Source of the DNA: Candidatus Nanopelagicales bacterium
GTDB taxonomy: Bacteria > Actinomycetota > Actinomycetes > S36-B12
Assembly: GCA_017857705.1 (NCBI GenBank)
Contig: JAFMCP010000001.1
Coordinates: forward strand, 19,773-83,772
DNA length: 64,000 nucleotides
Direction of reading: 5' to 3'
Positions 1-64,000 of this stretch are shown piece by piece; the first letter of the stretch is position 1; each line of letters starts with the position of its first letter. Both the position numbers and the translations under genes were made by a program. The notes below the pieces were generated by a model, which did no database searches, was not told the origin of the DNA, and saw nothing but the letters and a program-made list of their open reading frames with translations.

Positions 1-903
1 TTTGTTCATCGTGGTGTCATAGGAAACTTTCGACATTGCCGCAACAGGATTGGCTATATCGAACAGGCCAAAATCTTCGAATCCAGATTCGATTAACGCC
101 AAAACGAGTGACGTAGTGCCCATTTTGAGCATCGTGGCCTTTTCTGACATATTCGCATCACCTACGATTACATGAAGTCGTCGGTATTTTTCAGGATCCG
201 CGTGCGGTTCATCACGGGTATTAATAATTGGACGCTTCAATGTTGTTTCAAGGCCTACTTCAGCCTCAAAATAATCAGCACGCTGTGAAATCTGGAATTT
301 CTTGACGGCACCTTCCTGCCCTTGACCCAATCGACCACTGCCAGTGAAAATTTGCCTTGTAACAAAAAAAGGCGTTAGCAGCCGCACAATATTCGTGAAT
401 GGCGTCTGACGAGCCATCAGGTAATTTTCGTGCGTGCCATAGGAAGCGCCCTTGTTATCAACATTGTTTTTGTATAGTTTGATCTGCGCTCCATCGAATT
501 TTGGCGCAAATAAGGCGGCCTGGTGCATGACCATTTCTCCTGCTTTGTCCCACAAGGCTGCATCGCGCGGATTTGTCACTTCTGGGCTTGAATACTCAGG
601 ATGCGCATGGTCCACATAAAGGCGGGCTCCATTGGTGAGAATAATGTTTTCAAGTCCAAGTTCGTGATCGTCGGTTAATTGACTCGGATCCGCGTCTGCG
701 CGACTTTGATCGAATCCGCGGGCATCGCGCAAAGGTGACTCCCTGTCGTAATCCCAGCGTGCGTGTAATCCTTGGTCCAGGCCACTTAAGTGCGCGTAAG
801 CACTCACGATATGTGAACTCGTGACCATGGCATTCATGGTTGGGTGGCCGGGCACGGTTACCCCATACTCGGTTTCGATTCCCATTATCCGATTAACACT
901 CAT
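1..903 (-). CDS. dop: Pup deamidase/depupylase Dop, N-terminal ~300 aa (gene continues past left edge)
   Basis: This ORF is absent from the track because it is truncated by the window edge. Reverse translation from the ATG at 903..901 reads [21 protein letters not shown]..., the conserved N-terminus of the Dop/PafA ligase-like family. It lies directly downstream of arc, where dop sits in mycobacteria. Dop versus PafA cannot be settled from this fragment. Confidence 0.7.
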
Positions 904-944
904 GTGTACCTTTTAATCCTCCAGAGCAAACAGTTGGTGTATGT

Positions 945-2570
945 CTAGAGATATTGACCGGTGTTGGACGCGGTGCTGATTGAACGACCAGGCTCTGTCC
1001 CTTTTTTACCTTCGATCAAGGTCCGGATAAAGACGATTCTCTCGCCCTTTTTACCAGAGATGCGGGCCCAATCGTCGGGGTTTGTAGTGTTTGGCAAATC
1101 TTCATTTTCGCGGAACTCGTCAATGCACGCGTCGAGTAGGTGCTGCACGCGTATCCCGCGTTGCCCGCAGGTGAGGAAGTCCTTGATTGCGGATTTCTTT
1201 GCCCTCGCGACGACATTTTCAATCATGGCACCCGAGTTGAAGTCCTTGAAATACAGCACTTCTTTATCCCCATTGGCATATGTCACTTCCAAGAAACGGT
1301 TCTCATCCATGTCTGTATACATGCGCTCGACTGCCCGAGCAATCATGTCAGTCGTTGTAGCGTCCCGGTCTCCGGAATGCTCTGCCAAATCCTCGTCATG
1401 CAGGGGTAAATCCGAAGTGAGGTATTTTGAGAAGATGGCTGCAGCCGCTTGAGCATCAGGACGTTGAATCTTGATTTTCACATCAAGTCGCCCAGGGCGC
1501 AAAATTGCCGGGTCAATCATGTCCTCTCGGTTACTGGCCCCAATCACGATAACATTTTCCAAGCTTTCAACACCATCAATCTCGCTGAGCAACTGAGGGA
1601 CAATCGTATTCTCTACATCGCTGCTCACACCTGTGCCGCGTGTTCGAAAGAGTGAATCCATTTCGTCAAAAAACACAATTACGGGCATGCCTTCAGAGGC
1701 CTTTTCTCGGGCCCGCTGGAAGACGAGACGTATATGACGCTCTGTCTCACCTACGTACTTGTTCAGTAGTTCTGGACCTTTAATATTGAGGAAATAGGAA
1801 CGTCCCTCCCCCATTCCGGTTTTCTCTGCCACTTTTTGCGCTAATGAGTTCGCAACTGCCTTGGCAATCAGGGTTTTACCGCACCCTGGAGGACCGTAAA
1901 GCAAGATTCCTTTTGGTGGTTTGAGTTTGTGTTCCAGATACAACTCAGCATGCAAATATGGCAACTCCACTGCGTCGCGGATCGCCTCGATTTGTTCACC
2001 CAGTCCGCCAATATCTTCGTAATGAATGTCAGGGACTTCTTCTAGAACTAATTCTTCGACCTCGGCACGCGCAATCTTTTCTACCGCAACACCATTGCGC
2101 ATGTCACACATGAGAGTGTCACCGGCACGAAGTTTTTGATCAATAAGTGGCGCACCGAGCTTGATTACTCTTTCTTCATCAGAGTGTGCAACAACCAATG
2201 CCCGGTCACCATCGATTCGTTCCTTGAGAACGACAATCTCACCGGTTTCGTCGTATTCCCGGATACTCACAATATTCATGGATTCATTCAGCAAGACTTC
2301 GCGGCCGAGTACCAGATCAGCAATGTCAATGGCAGGGCTGACTCCCACACGTAATTTTTTACCAGAAGCCATGATGTCCGCGGTTGCATCTTCGTAAGCA
2401 ACTAAAATTGTGGCGAATCCACTTGGTGGTTGCCCTAGGCGATCCACTTCCGTTTTTAGTGAAACAATTTGCTCACGAGCATCGCGCAATGTTGTGATCA
2501 GGCGCTCATTGTGATCCCTTGCGGCAGCCAACTCACCCTGTATTTGAGTCAGATTAGAGCTTTGCTCCAT
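945..2570 (-). CDS. arc: Proteasome-associated AAA+ ATPase ARC/Mpa
   Basis: 541-aa ORF with an N-terminal coiled-coil region, Walker A GPPGCGKT and Walker [10 protein letters not shown]. The C-terminal ...NTGQYL tail is typical of Mpa/ARC. Confidence 0.95.
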
Positions 2571-2629
2571 GTCGTCACCATTTCTCTAGGGGGTACCGGC
2601 TGATTTTCACCAGTAACACCATAACCCGA

Positions 2630-3592
2630 CTAGGCGTTTTCAGCGACTGAAAGGGGTGTGGTTCCTTCAAATTTGTTTTCACCGCCGGGGCCGTGGTAAT
2701 CCACCCCATAGGCTCCAGGGGCTGGGCGGCGCTTTCGATCAAGTGAAGGGCCGTTCATCAATCTCGCAGAAACAAGGAAACCCGTGTGCCCATTCATTTT
2801 GTGGTCCGGGCGAACTGACAGACCGTCCAGGTGCCATGTGCGGAGCAGACTTTCTTCCGCGCGCGGTTCCGTCCACACGTTACGAACCCTCACCGTTTCC
2901 ACCAGTCGGGATAATTGCGTTGTTGTAGCAACATAGGCCACCAGTGCCCCACCTGGCCGTAACGCACTTTCGACGACCTCAAGACACTCCCAGGGCGCCA
3001 ACATGTCCAGAACAACCGAGTCGTAGCCACCAAGATCGGGCTGAAATTCGACCAGGTCTGCGATTTTCAAACTCCATGATTCAGGAAAACCGTTAAACCA
3101 CCGGCAGACATTCTCAGTTGCGATCTCAGCAAAATCCTCGCGACGTTCAATGCTGACAACCGACCCGGTGATTCCGGCACCGCGCAGTAGTGAGCATGTT
3201 AAAGCACCCGACCCTACCCCAGCCTCAAGGACTCGTGAACCCTCTCCAATATCGGCCAGACCAACGATTCGCGCCGCGTCCTTGGGATAAACGACCGTGG
3301 CGCCTCTCGGCATCGACAGCACATAGTCGTCTAGTCCTGGACGCAAAACTTGATACGAAATAGCTCGATCGCTATTAATGATTATTCCTTCACTTCTACC
3401 GATCATGTCATTGTGGGCCAATTGCCCCCGATGACTATGAAAAATCAGATCTTCTTTCAAGGTGATGGTGTATTTGTTGCCTTTAGCGTCAATAAGTTGC
3501 ACCAGGTCACCGGCACGGAGTGGCCCTCTGGGTCGGGCGCCCACAATGACCGCTTCACGTGGCGCCGGAGGATGGACTGGACGTTTAGGCAT
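2630..3592 (-). CDS. trmI: tRNA (adenine58-N1)-methyltransferase TrmI (GCD14 family)
   Basis: 320-aa ORF with the SAM-binding motif LEAGVGSGALT. Its position next to arc matches the mycobacterial trmI neighbourhood as I recall it. Confidence 0.8.
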   Translation of the reverse strand: MPKRPVHPPAPREAVIVGARPRGPLRAGDLVQLIDAKGNKYTITLKEDLIFHSHRGQLAHNDMIGRSEGIIINSDRAISYQVLRPGLDDYVLSMPRGATVVYPKDAARIVGLADIGEGSRVLEAGVGSGALTCSLLRGAGITGSVVSIERREDFAEIATENVCRWFNGFPESWSLKIADLVEFQPDLGGYDSVVLDMLAPWECLEVVESALRPGGALVAYVATTTQLSRLVETVRVRNVWTEPRAEESLLRTWHLDGLSVRPDHKMNGHTGFLVSARLMNGPSLDRKRRPAPGAYGVDYHGPGGENKFEGTTPLSVAENA

Positions 3593-3682
3593 GTGGTGAC
3601 TTTATCGCCGTGAATCATTGACTCACCTACCGCGTTGTTTGACGAGGTGATCAATTTGTGTCAGTTGGGCAACTAGGCTCAT

Positions 3683-4591
3683 ATGGTGTTCCCTACTTCC
3701 CTCTCTCCTTCGCGCAGTGCCGATTACCAACAGTGCCCTTTGCTTTATCGGTTCAAAACAATTGACCAGTTGCCCGAAGAACCTTCAATCGCAGCCGTTC
3801 GTGGGACTCTGGTGCATTCTGTTTTGGAAAATATTTTCGATGCCCCTGCCGGCAAACGCACGTATGAACTGGCCATTTCACTGTTCACAACTGCACTGGA
3901 GGCGCTTGCAAAAAATAAACCACAAGAAGCAGCTCTGATTTACGGTGAAACGTTTGTGTCAGAACCGCTGAAAGCAATCAGTTCAGATGTAGTTGAGCAA
4001 ACCTTAGCTCCGGTTCGACCCCTTTTGGAAACATACTTCGCAATGGAAGACCCCAATCGCTTTGAACCACATGCTCGAGAGCTTGCATTAAGCGTTGAAC
4101 TCGATGAAGGCTTCTCAATTCGGGGTTTTATTGACCGGGTCGATCGAACCCCATCTGGTGATATTCGTATTGTTGACTACAAAAGTGGGAAAGCACCTTC
4201 TCCCATGTACGCGGAGAAAGCTATGTTCCAGATGCGTTTCTATGGCTTGGCATGGTGGAGAATTAATGGTGAGTTACCACGAATGCTGCAACTAATGTAT
4301 TTAGGTAATCGACGATTTTTACGATACGAGCCCACGGAAAATGATCTCCTGGTGACCGAGCGAAAAATCCTCGCACTACGCAGTTCAATCGCACACAGTT
4401 CGGAACAGCGATCTTTTTTGCCTACGCCGTCAAAACTTTGCGGTTGGTGTTCTTTTAAGCCACTATGTCCAGAATTTGGTGGTACTCCGCCACCACTGCC
4501 CGAACGCAGCACGTGGACGTCGGGCAGCTCATTTGTTGAAGAGTCCATTAAAACGGCATTGGAATCAGTTGTTAACGAGCTTCCACAGTGA
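3683..4591 (+). CDS. PD-(D/E)XK nuclease, RecB/Cas4-like family protein
   Basis: 302-aa ORF with the nuclease core IDRVD...IVDYKSGK and the C-terminal cysteine cluster CGWCSFKPLCPEF, typical of RecB-family exonucleases with an Fe-S cluster. Confidence 0.75.
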   Translation: MVFPTSLSPSRSADYQQCPLLYRFKTIDQLPEEPSIAAVRGTLVHSVLENIFDAPAGKRTYELAISLFTTALEALAKNKPQEAALIYGETFVSEPLKAISSDVVEQTLAPVRPLLETYFAMEDPNRFEPHARELALSVELDEGFSIRGFIDRVDRTPSGDIRIVDYKSGKAPSPMYAEKAMFQMRFYGLAWWRINGELPRMLQLMYLGNRRFLRYEPTENDLLVTERKILALRSSIAHSSEQRSFLPTPSKLCGWCSFKPLCPEFGGTPPPLPERSTWTSGSSFVEESIKTALESVVNELPQ

Positions 4592-5224
4592 CTCCACGTC
4601 TTGACCAGCAAGGGTTCTGACAATAACTGCACCAGCAACATCAATGGTGGCCATGTGCTCAACTGCAATCACTCTGGCACCGGAACTCACTGCGGACTGA
4701 GTACCAGTAGGTGAATCCTCAATAGCAAGACAGTCTCCAATCGGAACGCCAACACTGATCGCAGCACAGAGATACGGCTCTGGGTGTGGTTTGGAGTTCT
4801 GAACTTCATCACCTGCAATGGAATGTGAAAATGTACCGACACTTTCACTCATGCGGGCCATCACCGTGTCCAGGACAGATCGCCAGGAAGCCGTAACAAT
4901 CACCGTGGGAATCTGGAGTTGGTGTGCATGTGCAACAAGCGCTTCAGCCCCCGGTCGCCACTCCAAAGGCTCGGTCGTAAATAGGTCTGCAACCGTTTTT
5001 AGCAGTTGGCTGCCAATGATTTCCGATCGCTCTGAGCCGTTGGCCTTTATCTCCATGTACTGGGCCACTCTCTCCAATGGACCACCCAAACAGTGATGTT
5101 GATCTGTGGGGGTCCAGGAATAGCCGTAACGCTCCATAACCTGCTGTTCGGCAACCAACCAGAGTTTTTCGGATTCGAGCAAAGTTCCATCAAGATCGAG
5201 CAAAAGAGCCTTGGGTTTGGTCAC
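4565..5224 (-). CDS. HAD-superfamily hydrolase (phosphatase/beta-phosphoglucomutase-like)
   Basis: HAD motif I LLDLDGTLLES lies close to the N-terminus only if translation starts at the GTG at 5224 (VTKPKALLLDLDGT). The track start at 5311 adds 29 non-conserved residues and overlaps the divergent gene. The motif IV-like AIEDSPTG is present. Confidence 0.75.
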   Translation of the reverse strand: MTKPKALLLDLDGTLLESEKLWLVAEQQVMERYGYSWTPTDQHHCLGGPLERVAQYMEIKANGSERSEIIGSQLLKTVADLFTTEPLEWRPGAEALVAHAHQLQIPTVIVTASWRSVLDTVMARMSESVGTFSHSIAGDEVQNSKPHPEPYLCAAISVGVPIGDCLAIEDSPTGTQSAVSSGARVIAVEHMATIDVAGAVIVRTLAGQDVESLWKLVNN

Positions 5225-5251
5225 ACGTAACCTTAATGCGAGAGTAAGCAA

Positions 5252-6214
5252 GTGAAGAATCCGATAGTGCCACCGGTCATGAGTGACTCCGGCGTTGCTT
5301 TTCGTTACCAAGAGGGTCTCGATTCACGCCTCGCGCCGATAGTTCTCTTGCATGGACTATCCCAACAGGGGGATTTTTGGTTTCCCACAATTGATGCTCT
5401 CGGAAGTCGATACAGCACGCTGTCGATTGATTTACGTGGTCATGGTGAGTCCAGAAATATGCCCCCGAACTATCACATCTCACAGGTAAGCCAAGACTGC
5501 ATTGGGTTAATGGACGAGCTTGAGATCGATAAAGCTTGTGTTGTCGGCCATTCTTGGGGCGCCTCGGTCGCTCTCAACATTGCAGCGCGGTACCCGAGTC
5601 GAACCGCGAGTTCAGTACTCATTGATGGTGGGGCATTCACGCCGGCAAACATTGTTGAAGGCGGATCCATCACTCGCGAGGACTTGAACGCCGCACTGAC
5701 GCCACCGATAGGTCCATTCAGCGAAGCGGAATTAAGGTCTCACTATCTCCCGGCGGACATGTTGTCCTCGATTGACCAGCGAGAATCGGTTATTTCCGCC
5801 ATTGCACGAACATATGTTGAGGCACCACAGGGTGGCTTTGTGACAACTATTGGATTTGACCGCCACATGGCGGTCCTTGAGGCATTTCTGGACTACAACC
5901 CAGATTCAGACCTACGGGCTCTCGCTGTACACACCTGGATCCTCATGGCAAGGGATCTCTTTAGCCCACCCACCCCTTTAACCACTCCCGCTCTGGACAG
6001 TTGGGCAGAGGCAAGAAACCAAGTTGAGACAAAAGTTCAAGGAAAAATGAACATTGCTCTTCAGCATTGGTACGGTGCGGTGCATGACGTTCCTCTGTAC
6101 TGGCCTATTCGGGTCGCACAGTTGATCTCACATGCGGTTCTCAGTACTCGTCTCAGTACTCGATCAACTCCGAGATTAATCTCGGAAAATGGCGAAAGGG
6201 GTGGATCGACATGA
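5252..6214 (+). CDS. Alpha/beta-fold hydrolase
   Basis: 320-aa ORF with the HG oxyanion motif (LLHGLSQ) and the nucleophile elbow GHSWGAS. The ATG at 5279 is an alternative start. Confidence 0.75.
   Translation: MKNPIVPPVMSDSGVAFRYQEGLDSRLAPIVLLHGLSQQGDFWFPTIDALGSRYSTLSIDLRGHGESRNMPPNYHISQVSQDCIGLMDELEIDKACVVGHSWGASVALNIAARYPSRTASSVLIDGGAFTPANIVEGGSITREDLNAALTPPIGPFSEAELRSHYLPADMLSSIDQRESVISAIARTYVEAPQGGFVTTIGFDRHMAVLEAFLDYNPDSDLRALAVHTWILMARDLFSPPTPLTTPALDSWAEARNQVETKVQGKMNIALQHWYGAVHDVPLYWPIRVAQLISHAVLSTRLSTRSTPRLISENGERGGST
6139..6162 (+). repeat. Perfect in-frame 12-nt tandem duplication (tctcagtactcg x2) in the hydrolase 3' tail
   Basis: Read directly from the sequence: 6139..6150 equals 6151..6162. 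It encodes LSTR-LSTR. Confidence 0.9.
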
Positions 6215-7053
6215 TCGAATATGACGATCTTCCCGTACTCAACAACCCCATCATGTTGTGTGCTTTCGAGGGTTGGAATGACGCCGCAGAGAGTGCATCG
6301 GGTGTGATCAATCATTTGCGTGAGACGTGGAAAGCAGAGTTGCTGCTCGAACTGGACCCTGAAGAATATTACGACTACCAAGTAAATAGACCGCATATGT
6401 ACGTGAGCGATTCCGGTGATAGAGGCATTATTTGGCCAGGGACTCGTGTTTTTACAGCGCATGTACCAGAACTCAAACGTGACGTGATTTTGGTCGCTGG
6501 GATCGAACCCAACATGAAGTGGCCGCAGTTCATCAGGGAGATCCTGAGCCTTGCAGCAGAGCTCGACACAGGACTGGTCCTGACCCTCGGTGCACTGCTC
6601 TCTGACAACCCACACACGCGGCCTGTACCCGTCTTCGCAACATCGAGCGACCCACAGCTCATAAGTGATCTCAACATCTCACCATCAACCTATGAGGGTC
6701 CTACTGGAATTGTCGGGGCAATCGCGGCAGCATGTGATCAGTTTGGGATACCTAATTTGTCGCTGTGGGCTTCTGTCCCCCATTACGTTGGACAGTCACC
6801 GTGCCCAAAGGCAACGCTGGCTTTGGTGGCCAAAATCGAGGACTTACTTGACCTGCCAATACCTCTTGGGGAACTAACTGAAGATGCTCGTGCATGGGAG
6901 GCCGGTGTTAATGAACTAGCCCAAGAGGATGAAGATATCGCCGACTACGTAGCCCAACTTGAAGAAGAACAAGAGACAACCGAATTGCCGGAAGCTTCAG
7001 GGGATGCAATTGCTAAAGAGTTCGAGCGGTATTTGCGCAGGCGTGAAAGTTAG
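6211..7053 (+). CDS. PAC2 (proteasome assembly chaperone 2-like) family protein
   Basis: 280-aa ORF. The N-terminus PIMLCAFEGWNDAAESASGVINHL and the acidic C-terminal tail match the actinobacterial PAC2 family. A 4-nt ATGA overlap links it to the upstream gene. Confidence 0.8.
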   Translation: MIEYDDLPVLNNPIMLCAFEGWNDAAESASGVINHLRETWKAELLLELDPEEYYDYQVNRPHMYVSDSGDRGIIWPGTRVFTAHVPELKRDVILVAGIEPNMKWPQFIREILSLAAELDTGLVLTLGALLSDNPHTRPVPVFATSSDPQLISDLNISPSTYEGPTGIVGAIAAACDQFGIPNLSLWASVPHYVGQSPCPKATLALVAKIEDLLDLPIPLGELTEDARAWEAGVNELAQEDEDIADYVAQLEEEQETTELPEASGDAIAKEFERYLRRRES

Positions 7054-7055
7054 TT

Positions 7056-8669
7056 CTACTCGCGTAAATCCAAATATTTATTTATGGAATATTCCGTGCT
7101 GGCATCAAAGTTCCGGACTTGGGTCGAATCAGCAAAAGCGTCACTAATACCTGTTGCGACCTTTTTGCCCAATTCAACTCCCCATTGATCAAATGAGTTA
7201 ATCCCCCAGATTGCTCCTTGAACAAATGTGGAATGCTCGTAAAGAGCGACAAGTACGCCTAATGTAAATGGAGTTAATTCGGAGCACAAGATAACGCTTA
7301 CCGGTCGATTGCCTGGCATGACCTTGTGTGGAATCAGTTGGGCAGGAATCCCGCTATCAGCGAGTTGTTCGGCATTTATTCCCAGTGAAAGAACCGACGC
7401 CTGAGCGAGTGCATTGGCCACTAAAACGTCCTGTTGTACGCCTAATTCTTGCTGCGCCCGAGCAATTACGATGATGTCGCAGGCAACCACGCTGGTTCCT
7501 TGATGTAAAAGTTGATAGAAACTGTGCTGCCCGTTCGTGCCCGGCTCCCCCCAATAAATTGCCCCAGTTTCGTAGTGAACATTTTCACCGTCGGTACGAA
7601 CGCTCTTTCCGTTACTTTCCATCGTGAGCTGCTGCAAATATGCAGGGAAACGAGAAAGATATTGAGAGTATGGGAGTACGGCCGTAGTCTCAATCTTGAG
7701 AAAATCCCTGTTCCAGACAGCGAGCGCACCCATCTGCATGGCCACATTTGATTCCCAAGGTGCATTTGCGAAGTTCAGGTCGACGGCATGAAAGCCACTG
7801 AGCATTTCGTGAAACTGCTCCGGTCCAATCGCAATCATGGTACTCAAACCGATTGCCGAGTCCATGGAATAGCGACCGCCGACCCAATCCCAGAAACCGA
7901 ACATATTCGCGGGGTCAATTCCAAAGGCTGTAACAGATTGTGCATTCGTTGACAGAGCGACGAAGTGCTGCGCAACAATGCCACCATGATCCAGCGACGG
8001 GTAGGCGGCCAGCACCCATTCACGCGCTCGTTGAGCATTTGACATTGTTTCGGTCGTTGAGAAGGTTTTTGACGCAATTATGAACAGTGTCGTTTGGGGA
8101 TCGCACAACTTTAGGGTCTCTACCAGATCAGTAGGATCGACATTCGATACAAAATGCATTGCGATCGATTGATCGCTGTAGGCCTGTAGTGCCCGGTGGG
8201 CCATGACCGGCCCAAGATCTGATCCACCAATTCCAATATTCACAACAGATGTAATACGTTTGCCTGAAAAACCACGCCAAGTTCCATTTCGGACGTTGTC
8301 TGCGAGAATCGACATGCGGTCCAGAACACCGTGAACTTCTTTTACAACGTCAACGCCATCGACGAATAACTCAGATTTACGGGGAAGGCGTAGTGCCGTA
8401 TGCAACACCGCGCGATCCTCTGTCGTGTTGATGTGGGCTCCACCGAGCATGCGGTCACGCAGCTGCGCGACATCACATTGATCCACCAGATCCTTGAGTG
8501 TGTGCCACACCGCTGAATCGATCCTCTGGCGACTGAAATCAACCTCAACGCCTTCCAACATGGTGCGAAATTCACTTCTGTCTTGGTCTACCAATTCTCG
8601 GATTGGAGCGATAGCGGTGCTCTGTTTCACAAGGGAATTCCAAGCAGGGGTTACGGTGGGATCGATCAC
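7056..8669 (-). CDS. pgi: Glucose-6-phosphate isomerase
   Basis: 537-aa ORF with full-length PGI signatures, for example IGIGGSDLGP, ASKTFSTTET and GEPGTNGQHSFYQL. Confidence 0.95.
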   Translation of the reverse strand: MIDPTVTPAWNSLVKQSTAIAPIRELVDQDRSEFRTMLEGVEVDFSRQRIDSAVWHTLKDLVDQCDVAQLRDRMLGGAHINTTEDRAVLHTALRLPRKSELFVDGVDVVKEVHGVLDRMSILADNVRNGTWRGFSGKRITSVVNIGIGGSDLGPVMAHRALQAYSDQSIAMHFVSNVDPTDLVETLKLCDPQTTLFIIASKTFSTTETMSNAQRAREWVLAAYPSLDHGGIVAQHFVALSTNAQSVTAFGIDPANMFGFWDWVGGRYSMDSAIGLSTMIAIGPEQFHEMLSGFHAVDLNFANAPWESNVAMQMGALAVWNRDFLKIETTAVLPYSQYLSRFPAYLQQLTMESNGKSVRTDGENVHYETGAIYWGEPGTNGQHSFYQLLHQGTSVVACDIIVIARAQQELGVQQDVLVANALAQASVLSLGINAEQLADSGIPAQLIPHKVMPGNRPVSVILCSELTPFTLGVLVALYEHSTFVQGAIWGINSFDQWGVELGKKVATGISDAFADSTQVRNFDASTEYSINKYLDLRE

Positions 8670-8728
8670 TCATCTAGTCTTGCACACGAGAGATCAAGTT
8701 CCCCTTCACACGGATTTAAGGAGTCGTC

Positions 8729-9763
8729 GTGGGTAATCACAACATAAACGTGAGTCTGGGCATGGTGGGACTTGGTCGGATGGGTGCGAATCTGAGTCGC
8801 CGGGCTGTAGCTGCTGGTCACACTGTTATTGGTTTTGATCGCAATCCCGAGTTCATATCCGATCTCAGAATGCATGGTGTGCAGGGCAGGAATTCCCTTA
8901 GGGAACTGGTTGAGGCCTTGCCAACGCCAAGGACGGTGTGGGTCATGGTTCCCTCGGGGCCACCAACGCAAAGTGTGATCGATGAACTCGCACTCTTACT
9001 TGAGCCCGGCGACACGATTATTGACGGTGGAAATTCCTACTACCGCGACGACATTGCACACTCCCAGCAACTAAAGACTCGAGGAATTTCCTTTATTGAC
9101 GTTGGAACATCCGGTGGAGTTTGGGGTCTGGACCGCGGATACTGTCTCATGATTGGTGGCCCCACCGAACAGGTAGATTCGCTAGCTCCTCTGTGGAATT
9201 CATTAGCTCCCGGCACTGAGTCAGCACCACGAACAGATGCGTCAGTGCCCGAAACAATTGCGGAACGTGGCTGGTTACATTGTGGGCCAAGCGGCGCCGG
9301 ACACTACGTCAAAATGGTTCACAACGGCATCGAATATGCACTTATGGCCGCATACGCCGAAGGTTTCAATATTCTCAAACATGCCAATTCGGGTGCGGAG
9401 AGTTCAGAACACGATGCGGAAACTGCACCGCTAGCTCACCCAGAGTTTTATCAGTACGACATCGACATTCCTGCTGTCGCCGAAGTGTGGCGTCGTGGTT
9501 CAGTAGTTGGATCTTGGCTTCTCGACCTCACGGCATCGGCACTAGCCCAAAGCCCTGAACTCACGGAGTTTTCTGGTCGTGTCTCTGATTCAGGTGAAGG
9601 TCGCTGGACTTCAATTGCAGCTATCGAGGAAGGTGTGCCTGCACCCGTACTTACCTCAGCGTTGTATTCTCGTTTTGCTTCCCAAGGCAACGACCGCTTT
9701 GCCAACCAGATTCTTAGTGCAATGCGCAAGGGGTTTGGCGGCCATGACGAAAAAAATGATTAA
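8729..9763 (+). CDS. gnd: 6-phosphogluconate dehydrogenase, decarboxylating (short Gnd-like form)
   Basis: 344-aa ORF with the Rossmann motif GMVGLGRMGANL and the 6PGDH C-terminal domain (GAGHYVKMVHNGIEY). The true start may be a few codons internal. Confidence 0.85.
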   Translation: MGNHNINVSLGMVGLGRMGANLSRRAVAAGHTVIGFDRNPEFISDLRMHGVQGRNSLRELVEALPTPRTVWVMVPSGPPTQSVIDELALLLEPGDTIIDGGNSYYRDDIAHSQQLKTRGISFIDVGTSGGVWGLDRGYCLMIGGPTEQVDSLAPLWNSLAPGTESAPRTDASVPETIAERGWLHCGPSGAGHYVKMVHNGIEYALMAAYAEGFNILKHANSGAESSEHDAETAPLAHPEFYQYDIDIPAVAEVWRRGSVVGSWLLDLTASALAQSPELTEFSGRVSDSGEGRWTSIAAIEEGVPAPVLTSALYSRFASQGNDRFANQILSAMRKGFGGHDEKND

Positions 9764-10986
9764 AGATACACACCAAGAAGACTTGCACAAAGATCTTTCA
9801 CCACACCGGGAGCTTGGGAATCAGACCCACCTGCGTGAAGTGATTCCCGTGCCCAGTTGTCTATCGCATCAAGTGCGCTCGGGGTTTTTAGATCGTCGGA
9901 CATGACTTCTCTAACCCGATCCAACACACTCTCGGACGCGATTGCCTTTTCCAAACTTGTTGCAGACCTCCACAGGTCGAGCCGTGATTGTGCACCCTCC
10001 AGACCTTGGGGGGTCCATGACCAGTCGCTCCGGTAATGGTGGGCAAGTAACGCCAACCTAATTGCCGCCGGGTCAACCCCCTCGTGGCGCAATGTCGAGA
10101 CAAAAACCAAATTTCCCCGTGACTTGGACATTTTGTGCCCCTGCCACGAAACCATTCCGGAGTGGACGTAAAAGCGAGCAAATGGTTCAACCCCGGTGAG
10201 GTTCTCTGCTTGTGCCGCACTCATCTCGTGATGCGGGAAAACTAGATCAGAACCCCCACCCTGCACATCGATCTGGTCACCCAAGTAGGTCAAGGCAATC
10301 GTTGAACATTCAATATGCCAACCGGGGCGCCCATGCCCGAGAACCGTGTTCCATGCTGGTTCGTCGGGCTTTTCGTTCTTCCACAGCAATGGGTCAAGCG
10401 GGTCAATTTTCCCCGCCCGCTCAGGGTCCCCGCCTCGCTCACCAAAAATATCCAGCATCTGTGGACGTGTAAGGTGCGAAATCGACCCAAATAATGGTGC
10501 CTCAGCGATCTTGAAATAAATGTCACCATTAAGGGCGTAGGTCTTACCCTCCGTCTGCAGTTGAAGGACGTGTTCGGCCACCTGTGGAATTGACTCAACA
10601 GCACCGATGTAATGCAAAGGTGGGATAACACCGAGGGCCTGCATGTCCTCACGGAACAACGCCGTCTCTCGATCGGCAATATCCCGCCAATCCTGACCTG
10701 TGGCAACTGCCCGCTCCAAAAGTGGCTCGTCAATATCCGTGACATTTTGTACGTAATTAACGGCGATTCCGGAATCTAGCCAAGTACGAATGAGGAGGTC
10801 AAAAGCCACATATGTGTTGGCATGGCCCATGTGAGTTGCGTCATAGGGAGTAATGCCACAGACATATATCTTCGCCGTCTTACCCGGTGCCGTAGGCCTA
10901 ATTGATTGTGTGGCTGAGTCGAATAAGCGGAGGTCGCGCCCCACTCCTGGAAGTTTAGGATTTGCGGGATCAGACCAACTCTGCAT
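9760..10986 (-). CDS. mshC: Cysteine:1D-myo-inosityl 2-amino-2-deoxy-alpha-D-glucopyranoside ligase (mycothiol ligase MshC)
   Basis: 408-aa CysRS-like catalytic domain with the HIGH-type motif HMGHANTY and KMSKS. It is shorter than a genuine CysRS. It is followed by the conserved actinobacterial three-gene cassette. Confidence 0.85.
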   Translation of the reverse strand: MQSWSDPANPKLPGVGRDLRLFDSATQSIRPTAPGKTAKIYVCGITPYDATHMGHANTYVAFDLLIRTWLDSGIAVNYVQNVTDIDEPLLERAVATGQDWRDIADRETALFREDMQALGVIPPLHYIGAVESIPQVAEHVLQLQTEGKTYALNGDIYFKIAEAPLFGSISHLTRPQMLDIFGERGGDPERAGKIDPLDPLLWKNEKPDEPAWNTVLGHGRPGWHIECSTIALTYLGDQIDVQGGGSDLVFPHHEMSAAQAENLTGVEPFARFYVHSGMVSWQGHKMSKSRGNLVFVSTLRHEGVDPAAIRLALLAHHYRSDWSWTPQGLEGAQSRLDLWRSATSLEKAIASESVLDRVREVMSDDLKTPSALDAIDNWARESLHAGGSDSQAPGVVKDLCASLLGVYL

Positions 10987-11017
10987 CCTGAGAGCCTATC
11001 GGTTGAATTGGAGTCCT

Positions 11018-11833
11018 CTAGAACACCGGCCACGGAATTGAAGGCCAATCATCGCTGGGTCTAGGAAATGATTCGGTTTCCAGCAGTCCCTGGATTCTTT
11101 GGCGCAACTCACGTGATTCGGCGCGAGATAAAAATGTGTCGATCTGGTCATGGTAATCTCCAAGGGTCCCTTGCAATTGCCGAAGGCTTGTCAAATGGGG
11201 CTCCCAAATTGGTTTGTCTACCCAACCCCAAAGGACAGTGCGCAATTTCGGCTCTTCATTGAAACACACACCATGATCAATCGCGAAGATCCGACCGTTC
11301 TCATCTGCCAGAATATGCCCGGCCTTGCGATCCGCATTGTTCACAATCGCATCAAACAAGGCCATCCGCATGAGAGCTTCGTTGTCCTCATGAGCCAGTG
11401 TCACTGGTCTTCCTGTTTGATCGACTGCATCTAAAATTGAGAGCCATCCTGTCGGAACTCGATCGGTTTCAAAGATATTTACGGGGCGAAGTTCGTCAAT
11501 TTCTTCAATCCATTTCTGCACCATGCCTGGACCCACCGGCCCATCGGAAATCCAGCGAGTTGGTGGGACCAAATTCCAATCCAACATCACATCAAGATTT
11601 GCCGCCGCTACTTCGCGTCCGGATAGTGTGTTGTCAGGGAAATCCCACAGCGGACGCTCACCCGCGATTGGTTTGTACACGAAAAGGGATTCTGATGAGT
11701 CCTTGCATAAAAGTGAACCGTTACTTGCACCGCGCAACTGCCCAATGGGTTCAAGGGTTCCCTTGAAAATCGAATTAGATATCTCGCCGCTTGTACCCAT
11801 TGGCCCTCGGACAAATGTGACCCTCTGAATCAA
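11018..11833 (-). CDS. SCO1664-family protein (PI3/PI4-kinase-like fold, function unknown)
   Basis: 271-aa ORF with the kinase-like catalytic motifs NNADRKAGHIL and IDHGVCF. The start may be the internal ATG at 11800 (MGTSGEI). Confidence 0.7.
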   Translation of the reverse strand: MIQRVTFVRGPMGTSGEISNSIFKGTLEPIGQLRGASNGSLLCKDSSESLFVYKPIAGERPLWDFPDNTLSGREVAAANLDVMLDWNLVPPTRWISDGPVGPGMVQKWIEEIDELRPVNIFETDRVPTGWLSILDAVDQTGRPVTLAHEDNEALMRMALFDAIVNNADRKAGHILADENGRIFAIDHGVCFNEEPKLRTVLWGWVDKPIWEPHLTSLRQLQGTLGDYHDQIDTFLSRAESRELRQRIQGLLETESFPRPSDDWPSIPWPVF

Positions 11834-12389
11834 GAGGCTGTTGGCAGAAGGGACAAGGTGGGCGTCCAGATTCCGCTACTCGATGGGTTCGATCAGCAAA
11901 TGCGCGGGCATACGGCGCACTAAGCCAAACACGAAGTGTGTCGGGTCCTTCATCTCCGTCTTCACCTAGTTCAGGTACTTGATCACTCTCTTCAGCGATT
12001 GCGTGCGCTTCAATGACAACGCAGGAACTCCCTTCATCCCAACCTAAAGCCATAGCTCCCACGCGGAATTCCTCAAGGAGGGGCATATCTAAGGGCTCCG
12101 CGTCCAAAAGTTCATGTGGTGCACTTTCTGGAACGACGCCACCGGGATCCCGACTGATTCGCACTTCATCGAGTAAATCATTGATTCTTTCTGCGAGGAC
12201 CATTGCTTGTTGTTTCTCAAAAGCTACCGCAGTAAGGGCGCCTGCAGATTTCGCCTGCAAATAAAAAGTTCGCTCCCCCGGCATGCCTACAGTCCCAACG
12301 ACAAAGCGTTCAGGTAAACGATATTCAATGATTCGCCTAGTCACCGGATCCACCACCCACCGGTGCATCACTTTTTGTTTTGTGGGCAA
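11775..12389 (-). CDS. DUF3090 domain-containing protein
   Basis: 204-aa ORF with PERFVVGTVGMPGERTFYLQA near the N-terminus and the C-terminal cysteine motif CPFCQQPLD...HICPRANG. The likely start is a few codons internal (MHRWVV, 12368). Confidence 0.65.
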   Translation of the reverse strand: MPTKQKVMHRWVVDPVTRRIIEYRLPERFVVGTVGMPGERTFYLQAKSAGALTAVAFEKQQAMVLAERINDLLDEVRISRDPGGVVPESAPHELLDAEPLDMPLLEEFRVGAMALGWDEGSSCVVIEAHAIAEESDQVPELGEDGDEGPDTLRVWLSAPYARAFADRTHRVAESGRPPCPFCQQPLDSEGHICPRANGYKRRDI

Positions 12390-13032
12390 CCCTCACGTGC
12401 CGGCGGACATCTGAGCCGTTGCCATTAATGCTCAAAACGAAAGGCCTGGAGGGTGTGTAATTGACGACACTGACCGAGCATGGGTCAGCCCCTATTCTTT
12501 GAAACAGGTCAAGGTGCATTCCGAGTGCGTCAGCAATAATGGCTTTGATGACGTCTCCGTGGGAGACGGCTACATAAACGGCATCAGGTCCCAAAAGGTC
12601 ATTCCATCGCCGGATAGCTCCCACGGCTCTCTGGGCCATATTTGCCATTGATTCTCCGTCGGTACCAGGGAAAACGACAGATGCAGGGTGGTCTTGGACG
12701 GCTCGCCACATTTCCTCCTGCGCAAGTTCAGCCAAACTACGACCAGTCCAATCACCGTACTCACACTCGGCGAGTGCTGGTTCACTGGAAATTTCCAATG
12801 CGGTACCAGAATTATTTACAAGGGATGTCGCAAGAAACTCAGCTGTTTGCATCGTGCGTTCCAAGGGAGACGCGATAATGGCAGAAACTTCATAGCCCGC
12901 CAAAATTTCGGCCAATGCCTGTGCCTGCTCGATTCCTCGGCTGTCGAGAACCGTCCCAGGAGCAGATCCTGCCAATATTCCCGCCTCATTGGCACTTGTC
13001 CGCCCATGACGAACTAACAGAACCGTGGCCAT
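12337..13032 (-). CDS. Histidine-phosphatase superfamily protein (MSMEG_4193-type putative phosphomutase)
   Basis: The RHG motif LVRHGRTSANE follows directly after the ATG at 13032 (MATVLLVRHGRT). The track start at 13131 abuts corA with zero spacer and adds non-conserved residues. Confidence 0.75.
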   Translation of the reverse strand: MATVLLVRHGRTSANEAGILAGSAPGTVLDSRGIEQAQALAEILAGYEVSAIIASPLERTMQTAEFLATSLVNNSGTALEISSEPALAECEYGDWTGRSLAELAQEEMWRAVQDHPASVVFPGTDGESMANMAQRAVGAIRRWNDLLGPDAVYVAVSHGDVIKAIIADALGMHLDLFQRIGADPCSVSVVNYTPSRPFVLSINGNGSDVRRHVRVAHKTKSDAPVGGGSGD

Positions 13033-13131
13033 GTCCCCTAACGTAGTGCCGAGAGCATTTTTGGGGTCATTTATTGTTGAGGTGTTCGCGTGGGGCAGAA
13101 AGAGAACGCCTTTGACTGACACAATGCGCAC

Positions 13132-14166
13132 ATGATTCGGCGTATGGGACGGTACTCAGCAGATGGCCAGTTTGAGCATCAGCACAAAGAACCGATCGAC
13201 CTAGTCAGTGACGACGATGCCACAGCACACGATGCTCGAGCGGCAATTTCACAACTTATCTCTCACGTTAAGGCAGATCCAGGCTCATTTGTCTGGCTGG
13301 GGTTAGTTGCCCCTACCCAATCAGAGCTCCGCCTGGTGACAGAACTTTTTGGCCTTGAACCACTTGACGTTGAAGACGCTGCAAATGTGGCCCAAAGAGC
13401 CAAGTTTGACCTCAGTGAGGGTGAGGGATTTGCACTATTCAAGACCTTGTCCTATGACGCCAACAGCAAAGAGGTAACAACGGGTCAAACGTCGGTTTTC
13501 GTTGGTGAGTGGTTCGCCATAACTGTCCGATTTGGTGCTGCAGGTGACCTCACAAACGTGCGTGAGCGAATGTCCCATAGTGAACGACTGAGAACTCATG
13601 GACCCCTGGCTGTTCTGTATGCAGTCATGGACATCACGGTTGACTCGTATCTTGCCGTTGCCGAAGAAGTCCATGAGGATATGCGTGAAATCGAGCAAGA
13701 TGTTTTTTCTATGAAACCAACGGCGCAAACCACGAAAAATATTTACCAACTCAAACGTGAAAACATCGCAGTGAGTCAGTCCGTGTCACCTCTCGTCAAT
13801 GCTGCGCAGAAATTTGCCAATGAGACGGATGAATCTATTCCAAAACAATTAGAACCGTTTTTCGCTGACATTGGCGAACATATTCTTCGCGTGGATGACA
13901 TCGTTGAGAGTACCGATAATGCGTTACTGACGATGCTGATGGCGTCAACCGCGCTCCAAGATTTGAACCAAAACACCGATATGCGCAAAATTTCAGCATG
14001 GGTAGCGATTGCTGCTGTTCCTACCTTGACTGCGGGAATCTTTGGGATGAATTTCGAAAACATGCCGGAACTGAGATCCGACTTTGGATATCCAATTGTT
14101 TTGATTTTCATGGCAGTAACCTGCGGCTTACTGTTTCGTGGGTTCAAGAAAAGTGGCTGGCTCTAA
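13132..14166 (+). CDS. corA: Magnesium/cobalt transporter CorA
   Basis: 344-aa ORF with the signature GMN motif (FGMNFENMP) between two C-terminal TM helices. The ATG at 13144 is an alternative start. Confidence 0.9.
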   Translation: MIRRMGRYSADGQFEHQHKEPIDLVSDDDATAHDARAAISQLISHVKADPGSFVWLGLVAPTQSELRLVTELFGLEPLDVEDAANVAQRAKFDLSEGEGFALFKTLSYDANSKEVTTGQTSVFVGEWFAITVRFGAAGDLTNVRERMSHSERLRTHGPLAVLYAVMDITVDSYLAVAEEVHEDMREIEQDVFSMKPTAQTTKNIYQLKRENIAVSQSVSPLVNAAQKFANETDESIPKQLEPFFADIGEHILRVDDIVESTDNALLTMLMASTALQDLNQNTDMRKISAWVAIAAVPTLTAGIFGMNFENMPELRSDFGYPIVLIFMAVTCGLLFRGFKKSGWL

Positions 14167-14993
14167 ACACCTGAAGTTAGAGTTCCCGTCGAAAGCAACA
14201 CGAGCACTACAACTCCAAGAACAATCCTGTAAATCACAAATGGGGTGTATGTACGTGTGGTCAACCATCGCAGTAGCCAAGCTATTACGCCAAGACCAAC
14301 AAAAAAAGCAATTATTGTGGCAAGAATGGTTTGTCCCCACTCCGCGTTTTGTTGCTCAGAGATCTTTGTTGCTTCATAGAGTCCAGAACCCAGAACCGCT
14401 GGAATTGCCAGCAAGAATGCGTAGCGTGTTGCTGCGACTCGGTCGTAACCCAAAGCCAAACCCGTGGTAATCGTTGCACCTGAACGCGAAACTCCAGGAA
14501 TTAGCGCGAGCGCTTGACCAAAACCGAATGCCAAGGCATCGGGGAGTTTCAAACGATTAATTGATTTAATTTTTCGACCATAATAATCTGCAAGGCCCAA
14601 GATGATTCCAAAAATAATTAACATCGTGGCGACTAAGTACAGATTTCGGGCAGTGGTCTCAATTTGTCGGGAAAACGTAAAACCTAGAACTGCAACTGGA
14701 ATCGTACCTACTATCACGTACCAGCCCATTCGGGCATCAAGTTCCTTGCGCATTTCTGGGTTGGCCAATGATCTGAACCAAGTAGACACGATCCGTCTGA
14801 TGTCACGCCAAAAATACAGAATTACGGCCAGTTCGGTGCCAATTTGGCTCACCGCGGTGAATGCCGCCCCTGGATCAGACCACCCAAAAAACTGACTAAA
14901 AATAAGGAGGTGAGCGGACGACGATATGGGAAGGAATTCGGTCAAACCCTGAAGCGCACCTAAGACGATGGCTTCAAACCACGACATGTCCAT
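14163..14993 (-). CDS. uppP: Undecaprenyl-diphosphate phosphatase
   Basis: 276-aa polytopic membrane ORF with the BacA/UppP signatures LQGLTEFLPISSSAHL and PGVSRSGATI. Confidence 0.9.
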   Translation of the reverse strand: MDMSWFEAIVLGALQGLTEFLPISSSAHLLIFSQFFGWSDPGAAFTAVSQIGTELAVILYFWRDIRRIVSTWFRSLANPEMRKELDARMGWYVIVGTIPVAVLGFTFSRQIETTARNLYLVATMLIIFGIILGLADYYGRKIKSINRLKLPDALAFGFGQALALIPGVSRSGATITTGLALGYDRVAATRYAFLLAIPAVLGSGLYEATKISEQQNAEWGQTILATIIAFFVGLGVIAWLLRWLTTRTYTPFVIYRIVLGVVVLVLLSTGTLTSGV

Positions 14994-16063
14994 TAATCGC
15001 TGGTGTTCGCATCCAGATCACCCAGACCAGAACTCTTGAGAACTTCCTTCATCACGTGCAAGGTGCCAACACGCTCCTTCAAAGTTCCAGCAAATGAGGC
15101 CACGCTCAGATTCGTAACCCCAGCGCCGGCATATGCCGGCAGCCGCTTGGCAATTCGATCTGGCGGTCCAATCAGTGACGTTGCGTCAATAAATTCGATT
15201 GGGACAGCAGCAGCAGCGCCGGCATAATCCTTTGACATATAGCGCTCTTGAATTTCGATAGCAGCCTCTTCGTAACCCATCCGTGTGGCTAGTTGGTTGT
15301 AAAAGTTTTTATCTCGAGCACCCATACCGCCGATATAAAGAGCTGCATAGGGGCGCACGAAATTGGCGCATTCTTCAACACTGGTTCCCGGAACCACGGG
15401 CACCGTTGGTACAACGTCGAAGCCTGCCATTGTTTTCCCAGATTTTTCACGACCAGTAATAAGTGGCTTCATGAGTTCAGCTGCATGCTCGGGCGAGAAA
15501 AAGATAGCCAACCAACCGTCCGCTATCTCACCCGTGAGTTCAAGATTTTTGGGACCAATGGAGGCCAAGTAAATGGGAATGTTCTCTCGAACTGGGTGAA
15601 CCGTCAGGGTGAGAGCCTTACCCGGACCGTCAGGAAGGGGCAATGTGAAAAATTCACCATCGTATTTAACCCGTTGACGCGAGAGCGCCATCCGCACAAT
15701 GTCAACGTATTCACGCGTGCGTTGCAGGGGCTTTGTGAATCGGACACCGTGCCAGCCTTCGGAAACTTGTGGACCGGAAACACCAAGTCCAAGTCGAAAG
15801 CGACCACCGGACAGGGTGTCCAATGTTGCGGCCGTCATCGCGGTATTTGCTGGGGTTCTGCCCGGAATCTGGAAAATTGCGCTGCCCACGTCTATTTGTG
15901 TGGTTTGAGCCGCAATCCATGTCAGGACCGTGGCGGCATCTGAACCATATGCTTCTGCGGCCCACACGCACGAATAGCCCAGGCGGTCTGCCTCCCTGGC
16001 CACCTCCAAGTTATCTGCATCATTTCCGGCGCCCCAATATCCAAGGTTGACTGAGAGTTTCAT
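14993..16063 (-). CDS. LLM-class (luciferase-like) F420-dependent oxidoreductase
   Basis: 356-aa ORF with a TIM-barrel luciferase-like N-terminus (MKLSVNLGYWG...LGYSCVWAAEAYGSDA, GGRFRLGLGVSGPQV). Confidence 0.8.
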   Translation of the reverse strand: MKLSVNLGYWGAGNDADNLEVAREADRLGYSCVWAAEAYGSDAATVLTWIAAQTTQIDVGSAIFQIPGRTPANTAMTAATLDTLSGGRFRLGLGVSGPQVSEGWHGVRFTKPLQRTREYVDIVRMALSRQRVKYDGEFFTLPLPDGPGKALTLTVHPVRENIPIYLASIGPKNLELTGEIADGWLAIFFSPEHAAELMKPLITGREKSGKTMAGFDVVPTVPVVPGTSVEECANFVRPYAALYIGGMGARDKNFYNQLATRMGYEEAAIEIQERYMSKDYAGAAAAVPIEFIDATSLIGPPDRIAKRLPAYAGAGVTNLSVASFAGTLKERVGTLHVMKEVLKSSGLGDLDANTSD

Positions 16064-16122
16064 GGTGGCAGCCTACGGCCTGCGATCCCAACTTTTGCGC
16101 CATATGGGTCTACGGTTGTGCC

Positions 16123-17106
16123 ATGCAGCAACGGCCATTGGGTAATTCGGGTATTCGAGTTGGGCGATTGGCACTGGGCACTATGACCTGGGGCAGGACA
16201 ACAGATGAATATGAAGCCCGGGATCAGTTGGCAGCATTCCTCGATGCTGGCGGATCTCTCATTGACACGGCCGACGTTTATGGCGAAGGTGTCAGTGAAG
16301 AAATGCTGGGAACCCTCATTCAAGAATTCGAGTGCCGTGATTCAATTGTCTTAGCCACTAAGGCTGTCTCGCTACCAAATACCGAACGAAGATTCGATGC
16401 CAGCCGCAGACATCTCCTTGATGCTCTTGACCGCAGCCTTAAGCGATTAGACGTTGAACACATAGACCTGTGGCAAATGCATGCCTGGGATTCGCATACC
16501 CCTATTGAGGAGACGCTCTCTGCGATCGATTCGGCTATTGCTTCTGGCAAAGTTCGCTATGCGGGGGTTTCGAACTATTGCGGCTGGCAAACAGCGCGAG
16601 CTTGCACAATGCAGCAGGTCAAACCCAATTCAGTTCCATTGATTACAACCCAGATGGAGTACTCGCTCCTTGAGCGCGGAGTGGAAAGGGAAATTGTTCC
16701 TGCTGCCAAGTCACTGGGAATTGGAATCCTGCCCTGGTCTCCCTTAGGGAGAGGCGTTCTCACTGGGAAGTACCGCCATTCAATTCCCATCGACTCTCGT
16801 GGTGCATCCGCTGATACCAGCGCTTTTGTCAATGTCTATTCAGACGAACGAGCAAAAAGAATTGTCGATGCACTCGCAACTGCCGCTCAGGGTCTAGATG
16901 CCAGTCCGGCGGAAGTCGCACTTGCATGGTTGCGGGATCGCCCCGGTGTTATCGCTCCTATTCTGGGTGCTCGAACAAATGCACAGTTACTCATGGCGTT
17001 GGGTGCTGAGGAACTTGAACTACCTGAAGAAATAACTTCTGCACTCAATGACGTCTCTGAACCACATATGGGCTACCCCGAATCAGGTTGGGCACAACGC
17101 AGATGA
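16123..17106 (+). CDS. Aldo/keto reductase
   Basis: 327-aa ORF with AKR motifs (LGNSGIRVGRLALGTMTWG, IDTADVYG, RYAGVSNY). Confidence 0.85.
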   Translation: MQQRPLGNSGIRVGRLALGTMTWGRTTDEYEARDQLAAFLDAGGSLIDTADVYGEGVSEEMLGTLIQEFECRDSIVLATKAVSLPNTERRFDASRRHLLDALDRSLKRLDVEHIDLWQMHAWDSHTPIEETLSAIDSAIASGKVRYAGVSNYCGWQTARACTMQQVKPNSVPLITTQMEYSLLERGVEREIVPAAKSLGIGILPWSPLGRGVLTGKYRHSIPIDSRGASADTSAFVNVYSDERAKRIVDALATAAQGLDASPAEVALAWLRDRPGVIAPILGARTNAQLLMALGAEELELPEEITSALNDVSEPHMGYPESGWAQRR

Positions 17107-17309
17107 AGCGATCCTTCCGCGCCGAGCCAGTCTGGGAGTTTCGCGAAATAAGCTTCTCTCGAGACAGTGACCGAGAGGAAACCCGTCAACTACTCACTTT
17201 TAAGGCAGAACGGGGACGCTGGGAATTGGATCAGACGAGGATTTTTCGCGATGGTCGAAAGAAGGTGCGACTCCGCCGAAAGGTGTACCGGGTCGCAAGT
17301 TCCCTTTAA
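17088..17309 (+). CDS. Small conserved actinobacterial protein, DUF5703-like
   Basis: 73-aa ORF with the pattern WEFREISF...RQLLTFKAERGRWELDQTRIFRDGRKKVRLRRKVYRV, which I recall from the DUF5703 family. It overlaps the AKR 3' end by 19 nt. Confidence 0.5.
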   Translation: MGTTQMKRSFRAEPVWEFREISFSRDSDREETRQLLTFKAERGRWELDQTRIFRDGRKKVRLRRKVYRVASSL

Positions 17310-17335
17310 ATCGTGTCTCTTTTCAAAAAATATAA

Positions 17336-18745
17336 TTAAACCGAGCGCAGGAATCGGTCAAGAGTGCGGGCCCCGAACTGCAAACCATCAATTGGCACAC
17401 GCTCGTCAACCCCATGAAAAAGTCGCCAGTAGTCAAGGTCAGGTGGCATTCGCAGTGGGGAGAACCCGTAACAATCAATTTCTATTTTGCTGAGCGCTTT
17501 GGCATCAGTTCCACCCGAGATCATGTAGGGAACTGCTCGTGCACCCGGATCCTCGTGCCTCAAGACACTGGCCATTAAATCAAAAGTTGCGGTCTCAAAA
17601 GCAGATTCAATCGCGATGTCAGAACTTACTGACTCAACGTTGATGTGCTCTCCAACAAGCTCACGAATTGTTTGGTCAAATTCTCCTTCGAACCCTGGCA
17701 GTACCCGACCATCGATATACGCGGTAGCTTCAGAGGGAATCACATTCACTTTGTACCCCGCGCTAAGCATGGTCGGATTCGCCGTGTTTTGCAGCGTGGC
17801 GCCGACCAACAGTCCGAGTGTTCCTAACTTGGACACCAATTCGTCGGTATCGCTTCCGTCAATCTCAACCCCGTAAGCATCACTGAGTTCGGCGAGAAAT
17901 GCGTCCACCGTTCGTGTCCGACGAACAGGCCACTTGTGTTCGCCAATTCGCGTTACGATCCGCGCTAACTCGGTCACCGCGTTATCCGTGTGGATCATCG
18001 AGCCGTGGCCTGCGCGCGCTGCGGCGCGCAGGCGGAGCCATCGGATACCTTTCTCAGCCGTCTGAATCGGATACAAGCGCAGGTCGTCGCGAACAGAGAT
18101 TGAGAAGCCACCCACTTCACCGATTGCCTCTGTGGCTCCTTCAAAGAACTCGGGACGGTTTGCAACGACCCAGGAGGAGCCGTGATGCATGCCTGCTTCT
18201 TCGTCAGGAAAAAACGCAATGATCAAATCGCGGCGCGGTCTAATGCCTTCTTTAGCCCAATGACGCAACACCGCGAGGATCATGGCGTCCATATCTTTCA
18301 TGTCTACGGCGCCGCGACCCCAAATGAATCCGTCATGGATCTCCCCTCCAAAAGGTGGGTGAGTCCAATCGGCCGCAATAGCCGGCACCACGTCTAGGTG
18401 CCCGTGCACAACGAGGGCATCAGCACTTGAATCGGTCCCAGGAATTCTTAGGTGCACTCCCCTGCGTGAATCAGATGTCGTTGTATAAACCTGTGGGTCA
18501 TAACCGACTTCGCGCAGTCGCTGGGCGCAATACTCGGCGACCTCGGCCTCACCCTTTGTTTCAGGCGAATCACCCCAGTTACTTGAGTCAATTCTGATTA
18601 ATTCTTGGGTAAGAGTGACTACATCTGTTTCCATTGCAGATTTTGACCCTGCACTCAGTACGAATTCTTCCGATCCCTGACTCATACGTTGATCATGCCA
18701 CCTTAATGTCCGTCGAGGTGGAGACATGCAACTTGAGCCACACAT
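17336..18745 (-). CDS. M20/M25/M40-family metallopeptidase (dipeptidase-like)
   Basis: M20 motifs include HGHLDVVP and FFPDEEAGMHHGS. The N-terminus of the track ORF is probably over-extended. MSQGSEE at 18685 is a likelier start. Confidence 0.8.
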   Translation of the reverse strand: MCGSSCMSPPRRTLRWHDQRMSQGSEEFVLSAGSKSAMETDVVTLTQELIRIDSSNWGDSPETKGEAEVAEYCAQRLREVGYDPQVYTTTSDSRRGVHLRIPGTDSSADALVVHGHLDVVPAIAADWTHPPFGGEIHDGFIWGRGAVDMKDMDAMILAVLRHWAKEGIRPRRDLIIAFFPDEEAGMHHGSSWVVANRPEFFEGATEAIGEVGGFSISVRDDLRLYPIQTAEKGIRWLRLRAAARAGHGSMIHTDNAVTELARIVTRIGEHKWPVRRTRTVDAFLAELSDAYGVEIDGSDTDELVSKLGTLGLLVGATLQNTANPTMLSAGYKVNVIPSEATAYIDGRVLPGFEGEFDQTIRELVGEHINVESVSSDIAIESAFETATFDLMASVLRHEDPGARAVPYMISGGTDAKALSKIEIDCYGFSPLRMPPDLDYWRLFHGVDERVPIDGLQFGARTLDRFLRSV

Positions 18746-18854
18746 TCGGCAGGTTTCGGCATCGGCCAGACCGATATCTCTACTCGATTCAATCCGGATT
18801 CACTGGAAAAAAGGGCCTCTGTATAGTTACGCTTTGCCGCGCAAGCGGCACCCA

Positions 18855-18938
18855 GTCCGGGTGGCGGAATAGGTAGACGCGCTAGCTTGAGGTGCTAGTG
18901 CCCGAAAGGGTATGGGGGTTCAAGTCCCCCCTCGGACA
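18855..18938 (+). tRNA. tRNA-Leu (anticodon GAG)
   Basis: The cloverleaf was folded by hand. The acceptor stem is GTCCGGG/CTCGGAC with one G-T pair. The D arm is GCG..CGC. The anticodon stem CTAGC/GCTAG carries the loop TTGAGGT. There is a long variable arm TGCCCGAAAGGGTAT. The T arm is GGGGG-TTCAAGT-CCCCC and the discriminator is A. CCA is not encoded. Confidence 0.93.
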
Positions 18939-19094
18939 CTCCTGGTAGTTGCTTAATGCACACCACTTGCGCGGTTAACCTGCATTTCAAGCCCCGAAGT
19001 TTAGATGTTCATGACCGGTCAGGTTGAAGCTCACGGCCGGAAATCATCTCTAATAGTGACTTAGCGTTAGCGACGTCTACTAGAGGGGGACGCA

Positions 19095-19595
19095 ATGATG
19101 ATTCGTCAACGCTCGATTGCCGCTATCGCGACGCTGACACTAATTTTCACACCCGCGTTAACGGCGTGCGGTGAAGGTGCCGAACAGGCGGTTGAGCAGT
19201 TCGCAGAAAACGCTATCGGTGGTGACGTCGACATTGAAGAAGGCAACGTCAGTATCAAGGATGAGCAGGGAAACGAGATGGTGGTCGGTGCAGACATTGC
19301 ATTGCCGGAGAACTGGCCGCTGCCGGTTCCGCGCTCAGGAACCCTCGCCATGGCAACCGTTCAAACCGACGGGACGGCCTACGCAATGTGGGTTGTGGAC
19401 GGTCCGGCCGCGCAGGTGGCGGATGACTACGGTCAATTACTGATCGCCGAAGGGTATGCACTCAATCAAGAAACAAATCTCGACGGTGCGATCATGCGTG
19501 ACTATTCGGCTATGGGAATGTTCGTATCTGTCGTAGTTGGGGAGACGGAAGGCGAGACGACTATCGCCGTCACGGGCCTTCCTGAAATCGGTTAA
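19095..19595 (+). CDS. Putative lipoprotein, function unknown
   Basis: 166-aa ORF with a signal peptide ending in the lipobox LTAC. A GGGGGA Shine-Dalgarno-like sequence lies upstream. Confidence 0.6.
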   Translation: MMIRQRSIAAIATLTLIFTPALTACGEGAEQAVEQFAENAIGGDVDIEEGNVSIKDEQGNEMVVGADIALPENWPLPVPRSGTLAMATVQTDGTAYAMWVVDGPAAQVADDYGQLLIAEGYALNQETNLDGAIMRDYSAMGMFVSVVVGETEGETTIAVTGLPEIG

Positions 19596-19614
19596 CAGCG
19601 AAAGCCGACAATAT

Positions 19615-19791
19615 TTAACCCGTTTTTGCCCGAGCATCCCAGCCGGATACGACTCTTAACCATTCGGAACTGACTCTTTCTGGTGGGACAAGTGTCGAAA
19701 GTTCTCGATACAAATCTCTCAGCATATTTTTGTTGTCCTCGTGAAGGGCACTGTCCACACGCCGTTCCCAATCCACAAGTTCCCAAGCCAT
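19615..19791 (-). CDS. Possible small Trp-rich protein (58 aa), function unknown
   Basis: This is the internal ATG of the 113-aa track ORF, placed just downstream of the desaturase stop (MAWELVDWERRVDSALHEDNKNMLRDLYRELSTLVPPERVSSEWLRVVSGWDARAKTG). I recognise no family, so coding status is uncertain. Confidence 0.3.
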   Translation of the reverse strand: MAWELVDWERRVDSALHEDNKNMLRDLYRELSTLVPPERVSSEWLRVVSGWDARAKTG

Positions 19792-19825
19792 GGGGGATGT
19801 CCCCAGGCCAGTTGTCAACCGCTGT

Positions 19826-20767
19826 TTAATCTCTGGCGGCAAATCTGATTCGGAGGGCTTCACGTCGCTCCTCAAATCGACTGACGTTAACGTCCATATC
19901 AGCCAGCAGTTCCGCCAATTGATCGCGTGCAGCATTTCCTTCTGCGCCGAAATCATTACGCTCGAAGATTTTCCACTTGCGCAAGACGGGCATAATCACT
20001 TCATCGCGGTGTTGCTTTAGGTCGTAAATCCCAGCGACAGCGATTTCCACCGCTTTCCGCTGGAATCCTTCGATACCGTTGCCGGGCATTGCAAAATCCC
20101 TGACGCTGGCCAGAATGGCACTCATGGTTGCATCTGGCTGCAACTCCAGTGCAGAGTCAAGCAGGTTACGATAAAAAATCATGTGCAAATTTTCATCAAG
20201 GGCTATGCGTTGCAGGAGGGCTTCACCAATGGGGTCACCCGTCGCCACACCAGTATTTCGATGTGAAACGCGCGTTGCGAGCTCTTGAAAAGACACATAT
20301 GACAATCCAGCCAAGATACCCGGATGAATTGCTTGGAAACCTTCCTGCATGTGGACCATGCGAGCCCTTTCGAGTTCCACAGGATCTACCGCACGCGTGA
20401 CAACCAAGTAATCGCGAATGGCGGTTCCGTGTCGACCCTCTTCCGCTGTCCAGCGGCCAACCCACTCACCCCATGCTCCATCACGACCGAAGATGGATGC
20501 AATTTCGTGATGGTAACTTGGCAAGTTATCTTCGGTGAGTAGGTTAACAATTAAACTTGTTCGCGCTGCCTCACTGAACCGCCTCTCTTCGGGCGTCCAA
20601 TCTTGCCCGCCGAGATGTGCGAAGTTACGAGCTTCATCCCATGGGATGTAATCATGCGGGAACCACTCTTTGGCGATCGCAATGTGACGATTTAGCTCCC
20701 GTTCAACGATGGGCTCTAATTCATTTAGCAGGTTCAAGGTGGAAACATCGTCGAGCATCGCAGTCAT
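19826..20767 (-). CDS. Acyl-ACP desaturase (soluble di-iron fatty-acid desaturase, DesA-like)
   Basis: 313-aa ORF with di-iron ligand motifs of the EExxH type (WTAEEGRHGTAIRDY; ALDENLHMIFY). Confidence 0.85.
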   Translation of the reverse strand: MTAMLDDVSTLNLLNELEPIVERELNRHIAIAKEWFPHDYIPWDEARNFAHLGGQDWTPEERRFSEAARTSLIVNLLTEDNLPSYHHEIASIFGRDGAWGEWVGRWTAEEGRHGTAIRDYLVVTRAVDPVELERARMVHMQEGFQAIHPGILAGLSYVSFQELATRVSHRNTGVATGDPIGEALLQRIALDENLHMIFYRNLLDSALELQPDATMSAILASVRDFAMPGNGIEGFQRKAVEIAVAGIYDLKQHRDEVIMPVLRKWKIFERNDFGAEGNAARDQLAELLADMDVNVSRFEERREALRIRFAARD

Positions 20768-20768
20768 G

Positions 20769-20838
20769 CCCCTAGTCTGGCATGTCGAGTAAGGGTTCGC
20801 CTGCCAGCCCTAGATTGCAATTGAGTAAGTGTTCGTGC
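20769..20838. repeat. Imperfect ~36-38-bp direct repeat in the desaturase divergent promoter region
   Basis: Unit A is cccctagtctggcatgtcgagtaagggttcgc (20769..20800). Unit B is gccctagattgcaattgagtaagtgttcgtgc (20807..20838). They share the blocks CCCTAG and GAGTAAG-GTTCG (12 of 13) in the same order. Confidence 0.6.
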
Positions 20839-21321
20839 GACTTTTCGGGGTACATTGATTCTATGTCGAACCCTGCATACGAAACCGACCCAGACCGAGT
20901 AATGCGCGCCACAAACGGTGTTGCAGGTGAGCCAGGTGACATCGCTGATGCGGCAGACCGACTCACAATGATTATGGAGGCTGAAGCAATTCGCAATTCG
21001 CTCATTGGAGACACGGGGGAATACGGGGGTGAGGGCTCATTAGACGGATTGAACTACCCGCTCGAAGACACCGAGTATCTCTTGGCAAGTGAGGATGGCG
21101 TGGACTCAAGTGATGATCCAATGCATGCAGGCGGAATGACCGCGAGGCCAATTGTAAGTGTTGAGGTTGCCGCCATGCACTTTATCGACACTGACGAATA
21201 CGTGGATGACGAAACCGATCAAGATAAAGAAAATCCACAGTTTGACCAATTCGAGGAAGTGGCTAAATCAACCACCCCTGAAGACGAAACCCTTTTAGGG
21301 ATTGATCCTTACGATTACTAG
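20782..21321 (+). CDS. Highly acidic hypothetical protein
   Basis: 179-aa ORF with a D/E-rich low-complexity C-terminal half. The ATG at 20863 (MSNPAYETD) is an equally plausible start and would leave the repeat region non-coding. Confidence 0.5.
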   Translation: MSSKGSPASPRLQLSKCSCDFSGYIDSMSNPAYETDPDRVMRATNGVAGEPGDIADAADRLTMIMEAEAIRNSLIGDTGEYGGEGSLDGLNYPLEDTEYLLASEDGVDSSDDPMHAGGMTARPIVSVEVAAMHFIDTDEYVDDETDQDKENPQFDQFEEVAKSTTPEDETLLGIDPYDY

Positions 21322-21322
21322 G

Positions 21323-21607
21323 TCATTTTCCACTTTCCAGTTGGGGTTTTCGTAACTTGCGCGCAGTACCGCGAACTACTCCCCCAAGCAACATTCCCAA
21401 TAGGAATGAAACAGTCACAATTATCCAAACAAAGATTTCAAAATCCATGCCAAGGAAACTCACTTTCGCGGTGTTCAAATTTTGAACTGCAAAGAGGGCA
21501 AGGAAAAAGCCGATGATGATGAGCACTATTCCACGCCAAGTTATGCGCATACCTTTTTTCGGTTCCGATGTTCCAAAAGCATTCGTCATGGGTTCCTCAA
21601 CTTTCAT
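21323..21607 (-). CDS. LapA-domain (DUF1049) small membrane protein
   Basis: 94-aa ORF with two TM helices and a basic C-terminal tail, the pattern of LapA/DUF1049-domain proteins. Confidence 0.6.
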   Translation of the reverse strand: MKVEEPMTNAFGTSEPKKGMRITWRGIVLIIIGFFLALFAVQNLNTAKVSFLGMDFEIFVWIIVTVSFLLGMLLGGVVRGTARKLRKPQLESGK

Positions 21608-21736
21608 TTCTTAGATGAATAATTCAATCAACCGTTTTGCAGATATTTGCCATAGCGAGAAGCCAGTGCAAATACACACTCCATCAATTTAACCTCATTC
21701 AAACCAAAATTGGGGTGTTGCTGATATGAATAGCGC

Positions 21737-22531
21737 ATGACTCCCTCTCCTGCTACGCAATTTGTCACTTATGCCGTGGATGCTCACATCGCCACAATTA
21801 CATTTAACCGTCCTGACCGACTAAATGCCCTACTCCCCGACATGATCCACACGTATTCTGACCTTCTTGATTTCGCAGACTCTGATCCTGACGTTCGGGC
21901 CATTGTTGTTACCGGAGCCGGTCGTGGGTTTTGCTCCGGAGCTGATTTGAGTATCTTGGGCGAAGACCCGCAACTTGTTCAAGGCTTCCTGCAGGGGCAA
22001 AGCCACAAAACTGTTCCAGGAAAATACCTCCACCTGTCGACCCCCGTAATCACCGCCATAAATGGCCCAGCAGCGGGATTAGGCTTTGTGATCGCGATGA
22101 GTGCTGATTTCCGCTTCGCCAAATCTGACGCCAAACTTAGTTCCACATTTTCGCGTCTGGGACTCATCGCTGAGTACGGAATTGCCTGGTTGCTCCCTCG
22201 ATTGGTGGGGCTGGCTCGGGCAACAGATATCTTGATTACGGGTCGAACATTCACAGGAACAGACGCGCTGGAGTACGGGCTTGTAATTGCAGCAAGTGAT
22301 GATCCTTTAGCAGATGCCTATGCCTGCGCAAATGACCTAATTACCAATTGTTCACCAGCCTCAATGGCCGTTATTAAGGCCCAGTTGGTCCGGGCTTTGA
22401 ATTCGGATTTCAATAACAGCGCGGACGATGCCTTTATCGAGATGGCACATGCATTTGGCCGTGAAGATTTAGCAGCTGCACTCCTGGGAAAGATCAATAA
22501 AGTGACACCCCAGTTTCCTGCTAATAAATGA
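21737..22531 (+). CDS. Enoyl-CoA hydratase/isomerase (crotonase) family protein
   Basis: 264-aa ORF with crotonase motifs (VVTGAGRGFCSGADL, INGPAAGLG). Confidence 0.85.
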   Translation: MTPSPATQFVTYAVDAHIATITFNRPDRLNALLPDMIHTYSDLLDFADSDPDVRAIVVTGAGRGFCSGADLSILGEDPQLVQGFLQGQSHKTVPGKYLHLSTPVITAINGPAAGLGFVIAMSADFRFAKSDAKLSSTFSRLGLIAEYGIAWLLPRLVGLARATDILITGRTFTGTDALEYGLVIAASDDPLADAYACANDLITNCSPASMAVIKAQLVRALNSDFNNSADDAFIEMAHAFGREDLAAALLGKINKVTPQFPANK

Positions 22532-22538
22532 TGTTGAT

Positions 22539-23093
22539 CTAAGGCAGCAACCCGCAATGGGCTAATGCCATTCGGACCAATCGTCCTTGACCACCCACCA
22601 TTTCCAATTCAAACTCCGGGCTGGTTGCGGCATCCGGGGTCACCCAAATCAGATCAAGTGAATCCTGCGATGGCGCGCAATCACCTTCAATAGGAACTAT
22701 GTAGGCCAGTGAAATTGCGTGCTGACGTGGATCATGGAAACCGGTCACGCTTTCGTCCGGGAAATACTCGACAACGGTGAAAGGTTGCGGTGAGGCAGGC
22801 AATTTCGGAAAGGCCATCGGCCCTAAATCTTTCTCCAGATGTCTCATGATTGCGTCGCGCACTCGCTCCCGGTACAAAACGCGCCCTGAAACGACCGCTC
22901 GACTAATGGTGCCGTCGGGTAAAACGCGAAGAAGCAAACCCACCTCGGTCACTTCACCGTTGGCGTCAACCCGCACAGGGATCGCATCAATGTAGACAAT
23001 TGGCAGATTGGCCCTGGCGTTATCCAGATCGTTAGTTGACAGCCATGCACCGGAGTTTTCCAGAAGTTCCATCACGGGGTCATCTTCACACAT
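22539..23093 (-). CDS. DUF4916 (NUDIX-fold-like) domain protein
   Basis: The conserved region starts near MELLENSGAWL...LPIVYIDAIPVRVD. The first ~36 codons of the track ORF overlap the msrB start and look spurious. The start is either 23093 or 23072. Confidence 0.5.
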   Translation of the reverse strand: MCEDDPVMELLENSGAWLSTNDLDNARANLPIVYIDAIPVRVDANGEVTEVGLLLRVLPDGTISRAVVSGRVLYRERVRDAIMRHLEKDLGPMAFPKLPASPQPFTVVEYFPDESVTGFHDPRQHAISLAYIVPIEGDCAPSQDSLDLIWVTPDAATSPEFELEMVGGQGRLVRMALAHCGLLP

Positions 23094-23149
23094 AAATTTG
23101 CACGGAGCACGGATGAGCGCGAAAATCCCTTGAGAGTTACCCTTGGAAC

Positions 23150-23599
23150 ATGGGTTCTTCAACACCGGCTCGAGACGGCGCACAACGACCTGATGGAACA
23201 CCTTATGAAACTGTTCTGTCCGAGGATGAATGGCGGGAGCGCTTAAGTCCGGAGGAGTATCGCGTTTTGCGTGAAGCGGGGACTGAACCCGCTTATCAAG
23301 GTGAGTTCACCAACGAGAAACGAGCGGGTTCATACTCGTGTCGCGCCTGTGGCGCTGAACTGTTCACCAGCGAGACCAAGTTCGACTCACACTGCGGGTG
23401 GCCCAGTTTCTATGAACCCTTGGCAAAAGACTCCGTTGTCTACCTTGAGGACAGGAGCATGGGTGCCATTCGCACGGAAGTTCGCTGCGCCGCGTGCGGC
23501 GGCCACCTAGGGCATGTATTCGAGGGAGAAGGCTTTGGGACCCCCACGGATCAGCGCTACTGCATAAACTCGATATCGGTGAATTTCGAGTCCCCCTAG
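23150..23599 (+). CDS. msrB: Peptide-methionine (R)-S-oxide reductase
   Basis: 149-aa ORF with two CxxC zinc motifs (CRACGAELF, CAACGGHLGHVF) and the catalytic region HCGWPSF. Confidence 0.93.
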   Translation: MGSSTPARDGAQRPDGTPYETVLSEDEWRERLSPEEYRVLREAGTEPAYQGEFTNEKRAGSYSCRACGAELFTSETKFDSHCGWPSFYEPLAKDSVVYLEDRSMGAIRTEVRCAACGGHLGHVFEGEGFGTPTDQRYCINSISVNFESP

Positions 23600-23646
23600 C
23601 GGCGCGCCAGTCCCAGCAATCCCACCCGTCTCATTAGTCTTAAGCG

Positions 23647-24234
23647 ATGCGAACCGTAACTCCTGCAGCTGATCAGTTTGCGCTGACCATTGAGCAGATC
23701 AGCTCTGCCCTCGTTCGCCCAGACATCACTTTGACCCAGGTTCCAGCACCGAGCCGACTAGCACCCTTTGCTTTGGCCATGACGGCTGAACCGACAGATG
23801 TCGACAGTGACGCCTTCTCCGGCAGATTTGTCCTGCTTCACGACCCAGATGGTGTTGATGAATGGAATGGCACATTTCGGGCGGTTATTTTTGCTCGAGC
23901 TCAGCTTGAATCGGACTTATTAAACGATGACCTCGTCCGCGAGGTTGCATGGAGTTGGATCCTTGAGAGCACCGGTGGCCTGCAAATCACCGAACTAGGT
24001 GGCACGGTCACTTCCAATTTTGGTCAGTCCTTTGGAACTTTATCGGATCGCCCAGCTGATGGTTTTGTTGAAGTTCGGTCGTCATGGACCCCGATTGAAG
24101 ATGAATCCGGTGCCCCCGTAGACAACTTAGGCACCCATCTATCGGCGTGGATTGACGTATTGTGTTTCGCAGGTGGGTTAGTGCCATTACCTGAAGGCGT
24201 TGCCCATGTTGCACACGCGCGACGCCGCGGCTAA
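23647..24234 (+). CDS. DUF3000 domain-containing protein
   Basis: 195-aa ORF located directly upstream of the RNase D-like gene, as I recall for mycobacteria. Family recognition is by overall pattern only. Confidence 0.6.
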   Translation: MRTVTPAADQFALTIEQISSALVRPDITLTQVPAPSRLAPFALAMTAEPTDVDSDAFSGRFVLLHDPDGVDEWNGTFRAVIFARAQLESDLLNDDLVREVAWSWILESTGGLQITELGGTVTSNFGQSFGTLSDRPADGFVEVRSSWTPIEDESGAPVDNLGTHLSAWIDVLCFAGGLVPLPEGVAHVAHARRRG

Positions 24235-25531
24235 CGTGACGAATGTGGAAGACGTGAAAGACGTGGAGAATTTGGAGGGTTCTGAAAGTTCAGTTTCAGA
24301 GGCCCAGCCAGAGGCTGAAGTCAAAATCCCCCATGAAACGCGCGAGCCTGTCCCTGAATTAATTACCACGCAAGCTGCCCTTGTTGAATACGCTCAGGCT
24401 CTTGCAGGCGGATACGGGCCACTTGCACTCGACGCTGAGCGTGCTTCTGGGTACACATATTCACAAAAGGCATATTTAATTCAAATCCGAAGGAACGGCT
24501 CTGGCACCGCACTCATTGACCCAATTGCCTGCCCAGATTTAAGCCCAATTGCCGAGTCAACCATTGGTGTTGAATGGATCTTGCATGCCGCAACCCAAGA
24601 TCTTGAATGCCTGCGTGAGGTTGGGTTAACGCCAAGCGCACTTTTTGATACAGAGCTCGCCGGTCGAATACTTGGTCGTGAGCGTGTTGGGCTGGGTCCC
24701 CTGATGGAAAACGAACTCGGGGTTTACCTTGAAAAAGGTCACGGTGCTGCAGATTGGTCCCAACGACCATTTTCGACCGCAATGTTGAGATACGCCGCGC
24801 TAGATGTGGAATTACTCATCGAACTGCGCGATGCACTGGCAGCAAGTCTGGATGAAAGTGGCAAACGTGAGTACGCACAGCAAGAATTTGATGCTTTACT
24901 GTCGTGGCGGCCCCGCGAACACAAGGGAGAAGCATGGCGACGCACTTCTGGGGTCCACGGAGCGAAAACCCCGCTGGCCCGCGGTATCGTGCGTGAACTA
25001 TGGCTTACTCGCGATGACATTGCCCGTCGGCGCGACATCGCACCGGGCCGGATTTTGCCTGATCGTGCGATTTTAGCCGCTGCTCTGGCTAAACCCGCGG
25101 ATCAATTGCTCAAGGTTCAAGGCTTTAACGGCCGCGGCGCGGGGCGCTATGAAAAACAATGGGTTGCTGCCGTACAACGGGCTCGAGGACTACCTGAGTC
25201 CGAACTCCCCAAGCCCCCGCTGAGAAGTGATGGTCCGCCGCCACCCAAAGCCTGGGCGGACAAGAACCCAGGTGCTCATGCTCGACTTGAATTCACACGA
25301 CTTGAATTGACGCGCATTTCCAAGGAGTTGAATATTCCCACGGAGAACCTGATGCAGCCCGATCTAGTCCGACGGGCCTGTTGGAATGAACCCGTCGATG
25401 ATCCGCAGTTCTACCGCGATTTGTTGACCGAGGGCGGTGCTCGAGCATGGCAGTGCGAGCTCGTCCTGCCCGTTTTACTCGCAGCCCGATCACGACGACC
25501 CGACCAAATGACCTTCGAAGATGTAATTTGA
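24200..25531 (+). CDS. rnd: Ribonuclease D-like 3'-5' exonuclease with HRDC domain
   Basis: 443-aa ORF with DEDD exonuclease motifs (LALDAERASGY, HAATQDLECL, YAALDVELL) followed by an HRDC-like region. Confidence 0.8.
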   Translation: MPMLHTRDAAANVTNVEDVKDVENLEGSESSVSEAQPEAEVKIPHETREPVPELITTQAALVEYAQALAGGYGPLALDAERASGYTYSQKAYLIQIRRNGSGTALIDPIACPDLSPIAESTIGVEWILHAATQDLECLREVGLTPSALFDTELAGRILGRERVGLGPLMENELGVYLEKGHGAADWSQRPFSTAMLRYAALDVELLIELRDALAASLDESGKREYAQQEFDALLSWRPREHKGEAWRRTSGVHGAKTPLARGIVRELWLTRDDIARRRDIAPGRILPDRAILAAALAKPADQLLKVQGFNGRGAGRYEKQWVAAVQRARGLPESELPKPPLRSDGPPPPKAWADKNPGAHARLEFTRLELTRISKELNIPTENLMQPDLVRRACWNEPVDDPQFYRDLLTEGGARAWQCELVLPVLLAARSRRPDQMTFEDVI

Positions 25532-25637
25532 TTATTCCCCGCCACATTTTCTACGGGAACTCCGTGAAGGCAAATACAGAAGTACGTGCTGAAATAAGTT
25601 ACTTGCGGGTAACATAGGAATCTCACAAGGAGGATCT

Positions 25638-26828
25638 ATGACTGAACGTGCCAGTGTTGTTTTCGTTGACGGAGCCCGAACCCCATTTGCTCGAGCAGGG
25701 AGCCTTTACGCTCAGACCCGAGCCGATGACTTGATTGTGAAGGTAATGCGGGAATTACTTCGACGAAATCCCACCCTGCCACCCGAGAAAATTGACGACG
25801 TTGCAATTGCGGCCGCCAGCCAAACAGGTGACCAAGGAATGAATATTGGGCGCTCTGCGTCCCTCTTAGCGGGTCTGCCCAACACTGTTCCGGGCTACTC
25901 GGTCGACCGTTGGTGTGCTGGCGCAATGACCGCGGTTACGACCCTGTCAAGTGCGATCATGGCGGGTGCTTATGACCTTGCGCTGGCAGGTGGAGTTGAA
26001 CACATGACACATCACCCCATGGGTGAAGGAATGGATCCCAATCCTCGTTACCTGTCAGAACGAATCGTTGACCCAGAAGCCATGGCCATGGGCATGACAG
26101 CAGAGAACCTGCATGACCGTTTTCCACACTTGACCAAGGAACGTGCCGACGCTTTCGCACTTGGCTCACAGGAGAAGACAGCCAAGGCATATGCCAATGG
26201 TTTAATCCAGCCTGATTTGGTTCCGGTGGTCGCACGCAGCACTGAACTGGGCAGTGTCCTAGTCAGTGAGGATGAATCTCCCAGACCAGGCACAACCCTC
26301 GAAGGTTTGGCAAATTTGAAGACACCCTTCCGGCCACATGGTCGCGTGAGTGCGGGTAATGCCTCGGGTCTCTCGGACGGAGCAACAGCAGCCCTGTTGG
26401 CGAACGAGGAAGTTGCCGACCAATTGGGACTCTCGAAGAAAATGCGCATGGTTGGCTTCGCGTTCGCCGGCGTTGAACCCGAAGTAATGGGAGTCGGTCC
26501 AGTTCCCAGTACCGAAAAAGCATTGGCTCGGACGGGTCTCACAATCGCCGACATTGATTTATTTGAAGTCAATGAAGCTTTCGCGATTCAGGTATTGGCG
26601 TTCCTTGACCATTTTGGAATTGATGACCACGACCCACGAGTGAACCCCATGGGTGGTGCAATCGCTGTTGGACACCCGTTGGCATCCAGCGGTATTCGAT
26701 TGATGAATAACCTAGCCATGGATTTCACAATGAATCCGAATGCAAAATATGGAATCACCACAATGTGTATTGGCTTGGGCATGGGTGGAACAGTCATTTG
26801 GGAAAATCTTTCAGGGAGTAAGGCATGA
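25638..26828 (+). CDS. fadA: Acetyl-CoA C-acyltransferase (thiolase)
   Basis: 396-aa ORF with the thiolase active-site contexts VDRWCAGAM, NEAFA and GGAIAVGHPLASSG...MCIGLGMG. A GGAGG Shine-Dalgarno sequence lies upstream. Confidence 0.92.
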   Translation: MTERASVVFVDGARTPFARAGSLYAQTRADDLIVKVMRELLRRNPTLPPEKIDDVAIAAASQTGDQGMNIGRSASLLAGLPNTVPGYSVDRWCAGAMTAVTTLSSAIMAGAYDLALAGGVEHMTHHPMGEGMDPNPRYLSERIVDPEAMAMGMTAENLHDRFPHLTKERADAFALGSQEKTAKAYANGLIQPDLVPVVARSTELGSVLVSEDESPRPGTTLEGLANLKTPFRPHGRVSAGNASGLSDGATAALLANEEVADQLGLSKKMRMVGFAFAGVEPEVMGVGPVPSTEKALARTGLTIADIDLFEVNEAFAIQVLAFLDHFGIDDHDPRVNPMGGAIAVGHPLASSGIRLMNNLAMDFTMNPNAKYGITTMCIGLGMGGTVIWENLSGSKA

Positions 26829-28921
26829 GCGAATCACAAGGACCAACTTCAGTAGTTAATCCCGAGGAAATCGTCACCGAATCACGAGTTCGGTATTTCG
26901 ATATGCCACTTGGTGCTGGCACGATGGCACTGATCACGCTGGATAATGGCAAAGACCACACTCGCCCATCAACTTTCGGCCCGGGCGGACTCGTATCGCT
27001 CAACAGAGCGTTAGACGAAATCGCGGCACGTGCTGACGTAGCCGCAGTCGGCATCACAGGAAAGCCATTCGTGTTCGCTGTAGGTGCGGACCTCTCTGCC
27101 ATGAGCCTGGTCAATGACCCGAAGATCATCGCGTCTTTTGGAAAATTAGGGCATGATGTAATGCGACGTTTCGGTGAGTTTTCGGTACCCACGTTTGCGT
27201 TTGTTAATGGTGCTGCCATGGGTGGTGGACTGGAACTTGCATTGCATTGCAACTACCGAACTGTTTCATCCGATGCCGCGGCATTGTCACTTCCGGAAGT
27301 CTTCCTCGGCTTAATTCCTGGCTGGGGTGGTGCTTGGTTGCTACCGAATCTGGTTGGACCAAAAAATGCTCTCGAAATAATAATCAACAACTCAATGAGT
27401 CAGAACAAGCAAATGAAGCCCAAACAATCAGTTGATCTCGGCGTTATGGACGTCATGTTTGAGCCCGCTGACTTTCTCGAGCAGTCAATCCTTTGGGCAT
27501 CAAAGGTACTCACGAACTCGATCACAGTCGAGCGACCACCAATTGACCGAGAAAACTGGGATGAAGTCGTTGATGCGGTGCGCGCATCTGTTGACTCCCG
27601 CATCCACGGGGCAACCCGCGCGCCATACATGGCCCTTGATCTTGTTGCTGCGGCAAAAACGGCCACTCGCAGCGAGGGGTTTGACGCTGAAGATCAAGCC
27701 TTGACCGACCTCGTCATGTCAGATCCACTACGGGCATCGCTGTATGCATTTGATTTGGTTCAAAAGCGTGCCAAGCGCCCTGTCGGAGTTCCCGACAAGT
27801 CCCTCGCACTTCCCGTGAAAAAAGTCGGAATCGTTGGCGCAGGACTTATGGCGAGTCAGCTTGCATTGCTCTTCACTCGTAATCTCATGGTTCCTGTAGT
27901 GATGACCGATCTCGATCAGGAACGAGTGGACAAAGGTGTCGGGTATGTCCACGCAGAGTTGGACAAATTGCTCGGCAAGGGTCGGCTCTCCCCCGATAAA
28001 TGCAACCGGCTTAAAGCTTTAATCACAGGCACCACGGACAAACGCTCGTTTGCTGATGCAGACTTTGTCATTGAGGCGGTCTTTGAGGAATTGGGTATTA
28101 AGAAAACGGTATTTGCACAACTGGAAGAAGTGGTGCGACCGGACTGTATTTTGGCAACGAACACCTCTTCACTCTCTGTCACCGAGATGGCATCGGAATT
28201 ACAACACCCAGAGAGAGTTGTTGGATTCCATTTCTTTAATCCGGTTGCACTCATGCCTCTTCTCGAAATTGCACGTGCTGGCAAAACAAATGACGCCACG
28301 TTGGCGACCGCGTTCGCTGTAGGTAAAGGTCTCAAAAAGTCATGTGTCTTAGTGGCGGATCGACCTGCATTTGTTGTCAACCGTCTACTCAATCGCTTCC
28401 TCGGCGAAATCATTGCTTGCGTGGATGAGGGGGCAAGTTTTGCTGACGCTGATGCGGCCGTTCATGAGATGGGGTTACCCATGGAACCATTTGTTCTTGT
28501 ACAAATGGTAGGTCCAGCAGTTGCCCAACACGTGGCCGAAACCCTCACCGGGCACTTTCCCGATCGATTCCACGCCTCGGAAAAAATGGGTGAACTGGTT
28601 GCCGCAGGCTTGCCCGGAGTCTGGTTGTGGGATGAAACTGGCAACAAGTCGGTAGACCCACGAGTTTTGGAAATCTTTGGCGATGCACCCAGCACCATGA
28701 CCCCGGGGCAGATCAGGGATAGAGCACTGAGGGCCCTAGCTCAGGAAGCCCGAATCATGCTCGATGAAGGAGTGGTAGCCGAGGCTGCTGACCTAGATTT
28801 GTGCATGATTCTTGGGGCCGGTTGGCCTTTCTGGCTCGGTGGGATCACCCCATACCTTGACCGCGAAGGTTACAGTGCACCTCGATTTTTAGCCCAAGGC
28901 GTTGCTAGCGTTCCTGTGTAA
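26825..28921 (+). CDS. fadB: Bifunctional enoyl-CoA hydratase / 3-hydroxyacyl-CoA dehydrogenase
   Basis: 698-aa ORF with an N-terminal crotonase domain, then the NAD-binding motif [12 protein letters not shown] and 3HCDH domains. A 4-nt overlap with fadA indicates an operon. Confidence 0.92.
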
Positions 28922-30818
28922 TCGAATCGTCGACAATTTCTCCCGGCTCATTACTGGCCATCCACTCGGTTATTGACCGCGTAATGGCCTGAGCCGTGAG
29001 TCCAAATTCGGCGAGAATCGAGTCTCGCTTGGCGTGATCCAAGAAGGCAAGTGGGGAACCAAAGTTTCGCAGGGGAACGTCCACGTCTGAATCTCGCAAG
29101 GCCTGACTTAACGCAGCACCTACGCCACCGGCCCTAATGCCATCCTCGATCACCACAACCAGAGTCGCTTTTGCCGACTGCTCTAGTACATATTGCGGTA
29201 TCGGCTTCACCCAACGTGGATCCAGTACCTGGGCCCCAATACCTTGAGCCTTTAATCCTTCGCACACGTCTATCCCGAGTTGTGCGAAGGAACCGATAGC
29301 GACAATACAGACTTCAGGATTTGCGTGACGCGCAAGAATATCCACGCAGCCCTCCCGGGCCAACGCAGGAATATCCTGAGGGACTGCGCCCTTAGAAAAT
29401 CGAACTACTGAGGGTGCATCGTTGATATCAACTGCCTCACGGAGAGCTTGCTTGAGAGTTGATTCATCACGAGGTGCTGCGATCTGCAGCCCTGGCACTA
29501 TCTGCAGCATAGACATATCCCAGACGCCATTGTGGCTAGCTCCGTCGTCACCGGTAATACCAGCACGGTCCAGGACAAAAGTCACCCCAGCCTTGTGAAG
29601 TGCACAATCCATGAGCACTTGGTCAAAAGCCCGATTCAAAAATGTGGCATAAAGTGCTACAACTGGGTGCATTCCACCATAGGCCAAACCTGCAGCACTC
29701 GTGGCAGCATGTTGCTCGGCAATACCCACGTCGAAAATACGAGTTGGAAACTCCTGAGCAAACTGATCCAGCCCCGTGGGGCCCAACATCGCCGCGGTGA
29801 TGGCGACAACGTCAGGACGAACTCGACCAATGGACACCAGTTCATCGGAAAATGCCTTGGTCCAACTTCGCCCAGCCGCAGAAATTGGCAGTCCAGTCTC
29901 AGGATCGATCACACCGACACCGTGAAAACGGTCCGCTTCGTCAGCTTCTGCGGGCGCGTAACCCTGCCCTTTGTGCGTAATCACATGGACAATCACAGGT
30001 GCTTCGAAATCGCGAGCCCTGCTTAAAGCGAACTCAACCTCGGCTTCATCGTGACCATTAACTGGACCGACATACTTCAGGCCAAGATCCTCAAACATTC
30101 CTTGTGGCGCAACTACATCCTTCACACCTTTTTTCATACCGTGCAACGCATCGAAAACAGGGGGGCCAACAACCGGGGTACGCAGAAGCACTCGCTTGCC
30201 CCAACCCATCACCTTTTCGTAGTTCGGTGCTGTCCGCAGACTATTCAGGTGATGGGCCAGGCCACCGATAGTTGGTGAATACGATCTCGCATTGTCATTG
30301 ACCACAATGACGACAGGCCTTTCCCCCGTAGCAATATTATTGAGAGCCTCCCAAGCCATGCCACCGGTTAGGGCCCCGTCGCCGATAACCGCAACGACAT
30401 GCTGCTCCCCTAAGAGTCCGCGCTGTTGCCAAGCTTTAGCAAGTCCATCTGCATAGGACAGGGCTGTAGAAGCATGTGAATTTTCGACAATGTCATGAGG
30501 GCTCTCACTACGGCTGGGGTAACCACTAATGCCGTCTTCCTGGCGAAGCGAATCAAAATCTGCAGCGCGCCCCGTAAGGATCTTATGCACATAGGCCTGA
30601 TGACCTGTATCCCAGATTATGGCATCTTCCGGTGATCGAAAAACTCGATGAAGCGCGATGCTGAGTTCAACAACGCCTAGATTCGGTCCTAGGTGGCCAC
30701 CCGTAGCAGAGACCTTCTCGACCAAAAAAGCGCGAATCTCCCTCGCTAGCTCGGGAAGTTTTTCGGCAGGGAGCGCACGAACGTCTCGGGGATCGCGGAT
30801 AGCCTCCAAATAACGCAC
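28905..30818 (-). CDS. dxs: 1-deoxy-D-xylulose-5-phosphate synthase
   Basis: 637-aa ORF with the Dxs signatures [18 protein letters not shown] and the TPP-binding motif [16 protein letters not shown]. Confidence 0.95.
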
Positions 30819-30822
30819 CTAC

Positions 30823-31188
30823 TTAGTCTAGATCAGAAGTGCTTAACTTGCTGTGATCCAGTGCGGTGATGGCACTCACAACAACACTCACCTCGCGCTC
30901 AGTACGCAATAATTGAGCTCCAATCTCGCTGAGAGCCTCAAGCAGGACTGAAGGATTGGCTGAGCCCGAACTCATACGCGCTGTGGCGTACAGACGACGC
31001 ATCAGGTCAATATCACTTCGAACACGTTCTTGAAGTACCCACGCTAGGGCAACTGGCTCGTTTCTTATCTTTGTATCACGAAACTCACCCGGCAGACGGT
31101 CCAATAACCAACGGGAGACCTGACCAGCAAACTCGGGGCTGAAAGAAGACACCAGATCTACTGGCCATCCGACTGGCGCATTGGTCAC
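30823..31188 (-). CDS. Hypothetical protein (121 aa) between acn and dxs
   Basis: I recognise no family. Its GTG start overlaps the acn TGA stop (GTGA), and its stop lies 4 nt before the dxs start, so it is embedded in an apparent acn-orf-dxs operon. Confidence 0.5.
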
Positions 31189-33842
31189 AACAGTGAACGA
31201 AGGACGTACTGCAGGATTCCGCCATTTCGATAATAGTCTGCTTCACCTGGGGTGTCGATCCGCAGAATCGCTGGAAATTCAATAATGCTGCCTTGTGATG
31301 TTGTGGCACTCACCATCAATTGCTTCGGTATCACGCCGCTGTTGAGTTCGGTAACACCCGCGATAGCAAATTCCTCACTGCCCGTTAACCCAAGGGTATG
31401 GGCACTCTCGCCATCAACGAATTGCAGTGGTAACACGCCCATACCAATCAAATTGGATCGGTGAATTCGTTCATACGACTCCGCTATGACCGCCCGGACA
31501 CCGAGAAGAGCTGTTCCCTTCGCGGCCCAGTCACGACTGGAACCTGAACCGTATTCTTTGCCAGCCAAAATGATCAAAGGGATATTCTCGTTTTTGTAAT
31601 TCATTGCTGCGTCATAGATCGTTGATACGGGCCCACTGGGATCGGTGTAATCAATTGTGACGCCGCCTTCAGTTCCCGGGGCAATCAGGTTCTTGAGTCG
31701 AATATTGGCGAAGGTCCCCCGAATCATTACCTCATGATTACCGCGACGTGATCCGTAAGAGTTAAAATCCTTACGTTCGATTCCATGTTCGCTTAAATAA
31801 GTTCCAGCCGGAGAATCAGCCTTTATTGACCCTGCCGGTGAAATATGATCGGTTGTAACGGAGTCACCCAACCAGGCGAGAACCCGCGCCCCACTGATAT
31901 CGGACACAGGTGACGGTTCGCGTTTCATTCCTTCAAAATAGGGAGGACGTCGAACGTAGGTGCTTTGTGAATCCCATTGAAAGATGCTGCCGGTTGGAGT
32001 CGGGAGCGATCTCCACGCTTCATCACCGGCGAAAACATCGCGGTACCGCTCGATATACATTTGTGAATCAATTGAATCGGCAATCACCTGCTCAATTTCG
32101 GTCGACGATGGCCAGATATCCGCCAGAAAGACTGGTGTTCCGTCTTCGTCATAACCAAGAGGGTCGTTGTCTAGATCGATATCCATCGTTCCGGCAATTG
32201 CGTACGCCACAACGAGCGGCGGTGATGCCAAGTAGTTCATTTTGATCTCCGGGTTGATTCGACCCTCGAAATTCCTGTTTCCACTCAACACCGAACTGAC
32301 GACGAGGTCATGTGAACTAATTGCCGCGGATAGTGCCGGAATTAATGGACCCGAGTTTCCAATACATGTTGTACACCCATACCCAACAACATTGAAACCC
32401 AGTTTTTCCAAATATGGCAGCAGACCAGACTTTTCGTAATAATCCGTCACTACCTTTGACCCTGGCGCCAAGGTTGTTTTAACCCATGGCTTACGCGTGA
32501 GGCCACGTTCGACCGCCCGTTTTGCCAGTAGCCCCGCACCTAGCATCACGGACGGATTGGAAGTGTTCGTGCATGAAGTGATAGCGGCAACACCCACGGC
32601 GCCATGCCCAATTTCTACGGATTCACCTGCTATTTCGATCCGAACCTTGTCTTCCGGCGTTTCCGTGAAATCCCCAAGTGCTTTTCTAAACATTGGTTTC
32701 GACTGCGCCAGAATAACCCGATCCTGTGGCCGCTTTGGTCCAGCCAAACTGGGCACCACGGTGCTCATATCTAACTCAATAGAATCCGAATAGGTCGCAT
32801 GCGCAGAAGTGTCATGCCACAGGCCCTGTCGCTGGGCATAAGCTTTTACGAGTTCAATTGACTCGGGGGTACGTCCCGTCAAGGCGAGGTAATTCAATGT
32901 GACTTGGTCAATGGGGAAGATGGCCACGGTGCTGCCGTATTCGGGACTCATATTTCCAATAGTTGCGCGATTAGCAAGTGGGACTGAGCCAATACCGTCC
33001 CCATAGAATTCGACGAACTTTCCAACGACACCACGCTCACGCAGCATTTCCGTAATGGTGAGGACCAAGTCTGTGGCCGTCGCACCGGGAGGTAGTTCCC
33101 CGGTGAGCTTGAAACCAAGAACCCGAGGTATGAGCATCGAGACGGACTGACCCAGCATCGCCGCCTCGGCTTCGATTCCGCCAACACCCCAGCCAAGTAC
33201 ACCAAGACCATTCACCATCGTGGTGTGCGAGTCGGTTCCCACGACCGTGTCGGGGTATGCCTGTCCCCCGCGCGCCATAATCACGCGCGCCAAATTTTCA
33301 ATATTTACTTGATGCACAATTCCGGTGCCGGGAGGAACTACCTTGAATTCGTCAAATGCACTTTGTCCCCAGCGTAAAAACTGGTAACGCTCCTTATTGC
33401 GTTGGTACTCAAGATCCACATTTCGGTCCGCAGCATCGGGGGTACCGAAGAAATCCGCGATCACGGAATGGTCAATGACCAATTCAACTGGATTAAGCGG
33501 CTCGATCTTGTCGGGGTTTCCACCAAGTTCAATAACTGCCTCGCGCATTGTGGCCAGGTCAACGACTACCGGAACTCCGGTAAAGTCCTGTAAGACCACC
33601 CGCGAGGGCGTGAATTGAATCTCCTCTGTGGGCTCTGCCGTAGCATCCCAATTGCCCAAGGCTCGAATAGTCTCAGCCGTGACGTTGACACCGTCTTCGG
33701 TTCGTAACAGATTCTCGAGCAAAATCTTGTGGGTAAACGGCAAATTCTTACTGCCAGGCACTGCGTCGATAGCGAAAATTTCGAATTCCTCACCACCAAC
33801 AGTGAGGGTTTCCTTTGCGGAGAACGAATTCAAACTAGTCAC
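31185..33842 (-). CDS. acnA: Aconitate hydratase A
   Basis: 885-aa ORF with the aconitase Fe-S ligand contexts ([29 protein letters not shown]). It starts at a GTG with a GGGAGG Shine-Dalgarno sequence 5 nt upstream. Confidence 0.95.
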
Positions 33843-33882
33843 AAGACCTCCCGGCTTAGATTTCTTGACGCCAAGGTATCAC

Positions 33883-33906
33883 AAGTATCTTGACGTCAAG
33901 ATACTT
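33883..33906. promoter_or_regulatory. 24-bp perfect palindrome AAGTATCTTGACGTCAAGATACTT upstream of acn (candidate operator or RNA hairpin)
   Basis: Verified base by base around the centre at 33894/33895. A degenerate copy TCTTGACGCCAAGG lies at 33863..33876, 25 bp closer to acn. The palindrome overlaps the stop codon of the upstream methyltransferase gene. Confidence 0.5.
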
Positions 33907-35131
33907 TAGTGCTCTTAAACACAGCCAATGATTCAAAGTGATGCGTCATCGGGAAGGCATCCCAAGCGCTCACACTTCTCAACGCATATTCGCCACTCGC
34001 GCATAAGACCTTGGCGTCTCTTGCCAAAGCAACGGGATCACACGCCAGATACAAGATCCACTCTGGTGCGATTCCCAGTAACATTTCACACACTGAAATT
34101 CCAGCGCCCGAACGAGGCGGGTCAAGGAAAACCCCATCGGGTGTATTCCCTTCCTCACGAACTCTATCCACGAAGGATTCGACACTACTGTTGATCACAC
34201 GTACTGGCGCTTGATGCGATTTTGTCGTTACCACAAAGCGCTCACGTGCAAGTTGAGAAGCGTTCCTGTTTCCCTCCACGCTGGTAACTGCTCCGGTCTC
34301 GCCCACTGCATCGGCAAGTAGTTGAGTAAAGACACCCGAACCGGCGTACAAATCCCACCACGTAGCTCCCAATGAAACGGTCCCTGAGTCTTGGATGGCC
34401 CGAGCCACTTCAGGCAACAGCGCTGCATTGGACTGCCAAAAATCACGTGGGTTGCTTTCCCATTCACTGCCGGCAAACTCTCTTTTCACCGAATGCGGTC
34501 CGGCCACGTGACCTGAGGGTCCTATAACACTGACTCCCTCAATCCCTTGCGCAAAGGTGTACTCCCCTGATGGAAGTCCCCCAAGTTGTTCCAATGCAAC
34601 GAGTTGATTCTTGATTTCGGGTGTGATGGTTGCGCAGTCGGGCGTGCTAACCATTAAGTTGCTGCGATAATGATGCATTTTCCAGTCGCCATTCCACTCA
34701 AAACGTGCGCGTTCGCGCCAACCCAACCCGGATGAATCACCCAATGCGCGGACTCCGGCCCCAATAATTTGGTCTACTTCAGGTTCGGGAAGAGAAGCGA
34801 AACGTTGTAATGAATCCTTGAGCACTGTGGTTTTGAGGGAGCGTTGATGCTCTGGAACGATAAATTGGAAATCGCAACCGCCACAAAATTGGCTAGCCTC
34901 ACAGTTGGGAGCCACGCGAAAATCGGATGCCCTCAAAATTTCTTGTGCCACACCGAAATAAACCTTTTGCCTCTTGTGTGTGATCTCAATAATTGCCTCC
35001 TCGCCCGTTAAGGCGCCCCGAACAAAAACAACACAACCTTCAACGTGAGTCACAAAGTGGCCACCATGGGCAATATTGCCGACTAGGGCCGTATATCTCT
35101 TCCCTATCTCCAGTGCGCCTTTAGAAGTCAT
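33896..35131 (-). CDS. Class I SAM-dependent RNA (uracil-5-)-methyltransferase, TrmA/RlmD family with TRAM domain
   Basis: The N-terminal TRAM-like region begins at MTSKGALEIGKRY (ATG at 35131, just after the permease stop). The Cys cluster CGGCDFQ, the SAM motif DLYAGSGVF and the C-terminal catalytic YLACDP are present. Confidence 0.8.
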   Translation of the reverse strand: MTSKGALEIGKRYTALVGNIAHGGHFVTHVEGCVVFVRGALTGEEAIIEITHKRQKVYFGVAQEILRASDFRVAPNCEASQFCGGCDFQFIVPEHQRSLKTTVLKDSLQRFASLPEPEVDQIIGAGVRALGDSSGLGWRERARFEWNGDWKMHHYRSNLMVSTPDCATITPEIKNQLVALEQLGGLPSGEYTFAQGIEGVSVIGPSGHVAGPHSVKREFAGSEWESNPRDFWQSNAALLPEVARAIQDSGTVSLGATWWDLYAGSGVFTQLLADAVGETGAVTSVEGNRNASQLARERFVVTTKSHQAPVRVINSSVESFVDRVREEGNTPDGVFLDPPRSGAGISVCEMLLGIAPEWILYLACDPVALARDAKVLCASGEYALRSVSAWDAFPMTHHFESLAVFKSTKVS

Positions 35132-37097
35132 TTTCAAGACTATGCTCACTTGATTCCAATTGCCATGGGACACTTATGACCATTACAGAGTTCGAGAACA
35201 GCAAGCGGCTTTTTAGCCTCAATGCCGACTGATTGTGCAAGACCTGTTCCCACCAGTGTCCGACCACATATTGGGGGACGAATACTGCGATCAAGTCATT
35301 CGGGGATTCGGAGCGGATTTCTTTTACATAGTCAATTATTGGACTTGTTATCTCTCGATACGGGGAATCAAGAATGCGGAGTGTCACCGGGATATCCCTG
35401 CGAACCCAGTCCTGCTGAAGCCGCTCCGTATCCGAATCATCCACATTCGCGGTGACCGCCTCAATTACCGTTGGGCGACTGGCGCGCGCGTAAGCGATCG
35501 CGCGCAATGTCGGCTTGTCAATCTTCGAAACTAACACGAGGGCATGGACGCGCGCAGGCAACATCACGTGATCTGTTTCGAGGGTGGAAAGCTCCCTTCG
35601 AACCTTGTCGTAATGTCTATGAATCCGTAGCATGACATAAAAAATAATGGGCAAAGCGACGATCACAATCCAGGCACCGTTGATAAATTTGGTAACCACA
35701 ACAATCACTAAAACCGTTCCGGTCATAGCGAAACCTATGGTATTTACTACTCGCGAACGAATAAAACGTTGACGCTCCCTGTGATTAGTCTCTGACTTGA
35801 GCAACTTGCCCCAGTGACGAATCATGCTGAACTGGCTGAGGGTAAATGCGATAAAAACACCAATAATGTACAACTGAATTAGTTTTGTGACGTCTGCCTG
35901 AAACCCTATAATCAGAAGTATCGCCATGCCAGCCAGCACAAAAATCCCGTTACTGAAGGCAAGTCGGTCACCCCGCGTGTGCAGTTGACGAGGAAGGTAG
36001 CCGTCACGCGCCAAGATTGAACCCATTACGGGAAATCCATTAAATGCCGTGTTCGCCGCTAATGCCAGGATCAGAGCGGTTGCGAGCGATATGAATAAAA
36101 CAGCCCAACCCGCATTATCGAAAACGGCTGCTGCCACCTGGATAATCACCGTTTTCTGCGTTTCTCCTAATGGGAGCCCAATCAAGTCTGCGTCAGATTG
36201 AGCTACTTTCACACCCGTTTTCATGGCCAACCATGTAATACCGCTGAACATCAGCATGCTGATAACCCCCAGTAACAGGAGCGTGGTCGCAGCATTTTTT
36301 GATTTTGGCTCTTTAAAAGCCGGTACACCGTTGGCAACTGCCTCAATGCCCGTCAGCGCTGTAGTTCCAGAACTGAAAGATCTCGCAAGCAAAAATATTA
36401 GTGCAAAGCCAGTTAGTGTTCCCTCCTGCGAAATTTCCCAGCTGGAACTCTCCGCCAGCATAGGTTGGCCTGTAATCGCCTTAAAAATTGCGACGCCGAT
36501 CATTATGAATATTGAGCCGATGAAAATGTAAGTGGGCATAGCGAACATACCGCCCGATTCCTTAACTCCCCGCAAATTAAGGAGCGTAATAATAATGACC
36601 GCCCCAACGGCAAACCAAACATTGTGCTGCTCCACGAAACCAATCGTGGAGCCTAAATTTGCTATCGCCGCTGAAACCGAGACTGCCACTGTGAGCACGT
36701 AGTCGATCAGAAGCGCGCTTGCAACAAATACGCCCCAACGTGGGCCTAAATTGGCTGAAACAACGTCGTAGTCTCCCCCACCGTTGGGATAGGCGCGCAC
36801 ATTCTGTCGGTATGAGGCGATAACGATGAAGTACACCAAAACAACACAAGCAGCAATCCATGGTCCAAATGCAAATAATGAAGCTCCGCCAAGTGAGAGA
36901 ACAAGCAGGATTTCTTGGGTCGCATACGCGTTCGATGAGAGGGCATCACTGGCAAAAACCGGCAAAGCGATTCGCTTGGGAAGCAAGGTTTCCGAGAGAC
37001 GATCGCTACGGAGGGCCCTGCCCAAAACCGCTCTCTTCAATCCATCTGCGATCGACACGATCCCCAAGCGTAGACCCGTCTCATATTGGTGGACCAA
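35121..37097 (-). CDS. APC-superfamily permease with a long cytoplasmic C-terminal domain
   Basis: 658-aa ORF with ~12 TM segments followed by a ~200-aa soluble tail. It is divergent from the trkA pair, as I recall for mycobacteria. The true start is possibly the GTG at 37058. Confidence 0.8.
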   Translation of the reverse strand: MVHQYETGLRLGIVSIADGLKRAVLGRALRSDRLSETLLPKRIALPVFASDALSSNAYATQEILLVLSLGGASLFAFGPWIAACVVLVYFIVIASYRQNVRAYPNGGGDYDVVSANLGPRWGVFVASALLIDYVLTVAVSVSAAIANLGSTIGFVEQHNVWFAVGAVIIITLLNLRGVKESGGMFAMPTYIFIGSIFIMIGVAIFKAITGQPMLAESSSWEISQEGTLTGFALIFLLARSFSSGTTALTGIEAVANGVPAFKEPKSKNAATTLLLLGVISMLMFSGITWLAMKTGVKVAQSDADLIGLPLGETQKTVIIQVAAAVFDNAGWAVLFISLATALILALAANTAFNGFPVMGSILARDGYLPRQLHTRGDRLAFSNGIFVLAGMAILLIIGFQADVTKLIQLYIIGVFIAFTLSQFSMIRHWGKLLKSETNHRERQRFIRSRVVNTIGFAMTGTVLVIVVVTKFINGAWIVIVALPIIFYVMLRIHRHYDKVRRELSTLETDHVMLPARVHALVLVSKIDKPTLRAIAYARASRPTVIEAVTANVDDSDTERLQQDWVRRDIPVTLRILDSPYREITSPIIDYVKEIRSESPNDLIAVFVPQYVVGHWWEQVLHNQSALRLKSRLLFSNSVMVISVPWQLESSEHSLENDF

Positions 37098-37120
37098 GTG
37101 CCAGCACAGGCGTGTAGCGT

Positions 37121-37792
37121 ATGAACGTGCATATTGTGATTCTGGGTTGCGGCCGAGTTGGTTCCCTTCTGGCCACTTGGTTGGATGAGCAAGGCCATTC
37201 CGTCGCGATCATTGACCAAGAGGCGGCGGCATTTCGTAAGTTAAGCGGAAATTTTGCGGGAGTCACCGTCAAGGGAGTTGGCTTTGACCGCGAGACTTTG
37301 GAGTCTGCGGGCATTAACCGAGCAAACGCATTTGCGGCTGTGAGTAGTGGCGACAATACCAATATTCTAGGCGCTAGGGTCGCTCGGGAAACATATGGCG
37401 TAGAGCACGTTATTGCACGTATTTACGATCCAAAAAGGGCCGCCGTTTACCAACGCCTAGGCATTCCGACGGTGGCAACCGTCTCCTGGACAGCAACTCA
37501 AATCATGAAAGCGGTAATGCCCACAGGAGCCACGGAAGAATTCACCGACCCCACAGGGACCATGACTTTGGCCGAAATGCCCCTGCATGAACGGTGGCTC
37601 GGGCGCAACGCCAGCGAACTCGAAGAAACAACAGGTGCTCGCATTGCATTTGTTACCCGGTATGGCGCGACTGTACTTCCCAATTCAAGTCTGGTAATCC
37701 AACAAGATGACGCCGTTCACTTGCTTTTTCCACCTACAGAACGCGAACGAATTGAAGACATTGCGCTCTTCGGGGAGACGGGTAATTCATGA
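37121..37792 (+). CDS. trkA: TrkA-family potassium-uptake protein (RCK domains), first of pair
   Basis: 223-aa ORF with the Rossmann motif VILGCGRVGSLL (TrkA-N) plus a TrkA-C domain. Confidence 0.85.
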   Translation: MNVHIVILGCGRVGSLLATWLDEQGHSVAIIDQEAAAFRKLSGNFAGVTVKGVGFDRETLESAGINRANAFAAVSSGDNTNILGARVARETYGVEHVIARIYDPKRAAVYQRLGIPTVATVSWTATQIMKAVMPTGATEEFTDPTGTMTLAEMPLHERWLGRNASELEETTGARIAFVTRYGATVLPNSSLVIQQDDAVHLLFPPTERERIEDIALFGETGNS

Positions 37793-38448
37793 GGGTTGCA
37801 ATTGCAGGTGCGGGAAAAGTAGGGCGTGCAATCGCTCGAGAACTCATTCAAAACGGTCATCAAATCCTTATCCTTGACCGGGACGCGGCATTGGCCCGGC
37901 CAGGAGTGGTTGAGGGCGCCGAGGTCCTTATGGCTGACGCATGCGAGGTAAGCGCACTGGAGGAAGCCCGTCTTTTCGAGTGTGATGTGGTCGTGGCTGC
38001 TACAGGTGATGACAAAGCAAATTTGGTGGTTTCACTTTTGGCCAAAACGGAATTCGGAGTTCCTCGCGTAGTTGCTCGAGTCAATCACCCGAAGAATGAG
38101 TGGATGTTTGATTCAACTTGGGGTGTTGACGTAGCAGTTTCCACTCCACGAATGCTGTCGGCTCTCGTTGAGGAGGCCGTTTCAGTGGGCGACTTAGTTC
38201 GCCTTTTCTCATTTCGGCAAGGAGAGGCAGATCTTCTTGAAATCACCTTGGCATCGGACTCTCCCGTTGCTGGTCAAAGAGTTGGGGCTCAAAATTGGCC
38301 GGAGGACACTGCTCTCGTGGCAATCGTTCGGGGTGATCGAGTAATAGCACCGACCGCTGATGATCCATTAGAGGTCGGAGATGAACTAATTTTCGTGGCT
38401 TCCCCTCGACAGGAATCCGCATTGCAGCAGATGCTGGGTCATTCCTGA
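37789..38448 (+). CDS. trkA: TrkA-family potassium-uptake protein (RCK domains), second of pair
   Basis: 219-aa ORF with IAGAGKVGRAIA (TrkA-N) plus a TrkA-C domain. It overlaps the first trkA gene by 4 nt. Confidence 0.85.
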   Translation: MRVAIAGAGKVGRAIARELIQNGHQILILDRDAALARPGVVEGAEVLMADACEVSALEEARLFECDVVVAATGDDKANLVVSLLAKTEFGVPRVVARVNHPKNEWMFDSTWGVDVAVSTPRMLSALVEEAVSVGDLVRLFSFRQGEADLLEITLASDSPVAGQRVGAQNWPEDTALVAIVRGDRVIAPTADDPLEVGDELIFVASPRQESALQQMLGHS

Positions 38449-39152
38449 GGTTTTGCCGCTTCCAATTTATTGTAGATCGGTTGCAATAATCGATATGTGA
38501 AGTAGGCGGCGGCCAAAAATAACGGCCAGCCCATAACAACTTTCAGGACTCCGAGTGCGCCGATTGCACCAGCCAGGAACATGGGAAGTTGTACCGATAA
38601 TCGCAAGAAGAACATGCCAACCCAGATCCAGGTTGCGGCGGCAGCAGCGCGACTGAATTCGGGAACGGTTCGCCATTTCATGCCTGTTCCGCTGAAGAAG
38701 CCAAGAAAAACTCCCAAAAGAGGCCAGCGCACCAAAATAGAAATGAGAAAAACCGTGCCATAGGCAGCATTTGTCAGCAAGCCCGGAAGAAAGAAGTTTT
38801 CGGCTTTCCCAGTCCACGCGGAAAAACCAGCAGCAATACCCACGCCAACCAGTCCTGCTGCAACTTGCTGGAGGGAGTCTTTGCGAATCATGCGATAGAC
38901 GGCAATTACAACACCAACGGTCAAGGCGGCCCAAAGGGCAATCTGCAAGTTGTCTGGTTGAATCAGATAGACAATTACGAAAACGAGTGTCGGTGCACCA
39001 CTGTCAAATAGGCCCCGCCACCCACCAATTGCCTTATCAAGCATGATGCGCTCGACACGAATGTCTTCAACGGTCAAGTGTTCAATGCCAGGATGCGTGC
39101 CAGAATGAATATCTGGCTCTGAATCAGGCTCTAGTTGCTCGTCATTACTCAT
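38439..39152 (-). CDS. DUF3159 domain-containing membrane protein
   Basis: 237-aa ORF with multiple TM helices. It is the last gene of the dut-DUF3710-OB-DUF3159 string conserved in Actinobacteria (from recollection). Confidence 0.6.
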   Translation of the reverse strand: MSNDEQLEPDSEPDIHSGTHPGIEHLTVEDIRVERIMLDKAIGGWRGLFDSGAPTLVFVIVYLIQPDNLQIALWAALTVGVVIAVYRMIRKDSLQQVAAGLVGVGIAAGFSAWTGKAENFFLPGLLTNAAYGTVFLISILVRWPLLGVFLGFFSGTGMKWRTVPEFSRAAAAATWIWVGMFFLRLSVQLPMFLAGAIGALGVLKVVMGWPLFLAAAYFTYRLLQPIYNKLEAAKPQE

Positions 39153-39523
39153 CTGGACAGGGGTCTCAATTCATATCGAGGATTGAAAATAATCGGGCGA
39201 TCGGTATTGCATGTCAAACGTCCACATACCTTCACTGTTCGTCCTGCAACAATTCCCGGAATCGTTCGACGCCCCATCCAAACTACCGTTACAACACCCG
39301 ATCCGTCATAGAGTTCAATCTCGAGTGAGGGTGACTTGAGGGATGGTTGAACGCTGACACTACGAATGCTCCCGACGACCTCGACCTGGGAGCCAGGTTG
39401 GCATTGCCCAATCGGCTGTGTTTCAACCTCAGCTAGTGCCCCAAATTGGTCTTGTAGCTCCCGTGACTCAAGTTCAGCCGTTGAAGCAGTGAACTTTCGG
39501 TACGCCCGGCTTATCGCATTCAT
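39149..39523 (-). CDS. OB-fold domain-containing protein
   Basis: 124-aa ORF with a beta-rich OB-like core (VEVVGSIRSVSVQP...IELYDGSGVVTVVWMGRR...VKVCGRL). It overlaps the downstream gene by 4 nt. Confidence 0.6.
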   Translation of the reverse strand: MNAISRAYRKFTASTAELESRELQDQFGALAEVETQPIGQCQPGSQVEVVGSIRSVSVQPSLKSPSLEIELYDGSGVVTVVWMGRRTIPGIVAGRTVKVCGRLTCNTDRPIIFNPRYELRPLSR

Positions 39524-39528
39524 GTAAA

Positions 39529-40170
39529 TCAGCGGGTCTCTGTAATCTCAGGACCACGTACAAATGGGTTGAGGTTGGGGGAACTCACGGGTGATGCTTG
39601 ATCGGTAGCGGTATTCGGGGGCAAATTCATAACCAATGGCGCACCCGGTGCCATGGCTGAACCGCCACGCACAACAAAAGCACTCGAGAAAATTTCAGTG
39701 AGTCGAATGGCCGCCTGGCTGTCCCGAGCTGCCTTACCCATGAACACGGCTCGTAAAAACCACCGTGGGCCATCAACTCCTACGAATCGAGCGGGTTGTA
39801 AGGAACCACTTTGACCGGATGACTGAATTTGAGCAACTACCTCTGTGCCAAATTCTCCCTGAGCGGTTTCCACCAATCCGCCTGAGGCATTTATGGATGA
39901 CTTCAGTGAGTCAATAACTTCGGGCCACATGCCGCCAGATTTACGAGATGCGTATGGTTGAAGTTGCATGCCGCTCTCACCATCACGCAGTGTCAATTGC
40001 GTAATTCGGCCTGAGGTCTGATCAGCTTGAACCTGCACCTCGACGCCTTGCGGAACTTGAAGCCGCAACGCCCCAAAATTTATGGCTCGCCCGGAATCGA
40101 GATCCTCACTAGGAGCATCCGAATCAGTTTCATCCCATGGGCCACCATCAATGCCTCTGCGGTACGTCAT
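39529..40170 (-). CDS. DUF3710 domain-containing protein
   Basis: 213-aa ORF with GPWDETD near the N-terminus, INFGALRLQVP and DGPRWFLRAVF, as I recall for DUF3710. Confidence 0.6.
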   Translation of the reverse strand: MTYRRGIDGGPWDETDSDAPSEDLDSGRAINFGALRLQVPQGVEVQVQADQTSGRITQLTLRDGESGMQLQPYASRKSGGMWPEVIDSLKSSINASGGLVETAQGEFGTEVVAQIQSSGQSGSLQPARFVGVDGPRWFLRAVFMGKAARDSQAAIRLTEIFSSAFVVRGGSAMAPGAPLVMNLPPNTATDQASPVSSPNLNPFVRGPEITETR

Positions 40171-40202
40171 GTATCTATCCTCTCAGGGTGAACGTCAGAT
40201 CA

Positions 40203-40664
40203 CTACCCCTGTGTCGGTCTGTGCTGAAATCCTCCACTTGAACCGAATCCCTGCTCACTTCTCACCGCTCCTGGCAACTCGCCAACCTCAATTAGCCTGA
40301 AAACGGGCAATTGTTGAATGACAAGTTGGGCGATTCGATCGCCACGTCCGATTTGAACTGTCGTGTCTTTATCTGAGTTGAGGCCGATTACAGAAATCTC
40401 GCCGCGAAATCCTGCATCGATGGTGCCGGGTGCATTGACTAGTGTGAATCCAGTTCTCAAGGCCAGTCCACTACGCGGATTGATGAGACCAACTAAACCG
40501 GGTGGCAGGGCAATCGAGATGCCAGTAGGAATAAGCAATCTTTGTCCCGGCGCTAACTCCACATCAAAACGTGCCCGCAGGTCGAGTCCAGCGTCACCTG
40601 GATATTCACATTGTGGGAGCGGCAAATCAGGATCGAGACGCTGAATTAATACTTCGCGCATCAT
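40203..40664 (-). CDS. dut: dUTP diphosphatase
   Basis: 153-aa ORF with the dUTPase motifs GDAGLDL, NPRSGLA, GTIDAGFRGE and the C-terminal GFGSSG. Confidence 0.92.
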   Translation of the reverse strand: MMREVLIQRLDPDLPLPQCEYPGDAGLDLRARFDVELAPGQRLLIPTGISIALPPGLVGLINPRSGLALRTGFTLVNAPGTIDAGFRGEISVIGLNSDKDTTVQIGRGDRIAQLVIQQLPVFRLIEVGELPGAVRSEQGFGSSGGFQHRPTQG

Positions 40665-41227
40665 GGATTTACTTCAAAGTCATGTTCAGCAATTACGCCA
40701 TCTTTTGCATGAGATCTGTCACCGTTTTTGAGGAAGTGTTCGACGCTAACTTGAATGAAAATTGCATGGGCAACTACGGCGACCGGCCCTTCGGCACTAT
40801 TGAGGTGTGCTGTAGCCACCGCATATATCTTTCTTCTTTCCTTGCCCAAGATTTCAGCTCGGAGGTGAAGCACAGAACCCACCGGCACGGGAACGCGGTA
40901 TTCACACTCCAACCTGCCCGTCACGGCTGGGTCGCCCAATAGCCAATTCAATGAGCCCAAAACTTCGTCGAGAGCCGCGCTAAGCAGCCCACCATGCGCC
41001 AACCCGGGGGCTCCCTGATGATGCTTGGTGACCGTGAACGTTCCCTCAATACTGAGATCTGAGCCGGCGAACATCAGCATGTGTAAACCAGTTTCATGAT
41101 CGTCACCGCACCCAAAGCAGGATTTAAAGTGTGAAGGAATTTGGTCACCAAATTGAGGCGCATGAGCCGCACGCTGAGGCAGGCTAGCCCCTGGAGGGAT
41201 ATGGGATGCCGAGGGTTTTGTAGACAT
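40661..41227 (-). CDS. PaaI-family (hotdog-fold) thioesterase
   Basis: The hotdog core is HGGLLSAALDEVLG, preceded by the Zn-ribbon-like CFGCG. The start was trimmed to the ATG at 41227 (MSTKPSAS). It overlaps dut by 4 nt. Confidence 0.7.
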   Translation of the reverse strand: MSTKPSASHIPPGASLPQRAAHAPQFGDQIPSHFKSCFGCGDDHETGLHMLMFAGSDLSIEGTFTVTKHHQGAPGLAHGGLLSAALDEVLGSLNWLLGDPAVTGRLECEYRVPVPVGSVLHLRAEILGKERRKIYAVATAHLNSAEGPVAVVAHAIFIQVSVEHFLKNGDRSHAKDGVIAEHDFEVNP

Positions 41228-41250
41228 GACACATGCACCATACTCCGAGG

Positions 41251-41712
41251 ATGCTTTACCGCGAACGACTGTTGCCTGGTGCAACCATTCTGTTGCTCAG
41301 TTTCGGGCTTTTTCTCATGGTCGGAATTGCCTATTCCGCCGCCTTCGGTTCCCTTGTCGGAATTTTTCTTGCGTTAATAATCAGTGCAATTTATGTCATT
41401 TTCGCGGTCACAACTGCCCCACAAATCCGAATTGAAGGCCACGCGGGTAACTCACTTCTCTGCGCTGGTCGAGCAAGGATCAGCCTCGCTGACATTCGCT
41501 ATGCCCGTGAACTCACACTCGAAGAGCAACGTGAGGTTGCGCGGGGTACGCGCAATGACACGGCCTTTCAACTAATCCAAGGAAAACTCCCCGTTGTTGA
41601 GCTGGAAATCTCTGATCCCATGGATCCCCATAGAAATTGGTGCCTGTCAAGCAGGACTCCGGAAAGATTGATCGAAGCAATTTTATCAGCCCAAGGACCC
41701 AAGATTAGTTAG
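41251..41712 (+). CDS. DUF3093 domain-containing membrane protein
   Basis: The N-terminus MLYRERLLPG is followed by two TM helices, as in DUF3093. The track start at 41233 is also possible. Confidence 0.55.
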   Translation: MLYRERLLPGATILLLSFGLFLMVGIAYSAAFGSLVGIFLALIISAIYVIFAVTTAPQIRIEGHAGNSLLCAGRARISLADIRYARELTLEEQREVARGTRNDTAFQLIQGKLPVVELEISDPMDPHRNWCLSSRTPERLIEAILSAQGPKIS

Positions 41713-41739
41713 TTTCTGGAGCGGTGGTAGAAAAGCACC

Positions 41740-42036
41740 ATGTCAGATTCACATGCTCGATCAATTAATAATGATGAATCAGCGTTGAATATTCACCCTT
41801 CAGGTGAAAACCAGTTGATGGTTCACGTCCTTGCGCCCCTGATTGTGATCGGAGCAACGTGGGCGGTCCGCAAAGCCCTCGATAGTGGATATCGCAAGGT
41901 GAGCGGCCACCCCGCCCCCAATTCGCAGGACACACAGGTCAAACTTGGCTCCGCCCTTGCGTGGGCCGCAATCACTTCCGCCAGTGCAGCTGTCGTTGAA
42001 GTGGCTGTCTTTAGATTCCTCGCTCGAAAAGGCTAG
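41740..42036 (+). CDS. DUF4235 domain-containing small membrane protein
   Basis: 98-aa ORF with two hydrophobic helices flanking the motif KALDSGYRKVSGHPAP. Confidence 0.5.
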   Translation: MSDSHARSINNDESALNIHPSGENQLMVHVLAPLIVIGATWAVRKALDSGYRKVSGHPAPNSQDTQVKLGSALAWAAITSASAAVVEVAVFRFLARKG

Positions 42037-42329
42037 GCACACTCTTTACATATGGGTCCGGATTTACCTTCGTGATCTAACTGGCTTTGGTGGTGCACCA
42101 GAAAACAGGACATACAGGTGAATTCATCGGTTTGTTTGGGGACAACCTCAACCGAGAGGTTTTCACCTGAGAGATCTGCCCCCGGCAACTCGATTGACTC
42201 CGCAAGCTCTGCTTCATCAACGTCAACCGGGGATGAAGCCTTTTCAGCACGCTGGGCTTTGAGTTCTTCCAGACTGTCCTCAGCGAGCTCCTCATCAGTC
42301 TTTCGAGGGGCGTCGTAATCGGTTGCCAT
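42033..42329 (-). CDS. DUF4193 domain-containing protein
   Basis: 98-aa ORF with the N-terminus MATDYDAPRKTDEE, an acidic middle and the C-terminal Cys motif FTCMSCFLVHHQSQL...CKEC. Confidence 0.65.
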   Translation of the reverse strand: MATDYDAPRKTDEELAEDSLEELKAQRAEKASSPVDVDEAELAESIELPGADLSGENLSVEVVPKQTDEFTCMSCFLVHHQSQLDHEGKSGPICKECA

Positions 42330-42476
42330 AGTGTCTCATTCCCTTCGGTTCACGGTCCCCCAAGATTAACTTCCGGGTTGCGCGCAGATTGTGCCTCATC
42401 GTCTTTAGAAGTGTGCAGGTGGGTGCCCGTCTAGACTGTCATCTCTATAAAAGATCTTCTCGTGAGGGGAAATGAT

Positions 42477-42995
42477 ATGCCAATTTATGCGCTAGGGGAG
42501 AAAACACCGCGGATCGATCCAACCGCATTCGTTCATCCAGACGCGGTGGTTATCGGTGATGTAACCGTGGGGCCGAGTTCAAGCATTTGGCCATGTGCAG
42601 TTTTGCGAGCAGATCACGGAAAGATCGTGATTGGATCCGGAACCTCGATACAGGATGGTTCTGTTATCCATTGCACGTCAACCTATGACACCGTGGTGGG
42701 AGACCGCTGCGTAATAGGGCATGGAGTCCACCTAGAAGGCTGCCGCATTGAATCAGGTTCACTCATTGGCTCGCACGCAGTTGTATTGCATAACGCGGTC
42801 GTCGGCCCGACAGCGCTTGTAGGCGCATGTGCACTTGTAGGAAACAACAAAATAGTTCCGCCGAATGCGCGGGCCCTTGGTGTACCGGCAACGATTACAC
42901 AGGGAGTTGTGACCAACGAGGATATTGAACACTCTGCCCAGATATATATTCGAAATGCGAGTTGGTACTCAGAGGATTTGAGACTCCTTGATTAA
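42477..42995 (+). CDS. Gamma-class carbonic anhydrase-like hexapeptide-repeat protein
   Basis: MPIYALGEKTPRIDPTAFVHPDAVVIGDV followed by left-handed beta-helix repeats. The start was trimmed to the ATG at 42477. Confidence 0.85.
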   Translation: MPIYALGEKTPRIDPTAFVHPDAVVIGDVTVGPSSSIWPCAVLRADHGKIVIGSGTSIQDGSVIHCTSTYDTVVGDRCVIGHGVHLEGCRIESGSLIGSHAVVLHNAVVGPTALVGACALVGNNKIVPPNARALGVPATITQGVVTNEDIEHSAQIYIRNASWYSEDLRLLD

Positions 42996-43814
42996 GAGGT
43001 CGTGGGCACCCGCTGCGATCAGTATCTGATTTAGTTCTTCAAAAATCTCAGGTGTACTCGAGATCAAGAGATTACCGAGGTCGTCATCGATTGGAGCTTC
43101 CACGCGACCTCCTGCAAGAGAAACAATTAAGACACCAGCCGAGTAATCCCAAGGATTGAGTCCTATTTCAAAGTAGCCGTCAATGAAGCCACTGGCCAAC
43201 CAGCACAGGTCAACAACGGCACACCCGGATCGCCGGATATCGGCAATCTGAGGAAGTACTGAGGCAACTACATCTGCCTGTAGTCCGCGACGCACGGGTG
43301 AGTAACCAAAACCAGTCGCAAGTAGGGAGTTGTGAATCTGACTGCCACGACGAACATTGAGCTCTGCCAGGGATTCACCACTGACGCAAAAAGAGCCCAC
43401 ACCTGCAATGCCCACGTAACTCTTATTTGTCTCGGGAATTGCAATAACGCCCACCTCGACAACCCCATCAACTTCTACCGCGATAGAAACCCCCCAGAGC
43501 GGAATCCCAAATAAGTAATTCACCGTTCCATCCAATGGGTCAATAATCCACCGCACTCCAGAGGTACCTATTCGATTCGAACCCTCCTCCCCCAGAATCG
43601 AGTCATTTGGCCTAGACGCAGTTATCAGATCCACGATCAGGGCTTCTGCCCCACGGTCCATTTCACTAACAAGGTCGGAGCCGCTCGATTTAGTATCGAT
43701 ATTGATATTTCGGGGACGCTCATTCTTTAAAAAGTCACCTGCATTCTGGGCACATTCCCAAGCCAGTTGACCGATCTCATGCTGATTCAACAGCGATCCA
43801 AGGGAGGCAATCAT
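42969..43814 (-). CDS. Inositol monophosphatase family protein (SuhB/ImpA/HisN-like)
   Basis: 281-aa ORF with IMPase motifs (ILGEEG, WIIDPLDGTVNY, and a WDYSAG-type C-terminal motif). Confidence 0.85.
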   Translation of the reverse strand: MIASLGSLLNQHEIGQLAWECAQNAGDFLKNERPRNINIDTKSSGSDLVSEMDRGAEALIVDLITASRPNDSILGEEGSNRIGTSGVRWIIDPLDGTVNYLFGIPLWGVSIAVEVDGVVEVGVIAIPETNKSYVGIAGVGSFCVSGESLAELNVRRGSQIHNSLLATGFGYSPVRRGLQADVVASVLPQIADIRRSGCAVVDLCWLASGFIDGYFEIGLNPWDYSAGVLIVSLAGGRVEAPIDDDLGNLLISSTPEIFEELNQILIAAGAHDLLIKESQIL

Positions 43815-43881
43815 GACTTAAGCCTGTCACACGCACACCAATACTGCTTGTACTGTGTGTTAGCGGTAGCGTTCACATGCC

Positions 43882-45189
43882 ATGTTTAAATCTGTTTACG
43901 AACCTTATGCCCATGCTTTGAGGCTTCCTGGTGCCGCAAAGTTCTCGGGTGCGGGCTTCCTTGCCCGAATTCCCCTTGCAATGATCGGGTTGGCGATTTT
44001 GCTTTTCATCAGCAATACCACCGGTTCTTATGCATTTGCGGGTTTCATTCAGGCTTCATTCACACTTACAGCAGCACTTGCCGCCGTTGCTTCGAGCCGC
44101 ATGAGTGATCGATATGGTCAACGAATCGTGCTTATTGTCCTACCGACTATTTTCGCGATCACATTATTTGCTTTTGTTTACTCTGTCTCGAACGACTTTT
44201 CTCGAGTCTGGCAAACCGTCCTCGCTGTAATAGCCGGTGCAAGCTTCCCATCCTTCGGGTCATTTGTGCGCACGCGTTGGGCATTTCTCACGAACAAAAA
44301 CGAGCGACTACTACATAGTGCATTTGCGTGGGAAAGTATTCTTGATGAACTAATGTTTACCATTGGGCCACTTGTTGCTGTCGCACTCGCGTTTGGTGTT
44401 AGTTTCGCAAGTCCCATTTTGGTGGGCGCAGTTATCACCCTTGTGGGTGCCCTGTTGTTAGCTTCTCTGGGCGAGACATCGCCACCCCCTTTCACTCGGT
44501 CCGAACACAAGAGTGAAGGATCCGCCCTCCGCTTTGTGGGTATGTCTTCAACCATCATTGTGGCACTGGGTGTTGGGGCGTTGTTTGGTACTTTTGAGGT
44601 AGCGGTGGTCGCTTTCATGCAAGAGGCAGGAACCCCGCAATTAGCAGGACTCACGTTAGCGCTGTGGGCGGCAAGTTCCATGGTTGGTGGCCTGGTCTAC
44701 GGCAGCCGCCACGTGAGCGCCCCACTATCGCGTCAGTTGGTTTACACGACACTCGCCTTAACGATCGTGGTCATGCCCTTAGCTCTCATAACTTCCCCTC
44801 CGTTACTCATCATGGTGGCGACCCTCTCGGGGTTTGCCATAGCACCCACCCTGATCTGCACTTTTTCGCTCACCCAGCGGCTAGTTCCGCCAAAGTTGCT
44901 CACAGAGGGACTCACGTGGACGAATTCAGGCATGGCTGCTGGGTTTGCCCTCGGTGCTTTCTTGAGCGGCGTGCTCATAGATCGCTTTGGAACTGCCTAC
45001 GCATTCGGTTTCGGCTCGTTGGGTGCAGCCTTGGCGCTGGCAGCGACGCTCCTTGCCCAACCCCGATGGAACAGGGCCATTGCTACCCGAGGCTATGCCC
45101 TAGATTGGACCGTCCCCGTTTCACTCAATCAAGAGCCGATACCTGGACCAGCACCCGGCGCGTTTCTGCACGAACGTGACGTCGAGTAA
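43882..45189 (+). CDS. MFS transporter
   Basis: 435-aa ORF with ~12 TM helices and the MFS loop motif SRMSDRYGQR. Confidence 0.8.
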   Translation: MFKSVYEPYAHALRLPGAAKFSGAGFLARIPLAMIGLAILLFISNTTGSYAFAGFIQASFTLTAALAAVASSRMSDRYGQRIVLIVLPTIFAITLFAFVYSVSNDFSRVWQTVLAVIAGASFPSFGSFVRTRWAFLTNKNERLLHSAFAWESILDELMFTIGPLVAVALAFGVSFASPILVGAVITLVGALLLASLGETSPPPFTRSEHKSEGSALRFVGMSSTIIVALGVGALFGTFEVAVVAFMQEAGTPQLAGLTLALWAASSMVGGLVYGSRHVSAPLSRQLVYTTLALTIVVMPLALITSPPLLIMVATLSGFAIAPTLICTFSLTQRLVPPKLLTEGLTWTNSGMAAGFALGAFLSGVLIDRFGTAYAFGFGSLGAALALAATLLAQPRWNRAIATRGYALDWTVPVSLNQEPIPGPAPGAFLHERDVE

Positions 45190-45264
45190 GTTAGGCTCGC
45201 ACCGAATTGTTGTAATTTTTTGACCAGAAGTCCGTGTTCGCCGGCTGAGCATTAGGAGTGTCCC

Positions 45265-45957
45265 CTGAATCCCCTAAGTCCTCGTGAAGTTCAGCAGCGT
45301 GTTCGTGCTGGTGAGTCTCCCGAACTCGTGGCGCAGGAAACCGGCTGGGATGTACAACGGGTGATCCGTTATGCCGAGCCTCCTCTTCGTGAACGTGCAT
45401 ACGTCGCTCAGTGCGCCAGCGAAGTGCAACTCCATCATGCCCGTGGGAGCGACACTCTCGAAAGCGTCATCTGTAACGCCCTCGATCTAAAGCCGGAGGA
45501 ACTTCACTGGGACAGCTCGTACCAGGATGGACAATGGCTGGTGCAATTATTTGCGCCCGGGATTGTTGAAAGTGCCCAATGGTCCTATGAACCGGTTGGA
45601 AAATCCGTGAATCCGGTGAACCCAACGGCTCGCACATTAATGGGTCTGGAACCGACCCGCGATTTACAGAATGCATCGGCCGTTGAGTCCACGATTATCG
45701 TTGACACGACCTCGGGTCACGCAAGCCCAAGGATTGAATCCAGCGCAGATATCGGTGTCGAAGAAAAAATCGTTGCCCCCGTCAAGTTGAGTGCTGTTCC
45801 CGAGTTATTCGAAATCGAAGAGCCTGAAGTAGATGTACCTCATGTACCAACTCCACCCGCCGCGGCTAAACCTGTCCCGAAGAGGGCAAAGAAGGGTCGC
45901 GCCAAGGTACCTAGCTGGGATGAAATTCTCTTTGGTGCAAACTCTCCCGACGACTAA
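45265..45957 (+). CDS. sepH: Septation protein SepH homologue (DUF3071-type HTH plus conserved C-terminal tail); start codon uncertain
   Basis: The HTH-like LSPREVQQRVRAGESPELVAQETGWDVQRVIRYAEPPLRERAYVA and the C-terminal KKGRAKVPSWDEILFG match SepH as I recall it. The track start (GTG at 45328) cuts the HTH. The only upstream in-frame candidate is the CTG at 45265, with AGGAG 6 nt upstream. Confidence 0.65.
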   Translation: MNPLSPREVQQRVRAGESPELVAQETGWDVQRVIRYAEPPLRERAYVAQCASEVQLHHARGSDTLESVICNALDLKPEELHWDSSYQDGQWLVQLFAPGIVESAQWSYEPVGKSVNPVNPTARTLMGLEPTRDLQNASAVESTIIVDTTSGHASPRIESSADIGVEEKIVAPVKLSAVPELFEIEEPEVDVPHVPTPPAAAKPVPKRAKKGRAKVPSWDEILFGANSPDD

Positions 45958-45973
45958 GTGATGGCGTTAAGCC

Positions 45974-46621
45974 CTACACAGTGTCAAATGGAAGTGGATT
46001 GCCGGACATGTGAGCATTATGTGACTTGTGCTTTGTGAGTCGGGCGCGATAGTGACGCCGACAGAGTACTTCATAGGAAGTCTCGCTTGTACTTGATACA
46101 TCTCCCACGAGCACCTGATCCCCTTCCGTGGTCATCTCACCGTCCACGGTACGAGCATTATGTAGGGCGCGAGTTCCACACCAACATAGTGCTTCAACTT
46201 GTAGGTACTGAACGCGATCAGATAGTTCCAATAAACGGGCTGAGCCCGGGAAAAGTTTGGTTCGAAAATCGGTCAAAATCCCAAATGCGAACACATCAAT
46301 CGCCAAATCATCCACCAATTGAGCAATCTGTTCGATTTGGACTGGCGAGTAAAATTGGGCCTCGTCACAAATTAGATAGTCAATCCGGTGGCCATTTGAA
46401 AGCCTGTCAACTACGAACCTGCGCAGATTCAATTCATCACTGACTTCGATAGCTGGCACTTCAAGTCCGAGACGACTCGACAGTACCGATTCCCCAGCCC
46501 GATCAAACTTAGTGAAAACGACACCTGATCTGCCGCGGCTTGCATGGTTGTGATCTGTTTGCAAAGCAAGTGTTGATTTCCCACAGTCCATCGTTCCTAC
46601 GAAATAAATCAGTTCGGCCAC
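45974..46621 (-). CDS. tdk: Thymidine kinase
   Basis: 215-aa ORF with the P-loop GTMDCGKST and a C-terminal zinc-binding Cys pattern (CWCG ... CRRH). Confidence 0.92.
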   Translation of the reverse strand: MAELIYFVGTMDCGKSTLALQTDHNHASRGRSGVVFTKFDRAGESVLSSRLGLEVPAIEVSDELNLRRFVVDRLSNGHRIDYLICDEAQFYSPVQIEQIAQLVDDLAIDVFAFGILTDFRTKLFPGSARLLELSDRVQYLQVEALCWCGTRALHNARTVDGEMTTEGDQVLVGDVSSTSETSYEVLCRRHYRARLTKHKSHNAHMSGNPLPFDTV

Positions 46622-46680
46622 GGGCGCATAATTCCACGTCGCCTAAGTTCACATGCACTTGGCCACGATCATTCCGGGGC

Positions 46681-47841
46681 CTAGTTATTTAATGCCGAGT
46701 GAAAAATTCTCAGAGGTATGAGCATCTCTTCTTCAGAAACAGACCCGTGCTGACCCAGAAGTGATGATGTCCGCGAGTCCGAGATGCTCGACAACATCGC
46801 GTTGCCATGTGCGATCACCATGAAATCGCCCAATCGCTGATAAAAGTCGGGATCGAGGTCTGAAAAAAGGGCACCATGAGTGAGATCCTCTCGAGATATC
46901 ACAGTGAAATCATCGCCTAGAGTGGCTTGCCATCGGGCTATCCCATCGTTGGCTGCACCAGTCCTCATGTAGATATGACGAGCCCGCGGATCCCCCGCAA
47001 CAAGGCTGACATCTAGGGTCAAATCAGCGTTGGATTCAATGTGAATTCGGCGATCAATGGGACAGGTAACCATTCCGTGATCCGATGTCACGATCAGACT
47101 GATGTCTTGATTCTTGTTTTCCATAATGAGACTGGCAAGGCGAGAAATGAAGGAGTCGACCAAGCTCAGTTCCATCATCCATTCTGGTGACCCCGAACCG
47201 TGCACATGTCCAATGCGATCCAAATCAGGCCAGTAAATGTAGGTCAATGCCGGTCCTTTGGTTTCATTGAGCCGAGCTCGGGCAAGGTTCTCCGTTTCCA
47301 ATAGATCGGCCGCTCCGAAGTACACACCTCCTCGAAGTACTGACCTCGTGATTCCAGAATTTCGGTACTTTTCGCGGGCGATGCTGGCAACATTGATGCC
47401 ATTTTCCGCGGCCCATTCAAACAATGGAGTGGACGGAGTCATCGAGATTGGATGGGGGGTCCGACCCCACTTCAATGGTGCAAATAGAGCGTCCTCTTCC
47501 GGAAGGAAAAAACTGGCACCGACGAAACCATGCTGACCTGGGGTTTCCCCTGTTCCCAACGACCCCAATGCCACGGGTGTCGTGCTGGGAAATTGTGTTC
47601 GCATAGGCACCGTCTCCGTTGATTGTGAGAGAAAAGTGTCAGTTCCAAATTTCTGAAGTTGAATCTCGCCGAGTCCGTCAACAAGTAGCACTAAGACATG
47701 TGAAGATGGCGGGATGAGTGCGATGGATTCGATGGACGTTGGAGCGAATAAGTTGGGATTTAGTGCATGAATGGCACTAGGAATTACGTCCTTTAACTCT
47801 AGGCCAGACTCTTTGATCTGATGAGGTTGTATTTCTTGCAC
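46681..47841 (-). CDS. Alkaline-phosphatase-superfamily protein (nucleotide pyrophosphatase/phosphodiesterase-like)
   Basis: 386-aa ORF with metal-ligand contexts typical of the superfamily (LLVDGLG, FPSTTPVALGSLGTG, YWPDLDRIGH, SDHGM). Confidence 0.7.
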   Translation of the reverse strand: MQEIQPHQIKESGLELKDVIPSAIHALNPNLFAPTSIESIALIPPSSHVLVLLVDGLGEIQLQKFGTDTFLSQSTETVPMRTQFPSTTPVALGSLGTGETPGQHGFVGASFFLPEEDALFAPLKWGRTPHPISMTPSTPLFEWAAENGINVASIAREKYRNSGITRSVLRGGVYFGAADLLETENLARARLNETKGPALTYIYWPDLDRIGHVHGSGSPEWMMELSLVDSFISRLASLIMENKNQDISLIVTSDHGMVTCPIDRRIHIESNADLTLDVSLVAGDPRARHIYMRTGAANDGIARWQATLGDDFTVISREDLTHGALFSDLDPDFYQRLGDFMVIAHGNAMLSSISDSRTSSLLGQHGSVSEEEMLIPLRIFHSALNN

Positions 47842-47847
47842 GCTGAT

Positions 47848-48429
47848 CTAGTTTTCACCTGAGACACTGGCTTGAGACAATATGTCGGCAAATTTACGCA
47901 CCTGTGCGACGGTTTCATCTCCGTCGGCCGCCTGAGAAACCCTCAATGAGAAATCGTCATTGGTTGTCGTGCCAACAAATCCGTGTTCAGCCTCACACCC
48001 AGGATCACCGCACGCCGCAGCCTCAATTTCTATCCGGCTCACCGCGCCCCAACCAACTGAGAGTACGACCTCAGAAAGTGTTGGTTCCCCCGAACCTAGA
48101 GGGTTTTTAACAACTTGGTTTAGCACAACTGTGTCAATAGCGCCTAAACGAACGCTCTCATTGGACGTCGATGCATAGATTTCACCTTCGTGGTTGTGCT
48201 CGTCGGTATGGGAGACTATGAGCCGAGTGTGGGTCAGAGCCAGAACGCTCATGTGCCGACGTAGTTCATCGCGCTCGAAGGTTGCCTCTTGATGCACAAC
48301 ATAAGCAAGTAGCTCTTCTGGACCAAGTGCGCTACTCAGTGACTGGAAAACAAGTTGAGGGTAGTACCCGTGACGCTCTAGATCACTTTGCATCTGCTGC
48401 ACCAGCACACCGGTCTTCATCGTGTCCAA
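47848..48429 (-). CDS. DUF5998 family protein
   Basis: 193-aa ORF. The N-terminal pattern LERHGYYPQLV...VHQEATFERDELRRHMSVLALTHTRLIVSHTDEH matches what I recall for this actinobacterial family. It lies immediately upstream of the phosphodiesterase-like gene. Confidence 0.5.
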   Translation of the reverse strand: MDTMKTGVLVQQMQSDLERHGYYPQLVFQSLSSALGPEELLAYVVHQEATFERDELRRHMSVLALTHTRLIVSHTDEHNHEGEIYASTSNESVRLGAIDTVVLNQVVKNPLGSGEPTLSEVVLSVGWGAVSRIEIEAAACGDPGCEAEHGFVGTTTNDDFSLRVSQAADGDETVAQVRKFADILSQASVSGEN

Positions 48430-48451
48430 GTCTAGGGGTTAGGGTCAAGTC

Positions 48452-49393
48452 GTGATTTTACCGAATCAAAAGTCCAACCTTTTTACGTACACGGACGAGG
48501 TTTCCCAAGCGCTGAATAGTGGCGCTCCCATTGTCGCTTTGGAGTCCACAATCATCAGCCATGGGCTCCCCCGTCCGGAAAATATGCGTGTTGCCCTCGA
48601 GGTAGAAAACATCGTTCGATCTCGCGGAGCTATACCAGCAACTATTGCCGTGCTTGAGGGCCAAGTTCACATTGGATTGTCAGAAGCGGACTTGGAGCAA
48701 GTTGCGACGCGCGATGATGTAGTTAAAACGAGCATCCGTGACCTTGCCACAGTTGCTGCACGAAAAGGATTCGCCGCAACGACCGTCGCTGCAACCAGTC
48801 ATTTAGCTCATGCAGTTGGCATCGAAGTTTTCGCCACAGGCGGTTTAGGCGGTGTTCACCGGCATGCTCGTGAGAGTTGGGATGAGTCCGCTGACTTGAC
48901 GGCACTGAGCCAACTCCCAATCACGATCGTGTGTTCGGGTGTGAAGTCAATACTCGATGTTGGAGCAACTCTGGAGAGGCTTGAGACACTGAATGTCGGT
49001 GTTGTTGTTTACGGATCACATCAATTCCCCGGCTTCTACCTGAGTGACTCAGGATTTTATATTGACTGGTCACTTGCTGACCCTTCAGAGATCGCAGACG
49101 TCATGGCTGCGAGACGCGAATTAGCCATCACTTCTGGCCTGGTGATCGCCAACCCATTGCCTCTCACAAGTCAACTTGACCCAGATTTACACGACGAAGT
49201 TTTAGCTGACGGTTTGAAATTAGCAGACTCAAAGAAAATTGCTGGTAAGGACGTGACACCTTTTCTACTCGACCATTTCCACCGAGCAACACACGGTCAG
49301 AGCTTGGTGGTTAATACTGAAATCATCGTTCGAAATGCCGACCTCGCCGCTCGAATAGCCGTTGCGAATTCCCGCGAGATGAAGCGGGCCTAA
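48452..49393 (+). CDS. psuG: Pseudouridine-5'-phosphate glycosidase
   Basis: 313-aa ORF with the PsuG signatures ALESTIISHGLPRPEN and TGGLGGVHR. Confidence 0.9.
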   Translation: MILPNQKSNLFTYTDEVSQALNSGAPIVALESTIISHGLPRPENMRVALEVENIVRSRGAIPATIAVLEGQVHIGLSEADLEQVATRDDVVKTSIRDLATVAARKGFAATTVAATSHLAHAVGIEVFATGGLGGVHRHARESWDESADLTALSQLPITIVCSGVKSILDVGATLERLETLNVGVVVYGSHQFPGFYLSDSGFYIDWSLADPSEIADVMAARRELAITSGLVIANPLPLTSQLDPDLHDEVLADGLKLADSKKIAGKDVTPFLLDHFHRATHGQSLVVNTEIIVRNADLAARIAVANSREMKRA

Positions 49394-49399
49394 CTAAAC

Positions 49400-50356
49400 A
49401 TGGGTACCGCGTCGGTTCAACTTCTTGGTGACCTGATGGTTGATATCGCATTCGAGGTGGACACTCTCGAGGCATTAACCCGTGCCAGGGGTAGTGATTA
49501 TCCTTCCCGAGCGGTAATGAGCCCCGGGGGCAGTGCCGCCAATACAGCCACATGGCTTGCACGTGCGGGAAACAATGTTTCTTTAATAGGAGCCGTGGGC
49601 ACTGATCCACTGGGTGATTACCTAATCAACGAGATCGGTAAGTGCGGGGTTCACATGTTGGTTCAACGGGTACCCGAGGCGCAAACGGGTGTCTGCTTGA
49701 TTCTCAACGAATTTGACGGCCAGCGAACGATGATTCCCAGTGCCGGTGCCAATGCAAAGCTTGATAACTCGAAACTGATTGATCAATTGGCGGCCTCAAG
49801 TATTACCCATCTTCACGTTTCCGCATACATGCTTTTTCATGAATTGAGTGGGTTCACCGCGCTTGCCTACATGGATGCTGCACGCCGCATGGGAGCCACC
49901 ATCAGTTTGGACCCTGCATCAAGTGCATTGCTTGAGCACAATCAACCACAACTTATGGCAGCGCTGGAGCGCAGTGACCTTCTACTTGCCAATGCCGATG
50001 AAGCTCGAGAAATAACTAGATTATTGAGCAAAAAAGAGATTGTCGATGACAATATAGACATGGATCTCATCTCAGCAGCCCTGAATTCGTCATTACCGAT
50101 TGTCGTGGTAACGGACGGTCCTGAACCGGTACGTGCGCTCGTGAACACAGTTCACAACTTCACGAGCTCGGTGGATAAAATTGGTTCTGTTAAGTCAACG
50201 ACAGGTGCCGGTGATGCCTTCAACTCCGGATTTCTCAACGCGTGGCTCGCAGGCAGCGATATCCCAGCATCTATTGCAGCAGGCACTACTCTGGCCGCAC
50301 GTGTACTTGGTGAAATTGGAGCCACCACACTCGCTAGCGAATCTGCGCCCATATAG
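49400..50356 (+). CDS. PfkB-family carbohydrate/nucleoside kinase (likely pseudouridine kinase)
   Basis: 318-aa ORF with PfkB motifs (GGSAANTA; TTGAGDAFNSGF). It lies directly downstream of psuG. Confidence 0.8.
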   Translation: MGTASVQLLGDLMVDIAFEVDTLEALTRARGSDYPSRAVMSPGGSAANTATWLARAGNNVSLIGAVGTDPLGDYLINEIGKCGVHMLVQRVPEAQTGVCLILNEFDGQRTMIPSAGANAKLDNSKLIDQLAASSITHLHVSAYMLFHELSGFTALAYMDAARRMGATISLDPASSALLEHNQPQLMAALERSDLLLANADEAREITRLLSKKEIVDDNIDMDLISAALNSSLPIVVVTDGPEPVRALVNTVHNFTSSVDKIGSVKSTTGAGDAFNSGFLNAWLAGSDIPASIAAGTTLAARVLGEIGATTLASESAPI

Positions 50357-50388
50357 GCGCACCCCACCGAGAGGAAAATGCACGACCA

Positions 50389-52851
50389 ATGGCAGTTAAG
50401 AAGAGCACTAGAAGCGGTGGCTCAAAGATCATTGACACCGATGTCGCCGACGAAATGCGCGACTCTTTCTTGGAATACGCCTATTCGGTTATTTACTCGC
50501 GCGCACTACCCGACGCCCGTGATGGACTCAAGCCCGTTCAGCGACGGATTCTTTTCCAGATGAATCAGATGGGTCTTCGCCCAGATCGTGGACATGTAAA
50601 AAGCGCCCGGGTTGTCGGGGAAGTGATGGGCCGGTTACACCCCCATGGAGATTCGGCAATCTATGACGCGTTGGTTCGCATGTCCCAGTCCTTCGCCCTT
50701 CGTCTTCCGCTCATTGATGGCCATGGAAACTTTGGATCACTCGATGATGGCCCGGCAGCCATGCGCTATACAGAAGCACGCTTAGCTCAGAGTGCAATTG
50801 ACATGACGGCAGGCATCGACGAGGACGTTGTGGATTTTTCCCCGAATTACGATGGGAGGGAGATAGAGCCACTCGTACTGCCTGCAGCAATTCCTCACCT
50901 ACTGGTAAACGGCGCCAGCGGCATTGCCGTAGGAATGGCTACAAACCTAGCCCCCCACAATCTTGCGGAGGTCATAAATGCAACCAGGTTCCTCTTAGAT
51001 CACCCACAGGCCACTCTAGATGAACTCATGACCTTCATCCCTGGTCCTGATTTTGCTACAGGTGGCGTGATTATTGGGCTTGACGGCATCAGGGATGCCT
51101 ATGAGTGTGGCAGAGGAACATTTAAGGTTCGCGCTCGAGCGAGAATTGAACAACTCACGCCAAGAAAACGTGGGATCATTGTGACCGAGTTACCCGCGAA
51201 TGTCGGTCCAGAACGCGTTATAGAACGAGTGAAAGACTTAGTAATCAGTAAAAAACTGCAAGGTATTTCCGACATCGTAGACCTCACCGACGGTGACTCT
51301 GGATTACAACTTGTTATCGAATGTAAAAGTGCCTTTTCTCCAGAAGCTATCCTTGAACAGTTGTTTAAGTTAACTCCCATGCAGGACTCATTCAATATCA
51401 ATGCTGTTGCCCTAGTTGAAGGTCAGCCGGTAACTATGGGTCTTAAGCAGATGATCGAGGTCTTCATTGACCATCGCATCAATGTAGTAACAAGGCGCAG
51501 TCGGTTCCGCAAGGACGTCGCGGCCAATCGACTACATCTCGTTGATGGTTTGCTCACAGCGATTCTTGACATTGATGAGGTTATTCAAGTCATCCGTAAC
51601 AGTGATGACACCACTGCGGCACGAAGTCGACTTATGGAGATTTTTGACCTGACAGAAATTCAAACAAATTACATATTGGAAATGCCACTGCGCAGACTCA
51701 CCAAATTTTCACGAATTGAATTGGACAAGGAAGCCGATCAGTTACGCTCAACCATTGAAGAACTCGAGGCCCTTCTTGCTAGCGAGGTACAGCTTCGTGA
51801 GCTCGTTTCAGCCGAGTTGGCACAGGTTAGTTCAACGCATTCCAACCCCCGCAGAACTTTGCTTCTCGAAGCGACGGGCGCGCCGCAGGTCAATACCGAT
51901 ACCACGTTGGAAATCGCTGACGAGGATTGCGTGGTACTCCTTTCAAGTACGGGCCTCATCGCCCGAACGGCTTCCGTTAGTACTGATCTTTCACCCAACG
52001 GTGAGACTAATGCCCGAACAAGTCATGACGTTGTCGTTTCTGCAGCCCGTGGCACCTCCCGCGGGGAATTGGGAATAATCACCTCATTGGGGAATGTCCA
52101 TCGAATTTCCGTCGTTGATATCCCTGCGATCCCCCCGACCACCGGAGTACCAGGACTCAGCGGCGGTGCACCAATTGGCGCCTTCCTCTCGCTGGAGAAG
52201 AACGAAGCGCCCATAGCCGTGTTAAATCTCGAGTCACCATTTGTGTTGGGTACACGTAACGGTTTAGTTAAACGCCTCAATTCAACCCACCCGGTCAATC
52301 GCTCCGTGTGGGACGTCATTGGGTTGGATGAAACAGACGCGGTCGTCGGGGCAGTCGCACTCGATGATCCCAGTGCTCACCGGTGCCAATTAGTGTTCAT
52401 GACCGCCGCCGGGCAGTTACTTCATTTCCCTGCCACTTCTGTGCGTCCACAAGGTCGATCGGCGGGCGGGGTCGCTGGAATAAAGGTTGCAGACTCACAT
52501 GTTATTTTCTTTGGTGTGGTCGACCCAAAGGAAGTCAATGTTGTTGTGAGCATCTCTGGTTCAAACCAGGCCCTCCCGGGGACCGAACTGGGACACGGGA
52601 AAATGTCTGACTTTGGTCAGTATCCGGCCAAAGGTCGAGCAACTTCTGGAGTGAGAGCTCACAAGTTTCGATCTGGAGAAGATACATTGCTATGCGCTTG
52701 GTGTGGCCCAGCTCCTGCTCGGGCAGCAACCTCTAGTGGAAGTGCCGCCCAACTCCCTAACCCCGACGGTAAACGTGATGGAACAGGCTCACAGCTCACA
52801 CACCCTGTAGACGCAATCGGCGGCCCTATTACCATCCGCTTAGAATCGTGA
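50389..52851 (+). CDS. parC: Type IIA topoisomerase subunit A (topoisomerase IV ParC-type / GyrA paralogue)
   Basis: 820-aa ORF with the motifs SRALPDARDGLKPVQRRIL and the catalytic AAMRYTEARL, plus a beta-pinwheel C-terminal domain. It is not in a dnaA-gyrB-gyrA context and its partner B subunit lies nearby. Confidence 0.85.
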   Translation: MAVKKSTRSGGSKIIDTDVADEMRDSFLEYAYSVIYSRALPDARDGLKPVQRRILFQMNQMGLRPDRGHVKSARVVGEVMGRLHPHGDSAIYDALVRMSQSFALRLPLIDGHGNFGSLDDGPAAMRYTEARLAQSAIDMTAGIDEDVVDFSPNYDGREIEPLVLPAAIPHLLVNGASGIAVGMATNLAPHNLAEVINATRFLLDHPQATLDELMTFIPGPDFATGGVIIGLDGIRDAYECGRGTFKVRARARIEQLTPRKRGIIVTELPANVGPERVIERVKDLVISKKLQGISDIVDLTDGDSGLQLVIECKSAFSPEAILEQLFKLTPMQDSFNINAVALVEGQPVTMGLKQMIEVFIDHRINVVTRRSRFRKDVAANRLHLVDGLLTAILDIDEVIQVIRNSDDTTAARSRLMEIFDLTEIQTNYILEMPLRRLTKFSRIELDKEADQLRSTIEELEALLASEVQLRELVSAELAQVSSTHSNPRRTLLLEATGAPQVNTDTTLEIADEDCVVLLSSTGLIARTASVSTDLSPNGETNARTSHDVVVSAARGTSRGELGIITSLGNVHRISVVDIPAIPPTTGVPGLSGGAPIGAFLSLEKNEAPIAVLNLESPFVLGTRNGLVKRLNSTHPVNRSVWDVIGLDETDAVVGAVALDDPSAHRCQLVFMTAAGQLLHFPATSVRPQGRSAGGVAGIKVADSHVIFFGVVDPKEVNVVVSISGSNQALPGTELGHGKMSDFGQYPAKGRATSGVRAHKFRSGEDTLLCAWCGPAPARAATSSGSAAQLPNPDGKRDGTGSQLTHPVDAIGGPITIRLES

Positions 52852-52854
52852 ACC

Positions 52855-53652
52855 GTGTCAAGCCGCGCACCTTGTAGCGTTCTCAACGAAAAGGTTCCCC
52901 TCGCAGGAACCGCGCCAACTTCGGACTCCTGGCTGATCGTTATGCATCAAGGACCATGGGGAGAACGCCCGCTTGACACCCTCGTCTCACGAGATCTCAC
53001 GATCTGGGCGAATGAACACGATGCCAAAATTCTGCTGGCCCGAACACCCAAAGGTGTAGACCCGTATCCATTATCAACCTTTTTGTGCTCATCCCGCAGC
53101 AGCGGCTTAGTCGTGGGTACATTGAATTCACAAGGGATTCCAAACCTCGCAACAACACGACCTTCAAGTCCCATGCTCTTAATCTGCACAAATGGTAAAC
53201 GCGACGCATGTTGCGCTACTTTCGGCCGGAATCTCATCACTGAGTCCAAGAAGTTGCTTTCCCCCAGCCTGTTTGGGCAAATTTTGGAATGCTCGCACAT
53301 AGGTGGACACCGATTCGCCCCAACTGCAATCTGGCTACCCGAGAATCTTGTTCTTGGACGGCTTGAACCGCATGCGGTCACGGGTCTAATGGAGCACGGC
53401 GGCATCGGATCTCAGTTCATTAGGGGAAACACGAATTTAACCCCTGCTCAACAAGTGGTGCACGCATCTGTGTGGCCACAAACAATTGTCTTTGAGTCAG
53501 ATGAACGTTTAGGCACCGTCCACTACATAACGACTTTTATTAATGGTGCTACCAAAGTTTTCACAGTTGCTGCGACAATCGTTGAGGTAGTGGAATCGTG
53601 TGGTGGCGCATCGAAATCCAACACGCAATACCAACTGCAAGGGCCGGTATAA
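52855..53652 (+). CDS. Sucrase/ferredoxin-like (thioredoxin-like [2Fe-2S]) family protein
   Basis: 265-aa ORF with the Cys/His pattern CTNGKRDACCATFG ... CSHIGGHRFAP, characteristic of the family. Confidence 0.65.
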   Translation: MSSRAPCSVLNEKVPLAGTAPTSDSWLIVMHQGPWGERPLDTLVSRDLTIWANEHDAKILLARTPKGVDPYPLSTFLCSSRSSGLVVGTLNSQGIPNLATTRPSSPMLLICTNGKRDACCATFGRNLITESKKLLSPSLFGQILECSHIGGHRFAPTAIWLPENLVLGRLEPHAVTGLMEHGGIGSQFIRGNTNLTPAQQVVHASVWPQTIVFESDERLGTVHYITTFINGATKVFTVAATIVEVVESCGGASKSNTQYQLQGPV

Positions 53653-53664
53653 GTTTTTTCCTCG

Positions 53665-54960
53665 TTAGAGCCCTTGACCGATGCGGATCAATTCCCCACG
53701 ATCATGAATGGTTGTTCGCTCCTTGCCACGGGAATTCCCAAGTTCTTTCTCACGAGCATCAATCCTCTTCCAGCCCGCGAAATCGATAACTTCAATATTT
53801 CGATCAGCCAGCAATTGATCAATTGCGTTAGGACTTGTAGTGAAGGATTCGCCTCGACTTGCGACAAGCGTGTTCACACATGAAACAGCGTCTTTCTTAT
53901 TTGTTCCGATAATTCCAGATGGTCCACGCTTTATCCAACCTGCAACATATGAGTTCTCCAGACCAATAATCGTGCTATCGGTACTCGGAATCACGTTAGT
54001 GTTGTGATCAAATGGAAGTCCAGGAAGGCCTTCCCCTCGGTATCCGATACTTCGAACTACCATCTGAGATGGAATCTCCCTCACTTCACCTGTTGCAACT
54101 AGGCGATCGTGATCATCGAGTGTCATTGTGTCTACGATCAATACGCCACGTTCGAGATCCATGCTCTTGGGGGCACTATAGAAATGAAAATGAATACTTT
54201 TGTCAGAGTGGGCTTCACGCTTGACCCACTGCGCCATGACATCAAGATTTCGAGCCACAATCTTGCTATCAGTCACCTGGGCAAAATCCGTGGGCAAATC
54301 CTTGGAGTCAACAATTACGTCAACGCCGGGAATCTCACCAAGCTCCTTCAGTTCCTTTGTGGTGAACGTTGCGTGTTGGGGGCCTCGCCGACCAACGACA
54401 TGTACCCGGCGAACTGCACTACGAGAAAGCGCATCAAGGACGTGAAGTGGAATATCGGTCTGTTCCAGCTCGGACACCGGCTTGACCAGAATGCGTGTTA
54501 CATCGACTGCCACGTTTCCTAGACCAATCACAGCAACATCACTCGCCCGTGAGATCAAATCACCAAAGTCTGTCGCCTCAGGGTGTCCCGTGTACCAGCG
54601 AACAAAGGCCGTTGCCGCGATGCTCATTGGGTGACCTTCTCCAGGGATACCCAGTTCTCGGTCCAACGAAGCGCCATAAGTGTAAATAACGGCGTCATAG
54701 TGCTCCTGCAATTCTTCAACGGATAAATCCTGACCAATGGTCACGTTGCCGCGAAACCTGACCAATGGATTCTCAAAGGTCTGCGCCAACTTGTCCCGCA
54801 CTGATCTGATGGAAAAATGGTCAGGAGCAACGCCGTAGCGCACAAGACCAAATGGCACAGGCAGCGCATCGTAAACATCAACCGCCACTTTGTATTCCAT
54901 GGCTAAATGCTCAGCAGAGTAAATGCCCGAAGGACCTGCTCCTATCACAGCAACGCTCAT
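53665..54960 (-). CDS. FAD-dependent NADPH:ferredoxin reductase (FprA/adrenodoxin-reductase-like)
   Basis: 431-aa ORF with the N-terminal FAD motif VAVIGAGPSGIY and a second dinucleotide motif VAVIGLGNVAVDV. Confidence 0.8.
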   Translation of the reverse strand: MSVAVIGAGPSGIYSAEHLAMEYKVAVDVYDALPVPFGLVRYGVAPDHFSIRSVRDKLAQTFENPLVRFRGNVTIGQDLSVEELQEHYDAVIYTYGASLDRELGIPGEGHPMSIAATAFVRWYTGHPEATDFGDLISRASDVAVIGLGNVAVDVTRILVKPVSELEQTDIPLHVLDALSRSAVRRVHVVGRRGPQHATFTTKELKELGEIPGVDVIVDSKDLPTDFAQVTDSKIVARNLDVMAQWVKREAHSDKSIHFHFYSAPKSMDLERGVLIVDTMTLDDHDRLVATGEVREIPSQMVVRSIGYRGEGLPGLPFDHNTNVIPSTDSTIIGLENSYVAGWIKRGPSGIIGTNKKDAVSCVNTLVASRGESFTTSPNAIDQLLADRNIEVIDFAGWKRIDAREKELGNSRGKERTTIHDRGELIRIGQGL

Positions 54961-54984
54961 GAACGCCTCATTCCATTTTCAATA

Positions 54985-55506
54985 CTAAATATCTTGGGGC
55001 ATAAGGAGACCCGTATGCACGTCAAAAATAGCGCCACCCACGACAATCGACTTTGAGAGTAAAGGGTAGGCGCGAACTCGAGTCACATCAAGACTCAAGG
55101 CGCTTACCTGATCTGTGACCGTTCTAATTTCAATCCCACGCGAGTCAATACCCGATGCGGCCAAGATGGCTTTGTGCATCTCATCCTCGTTAGCCGAAGC
55201 CATTCGACAATCTGTGTGGGGCATCACGAGTACACGATTAACCCCGAGGAGGTGGTTCGCTAAGACTAAAGTCCGCAATACGTCTTCAGTTACACGAGCT
55301 CCCGCATTTCGAAGGATTTTCACATCACCTGGCATCATGCCTAAGAGTGCGAGAGGATCAATGCGTGAATCCATACAGGTCACAACTGCCAAACCTTTTC
55401 TGGCCACACCGGTGAGCTCACTGTCACTAAAGTGACGAGCATAGTTTTTATTAGCCTCGAGTACGTCGGCGAAGTCCATACTAAAAACGTCCGTGCTATC
55501 GGTCAT
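54985..55506 (-). CDS. Beta-class carbonic anhydrase
   Basis: 173-aa ORF with the zinc ligand contexts CMDSRIDP and HTDC. Confidence 0.85.
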   Translation of the reverse strand: MTDSTDVFSMDFADVLEANKNYARHFSDSELTGVARKGLAVVTCMDSRIDPLALLGMMPGDVKILRNAGARVTEDVLRTLVLANHLLGVNRVLVMPHTDCRMASANEDEMHKAILAASGIDSRGIEIRTVTDQVSALSLDVTRVRAYPLLSKSIVVGGAIFDVHTGLLMPQDI

Positions 55507-57590
55507 GCGTCAATCCTTTCTCGATCCAGGTTCTGAGCCCCAGAAACAATGAATTCTTTTCGAGGTGCAACATCAGTGCCCATCAAAAGGTCGAACACAT
55601 CCACAGCACTATCAGCGTCAGAAATCGTCATGCGACGCAAGGTGCGGTGTGCCGGGTCCATGGTGGTTTCCCTCAGTTGATGGGAGTCCATTTCACCTAG
55701 ACCTTTATAACGCTGAACGGGATCTTTGACCCGTTTTCCCGCTTTATCAGCCTGGGCTAGGACTAACTTCATTTCTTGATCCGAGTACGTATACGTGACG
55801 TCATTGGCCTTGCTCCCTGCATTGACGACTTCAATGCGATGCAATGGTGGAACCGCCGCAAATACCCGTCCATCCTCCAGCAGGGGACGCATGTAGCGAT
55901 TGATAAGTGTGAGTAACAAACATCGAATGTGCGCTCCGTCAACGTCGGCATCGGACATCAGAATAATTTTTCCGTACCGAGCCTGCTCAAGGTCGAATGA
56001 CCGACCAGAGCCCGCACCGATCACCTGAATTATTGATGCGCATTCAGTGTTTTTCAACATGTCAGACAAAGAGGACTTCTGGACGTTGAGAATTTTCCCT
56101 CGAATCGGAAGCAACGCTTGGTACTTGGAATCACGGGCAGATTTTGCAGTACCGAGGGCACTGTCGCCCTCCACAATGAAGAGCTCAGATTCTGCGACAT
56201 CGGTACTGCGACAATCAACGAGCTTTGCTGGCATTGAGGACGATTCAAGAGCAGTTTTCCGCCGCTGGGTATCGCGGTGGCTGCGAGCTGCCACTCGGGT
56301 ACGCATGGCATTAGCTACTTTTTCCGCAATAGTTCGGGCAGTTGCCTTATCTCCACGTGGAGGTGTTTTCAACCACTTGGACATTTCTTTGGCAACCACG
56401 GCTGCCACGATTCGAGTAGCCGCAGGTGTCCCAAGGATCTCCTTCGTCTGGCCTTCAAATTGAGGTTCAGCGAGCCGAACCGCGACAACTGCCGTGAGGC
56501 CCTCACTGACATCCTCTTTGGTAACACCATCTTCGCTGGCTTTGAGAATCTTCGACTCTTTTAAGTACTCGTTAAAAACTTTAGTGAGGGCTCGCTCCAG
56601 CCCAATCACGTGCGTTCCTCCTTTAGGCGTGGCGATCACGTTGACAAATGAACGAAGAGTTGACTCATATCCAGTGTTCCAGATGAGACCTATATCTACC
56701 CCCAGGTCACGTTGAAGTTCTTGACTCTTCATGTGCCCTTGATCATCGAGCACCGGAACGGTTTCCGTAAAGTGCCCCGTCCCGGTGAGCCGAATAACTC
56801 CTCCGATCTCCTCACCTTGGCTGAGGTAACTGGCGTATTCGGCAATGCCACCCTTGTGTTGAAAAGATTCTTGCCAAAGGTCCTCACTGTCGCGAAGATC
56901 CGCGAGCTTAATGGTGAGTCCTGGCACCAAGAAGGAACTTTGAAGCGCACGTTCACGCAACGCGGCACGATCGTATTGCGCATCTTTGGTGAAAACTTCA
57001 TGGTCAGACCACCAACGAACCGTCGTGCCACTGTGTGTTCGTGGAGCCTTTCCGGTGACACTAAGTCCACTTTTCTTGGAAAAAACACCCTGAGGGCCTT
57101 CTTCATCGAAATTACCCGGCACACCCCTGCGGAATGACATTGAATGGATTTTGCCACCGCGAGTGACAGAGACGTCAAGCCTGGAAGACAACGCATTAAC
57201 AACCGATGCTCCCACTCCATGTAGTCCACCGGATGCCGAATAGGAACCACCACCGAATTTTCCACCTGCGTGAAGCTTTGTCATTACAACTTCCACGCCC
57301 GTAAGTTTTGTCCTTTTCTCGATATCAATGGGGATCCCGCGTCCGTTATCGTGAACCTCGACTGAACCATCGGGCAAGAGCGTTACCGAAATTTCTGTAC
57401 AGAACCCAGCAAGGGCTTCGTCTACACCGTTGTCAACAATCTCCCAAAGGCAATGCATCAATCCACGAGAGTCATTGGAGCCGATATACATTCCTGGGCG
57501 CTTACGGACCGCCTCGAGTCCCTCAAGAACCGCGATATTCTTGGATGTGTATTCCTGCGCAGAATCATTTGAGGATTTTGGTTTTGCCAC
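55503..57590 (-). CDS. parE: Type IIA topoisomerase subunit B (topoisomerase IV ParE-type / GyrB paralogue)
   Basis: 695-aa ORF with a GHKL ATPase domain (HCLWEIVDNGVDEA, GGLHGVGASVVNA), a TOPRIM domain (ELFIVEGDSA, MSDADVDG) and the tail motif YKGLGEM. It starts at the GTG at 57590. Confidence 0.88.
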   Translation of the reverse strand: MAKPKSSNDSAQEYTSKNIAVLEGLEAVRKRPGMYIGSNDSRGLMHCLWEIVDNGVDEALAGFCTEISVTLLPDGSVEVHDNGRGIPIDIEKRTKLTGVEVVMTKLHAGGKFGGGSYSASGGLHGVGASVVNALSSRLDVSVTRGGKIHSMSFRRGVPGNFDEEGPQGVFSKKSGLSVTGKAPRTHSGTTVRWWSDHEVFTKDAQYDRAALRERALQSSFLVPGLTIKLADLRDSEDLWQESFQHKGGIAEYASYLSQGEEIGGVIRLTGTGHFTETVPVLDDQGHMKSQELQRDLGVDIGLIWNTGYESTLRSFVNVIATPKGGTHVIGLERALTKVFNEYLKESKILKASEDGVTKEDVSEGLTAVVAVRLAEPQFEGQTKEILGTPAATRIVAAVVAKEMSKWLKTPPRGDKATARTIAEKVANAMRTRVAARSHRDTQRRKTALESSSMPAKLVDCRSTDVAESELFIVEGDSALGTAKSARDSKYQALLPIRGKILNVQKSSLSDMLKNTECASIIQVIGAGSGRSFDLEQARYGKIILMSDADVDGAHIRCLLLTLINRYMRPLLEDGRVFAAVPPLHRIEVVNAGSKANDVTYTYSDQEMKLVLAQADKAGKRVKDPVQRYKGLGEMDSHQLRETTMDPAHRTLRRMTISDADSAVDVFDLLMGTDVAPRKEFIVSGAQNLDRERIDA

Positions 57591-57636
57591 TGCCCTAACC
57601 TACCGGGACTCCGCTCCAACCCGCGGGAGTGACTCA

Positions 57637-57658
57637 CATCCAGAAATCATCCAGAAAT
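57637..57658. repeat. Perfect tandem 11-bp repeat CATCCAGAAAT x2 in the parE / small-ORF divergent spacer
   Basis: Read directly from the sequence: 57637..57647 equals 57648..57658, and the next base (C) also continues the repeat. Confidence 0.9.
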
Positions 57659-57738
57659 CTGTGATCCCCAACTTCGCTATTGGCGAACCTCGGAGCGCCT
57701 ATGCACCTTGGAAACCGATTTCATGTTTAACTTGTGTC

Positions 57739-57954
57739 ATGTCCGCACCCAGCACTCAGACCCTGGTCCCAGCCACACTCGCCACCACGGATCGTTGTGA
57801 CCGTTGTGGCGCTCAGGCGTACATTCTTGCCGAACTCCCCGGAGGATCACAACTGCTCTTCTGCGGTCATCACTGGGGCGCGCACGAGGCGGCCTTGCGA
57901 CCAAAGGTCGTAAATATCGTCGATGAACTCCACCGCCTCAACGAACGCCCGTAG
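57739..57954 (+). CDS. Small zinc-ribbon-like protein (DUF7455-like), 71 aa
   Basis: The conserved-looking part begins at the ATG at 57739: MSAPSTQ...DRCDRCGAQAYILAELPGGSQLLFCGHHWGAHEAAL. The upstream 103 codons of the track ORF run antisense into parE and its leader. Confidence 0.55.
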   Translation: MSAPSTQTLVPATLATTDRCDRCGAQAYILAELPGGSQLLFCGHHWGAHEAALRPKVVNIVDELHRLNERP

Positions 57955-57990
57955 TAGCCACTATCTGTTCGTGGGTGGGTTACAAACTTT

Positions 57991-59421
57991 CTAGTCGAGA
58001 TAATCCCGCAAAACCTGTGATCGGCTTGGGTGCCGCAGTTTTGACATTGTCTTGCTCTCAATTTGTCTGATTCGCTCACGGGTCACCCCGTACACTTTGC
58101 CAATTTCATCAAGAGTCTTAGGCTGCCCATCTGTTAATCCGAACCGCATACGCACCACGCCCGCTTCACGATCGCTGAGCGTATCGAGTACAGATTCCAG
58201 TTGCTCTTGCAGAAGCGTGAATGACACTGCGTCACTAGGGACGATCGCTTCTGAATCCTCGATCAGGTCACCAAATTCGCTGTCGCCTTCCTCGCCGAGC
58301 GGTGTGTGCAGTGAAATCGGTTCCCGGCCATACTTTTGGACCTCGACGACCTTTTCCGGAGTCATATCTAATTCCATTGCCAATTCTTCAGGAGTTGGCT
58401 CACGGCCCAGATCCTGAAGCATTTGACGTTGAACACGGGCTAGTTTATTAATCACTTCAACCATGTGAACGGGGATTCGAATGGTTCGCGCTTGGTCAGC
58501 CATGGCTCTCGTGATCGCCTGACGAATCCACCACGTGGCGTATGTTGAAAACTTGTATCCCTTGGTGTAGTCAAATTTCTCGACTGCGCGGATCAATCCA
58601 AGGTTCCCCTCTTGGATCAAATCAAGGAAAAGCATCCCTCGTCCCGTATATCGCTTCGCGAGTGAGACAACAAGCCTAAGGTTCGCCTCAAGAAGGTGGT
58701 TCTTTGCCCGCCTGCCATCCGTTGCGATCCACTCCATATCTAGGCGCGTCTTTTTATCCATCTTGGCGCCTTCGTTGAGCATTTCTTCAGCGAAGAGCCC
58801 CGCTTCTATTCTCTTGGCCAATTCCACTTCCATCTCTGCATTAAGCAGGGGAACTTTGCCAATTTGCTTTAAGTAGTCTTTGACAGGATCAGCAGTTGCA
58901 CCAGCGACCGTGACAGTTTGAACTGGCTCATCTGTCTCATCAACATGAGAAATCGTGAACGTCGCCGAGTCATCCGACGTTGTTGCTGGTCCATCCTTTT
59001 CGGCTTCCGCTAAGTCTTTCTCCAGATCGATTTCCAAGTCTTTTTCTAATTCGGCCGCAACCTTTAAATCGGGCTCCTCAGACAGATCCAACTCAATGAC
59101 TTCATCGCCAATTTCTACGACGTCAACCAGAGACTCTTTATCCCGCTTGTCCGCCCCTTGTGCAGGCTTAGCAGCACTCTTATTTGGCGTTTGGCTCTTT
59201 TTTGTCACAACTTTTTTTGCTGGGGCACTCTTCTTGACAGGTGCTGCCTTTTTGGCAGCTGCGACCTTTTTGACCGCGACTGCCTTTTTGGCAGGTGCAG
59301 CTTTCTTAATCGGTGCTGCTTTTTTATTTGCCGGAGGTTTCACGGCAACTTTCTTTTTCGCGACCGTGGGTTTAATCCCGGGTTTATTCGTGGATGTTGT
59401 CTTTTTCGCTGCTGCTGCCAT
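57991..59421 (-). CDS. sigA: Principal RNA polymerase sigma factor (SigA/HrdB/RpoD type)
   Basis: Regions 1.2 to 4.2 are present ([16 protein letters not shown], the region 2 motif [22 protein letters not shown], and the region 4 motif [21 protein letters not shown]). The start was trimmed to the ATG at 59421 (MAAAAKKTT). The N-terminal ~95 aa form a Lys/Ala/Pro-rich repeat. Confidence 0.95.
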
Positions 59422-59461
59422 GTGAGAGTGGGTGCCCTTTCGCTGATGACCCATAACAAGT

Positions 59462-59492
59462 GCCCGAGTCAAGCCTGTCGGCTTGTTCGGGC
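59462..59492 (-). terminator. GC-rich hairpin between the secreted-protein gene and sigA (candidate terminator or sigA 5'-leader structure)
   Basis: The minus strand reads GCCCGAACAAGCC-GACA-GGCTTGACTCGGGC, giving 6 + 6 bp separated by a small internal loop. It is followed by CTTGTTAT, only a weak U-tract. Confidence 0.35.
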
Positions 59493-59512
59493 GCTCTATC
59501 TTGACATGCCGG

Positions 59513-60343
59513 TCAGCAAGACCCCTCGCCGGGGCAGCGTAAACGTGCCTTCGCCTGGCCAATGGTGACATGGATTGAACTTCCCTGAATCAGTTCACCC
59601 TCGATGGGCACGGAATCGAGTGAATCAATCCTGAAAGCACCATTCCATCGGGTGGTAAGGCTGATTACTTTGCGCCCAGGGGTTGGGAATGTGTGTGAAA
59701 TATCTAGGTTGGGATAGGACCCACCCGCCTTGCGGCTGAAAAAAGGTGACCCGTCGAAATCCCATGTCCACGATGGTGTGGTTGATATAGCTACGTCAAA
59801 TCCGGCAATGGGGATTTGCCACATGACCACTTTCGAACTCTGACCAGACTCGCAGATCAATGGCAAGTTCGTTATTGCACCATGATTGGGCCAACAGAGC
59901 ACCGCTTGCTCTGGGACATAGCGAGCGAAGGACTCAGACATGGCGCGTTCGAGATCAGCAACGGTAGTGACCTCGTAATTCGTTAAACAGATGCGATCGA
60001 CTTCTTGCCAGTCACCATATACAGGTTTGAACCACACCCGCATGTGGTCGATCAATCCCGGACAGGCCCGAATACCTGCATCACAGTAATTCTCGGGTCC
60101 CGGTACACATGCGACCGTCAGCTTCCAGGCACACCCTCGGCAGCCAATAACTTCATTTCGGGTGCTGCTGTCCACCGTGTCAGGGAGGACCAGTCCTCCA
60201 CTCCCTTCGTAGCGCACCTGCTCTGGATTAGCGAAAACGTCGGGATTCGCCATACTTTGTGGAGCGGAAGAACCTACACACGACACACCTAGTGCGCCAA
60301 TACTCACAGCAAGAACTAAAGCCAAACGATGTTTGAATTTCAC
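59513..60343 (-). CDS. Secreted cysteine-rich protein with a PKD-like C-terminal motif, function unknown
   Basis: 276-aa ORF with a signal peptide ([28 protein letters not shown]) and 14 Cys residues by my hand count. The segment [11 protein letters not shown]...[16 protein letters not shown] resembles the PKD WDFGDG...HxY pattern. Confidence 0.6.
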
Positions 60344-60429
60344 TTCTCGATTGTTGTTCGGAATGCATCAGGGTTCAAGCCCACGACATAAACCTGTGGA
60401 CAACAACTTTTTTTGTGAACATCAACTTT

Positions 60430-61602
60430 TTATTGCGTGGAAGTTGACTCCTCCACCCGATTCAACGCATGGCCCACAAATTGGGCAACCTGTTCTTCTT
60501 CTACCAGAAAACCGTCGTGGCCAAATGGCGAGATTAAGAGGTGCAGTCCGTCTGCACCGGGGCTGGAGTCAACAATTTCTTGCTGAAGTCTCAATGGAAA
60601 AAGACGATCGGAGTCAATGCCGACAACCGTGAGTGGTGCATTAATGCTATTGAGTGCATTGACAACTCCTCCCCGACCCTCGCCAAGGTCGAACAGGGTC
60701 ATGGCTCTCGTTAAAGCTATATATGTGTTGGCATCAAATCTACGAGCAAGTTTGTCAGCATGGTGATTCAGATAGGACTCAACCGCAAACAATCCCCCCT
60801 TAGAAGGCACCGCTGTCCCCTGAGGATTACGTCCAAAACGCAGATCAAGTTCACTTTCGCTCCGATAACTCAGATGGGCAATGCGGCGCGCTAGCCCCAT
60901 CCCTGCAACCGGCCCTACTGCTGAGTCGTAGTAATCCCCATTATTAAAGTGTGGATCCAATTCAATTGCTGAAATTTGGGTCGCATGAATACCTATTTCT
61001 TCCGCGCTTACAGCTGCCGTTGACCCTAATACGAGTCCGCCCCGAACCGCTTCGGGGTAACGCACCATCCACTCCAAAACTCGCATTCCGCCTAGTGATG
61101 GACCAAGCATTAATGCGAAGGACTCAATCTCAAGGAACCTCATGAGCTCGTATTCAACCCGCACCATGTCGGCAATGGTTATTACTGGGAACCGCGAACC
61201 CCATGCTTTGCCATCGGGGGCGGTACTCGAGGGCCCGGTCGTACCCTGGCATCCCCCTAATACGTTGGCGCACACAACAAAATACTTGTCAGTGTCAATC
61301 GGAGCACCTGGACCCACCAGAGAATTCCACCAGCCACCGGTTGCGTGCCCGGCACCCGCCTCGCCGGTTACGTGCGAGTCACCGGTAAGTGCATGTGCAA
61401 CGTAAATAGCGTTACTTGCGTCTTCGTTAAGAGCTCCCCAAGTCTGATAGGCAACGCTAACTTGTTCAAATGTAAAACCGGAGTCGGTGGCGAAAGGACC
61501 GAAGTCGAAAAAAAGCCGTTCACCGTGCGGGAATCCCTCCCGCCAGGCAGCGCTGGCGGGAGGTTTTCCTTGATAACTTAATGCTCCATATTCGGTGTGC
61601 AT
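60430..61602 (-). CDS. metX: Homoserine O-acetyltransferase
   Basis: 390-aa ORF with an alpha/beta hydrolase fold and the MetX signatures (ALTGDSHV, GPSLGGM). It abuts the metY stop with zero spacer. Confidence 0.92.
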   Translation of the reverse strand: MHTEYGALSYQGKPPASAAWREGFPHGERLFFDFGPFATDSGFTFEQVSVAYQTWGALNEDASNAIYVAHALTGDSHVTGEAGAGHATGGWWNSLVGPGAPIDTDKYFVVCANVLGGCQGTTGPSSTAPDGKAWGSRFPVITIADMVRVEYELMRFLEIESFALMLGPSLGGMRVLEWMVRYPEAVRGGLVLGSTAAVSAEEIGIHATQISAIELDPHFNNGDYYDSAVGPVAGMGLARRIAHLSYRSESELDLRFGRNPQGTAVPSKGGLFAVESYLNHHADKLARRFDANTYIALTRAMTLFDLGEGRGGVVNALNSINAPLTVVGIDSDRLFPLRLQQEIVDSSPGADGLHLLISPFGHDGFLVEEEQVAQFVGHALNRVEESTSTQ

Positions 61603-62916
61603 TTAGTTCTTAGCCGCGGCAAATCCGACTTCGAGGTCGGACAGGATGTCGGATAACCCTTCTAGGCCAACCGCCAAACGAACGAGGCCTGGTGTGACTC
61701 CGCCAGCAAGTTGTTCTTCCGGGGTCAACTGCGAATGTGTTGTAGAAGCCGGATGGATGACCAGACTGCGCACATCTCCGATGTTGGCAACGTGACTGTG
61801 CAGCACTAGACCTTCAACAAACTTCTTACCTGCCTCGACTCCCCCTTCAATCTCGAAACTGAGAACACCACCAGTCCCCTTAGGCGCATATTTTTGACCA
61901 TGTGAATACCACGGGCTTGAGGGCAGGCCTGCATAGTTGACCGAAAGAACCTCAGATCGCTTCTCCAACCATTGCGCGACAGCCAATGCGCTCTCTGTGT
62001 GCCGTTGGACCCGCAGTGAGAGCGTTTCGATTCCTTGCGCAATGAGGAAGGCATTAAATGGTGATACAGCTGCACCGATATCACGGAGTAGTTGGACCCG
62101 AGCCTTAAGGATGAATGCCAAGTTGACTCCGAATGCCCCGCCCACGCCAAGGTCGCGCGCGTAAACCAGACCGTGATAGCTGGGGTCGGGTTGATTGTAA
62201 TTAGGGTATCGATCCGGATACAGGGCGTAATCAAAAGTTCCCGCATCAACAATTACACCTGCCACCGCAGTTCCATGACCACCCAAATATTTCGTCGCCG
62301 AGTGAACCACGATGTCGGCGCCGAATTCAATTGGCCTGATGAGGTACGGCGTTGCCACCGTATTGTCAACAATCAGTGGGACTCCAAATTCATGCGCCAC
62401 GGATGCGACGCCCTCGATGTCCAAAACATCATTTCGAGGATTCGACAATGTCTCGCCGTAAAAAGCCTTCGTGTTTGGACGAATTGCCGCTCTCCAGGAA
62501 TCTAAGTCATCGGCATTCTCGACGAAAGAAACTTCGATTCCGAGTTTTGGCAGTGTGTAATGAAACAAGTTGTAGGTTCCGCCGTACAAGCTTGCACTTG
62601 AAACAATGTGGTCCCCAACTTCAGCAATGTTTAAGATTGCCAGCGTTTCCGCCGCTTGACCACTGGCGACGAGTAGCGCACCGACGCCACCTTCAAGGGC
62701 TGCGATGCGATTCTCTACTGCAGCTTGGGTTGGGTTCATTATTCGGGTGTAAATATTCCCGAGTTCCTTAAGCGCAAAAAGGTTTGCTGCATGCTCTGTG
62801 TCTTTAAAAACATATGACGTGGTTTGGTAAATGGGGAGAGCTCTTGCTCCCGTTGCTTCATCTGGGGTTTGTCCAGCGTGAATTTGCTTCGTTTCGAATG
62901 TCCAATTATCGGTCAT
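61603..62916 (-). CDS. metY: O-acetylhomoserine sulfhydrylase (aminocarboxypropyltransferase), PLP-dependent
   Basis: 437-aa ORF with the Cys/Met-metabolism PLP family motif HSATKYLGGHG. A GAAGGAG Shine-Dalgarno sequence lies 6 nt upstream of the ATG at 62916. Confidence 0.92.
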   Translation of the reverse strand: MTDNWTFETKQIHAGQTPDEATGARALPIYQTTSYVFKDTEHAANLFALKELGNIYTRIMNPTQAAVENRIAALEGGVGALLVASGQAAETLAILNIAEVGDHIVSSASLYGGTYNLFHYTLPKLGIEVSFVENADDLDSWRAAIRPNTKAFYGETLSNPRNDVLDIEGVASVAHEFGVPLIVDNTVATPYLIRPIEFGADIVVHSATKYLGGHGTAVAGVIVDAGTFDYALYPDRYPNYNQPDPSYHGLVYARDLGVGGAFGVNLAFILKARVQLLRDIGAAVSPFNAFLIAQGIETLSLRVQRHTESALAVAQWLEKRSEVLSVNYAGLPSSPWYSHGQKYAPKGTGGVLSFEIEGGVEAGKKFVEGLVLHSHVANIGDVRSLVIHPASTTHSQLTPEEQLAGGVTPGLVRLAVGLEGLSDILSDLEVGFAAAKN

Positions 62917-63089
62917 GTCCTACTCCTTCGGGTAATTAGTAAATTAACAAGATGTCGGGCGCCGGGATCTACTTCGAACCTTTGTAAGCGGTATCTGGGT
63001 AGAGCACGAACCCGCTAGCTCAGATGTAGATGCTTGTACAACAACTATGCATGGCAACCTCAATCAGTCTGGGGCCTTGCCTTATGCAA

Positions 63090-63197
63090 GACCCGCGCTT
63101 GCCACAACGAGTGCGGCCAGGTCTCCACCGGGAGCACCCCACCGCGGTTGGAGGGTTGCCGTCTAGCTAGCCGGGGCTTAACGCTGGACTCTTGACC
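63090..63197 (-). promoter_or_regulatory. SAM-IV riboswitch aptamer upstream of metY-metX
   Basis: The minus strand reads GGTCAAGAGTCCAGCGTTAAGCCCCGGCTAGCTAGACGGCAACCCTCCAACCGCGGTGGGGTGCTCCCGGTGGAGACCTGGCCGCACTCGTTGTGGCAAGCGCGGGTC. It contains the invariant SAM-IV core blocks as I remember them (AAGCCCCGGCU, CGGCAACCCUCCAACCGCGGUGGGGUGC, GGCAAGCGCGGGUC), with a compensatory change in the P2-like helix (GUCCAGC/GCUAGAC). Confidence 0.85.
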
Positions 63198-63223
63198 TAG
63201 GCCAAACTATATCGACATGTGGT

Positions 63224-64000
63224 TTACGGCGCTACCTCAAGTCCGCTCAGACACTGATCACGTGTGAGTTCATTGATGCTCTCGAGCCAAAAACTTGGCG
63301 GGAGGGCGTGCTCCAGTGCCGTACGGACCATGATCGCCAACGAGTAACCCGGGAGATCATTTACGGCGCGATTGACACACAGGTTGGCCATTGCACCATT
63401 GCCGTTGAGCCACCAACAAACCGCCGCGCAAGTCGCAATGGACGCACCATGTTTGGCATCCAACTTGGGCAGCAAATCAGTTAATAGACTTGCCACGAGA
63501 CGCCGGTCAAAAACACCATTCGCCATATCCCACAAGATTGAGTCTCGCACCCGAATGTCCCCCATCGCCACTGTGAGCCGAACAATTTCGCCCAGCGCCA
63601 AGGGACCCCCTGCCCGACTCAAACGGTCTTGGACAAAAAGACTTTCCGTGGCCCTCCACGCATTAAGGCTTTCAGGTTTGGGCAGCTGTGGGAACTCGTT
63701 AGCATCGATAAGCAGCGCTGGATTGCTGGCGCACTGTTTCTCGCGATCCAGGCGACTAACCCCCGTATCGGTTAGCGCCACATGTGGTTGGCAATCCCCA
63801 CCACACCCGCTCGAAATTATGTGTTGGCCAACCACAATAAAAGCATCCACGAGCGTGATATTTGCGTGAGCCATTCCTGACCCAACGACCTCTATGACTT
63901 CATGAACGCGCGGGTTCACATTGTCAAGACATATAACAATCACAGCCTCTTCGGCGAAGTAAGTTTGTCCCGGTTCAAGGTAAATCTCCACATCAGACTG
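63224..64000 (-). CDS. Hypothetical protein, possibly DUF4192 family (may continue past right edge)
   Basis: The ORF is open to the window end, and the GTG at 63991 is one possible start. The C-terminal pattern CWWLNGNGAMANLCVNRAVNDLPGYSLAIMVRTALEHALPP resembles the DUF4192 C-terminus as I recall it. Confidence 0.45.
   Translation of the reverse strand, partial: QSDVEIYLEPGQTYFAEEAVIVICLDNVNPRVHEVIEVVGSGMAHANITLVDAFIVVGQHIISSGCGGDCQPHVALTDTGVSRLDREKQCASNPALLIDANEFPQLPKPESLNAWRATESLFVQDRLSRAGGPLALGEIVRLTVAMGDIRVRDSILWDMANGVFDRRLVASLLTDLLPKLDAKHGASIATCAAVCWWLNGNGAMANLCVNRAVNDLPGYSLAIMVRTALEHALPPSFWLESINELTRDQCLSGLEVAP

Follow-up and report, generated by a model that had tools for sequence, protein, structure and literature searches.

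Introduction

SAM riboswitches are the textbook single-input switches of sulfur amino-acid metabolism, and the cysteine leader peptides of actinobacteria are a separate and recently proven mechanism. The SAM-IV riboswitch was reportedly described by Weinberg et al. in 2008. In Salmonella, the mgtA leader is said, after Park et al. in 2010, to combine a Mg2+ riboswitch with the proline-codon upstream open reading frame (uORF) mgtL, feeding Rho-dependent termination.

Small open reading frames (sORFs) rich in Cys codons act as attenuators in mycobacteria, where they are polycysteine and leaderless and where the C-terminal Cys tract pairs with the Shine–Dalgarno sequence (SD) of the downstream gene; metC and metY are not mentioned in that work (Canestrari et al. 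2020, 10.1101/834739). Candidate Cys leader peptides, for which Rho dependence was suggested, were described at cys operons and cbs in Actinobacteria, and the same study found methionine operons to have no regulatory RNA structure in front of them (Seliverstov et al. 2005, PMC1262725). Riboswitch-controlled uORFs are found in Mycobacterium tuberculosis at the pe20 Mbox (PMC12810186) and at the B12 switches of metE and ppe2 (PMC11260477). In Xanthomonas, the SAM-I(Xcc) riboswitch is reported to sense uncharged initiator tRNA as well (PMC7270179).

The metY-metX leader studied here is a new arrangement of known parts, in which a SAM-IV riboswitch is joined to a Cys-codon leader peptide, and no description of this combination was found in the searchable literature. 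We favor, with somewhat better than even confidence, a reading in which a Cys-sensing leader peptide is translated under the control of SAM, and its translation in turn sets metY-metX expression.

Results

A full-length SAM-IV aptamer precedes metY-metX

The window (the whole 64,000-nt stretch of DNA analyzed) has Nanopelagicales-type MAGs as its closest relatives. The features of the leader and the genes behind it are, in the order of transcription:

63206..63211, minus strand: −10 hexamer TATAGT, read in the sequence; ends 8 nt before GGTCA of the aptamer
63090..63197, minus strand: SAM-IV aptamer (RF00634), a full-model covariance match
63072..63094, minus strand: hairpin H1, 9 bp with a 5-nt loop, from fold energy and covariation
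63058..63061, minus strand: uORF SD GAGG, 5 nt before the uORF ATG
63020..63052, minus strand: uORF MHSCCTSIYI (stop), ATG 63052 to TGA 63020, with homologues in 24 other species
63012..63031, minus strand: predicted 5′ strand of helix H2, which takes in the final four codons of the uORF (stop among them) and another 8 nt
62967..62991, minus strand: predicted, tentative 3′ strand of helix H2
62930..62966, minus strand: tract of low G content and poor conservation ahead of the metY SD, from composition and alignment
62923..62929, minus strand: metY SD GAAGGAG, read in the sequence; 6 nt before the ATG
61603..62916, minus strand: metY, bifunctional O-acetylhomoserine/O-acetylserine sulfhydrylase (NF005872, Pfam Cys_Met_Meta_PP)
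60430..61602, minus strand: metX, homoserine O-acetyltransferase, abutting metY (NF047917, NF001209)

On re-reading, the positions given in the original prediction for the −10 box, the hairpin, the uORF with its SD and the metY SD were all correct.

With cmscan, the aptamer was identified at 90.8 bits (gathering score 38, E 4.6e-15), and the match covered positions 1–116 of the 116 in the RF00634 model, that is, its full length. The original call of a SAM-IV riboswitch is borne out by this score, which lies far above the threshold. No other Rfam family was matched in 62850..63300, even at E ≤ 10, and all 16 relatives tested scored 90–117 bits with RF00634. The genomic context is that of the class, since the element lies in the 5′ leader of the methionine metabolism genes metY-metX in an actinobacterium. 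The aptamer tail CGCGG (63097..63093) can base-pair with CCGCG of the P3 loop (CAACCGCGGU, 63150..63141), a pairing that we take to be pseudoknot PK-2 of the SAM-IV structure, and a strain variant (G63114 to A) turns a G.U pair in P5 into A-U. At the level of sequence, the identity of the element as a SAM-IV riboswitch is confirmed. A metagenome scan with the 14-mer GGCAAGCGCGGGTC returned 120 matches, of which 116 were due to chance and four were genuine SAM-IV elements.

A TAnnnT hexamer was present 7–9 nt upstream of GGTCA in 32/32 related loci inspected, which upholds the earlier reading of TATAGT as a −10 box. A strict sigma-70 scan of the leader gave no promoter match, as is to be expected because actinobacterial promoters have a weak −35 element.

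The product of metY matched NF005872 with 800 bits (cutoff 703), and that of metX matched NF047917 with 485 bits (cutoff 475) and NF001209 with 445 (cutoff 331). No start codon of the metY reading frame lies further upstream than the ATG at 62916, which does have an SD of its own, as had been stated. Since NCBIfam names the enzyme a bifunctional OAH/OAS sulfhydrylase, cysteine is a plausible product. The 437 residues of MetY include no Cys and one internal Met. Freshwater Nanopelagicales-type actinobacteria are thought to depend on reduced sulfur, and a MetY devoid of cysteine in such an organism touches on its sulfur economy.

A Cys-codon uORF is conserved behind the aptamer

The leader was compared with 80 metY loci from other species, of which 63 had SAM-IV/metY leaders. 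The distance from aptamer to metY ATG is 173 nt, in agreement with the ~ 170 nt first noted; it had been considered unusual, but leaders of the long type are common in the clade (26 of the 63). Nor is the leader gap the longest noncoding stretch in the window, as had been claimed: on a rough map of long ORFs it ranks fourth, behind a gap of 400 nt (57591..57990), one of 349 nt surrounding a tRNA (18746..19094) and the edge of the window.

Of the 26 long SAM-IV/metY leaders, all from other species, 24 have a homologous uORF of 7–13 codons. In the window, ~ 145 nt separate the conserved −10 box from the uORF, which follows the aptamer and contains just two Cys codons, in tandem (TGT TGT, 63043..63038). 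In all 25 leaders the start is found +35..45 nt past the aptamer tail, with GAGG, GGAGG or AGGG 5–8 nt upstream of it. Over 22 distinct uORFs, Cys accounts for 61 of the 181 internal codons (34%), against 8.6 ± 2.8 in shuffled sets, where the maximum in 5000 was 20, under one third of the observed count; the median Cys content of the window proteome is 0.74%. In many lineages the peptide has Met codons besides Cys, and a conserved CGA codon.

The SD, the start and the in-frame Cys codons are all kept, and the five substitutions that strain variants carry within the 370 nt preceding metY leave H1, the SD and the uORF untouched. The uORF has its start and ribosome-binding site within the leader, and a pathway-related amino acid is enriched among its codons, as in leader peptides. 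The suggestion that it encodes one had been offered as pure inference; it is now the best-supported part of the original prediction, recurring in the long leaders and in mycobacteria, and a leader peptide function for this uORF is supported on comparative grounds.

The UGU-rich stretch might alternatively be an untranslated RNA element, a protein-binding or pairing motif, since a protein or an ACA-rich sequence is a conceivable partner for UGU repeats, and ACA-rich spacers do occur in some relatives (L003–L005). A conserved complementary ACA tract is, however, absent from the window, and the SD and ATG/GTG are conserved at the correct spacing. The TGY triplets also follow the reading frame, with 61 in frame 0, none in +2 and 26 in +1, the last being mostly ATG-T overlaps at the start codon as judged by inspection rather than tallied. 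Both TGT and TGC are used, and the start-to-Cys-run lengths of the uORFs differ by multiples of three; the stop varies in position among leaders, with the frame staying open up to it. We regard an untranslated element as highly improbable.

The uORF occupies the usual site of a riboswitch-controlled start

In short leaders (L037, L047, L051, L059, L078 and others) the order is aptamer tail, hairpin, CCCC, ~ 10 nt, GGAGG and the metY start. This hairpin-SD module serves metY directly, and the uORF of the long leaders therefore occupies the usual site of the riboswitch-controlled start; the two kinds of leader are modularly equivalent. The same pair of layouts was seen among the top mycobacterial matches listed, which include neither M. 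tuberculosis nor Mycobacterium smegmatis. In Mycobacterium basiliense (L202) and at the locus of a multispecies Mycobacterium protein (L210), metC itself uses the SAM-IV-proximal SD. That SD instead leads into a uORF at +39/40 in M. kyorinense, M. noviomagense, M. simulans, M. europaeum and M. parmense. This start position occurs in seven mycobacterial SAM-IV leaders, with several of the uORFs containing Cys and lying upstream of metC.

It could be that the two modules are independent, with the Cys uORF a stand-alone attenuator of metY and SAM-IV reaching metY by another route (long-range pairing or Rho). A riboswitch-less Cellulomonas MAG (L064) indeed has a stand-alone and possibly leaderless sORF, MFTCRMCR (stop), ~ 209 nt upstream of metY, and the anti-SD helix described below has weak support. 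Against this stands the position of the uORF start, fixed both in the 25 leaders and in the seven mycobacterial ones at the place where metY or metC starts in leaders of the direct type; independent modules would not need such spacing. Independence is accordingly considered improbable.

A further reading keeps the gate and drops the sensor: SAM-IV-controlled uORF translation would be needed for metY-metX expression, as protection against Rho or decay, while the Cys codons would reflect a function of the peptide or the history of the lineage. The number of Cys in mycobacterial uORFs at the equivalent position varies from 0 (L201) to 5, two uORFs in the clade have a single Cys (L017 and L023), and M. 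tuberculosis provides documented cases of riboswitch-controlled uORFs that sense no amino acid (PMC12810186, PMC11260477). However, 34% Cys over the distinct uORFs, with the other positions free, is hard to account for without selection on Cys codons. The pathway product is chemically linked to cysteine, and in a related member of the phylum sORFs with Cys codons have been proven to sense Cys (10.1101/834739). A gate lacking any sensor is unlikely, if less so than independent modules, and the Cys-sensing leader peptide is retained as the preferred reading.

Hairpin H1 overlaps the aptamer tail and may gate the uORF ribosome-binding site

Hairpin H1, GGGUCUUGC-AUAAG-GCAAGGCCC, has a predicted energy of −14.8 kcal/mol (z = −4.3), and none of 200 shuffles was as stable. 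In alignment A1, 99.2% of its cells are paired and three pairs show compensatory changes; none of 500 shuffles paired equally well, and positions slid along the alignment pair at 28–62%. The hairpin as originally drawn is thus upheld by covariation. Its two outer G coincide with the final two G of the aptamer tail, and the earlier label ‘switch-like’ is reasonable because of this overlap.

The original prediction had also proposed that CUUGC pairs with either of two GGCAAG copies. Both pairings are available in the window sequence, but the upstream copy is not maintained in relatives, where changes in the 5′ arm of H1 are compensated solely in the 3′ arm. Full pairing with the 5′ arm is possible for the 3′ arm in 26 of 28 sequences and for the upstream copy in 20 of 28, being lost when the arm mutates, and that copy was rejected as the alternative. 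The conserved alternative partner of H1 is more likely the uORF ribosome-binding site.

When the aptamer tail was masked, the predicted accessibility of the uORF SD fell on average from 0.40 to 0.30 (34 leaders; Wilcoxon P = 0.001); in the window, the SD went from 0.53 to 0.28 and the AUG from 0.45 to 0.15. Deletion of the two shared G flipped the minimum-energy fold of the window leader, such that the loop and 3′ arm of H1 paired with the SD and AUG. The helix between the H1 3′ arm and the uORF SD was 88% paired across the alignment, and 24 of 500 shuffles were equally good. The thermodynamic predictions for sequestration of the uORF SD and start in the ligand-bound state are in the expected direction, and covariation of the anti-SD helix is weak. 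SAM-IV had been expected to act on an adjacent ribosome-binding site. Such a site does exist directly 3′ of the aptamer, but it belongs to the uORF and not to metY, and it is probably there that the riboswitch acts. From these folding models we infer that SAM would gate the uORF ribosome-binding site.

The spacer between the uORF and metY

A scan for a hairpin followed by a U-tract found no terminator between 63090 and 62916, in line with the original reading. Since it has no intrinsic terminator, the leader is attenuator-like but not a classical transcription attenuator of the trp type.

The predicted H2 duplex has an energy of −12.9 kcal/mol, against −8.5 ± 1.9 in shuffled spacers (z = −2.2, P = 0.03), and similar arrangements in L001, L002, L003, L006, L007 and L009 gave z = −2.0 to −4.4. 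In the L013–L025 subgroup H2 was not significant; these leaders have a clear three-segment pairing, CCGGAUGG / CCAUCCGG / CCGGAUSCGCG, which is absent from the window. No third or fourth segment competing with H2 was identified in the leader. Taken as a whole, the spacer of the window is no more stably folded than shuffled sequence (z = +0.4 and −0.8), for which reason the 3′ strand of H2 is tentative. A stable conserved structure over the last 100 nt of the leader was rejected on these z values and on the lack of an alignment; H2 alone stands out.

Such a spacer, poorly conserved as it is, might suggest that everything 3′ of the aptamer is nonfunctional filler and the uORF a chance ORF, especially as a 10-codon ORF is not improbable by itself. 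This reading is already contradicted by the observations: 24 species representatives have kept the uORF together with its SD and Cys codons, which turn up again in Mycobacterium, the Cys count of shuffled sets never came to one third of that observed, and all of the strain substitutions fall outside H1, the SD and the uORF. We give it almost no credence.

The G-poor tract at 62930..62966 could not be aligned between the window and relatives with 93%-identical MetY. A block GCGYCCGAC is conserved at 62960..62952. Between −55 and −15 relative to the metY ATG, the window has 11 C and 6 G in 40 nt, and the C/G ratio of the uORF-to-metY spacer is 1.39 over 25 leaders, 2.0–2.3 in one subgroup and 1.08 in the window. 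The tract might serve as a rut-like or standby region.

A mechanism of the kind described by Canestrari and coworkers, in which a stalled ribosome would expose the metY SD, was considered as the coupling and rejected. With ribosome masks at the Cys codons or stop, predicted accessibility of the metY SD stayed flat over 25 leaders (means 0.53, 0.52 and 0.50), and in the window it was ~ 0.46 throughout, unchanged by a ribosome on the uORF. A second, ‘relay’ uORF (ATGCGT...; L001–L007, L019, L020, L022 and L025) was likewise rejected, with 14 observed against 10.8 in shuffled spacers; its ATG has been lost in the window. Coupling would presumably proceed via Rho or via ribosome remodelling of the helix over the uORF stop.

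Discussion

In the preferred reading, the metY-metX leader would be a two-input sensor with its inputs in series. The transcript would start a few nt before the SAM-IV aptamer. Without SAM, H1 would form and the uORF SD and AUG, ~ 10–20 nt downstream, would be free. With SAM, the tail would be held in the aptamer pseudoknot, H1 would be weakened, and its loop and 3′ arm would pair with the uORF SD and AUG. What SAM would switch off is translation of the 10-codon uORF, and not metY directly.

The Cys codons of the uORF would report the charging of Cys-tRNA through ribosome speed. Ribosomes on the uORF would open H2 over the stop codon and occupy the 5′ leader, which would most likely shield the transcript from premature Rho-type termination or decay, and metY-metX, with a strong SD of its own ~ 100 nt downstream, would then be expressed. 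When cysteine is scarce, ribosomes would presumably stall at the Cys codons and prolong the open or protected state. The logic would be OFF at high SAM and ON at low SAM, with cysteine shortage raising expression still higher, this sign of the cysteine effect being one that we infer. It is an evenly balanced proposition that the design is phylum-wide, such that SAM-IV elements of metY/metC-metX act through a Cys-codon leader peptide at the ribosome-binding site they control and integrate SAM and charged tRNA-Cys hierarchically.

If true, cells would compute SAM and cysteine within one RNA leader, and long SAM-IV leaders would gain a concrete mechanism. A ‘translational’ riboswitch could then control a gene that has its own SD > 100 nt away, flux through direct sulfhydrylation would be set by SAM and tRNA-Cys charging, and natural riboswitch-gated amino-acid sensing would extend beyond the Mg2+/proline case of mgtA. 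As Mycobacterium species share the layout, these ideas are testable with mycobacterial genetics, ribosome profiling and tRNA-Cys depletion tools.

The locus resembles described SAM-IV riboswitches in its full-length aptamer, in its place upstream of metY/metC-metX in Actinomycetota and in having a ribosome-binding site a few tens of nt 3′. It differs in that this adjacent site is that of a 10-codon Cys-rich uORF, with metY and its SD lying further on, and in the overlap of H1 with the tail. In common with the mycobacterial sORFs of Canestrari and coworkers, it has a very short Cys-rich ORF before sulfur genes in Actinomycetota, no intrinsic terminator, and stalling as the presumed signal. Whereas those sORFs are leaderless, the uORF described here is leadered, SD-led and placed behind a riboswitch, with its Cys codons near the N terminus and no predicted pairing to the metY SD. 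The candidate peptides of Seliverstov and coworkers (PMC1262725) are similarly short ORFs with runs of Cys codons and without terminator hairpins, but they are located at cys and cbs loci with no riboswitch involved.

SAM-I(Xcc) is likewise reported to be a SAM riboswitch on a met operon with a second, translation-related signal; there, the RNA itself reads that signal by binding tRNA, and no leader peptide does so. At the M. tuberculosis Mbox and B12 switches, as proposed here, a translational platform sequesters the SD of a small uORF and the operon is affected via Rho-dependent termination or translational coupling. The ligands in those cases are Mg2+ and B12, and the uORFs carry no second metabolic input, since they are not enriched in codons for pathway amino acids. 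With mgtA, the proposed arrangement would share a single leader in which a ligand is sensed by RNA and an amino acid by a codon-rich uORF, with Rho as the output. The two differ in phylum, ligand and amino acid, and mgtL lies inside the alternative stem-loops of its riboswitch rather than behind a translational platform, the position of the Cys-codon uORF in the metY-metX leader.

The metY leader contains a bona fide SAM-IV riboswitch

The minus strand of 62700..64000 was re-read, and the positions originally predicted for the -10-like hexamer, the hairpin, the GAGG and GAAGGAG sequences and the short reading frame (uORF) were all correct.

Features of the metY leader in the window
63211..63206, minus: -10 hexamer TATAGT, 8 nt 5' of GGTCAAGAG
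63090..63197, minus: SAM-IV aptamer (RF00634), full-length Rfam match
63094..63072, minus: hairpin H1, GGGUCUUGC-AUAAG-GCAAGGCCC, read in the window, folded and compared
63061..63058, minus: uORF Shine-Dalgarno (SD) sequence GAGG, 5 nt before the ATG at 63052
63052..63020, minus: uORF, read as ATG CAT AGT TGT TGT ACA AGC ATC TAC ATC TGA
63031..63012 with 62991..62967, minus: predicted helix H2 (z = -2.2, p = 0.03)
62929..62923, minus: metY SD GAAGGAG, 6 nt before the metY ATG at 62916

The Rfam covariance model RF00634 was matched over its whole length at 90.8 bits (gathering score 38, E = 4.6e-15), and the element is a bona fide SAM-IV member, as had been called. No other Rfam family was found in 62850..63300, even at E<=10, and a consensus scan of the metY leader for terminator-like sites was likewise empty, in agreement with the original prediction. 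The metY ORF has no possible start upstream of the ATG at 62916. Its product belongs to NCBIfam NF005872, bifunctional O-acetylhomoserine/O-acetylserine sulfhydrylase (800 bits, cutoff 703), and the next gene encodes MetX, homoserine O-acetyltransferase.

The 307-nt spacer had been taken for the longest non-coding stretch, but it was only the fourth-largest gap on a rough long-ORF map of the window. Longer than the metY leader is a 400-nt interval free of long ORFs (57591..57990), which borders a sigma-70 family gene (57991..59571, minus) on the gene's 3' side, and a 349-nt ORF-free stretch contains a tRNA with a long variable arm (18855..18938, plus, 54 bits; anticodon loop CUUGAGGU), which is probably tRNA-Leu(GAG). 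Elsewhere, an Rfam ASdes (TB sRNA) match at 20373..20440 (plus; 52.3 bits, threshold 40) lies antisense to a 313-aa ORF (19826..20767, minus) and may merely reflect conserved desaturase-type coding sequence.

Long leaders are common among relatives

One genome per GTDB species was scanned with the window MetY, giving 80 loci, the closest of which (93% identity) came from 'Candidatus Nanopelagicales' and other freshwater actinobacterial MAGs; the exact window MetY was present on metagenome contigs. Of these, 63 had SAM-IV ahead of metY when searched with the window aptamer (nhmmer), and Rfam confirmed all 16 tested (90-117 bits); the 17 loci without an nhmmer match had no riboswitch of any Rfam family. 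A TAnnnT hexamer stood 7-9 nt 5' of the aptamer in 32 of 32 loci inspected, which supports the proposed -10 hexamer and a transcript starting essentially at the aptamer. The stop codon (63224..63226) of the upstream DUF4192 gene (63224..63991, minus) lies only 12 nt 5' of the hexamer (63206..63211), so any metY -35 element would fall within that gene.

The distance from aptamer end to metY start was bimodal, being short (about 35-85 nt) in 31 loci, intermediate (about 100-140 nt) in six and long (144-280 nt) in 26. The leader is thus as long as first described, but it is no oddity, since a long leader is a common state in the clade. Other leader types were also seen: three loci (L008, L010, L012) carry H1 followed by a GC-rich hairpin (GACGCCGCCUCGGCGUC), with no uORF and a gap of ~80 nt, and in two from acTH1-like genomes (L067, L079) the leader is AT-rich, 170-210 nt long and has no Cys uORF.

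Hairpin H1 is conserved and shares bases with the aptamer tail

Folded alone, H1 gave -14.8 kcal/mol (z = -4.3), and none of 200 shuffles folded as well. In an alignment of 28 leaders its nine pairs were formed in 99.2% of cells and three were changed on both sides (e.g. U-A to C-G or G-C, G-C to A-U); 0 of 500 shuffles matched the observed values, and slid controls were 28-62% paired. The hairpin of the original prediction is thus upheld by covariation. The two G at its outer end (63094, 63093) double as the last two G of the aptamer tail CGCGG, which reads as complementary to CCGCG of the P3 loop, a complementarity that we take to be the PK-2 pseudoknot of SAM-IV. The alternative pairing of CUUGC with upstream GGCAAG was available in 20 of the 28 sequences but did not hold as a conserved alternative, because changes in the 5' arm of H1 were compensated in the 3' arm (26 of 28 fully paired) while the upstream pairing was broken.

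Cysteine codons of the uORF appear to be under selection

The window and 24 of the 26 long leaders have an ATG (one GTG) at 35-45 nt 3' of the tail motif AAGCGCGG; GAGG, GGAGG or AGGG stands 5-8 nt ahead of this start, which opens a Cys-containing frame of 7-13 codons.

Selected uORF peptides by locus
Window: MHSCCTSIYI
L002: MHCCCTRTST
L003: MCCLSCCCQSTST
L004: MCCLPCCC
L006: MKICCCTRTVS
L009: MCCCRMTTR
L013: MCCCPMTRSL
L017: MTRRMCR
L020: MSCCRMPRF
L026: MCCCRMN
L028: (GTG)TCRMCC

Across the 22 distinct uORF sequences, TGT or TGC made up 61 of 181 internal codons, against 8.6 +/- 2.8 (maximum 20 in 5000) in composition-preserving shuffles; the long ORFs of the window have a median of 0.74% Cys. 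By frame, TGY triplets numbered 61 in the ATG frame, 26 in +1 and none in +2; inspection of the sequences, not a separate count, suggests that most of the 26 arise where the start ATG overlaps a following T (ATG-T). Both Cys codons are used, the spacing from start to Cys run differs by multiples of three, and the remaining positions vary freely. Two near-identical strain contigs differed from the window by five substitutions in the 370 nt 5' of metY, none of them in H1, the SD or the uORF and one converting a G.U pair of aptamer stem P5 to A-U. An RNA motif or a chance ORF could be offered as the explanation of the UGU-rich stretch, but the pattern differs from what either predicts; a conserved SD, start and frame with an excess of Cys is that predicted by a translated regulatory leader peptide, as originally suggested. 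Several lines of sequence evidence point to selection on the Cys codons, and we regard the uORF as very probably a selected, functional element.

A conserved CGA-AUG (Arg-Met) comes after the Cys codons in many lineages. The in-frame CGA, immediately 3' of the Cys codons and usually with ATG next, is conserved over deep lineages (L009-L026, L017, L028, L064, L208, L209), and CGA accounts for 35% of Arg codons in uORFs versus 13% in metY; the window uORF and its subgroup are without the motif. This hints at a deliberately slow-decoding patch, perhaps with the Met codon as a further sensor. A Cellulomonas sp. MAG locus with no riboswitch (L064) carries a stand-alone sORF ~209 nt 5' of metY (2790-2820), ATG TTC ACC TGC CGA ATG TGT CGC TGA (MFTCRMCR*), which may be leaderless because TACCCT lies 7 nt upstream of its ATG. 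The C-R(CGA)-M-C motif is common to this sORF and the SAM-IV-linked uORFs of L017 and L028.

The uORF start occupies the place of the riboswitch-controlled start codon

Short leaders with the same H1 (L037, L047, L051, L059, L078, L045, L054, L060, L073) have the order tail, H1, CCCC, ~10 nt, GGAGG and metY start. In long leaders the identical tail-H1-SD module ends at the uORF start instead, so the uORF occupies the place of the riboswitch-controlled start codon. Mycobacterial metC-metX leaders (L170, L171, L201, L203, L207, L208, L209) provide an independent replicate of this arrangement, their uORF lying behind SAM-IV and an H1-like hairpin, with an AGGGA or AGGGGA SD and a start at +39/40. 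In M. basiliense (L202) and at the locus of a multispecies Mycobacterium protein (L210) the uORF is missing, and metC itself uses the same SD.

Mycobacterial uORFs
M. kyorinense: MRAYLGWPIVSRSC
M. noviomagense: MRTHSGWPIMWPPRPRGR
M. simulans: MCTLSPHSIRPAVSFLE
M. europaeum: MCTSSAPCDRLMCRSACRC
M. parmense: MCTHQNHPDRLMRRIPCCRC
Two metagenomic mycobacterial contigs: MRAHLGWPIMCRRR, MRIHLLPLRTPSYTPVCLR

Some of these uORFs share the N-terminal peptide MR(A/T)(H/Y)LGWPI, with 0-1 Cys; in M. europaeum and M. parmense the uORF contains 4-5 Cys together with a DRLM(C/R)R motif.

Predictions from folding thermodynamics agree with this placement. When the tail GCGCGG was masked in folding, mimicking its capture in the SAM-bound pseudoknot, the controlled SD became less accessible, its mean predicted unpaired probability dropping from 0.40 to 0.30 (Wilcoxon p = 0.001 over 34 non-independent leaders); in the window the values went from 0.53 to 0.28 for the SD and from 0.45 to 0.15 for the AUG. 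Deletion of the two shared G flipped the minimum-energy fold of the window, the H1 loop and 3' arm pairing with GG-UUGCC-AUGC of the uORF ribosome-binding site. Across leaders, this anti-SD helix has no more than suggestive comparative support: it was 88% paired, one pair covaried, and 24 of 500 shuffles did equally well.

Coupling of the uORF to metY

All long leaders retain a strong SD for metY itself. Unmasking of this SD, a mechanism shown for mycobacterial polycysteine sORFs (10.1101/834739), was unsupported, as its predicted accessibility (0.53, 0.52, 0.50) stayed flat with a ribosome at the Cys codons or the stop codon. A second uORF relaying ribosomes to metY was absent from the window, and such frames were at chance level (14 observed, 10.8 expected). 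The last 100 nt of the window leader folded no better than shuffles and could not be aligned even to relatives with 93%-identical MetY. H2 is a predicted pairing of the uORF 3' end, stop codon included, with sequence lying 30-60 nt further 3'; it recurs in L001, L002, L003, L006, L007 and L009 (z = -2.0 to -4.4), and no significant H2 was found in the L013-L025 subgroup. Leaders L013, L016 and L018-L025 have three mutually complementary segments, CCGGAUGG just 5' of the uORF SD, CCAUCCGG after the uORF, and CCGGAU(G/C)CGCG, the third of which is complementary to the aptamer tail CGCGGGUC as well. The set, absent from the window, looks like an alternative-pairing system enclosing the whole uORF.

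In the uORF-metY spacer C exceeds G, with a C/G ratio of 1.39 over all leaders, as much as 2.3 in one subgroup, and 1.08 for the window, in which the 40 nt between -55 and -15 relative to the metY ATG hold 11 C and 6 G. In M. tuberculosis, riboswitch leaders act on translation of a uORF and are coupled to Rho-dependent termination (PMC12810186, PMC11260477). Given this analogy and the elimination of other couplings, transcriptional polarity seems the likeliest: an untranslated leader would be terminated or degraded, and a translated or ribosome-occupied one would allow read-through into metY.

MetY (61603..62916, minus) is a sulfur-poor enzyme whose 437 residues include no Cys and a single internal Met; 6 of 56 long ORFs of the window lack Cys. 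Enzymes produced under sulfur shortage typically have such a composition, and a leader peptide usually increases expression when the amino acid it monitors runs low. The NF005872 name implies that homocysteine and cysteine are both made from sulfide. From these points and the CGA-AUG motif we infer that scarce cysteine raises expression, and predict that high SAM would turn metY-metX OFF and low SAM would turn it ON, with a further rise when charged Cys-tRNA runs short. We lean, with modest confidence, towards this full serial SAM-then-Cys model.

Comparison with known systems

Each component is already known singly, including SAM-IV upstream of metY or metC. Dual-input leaders are known, as in mgtA. 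The SAM-I(Xcc) riboswitch is another (PMC7270179). Cys leader peptides occur at actinobacterial cys and cbs loci, and upstream of methionine operons Seliverstov et al. explicitly found nothing (PMC1262725). A Cys-codon uORF behind SAM-IV was undescribed in the full-text literature searched and in the Canestrari, Smith and VapC4 papers; an earlier mention, as in the original SAM-IV paper, is possible. Unlike the polycysteine attenuators of Canestrari (10.1101/834739), the window uORF is not leaderless and is not predicted to pair with the metY SD. It would work like a leader-peptide attenuator but has no terminator of the classical kind. The riboswitch-controlled uORFs of M. tuberculosis (PMC12810186, PMC11260477) are a known case of a riboswitch acting on a uORF.
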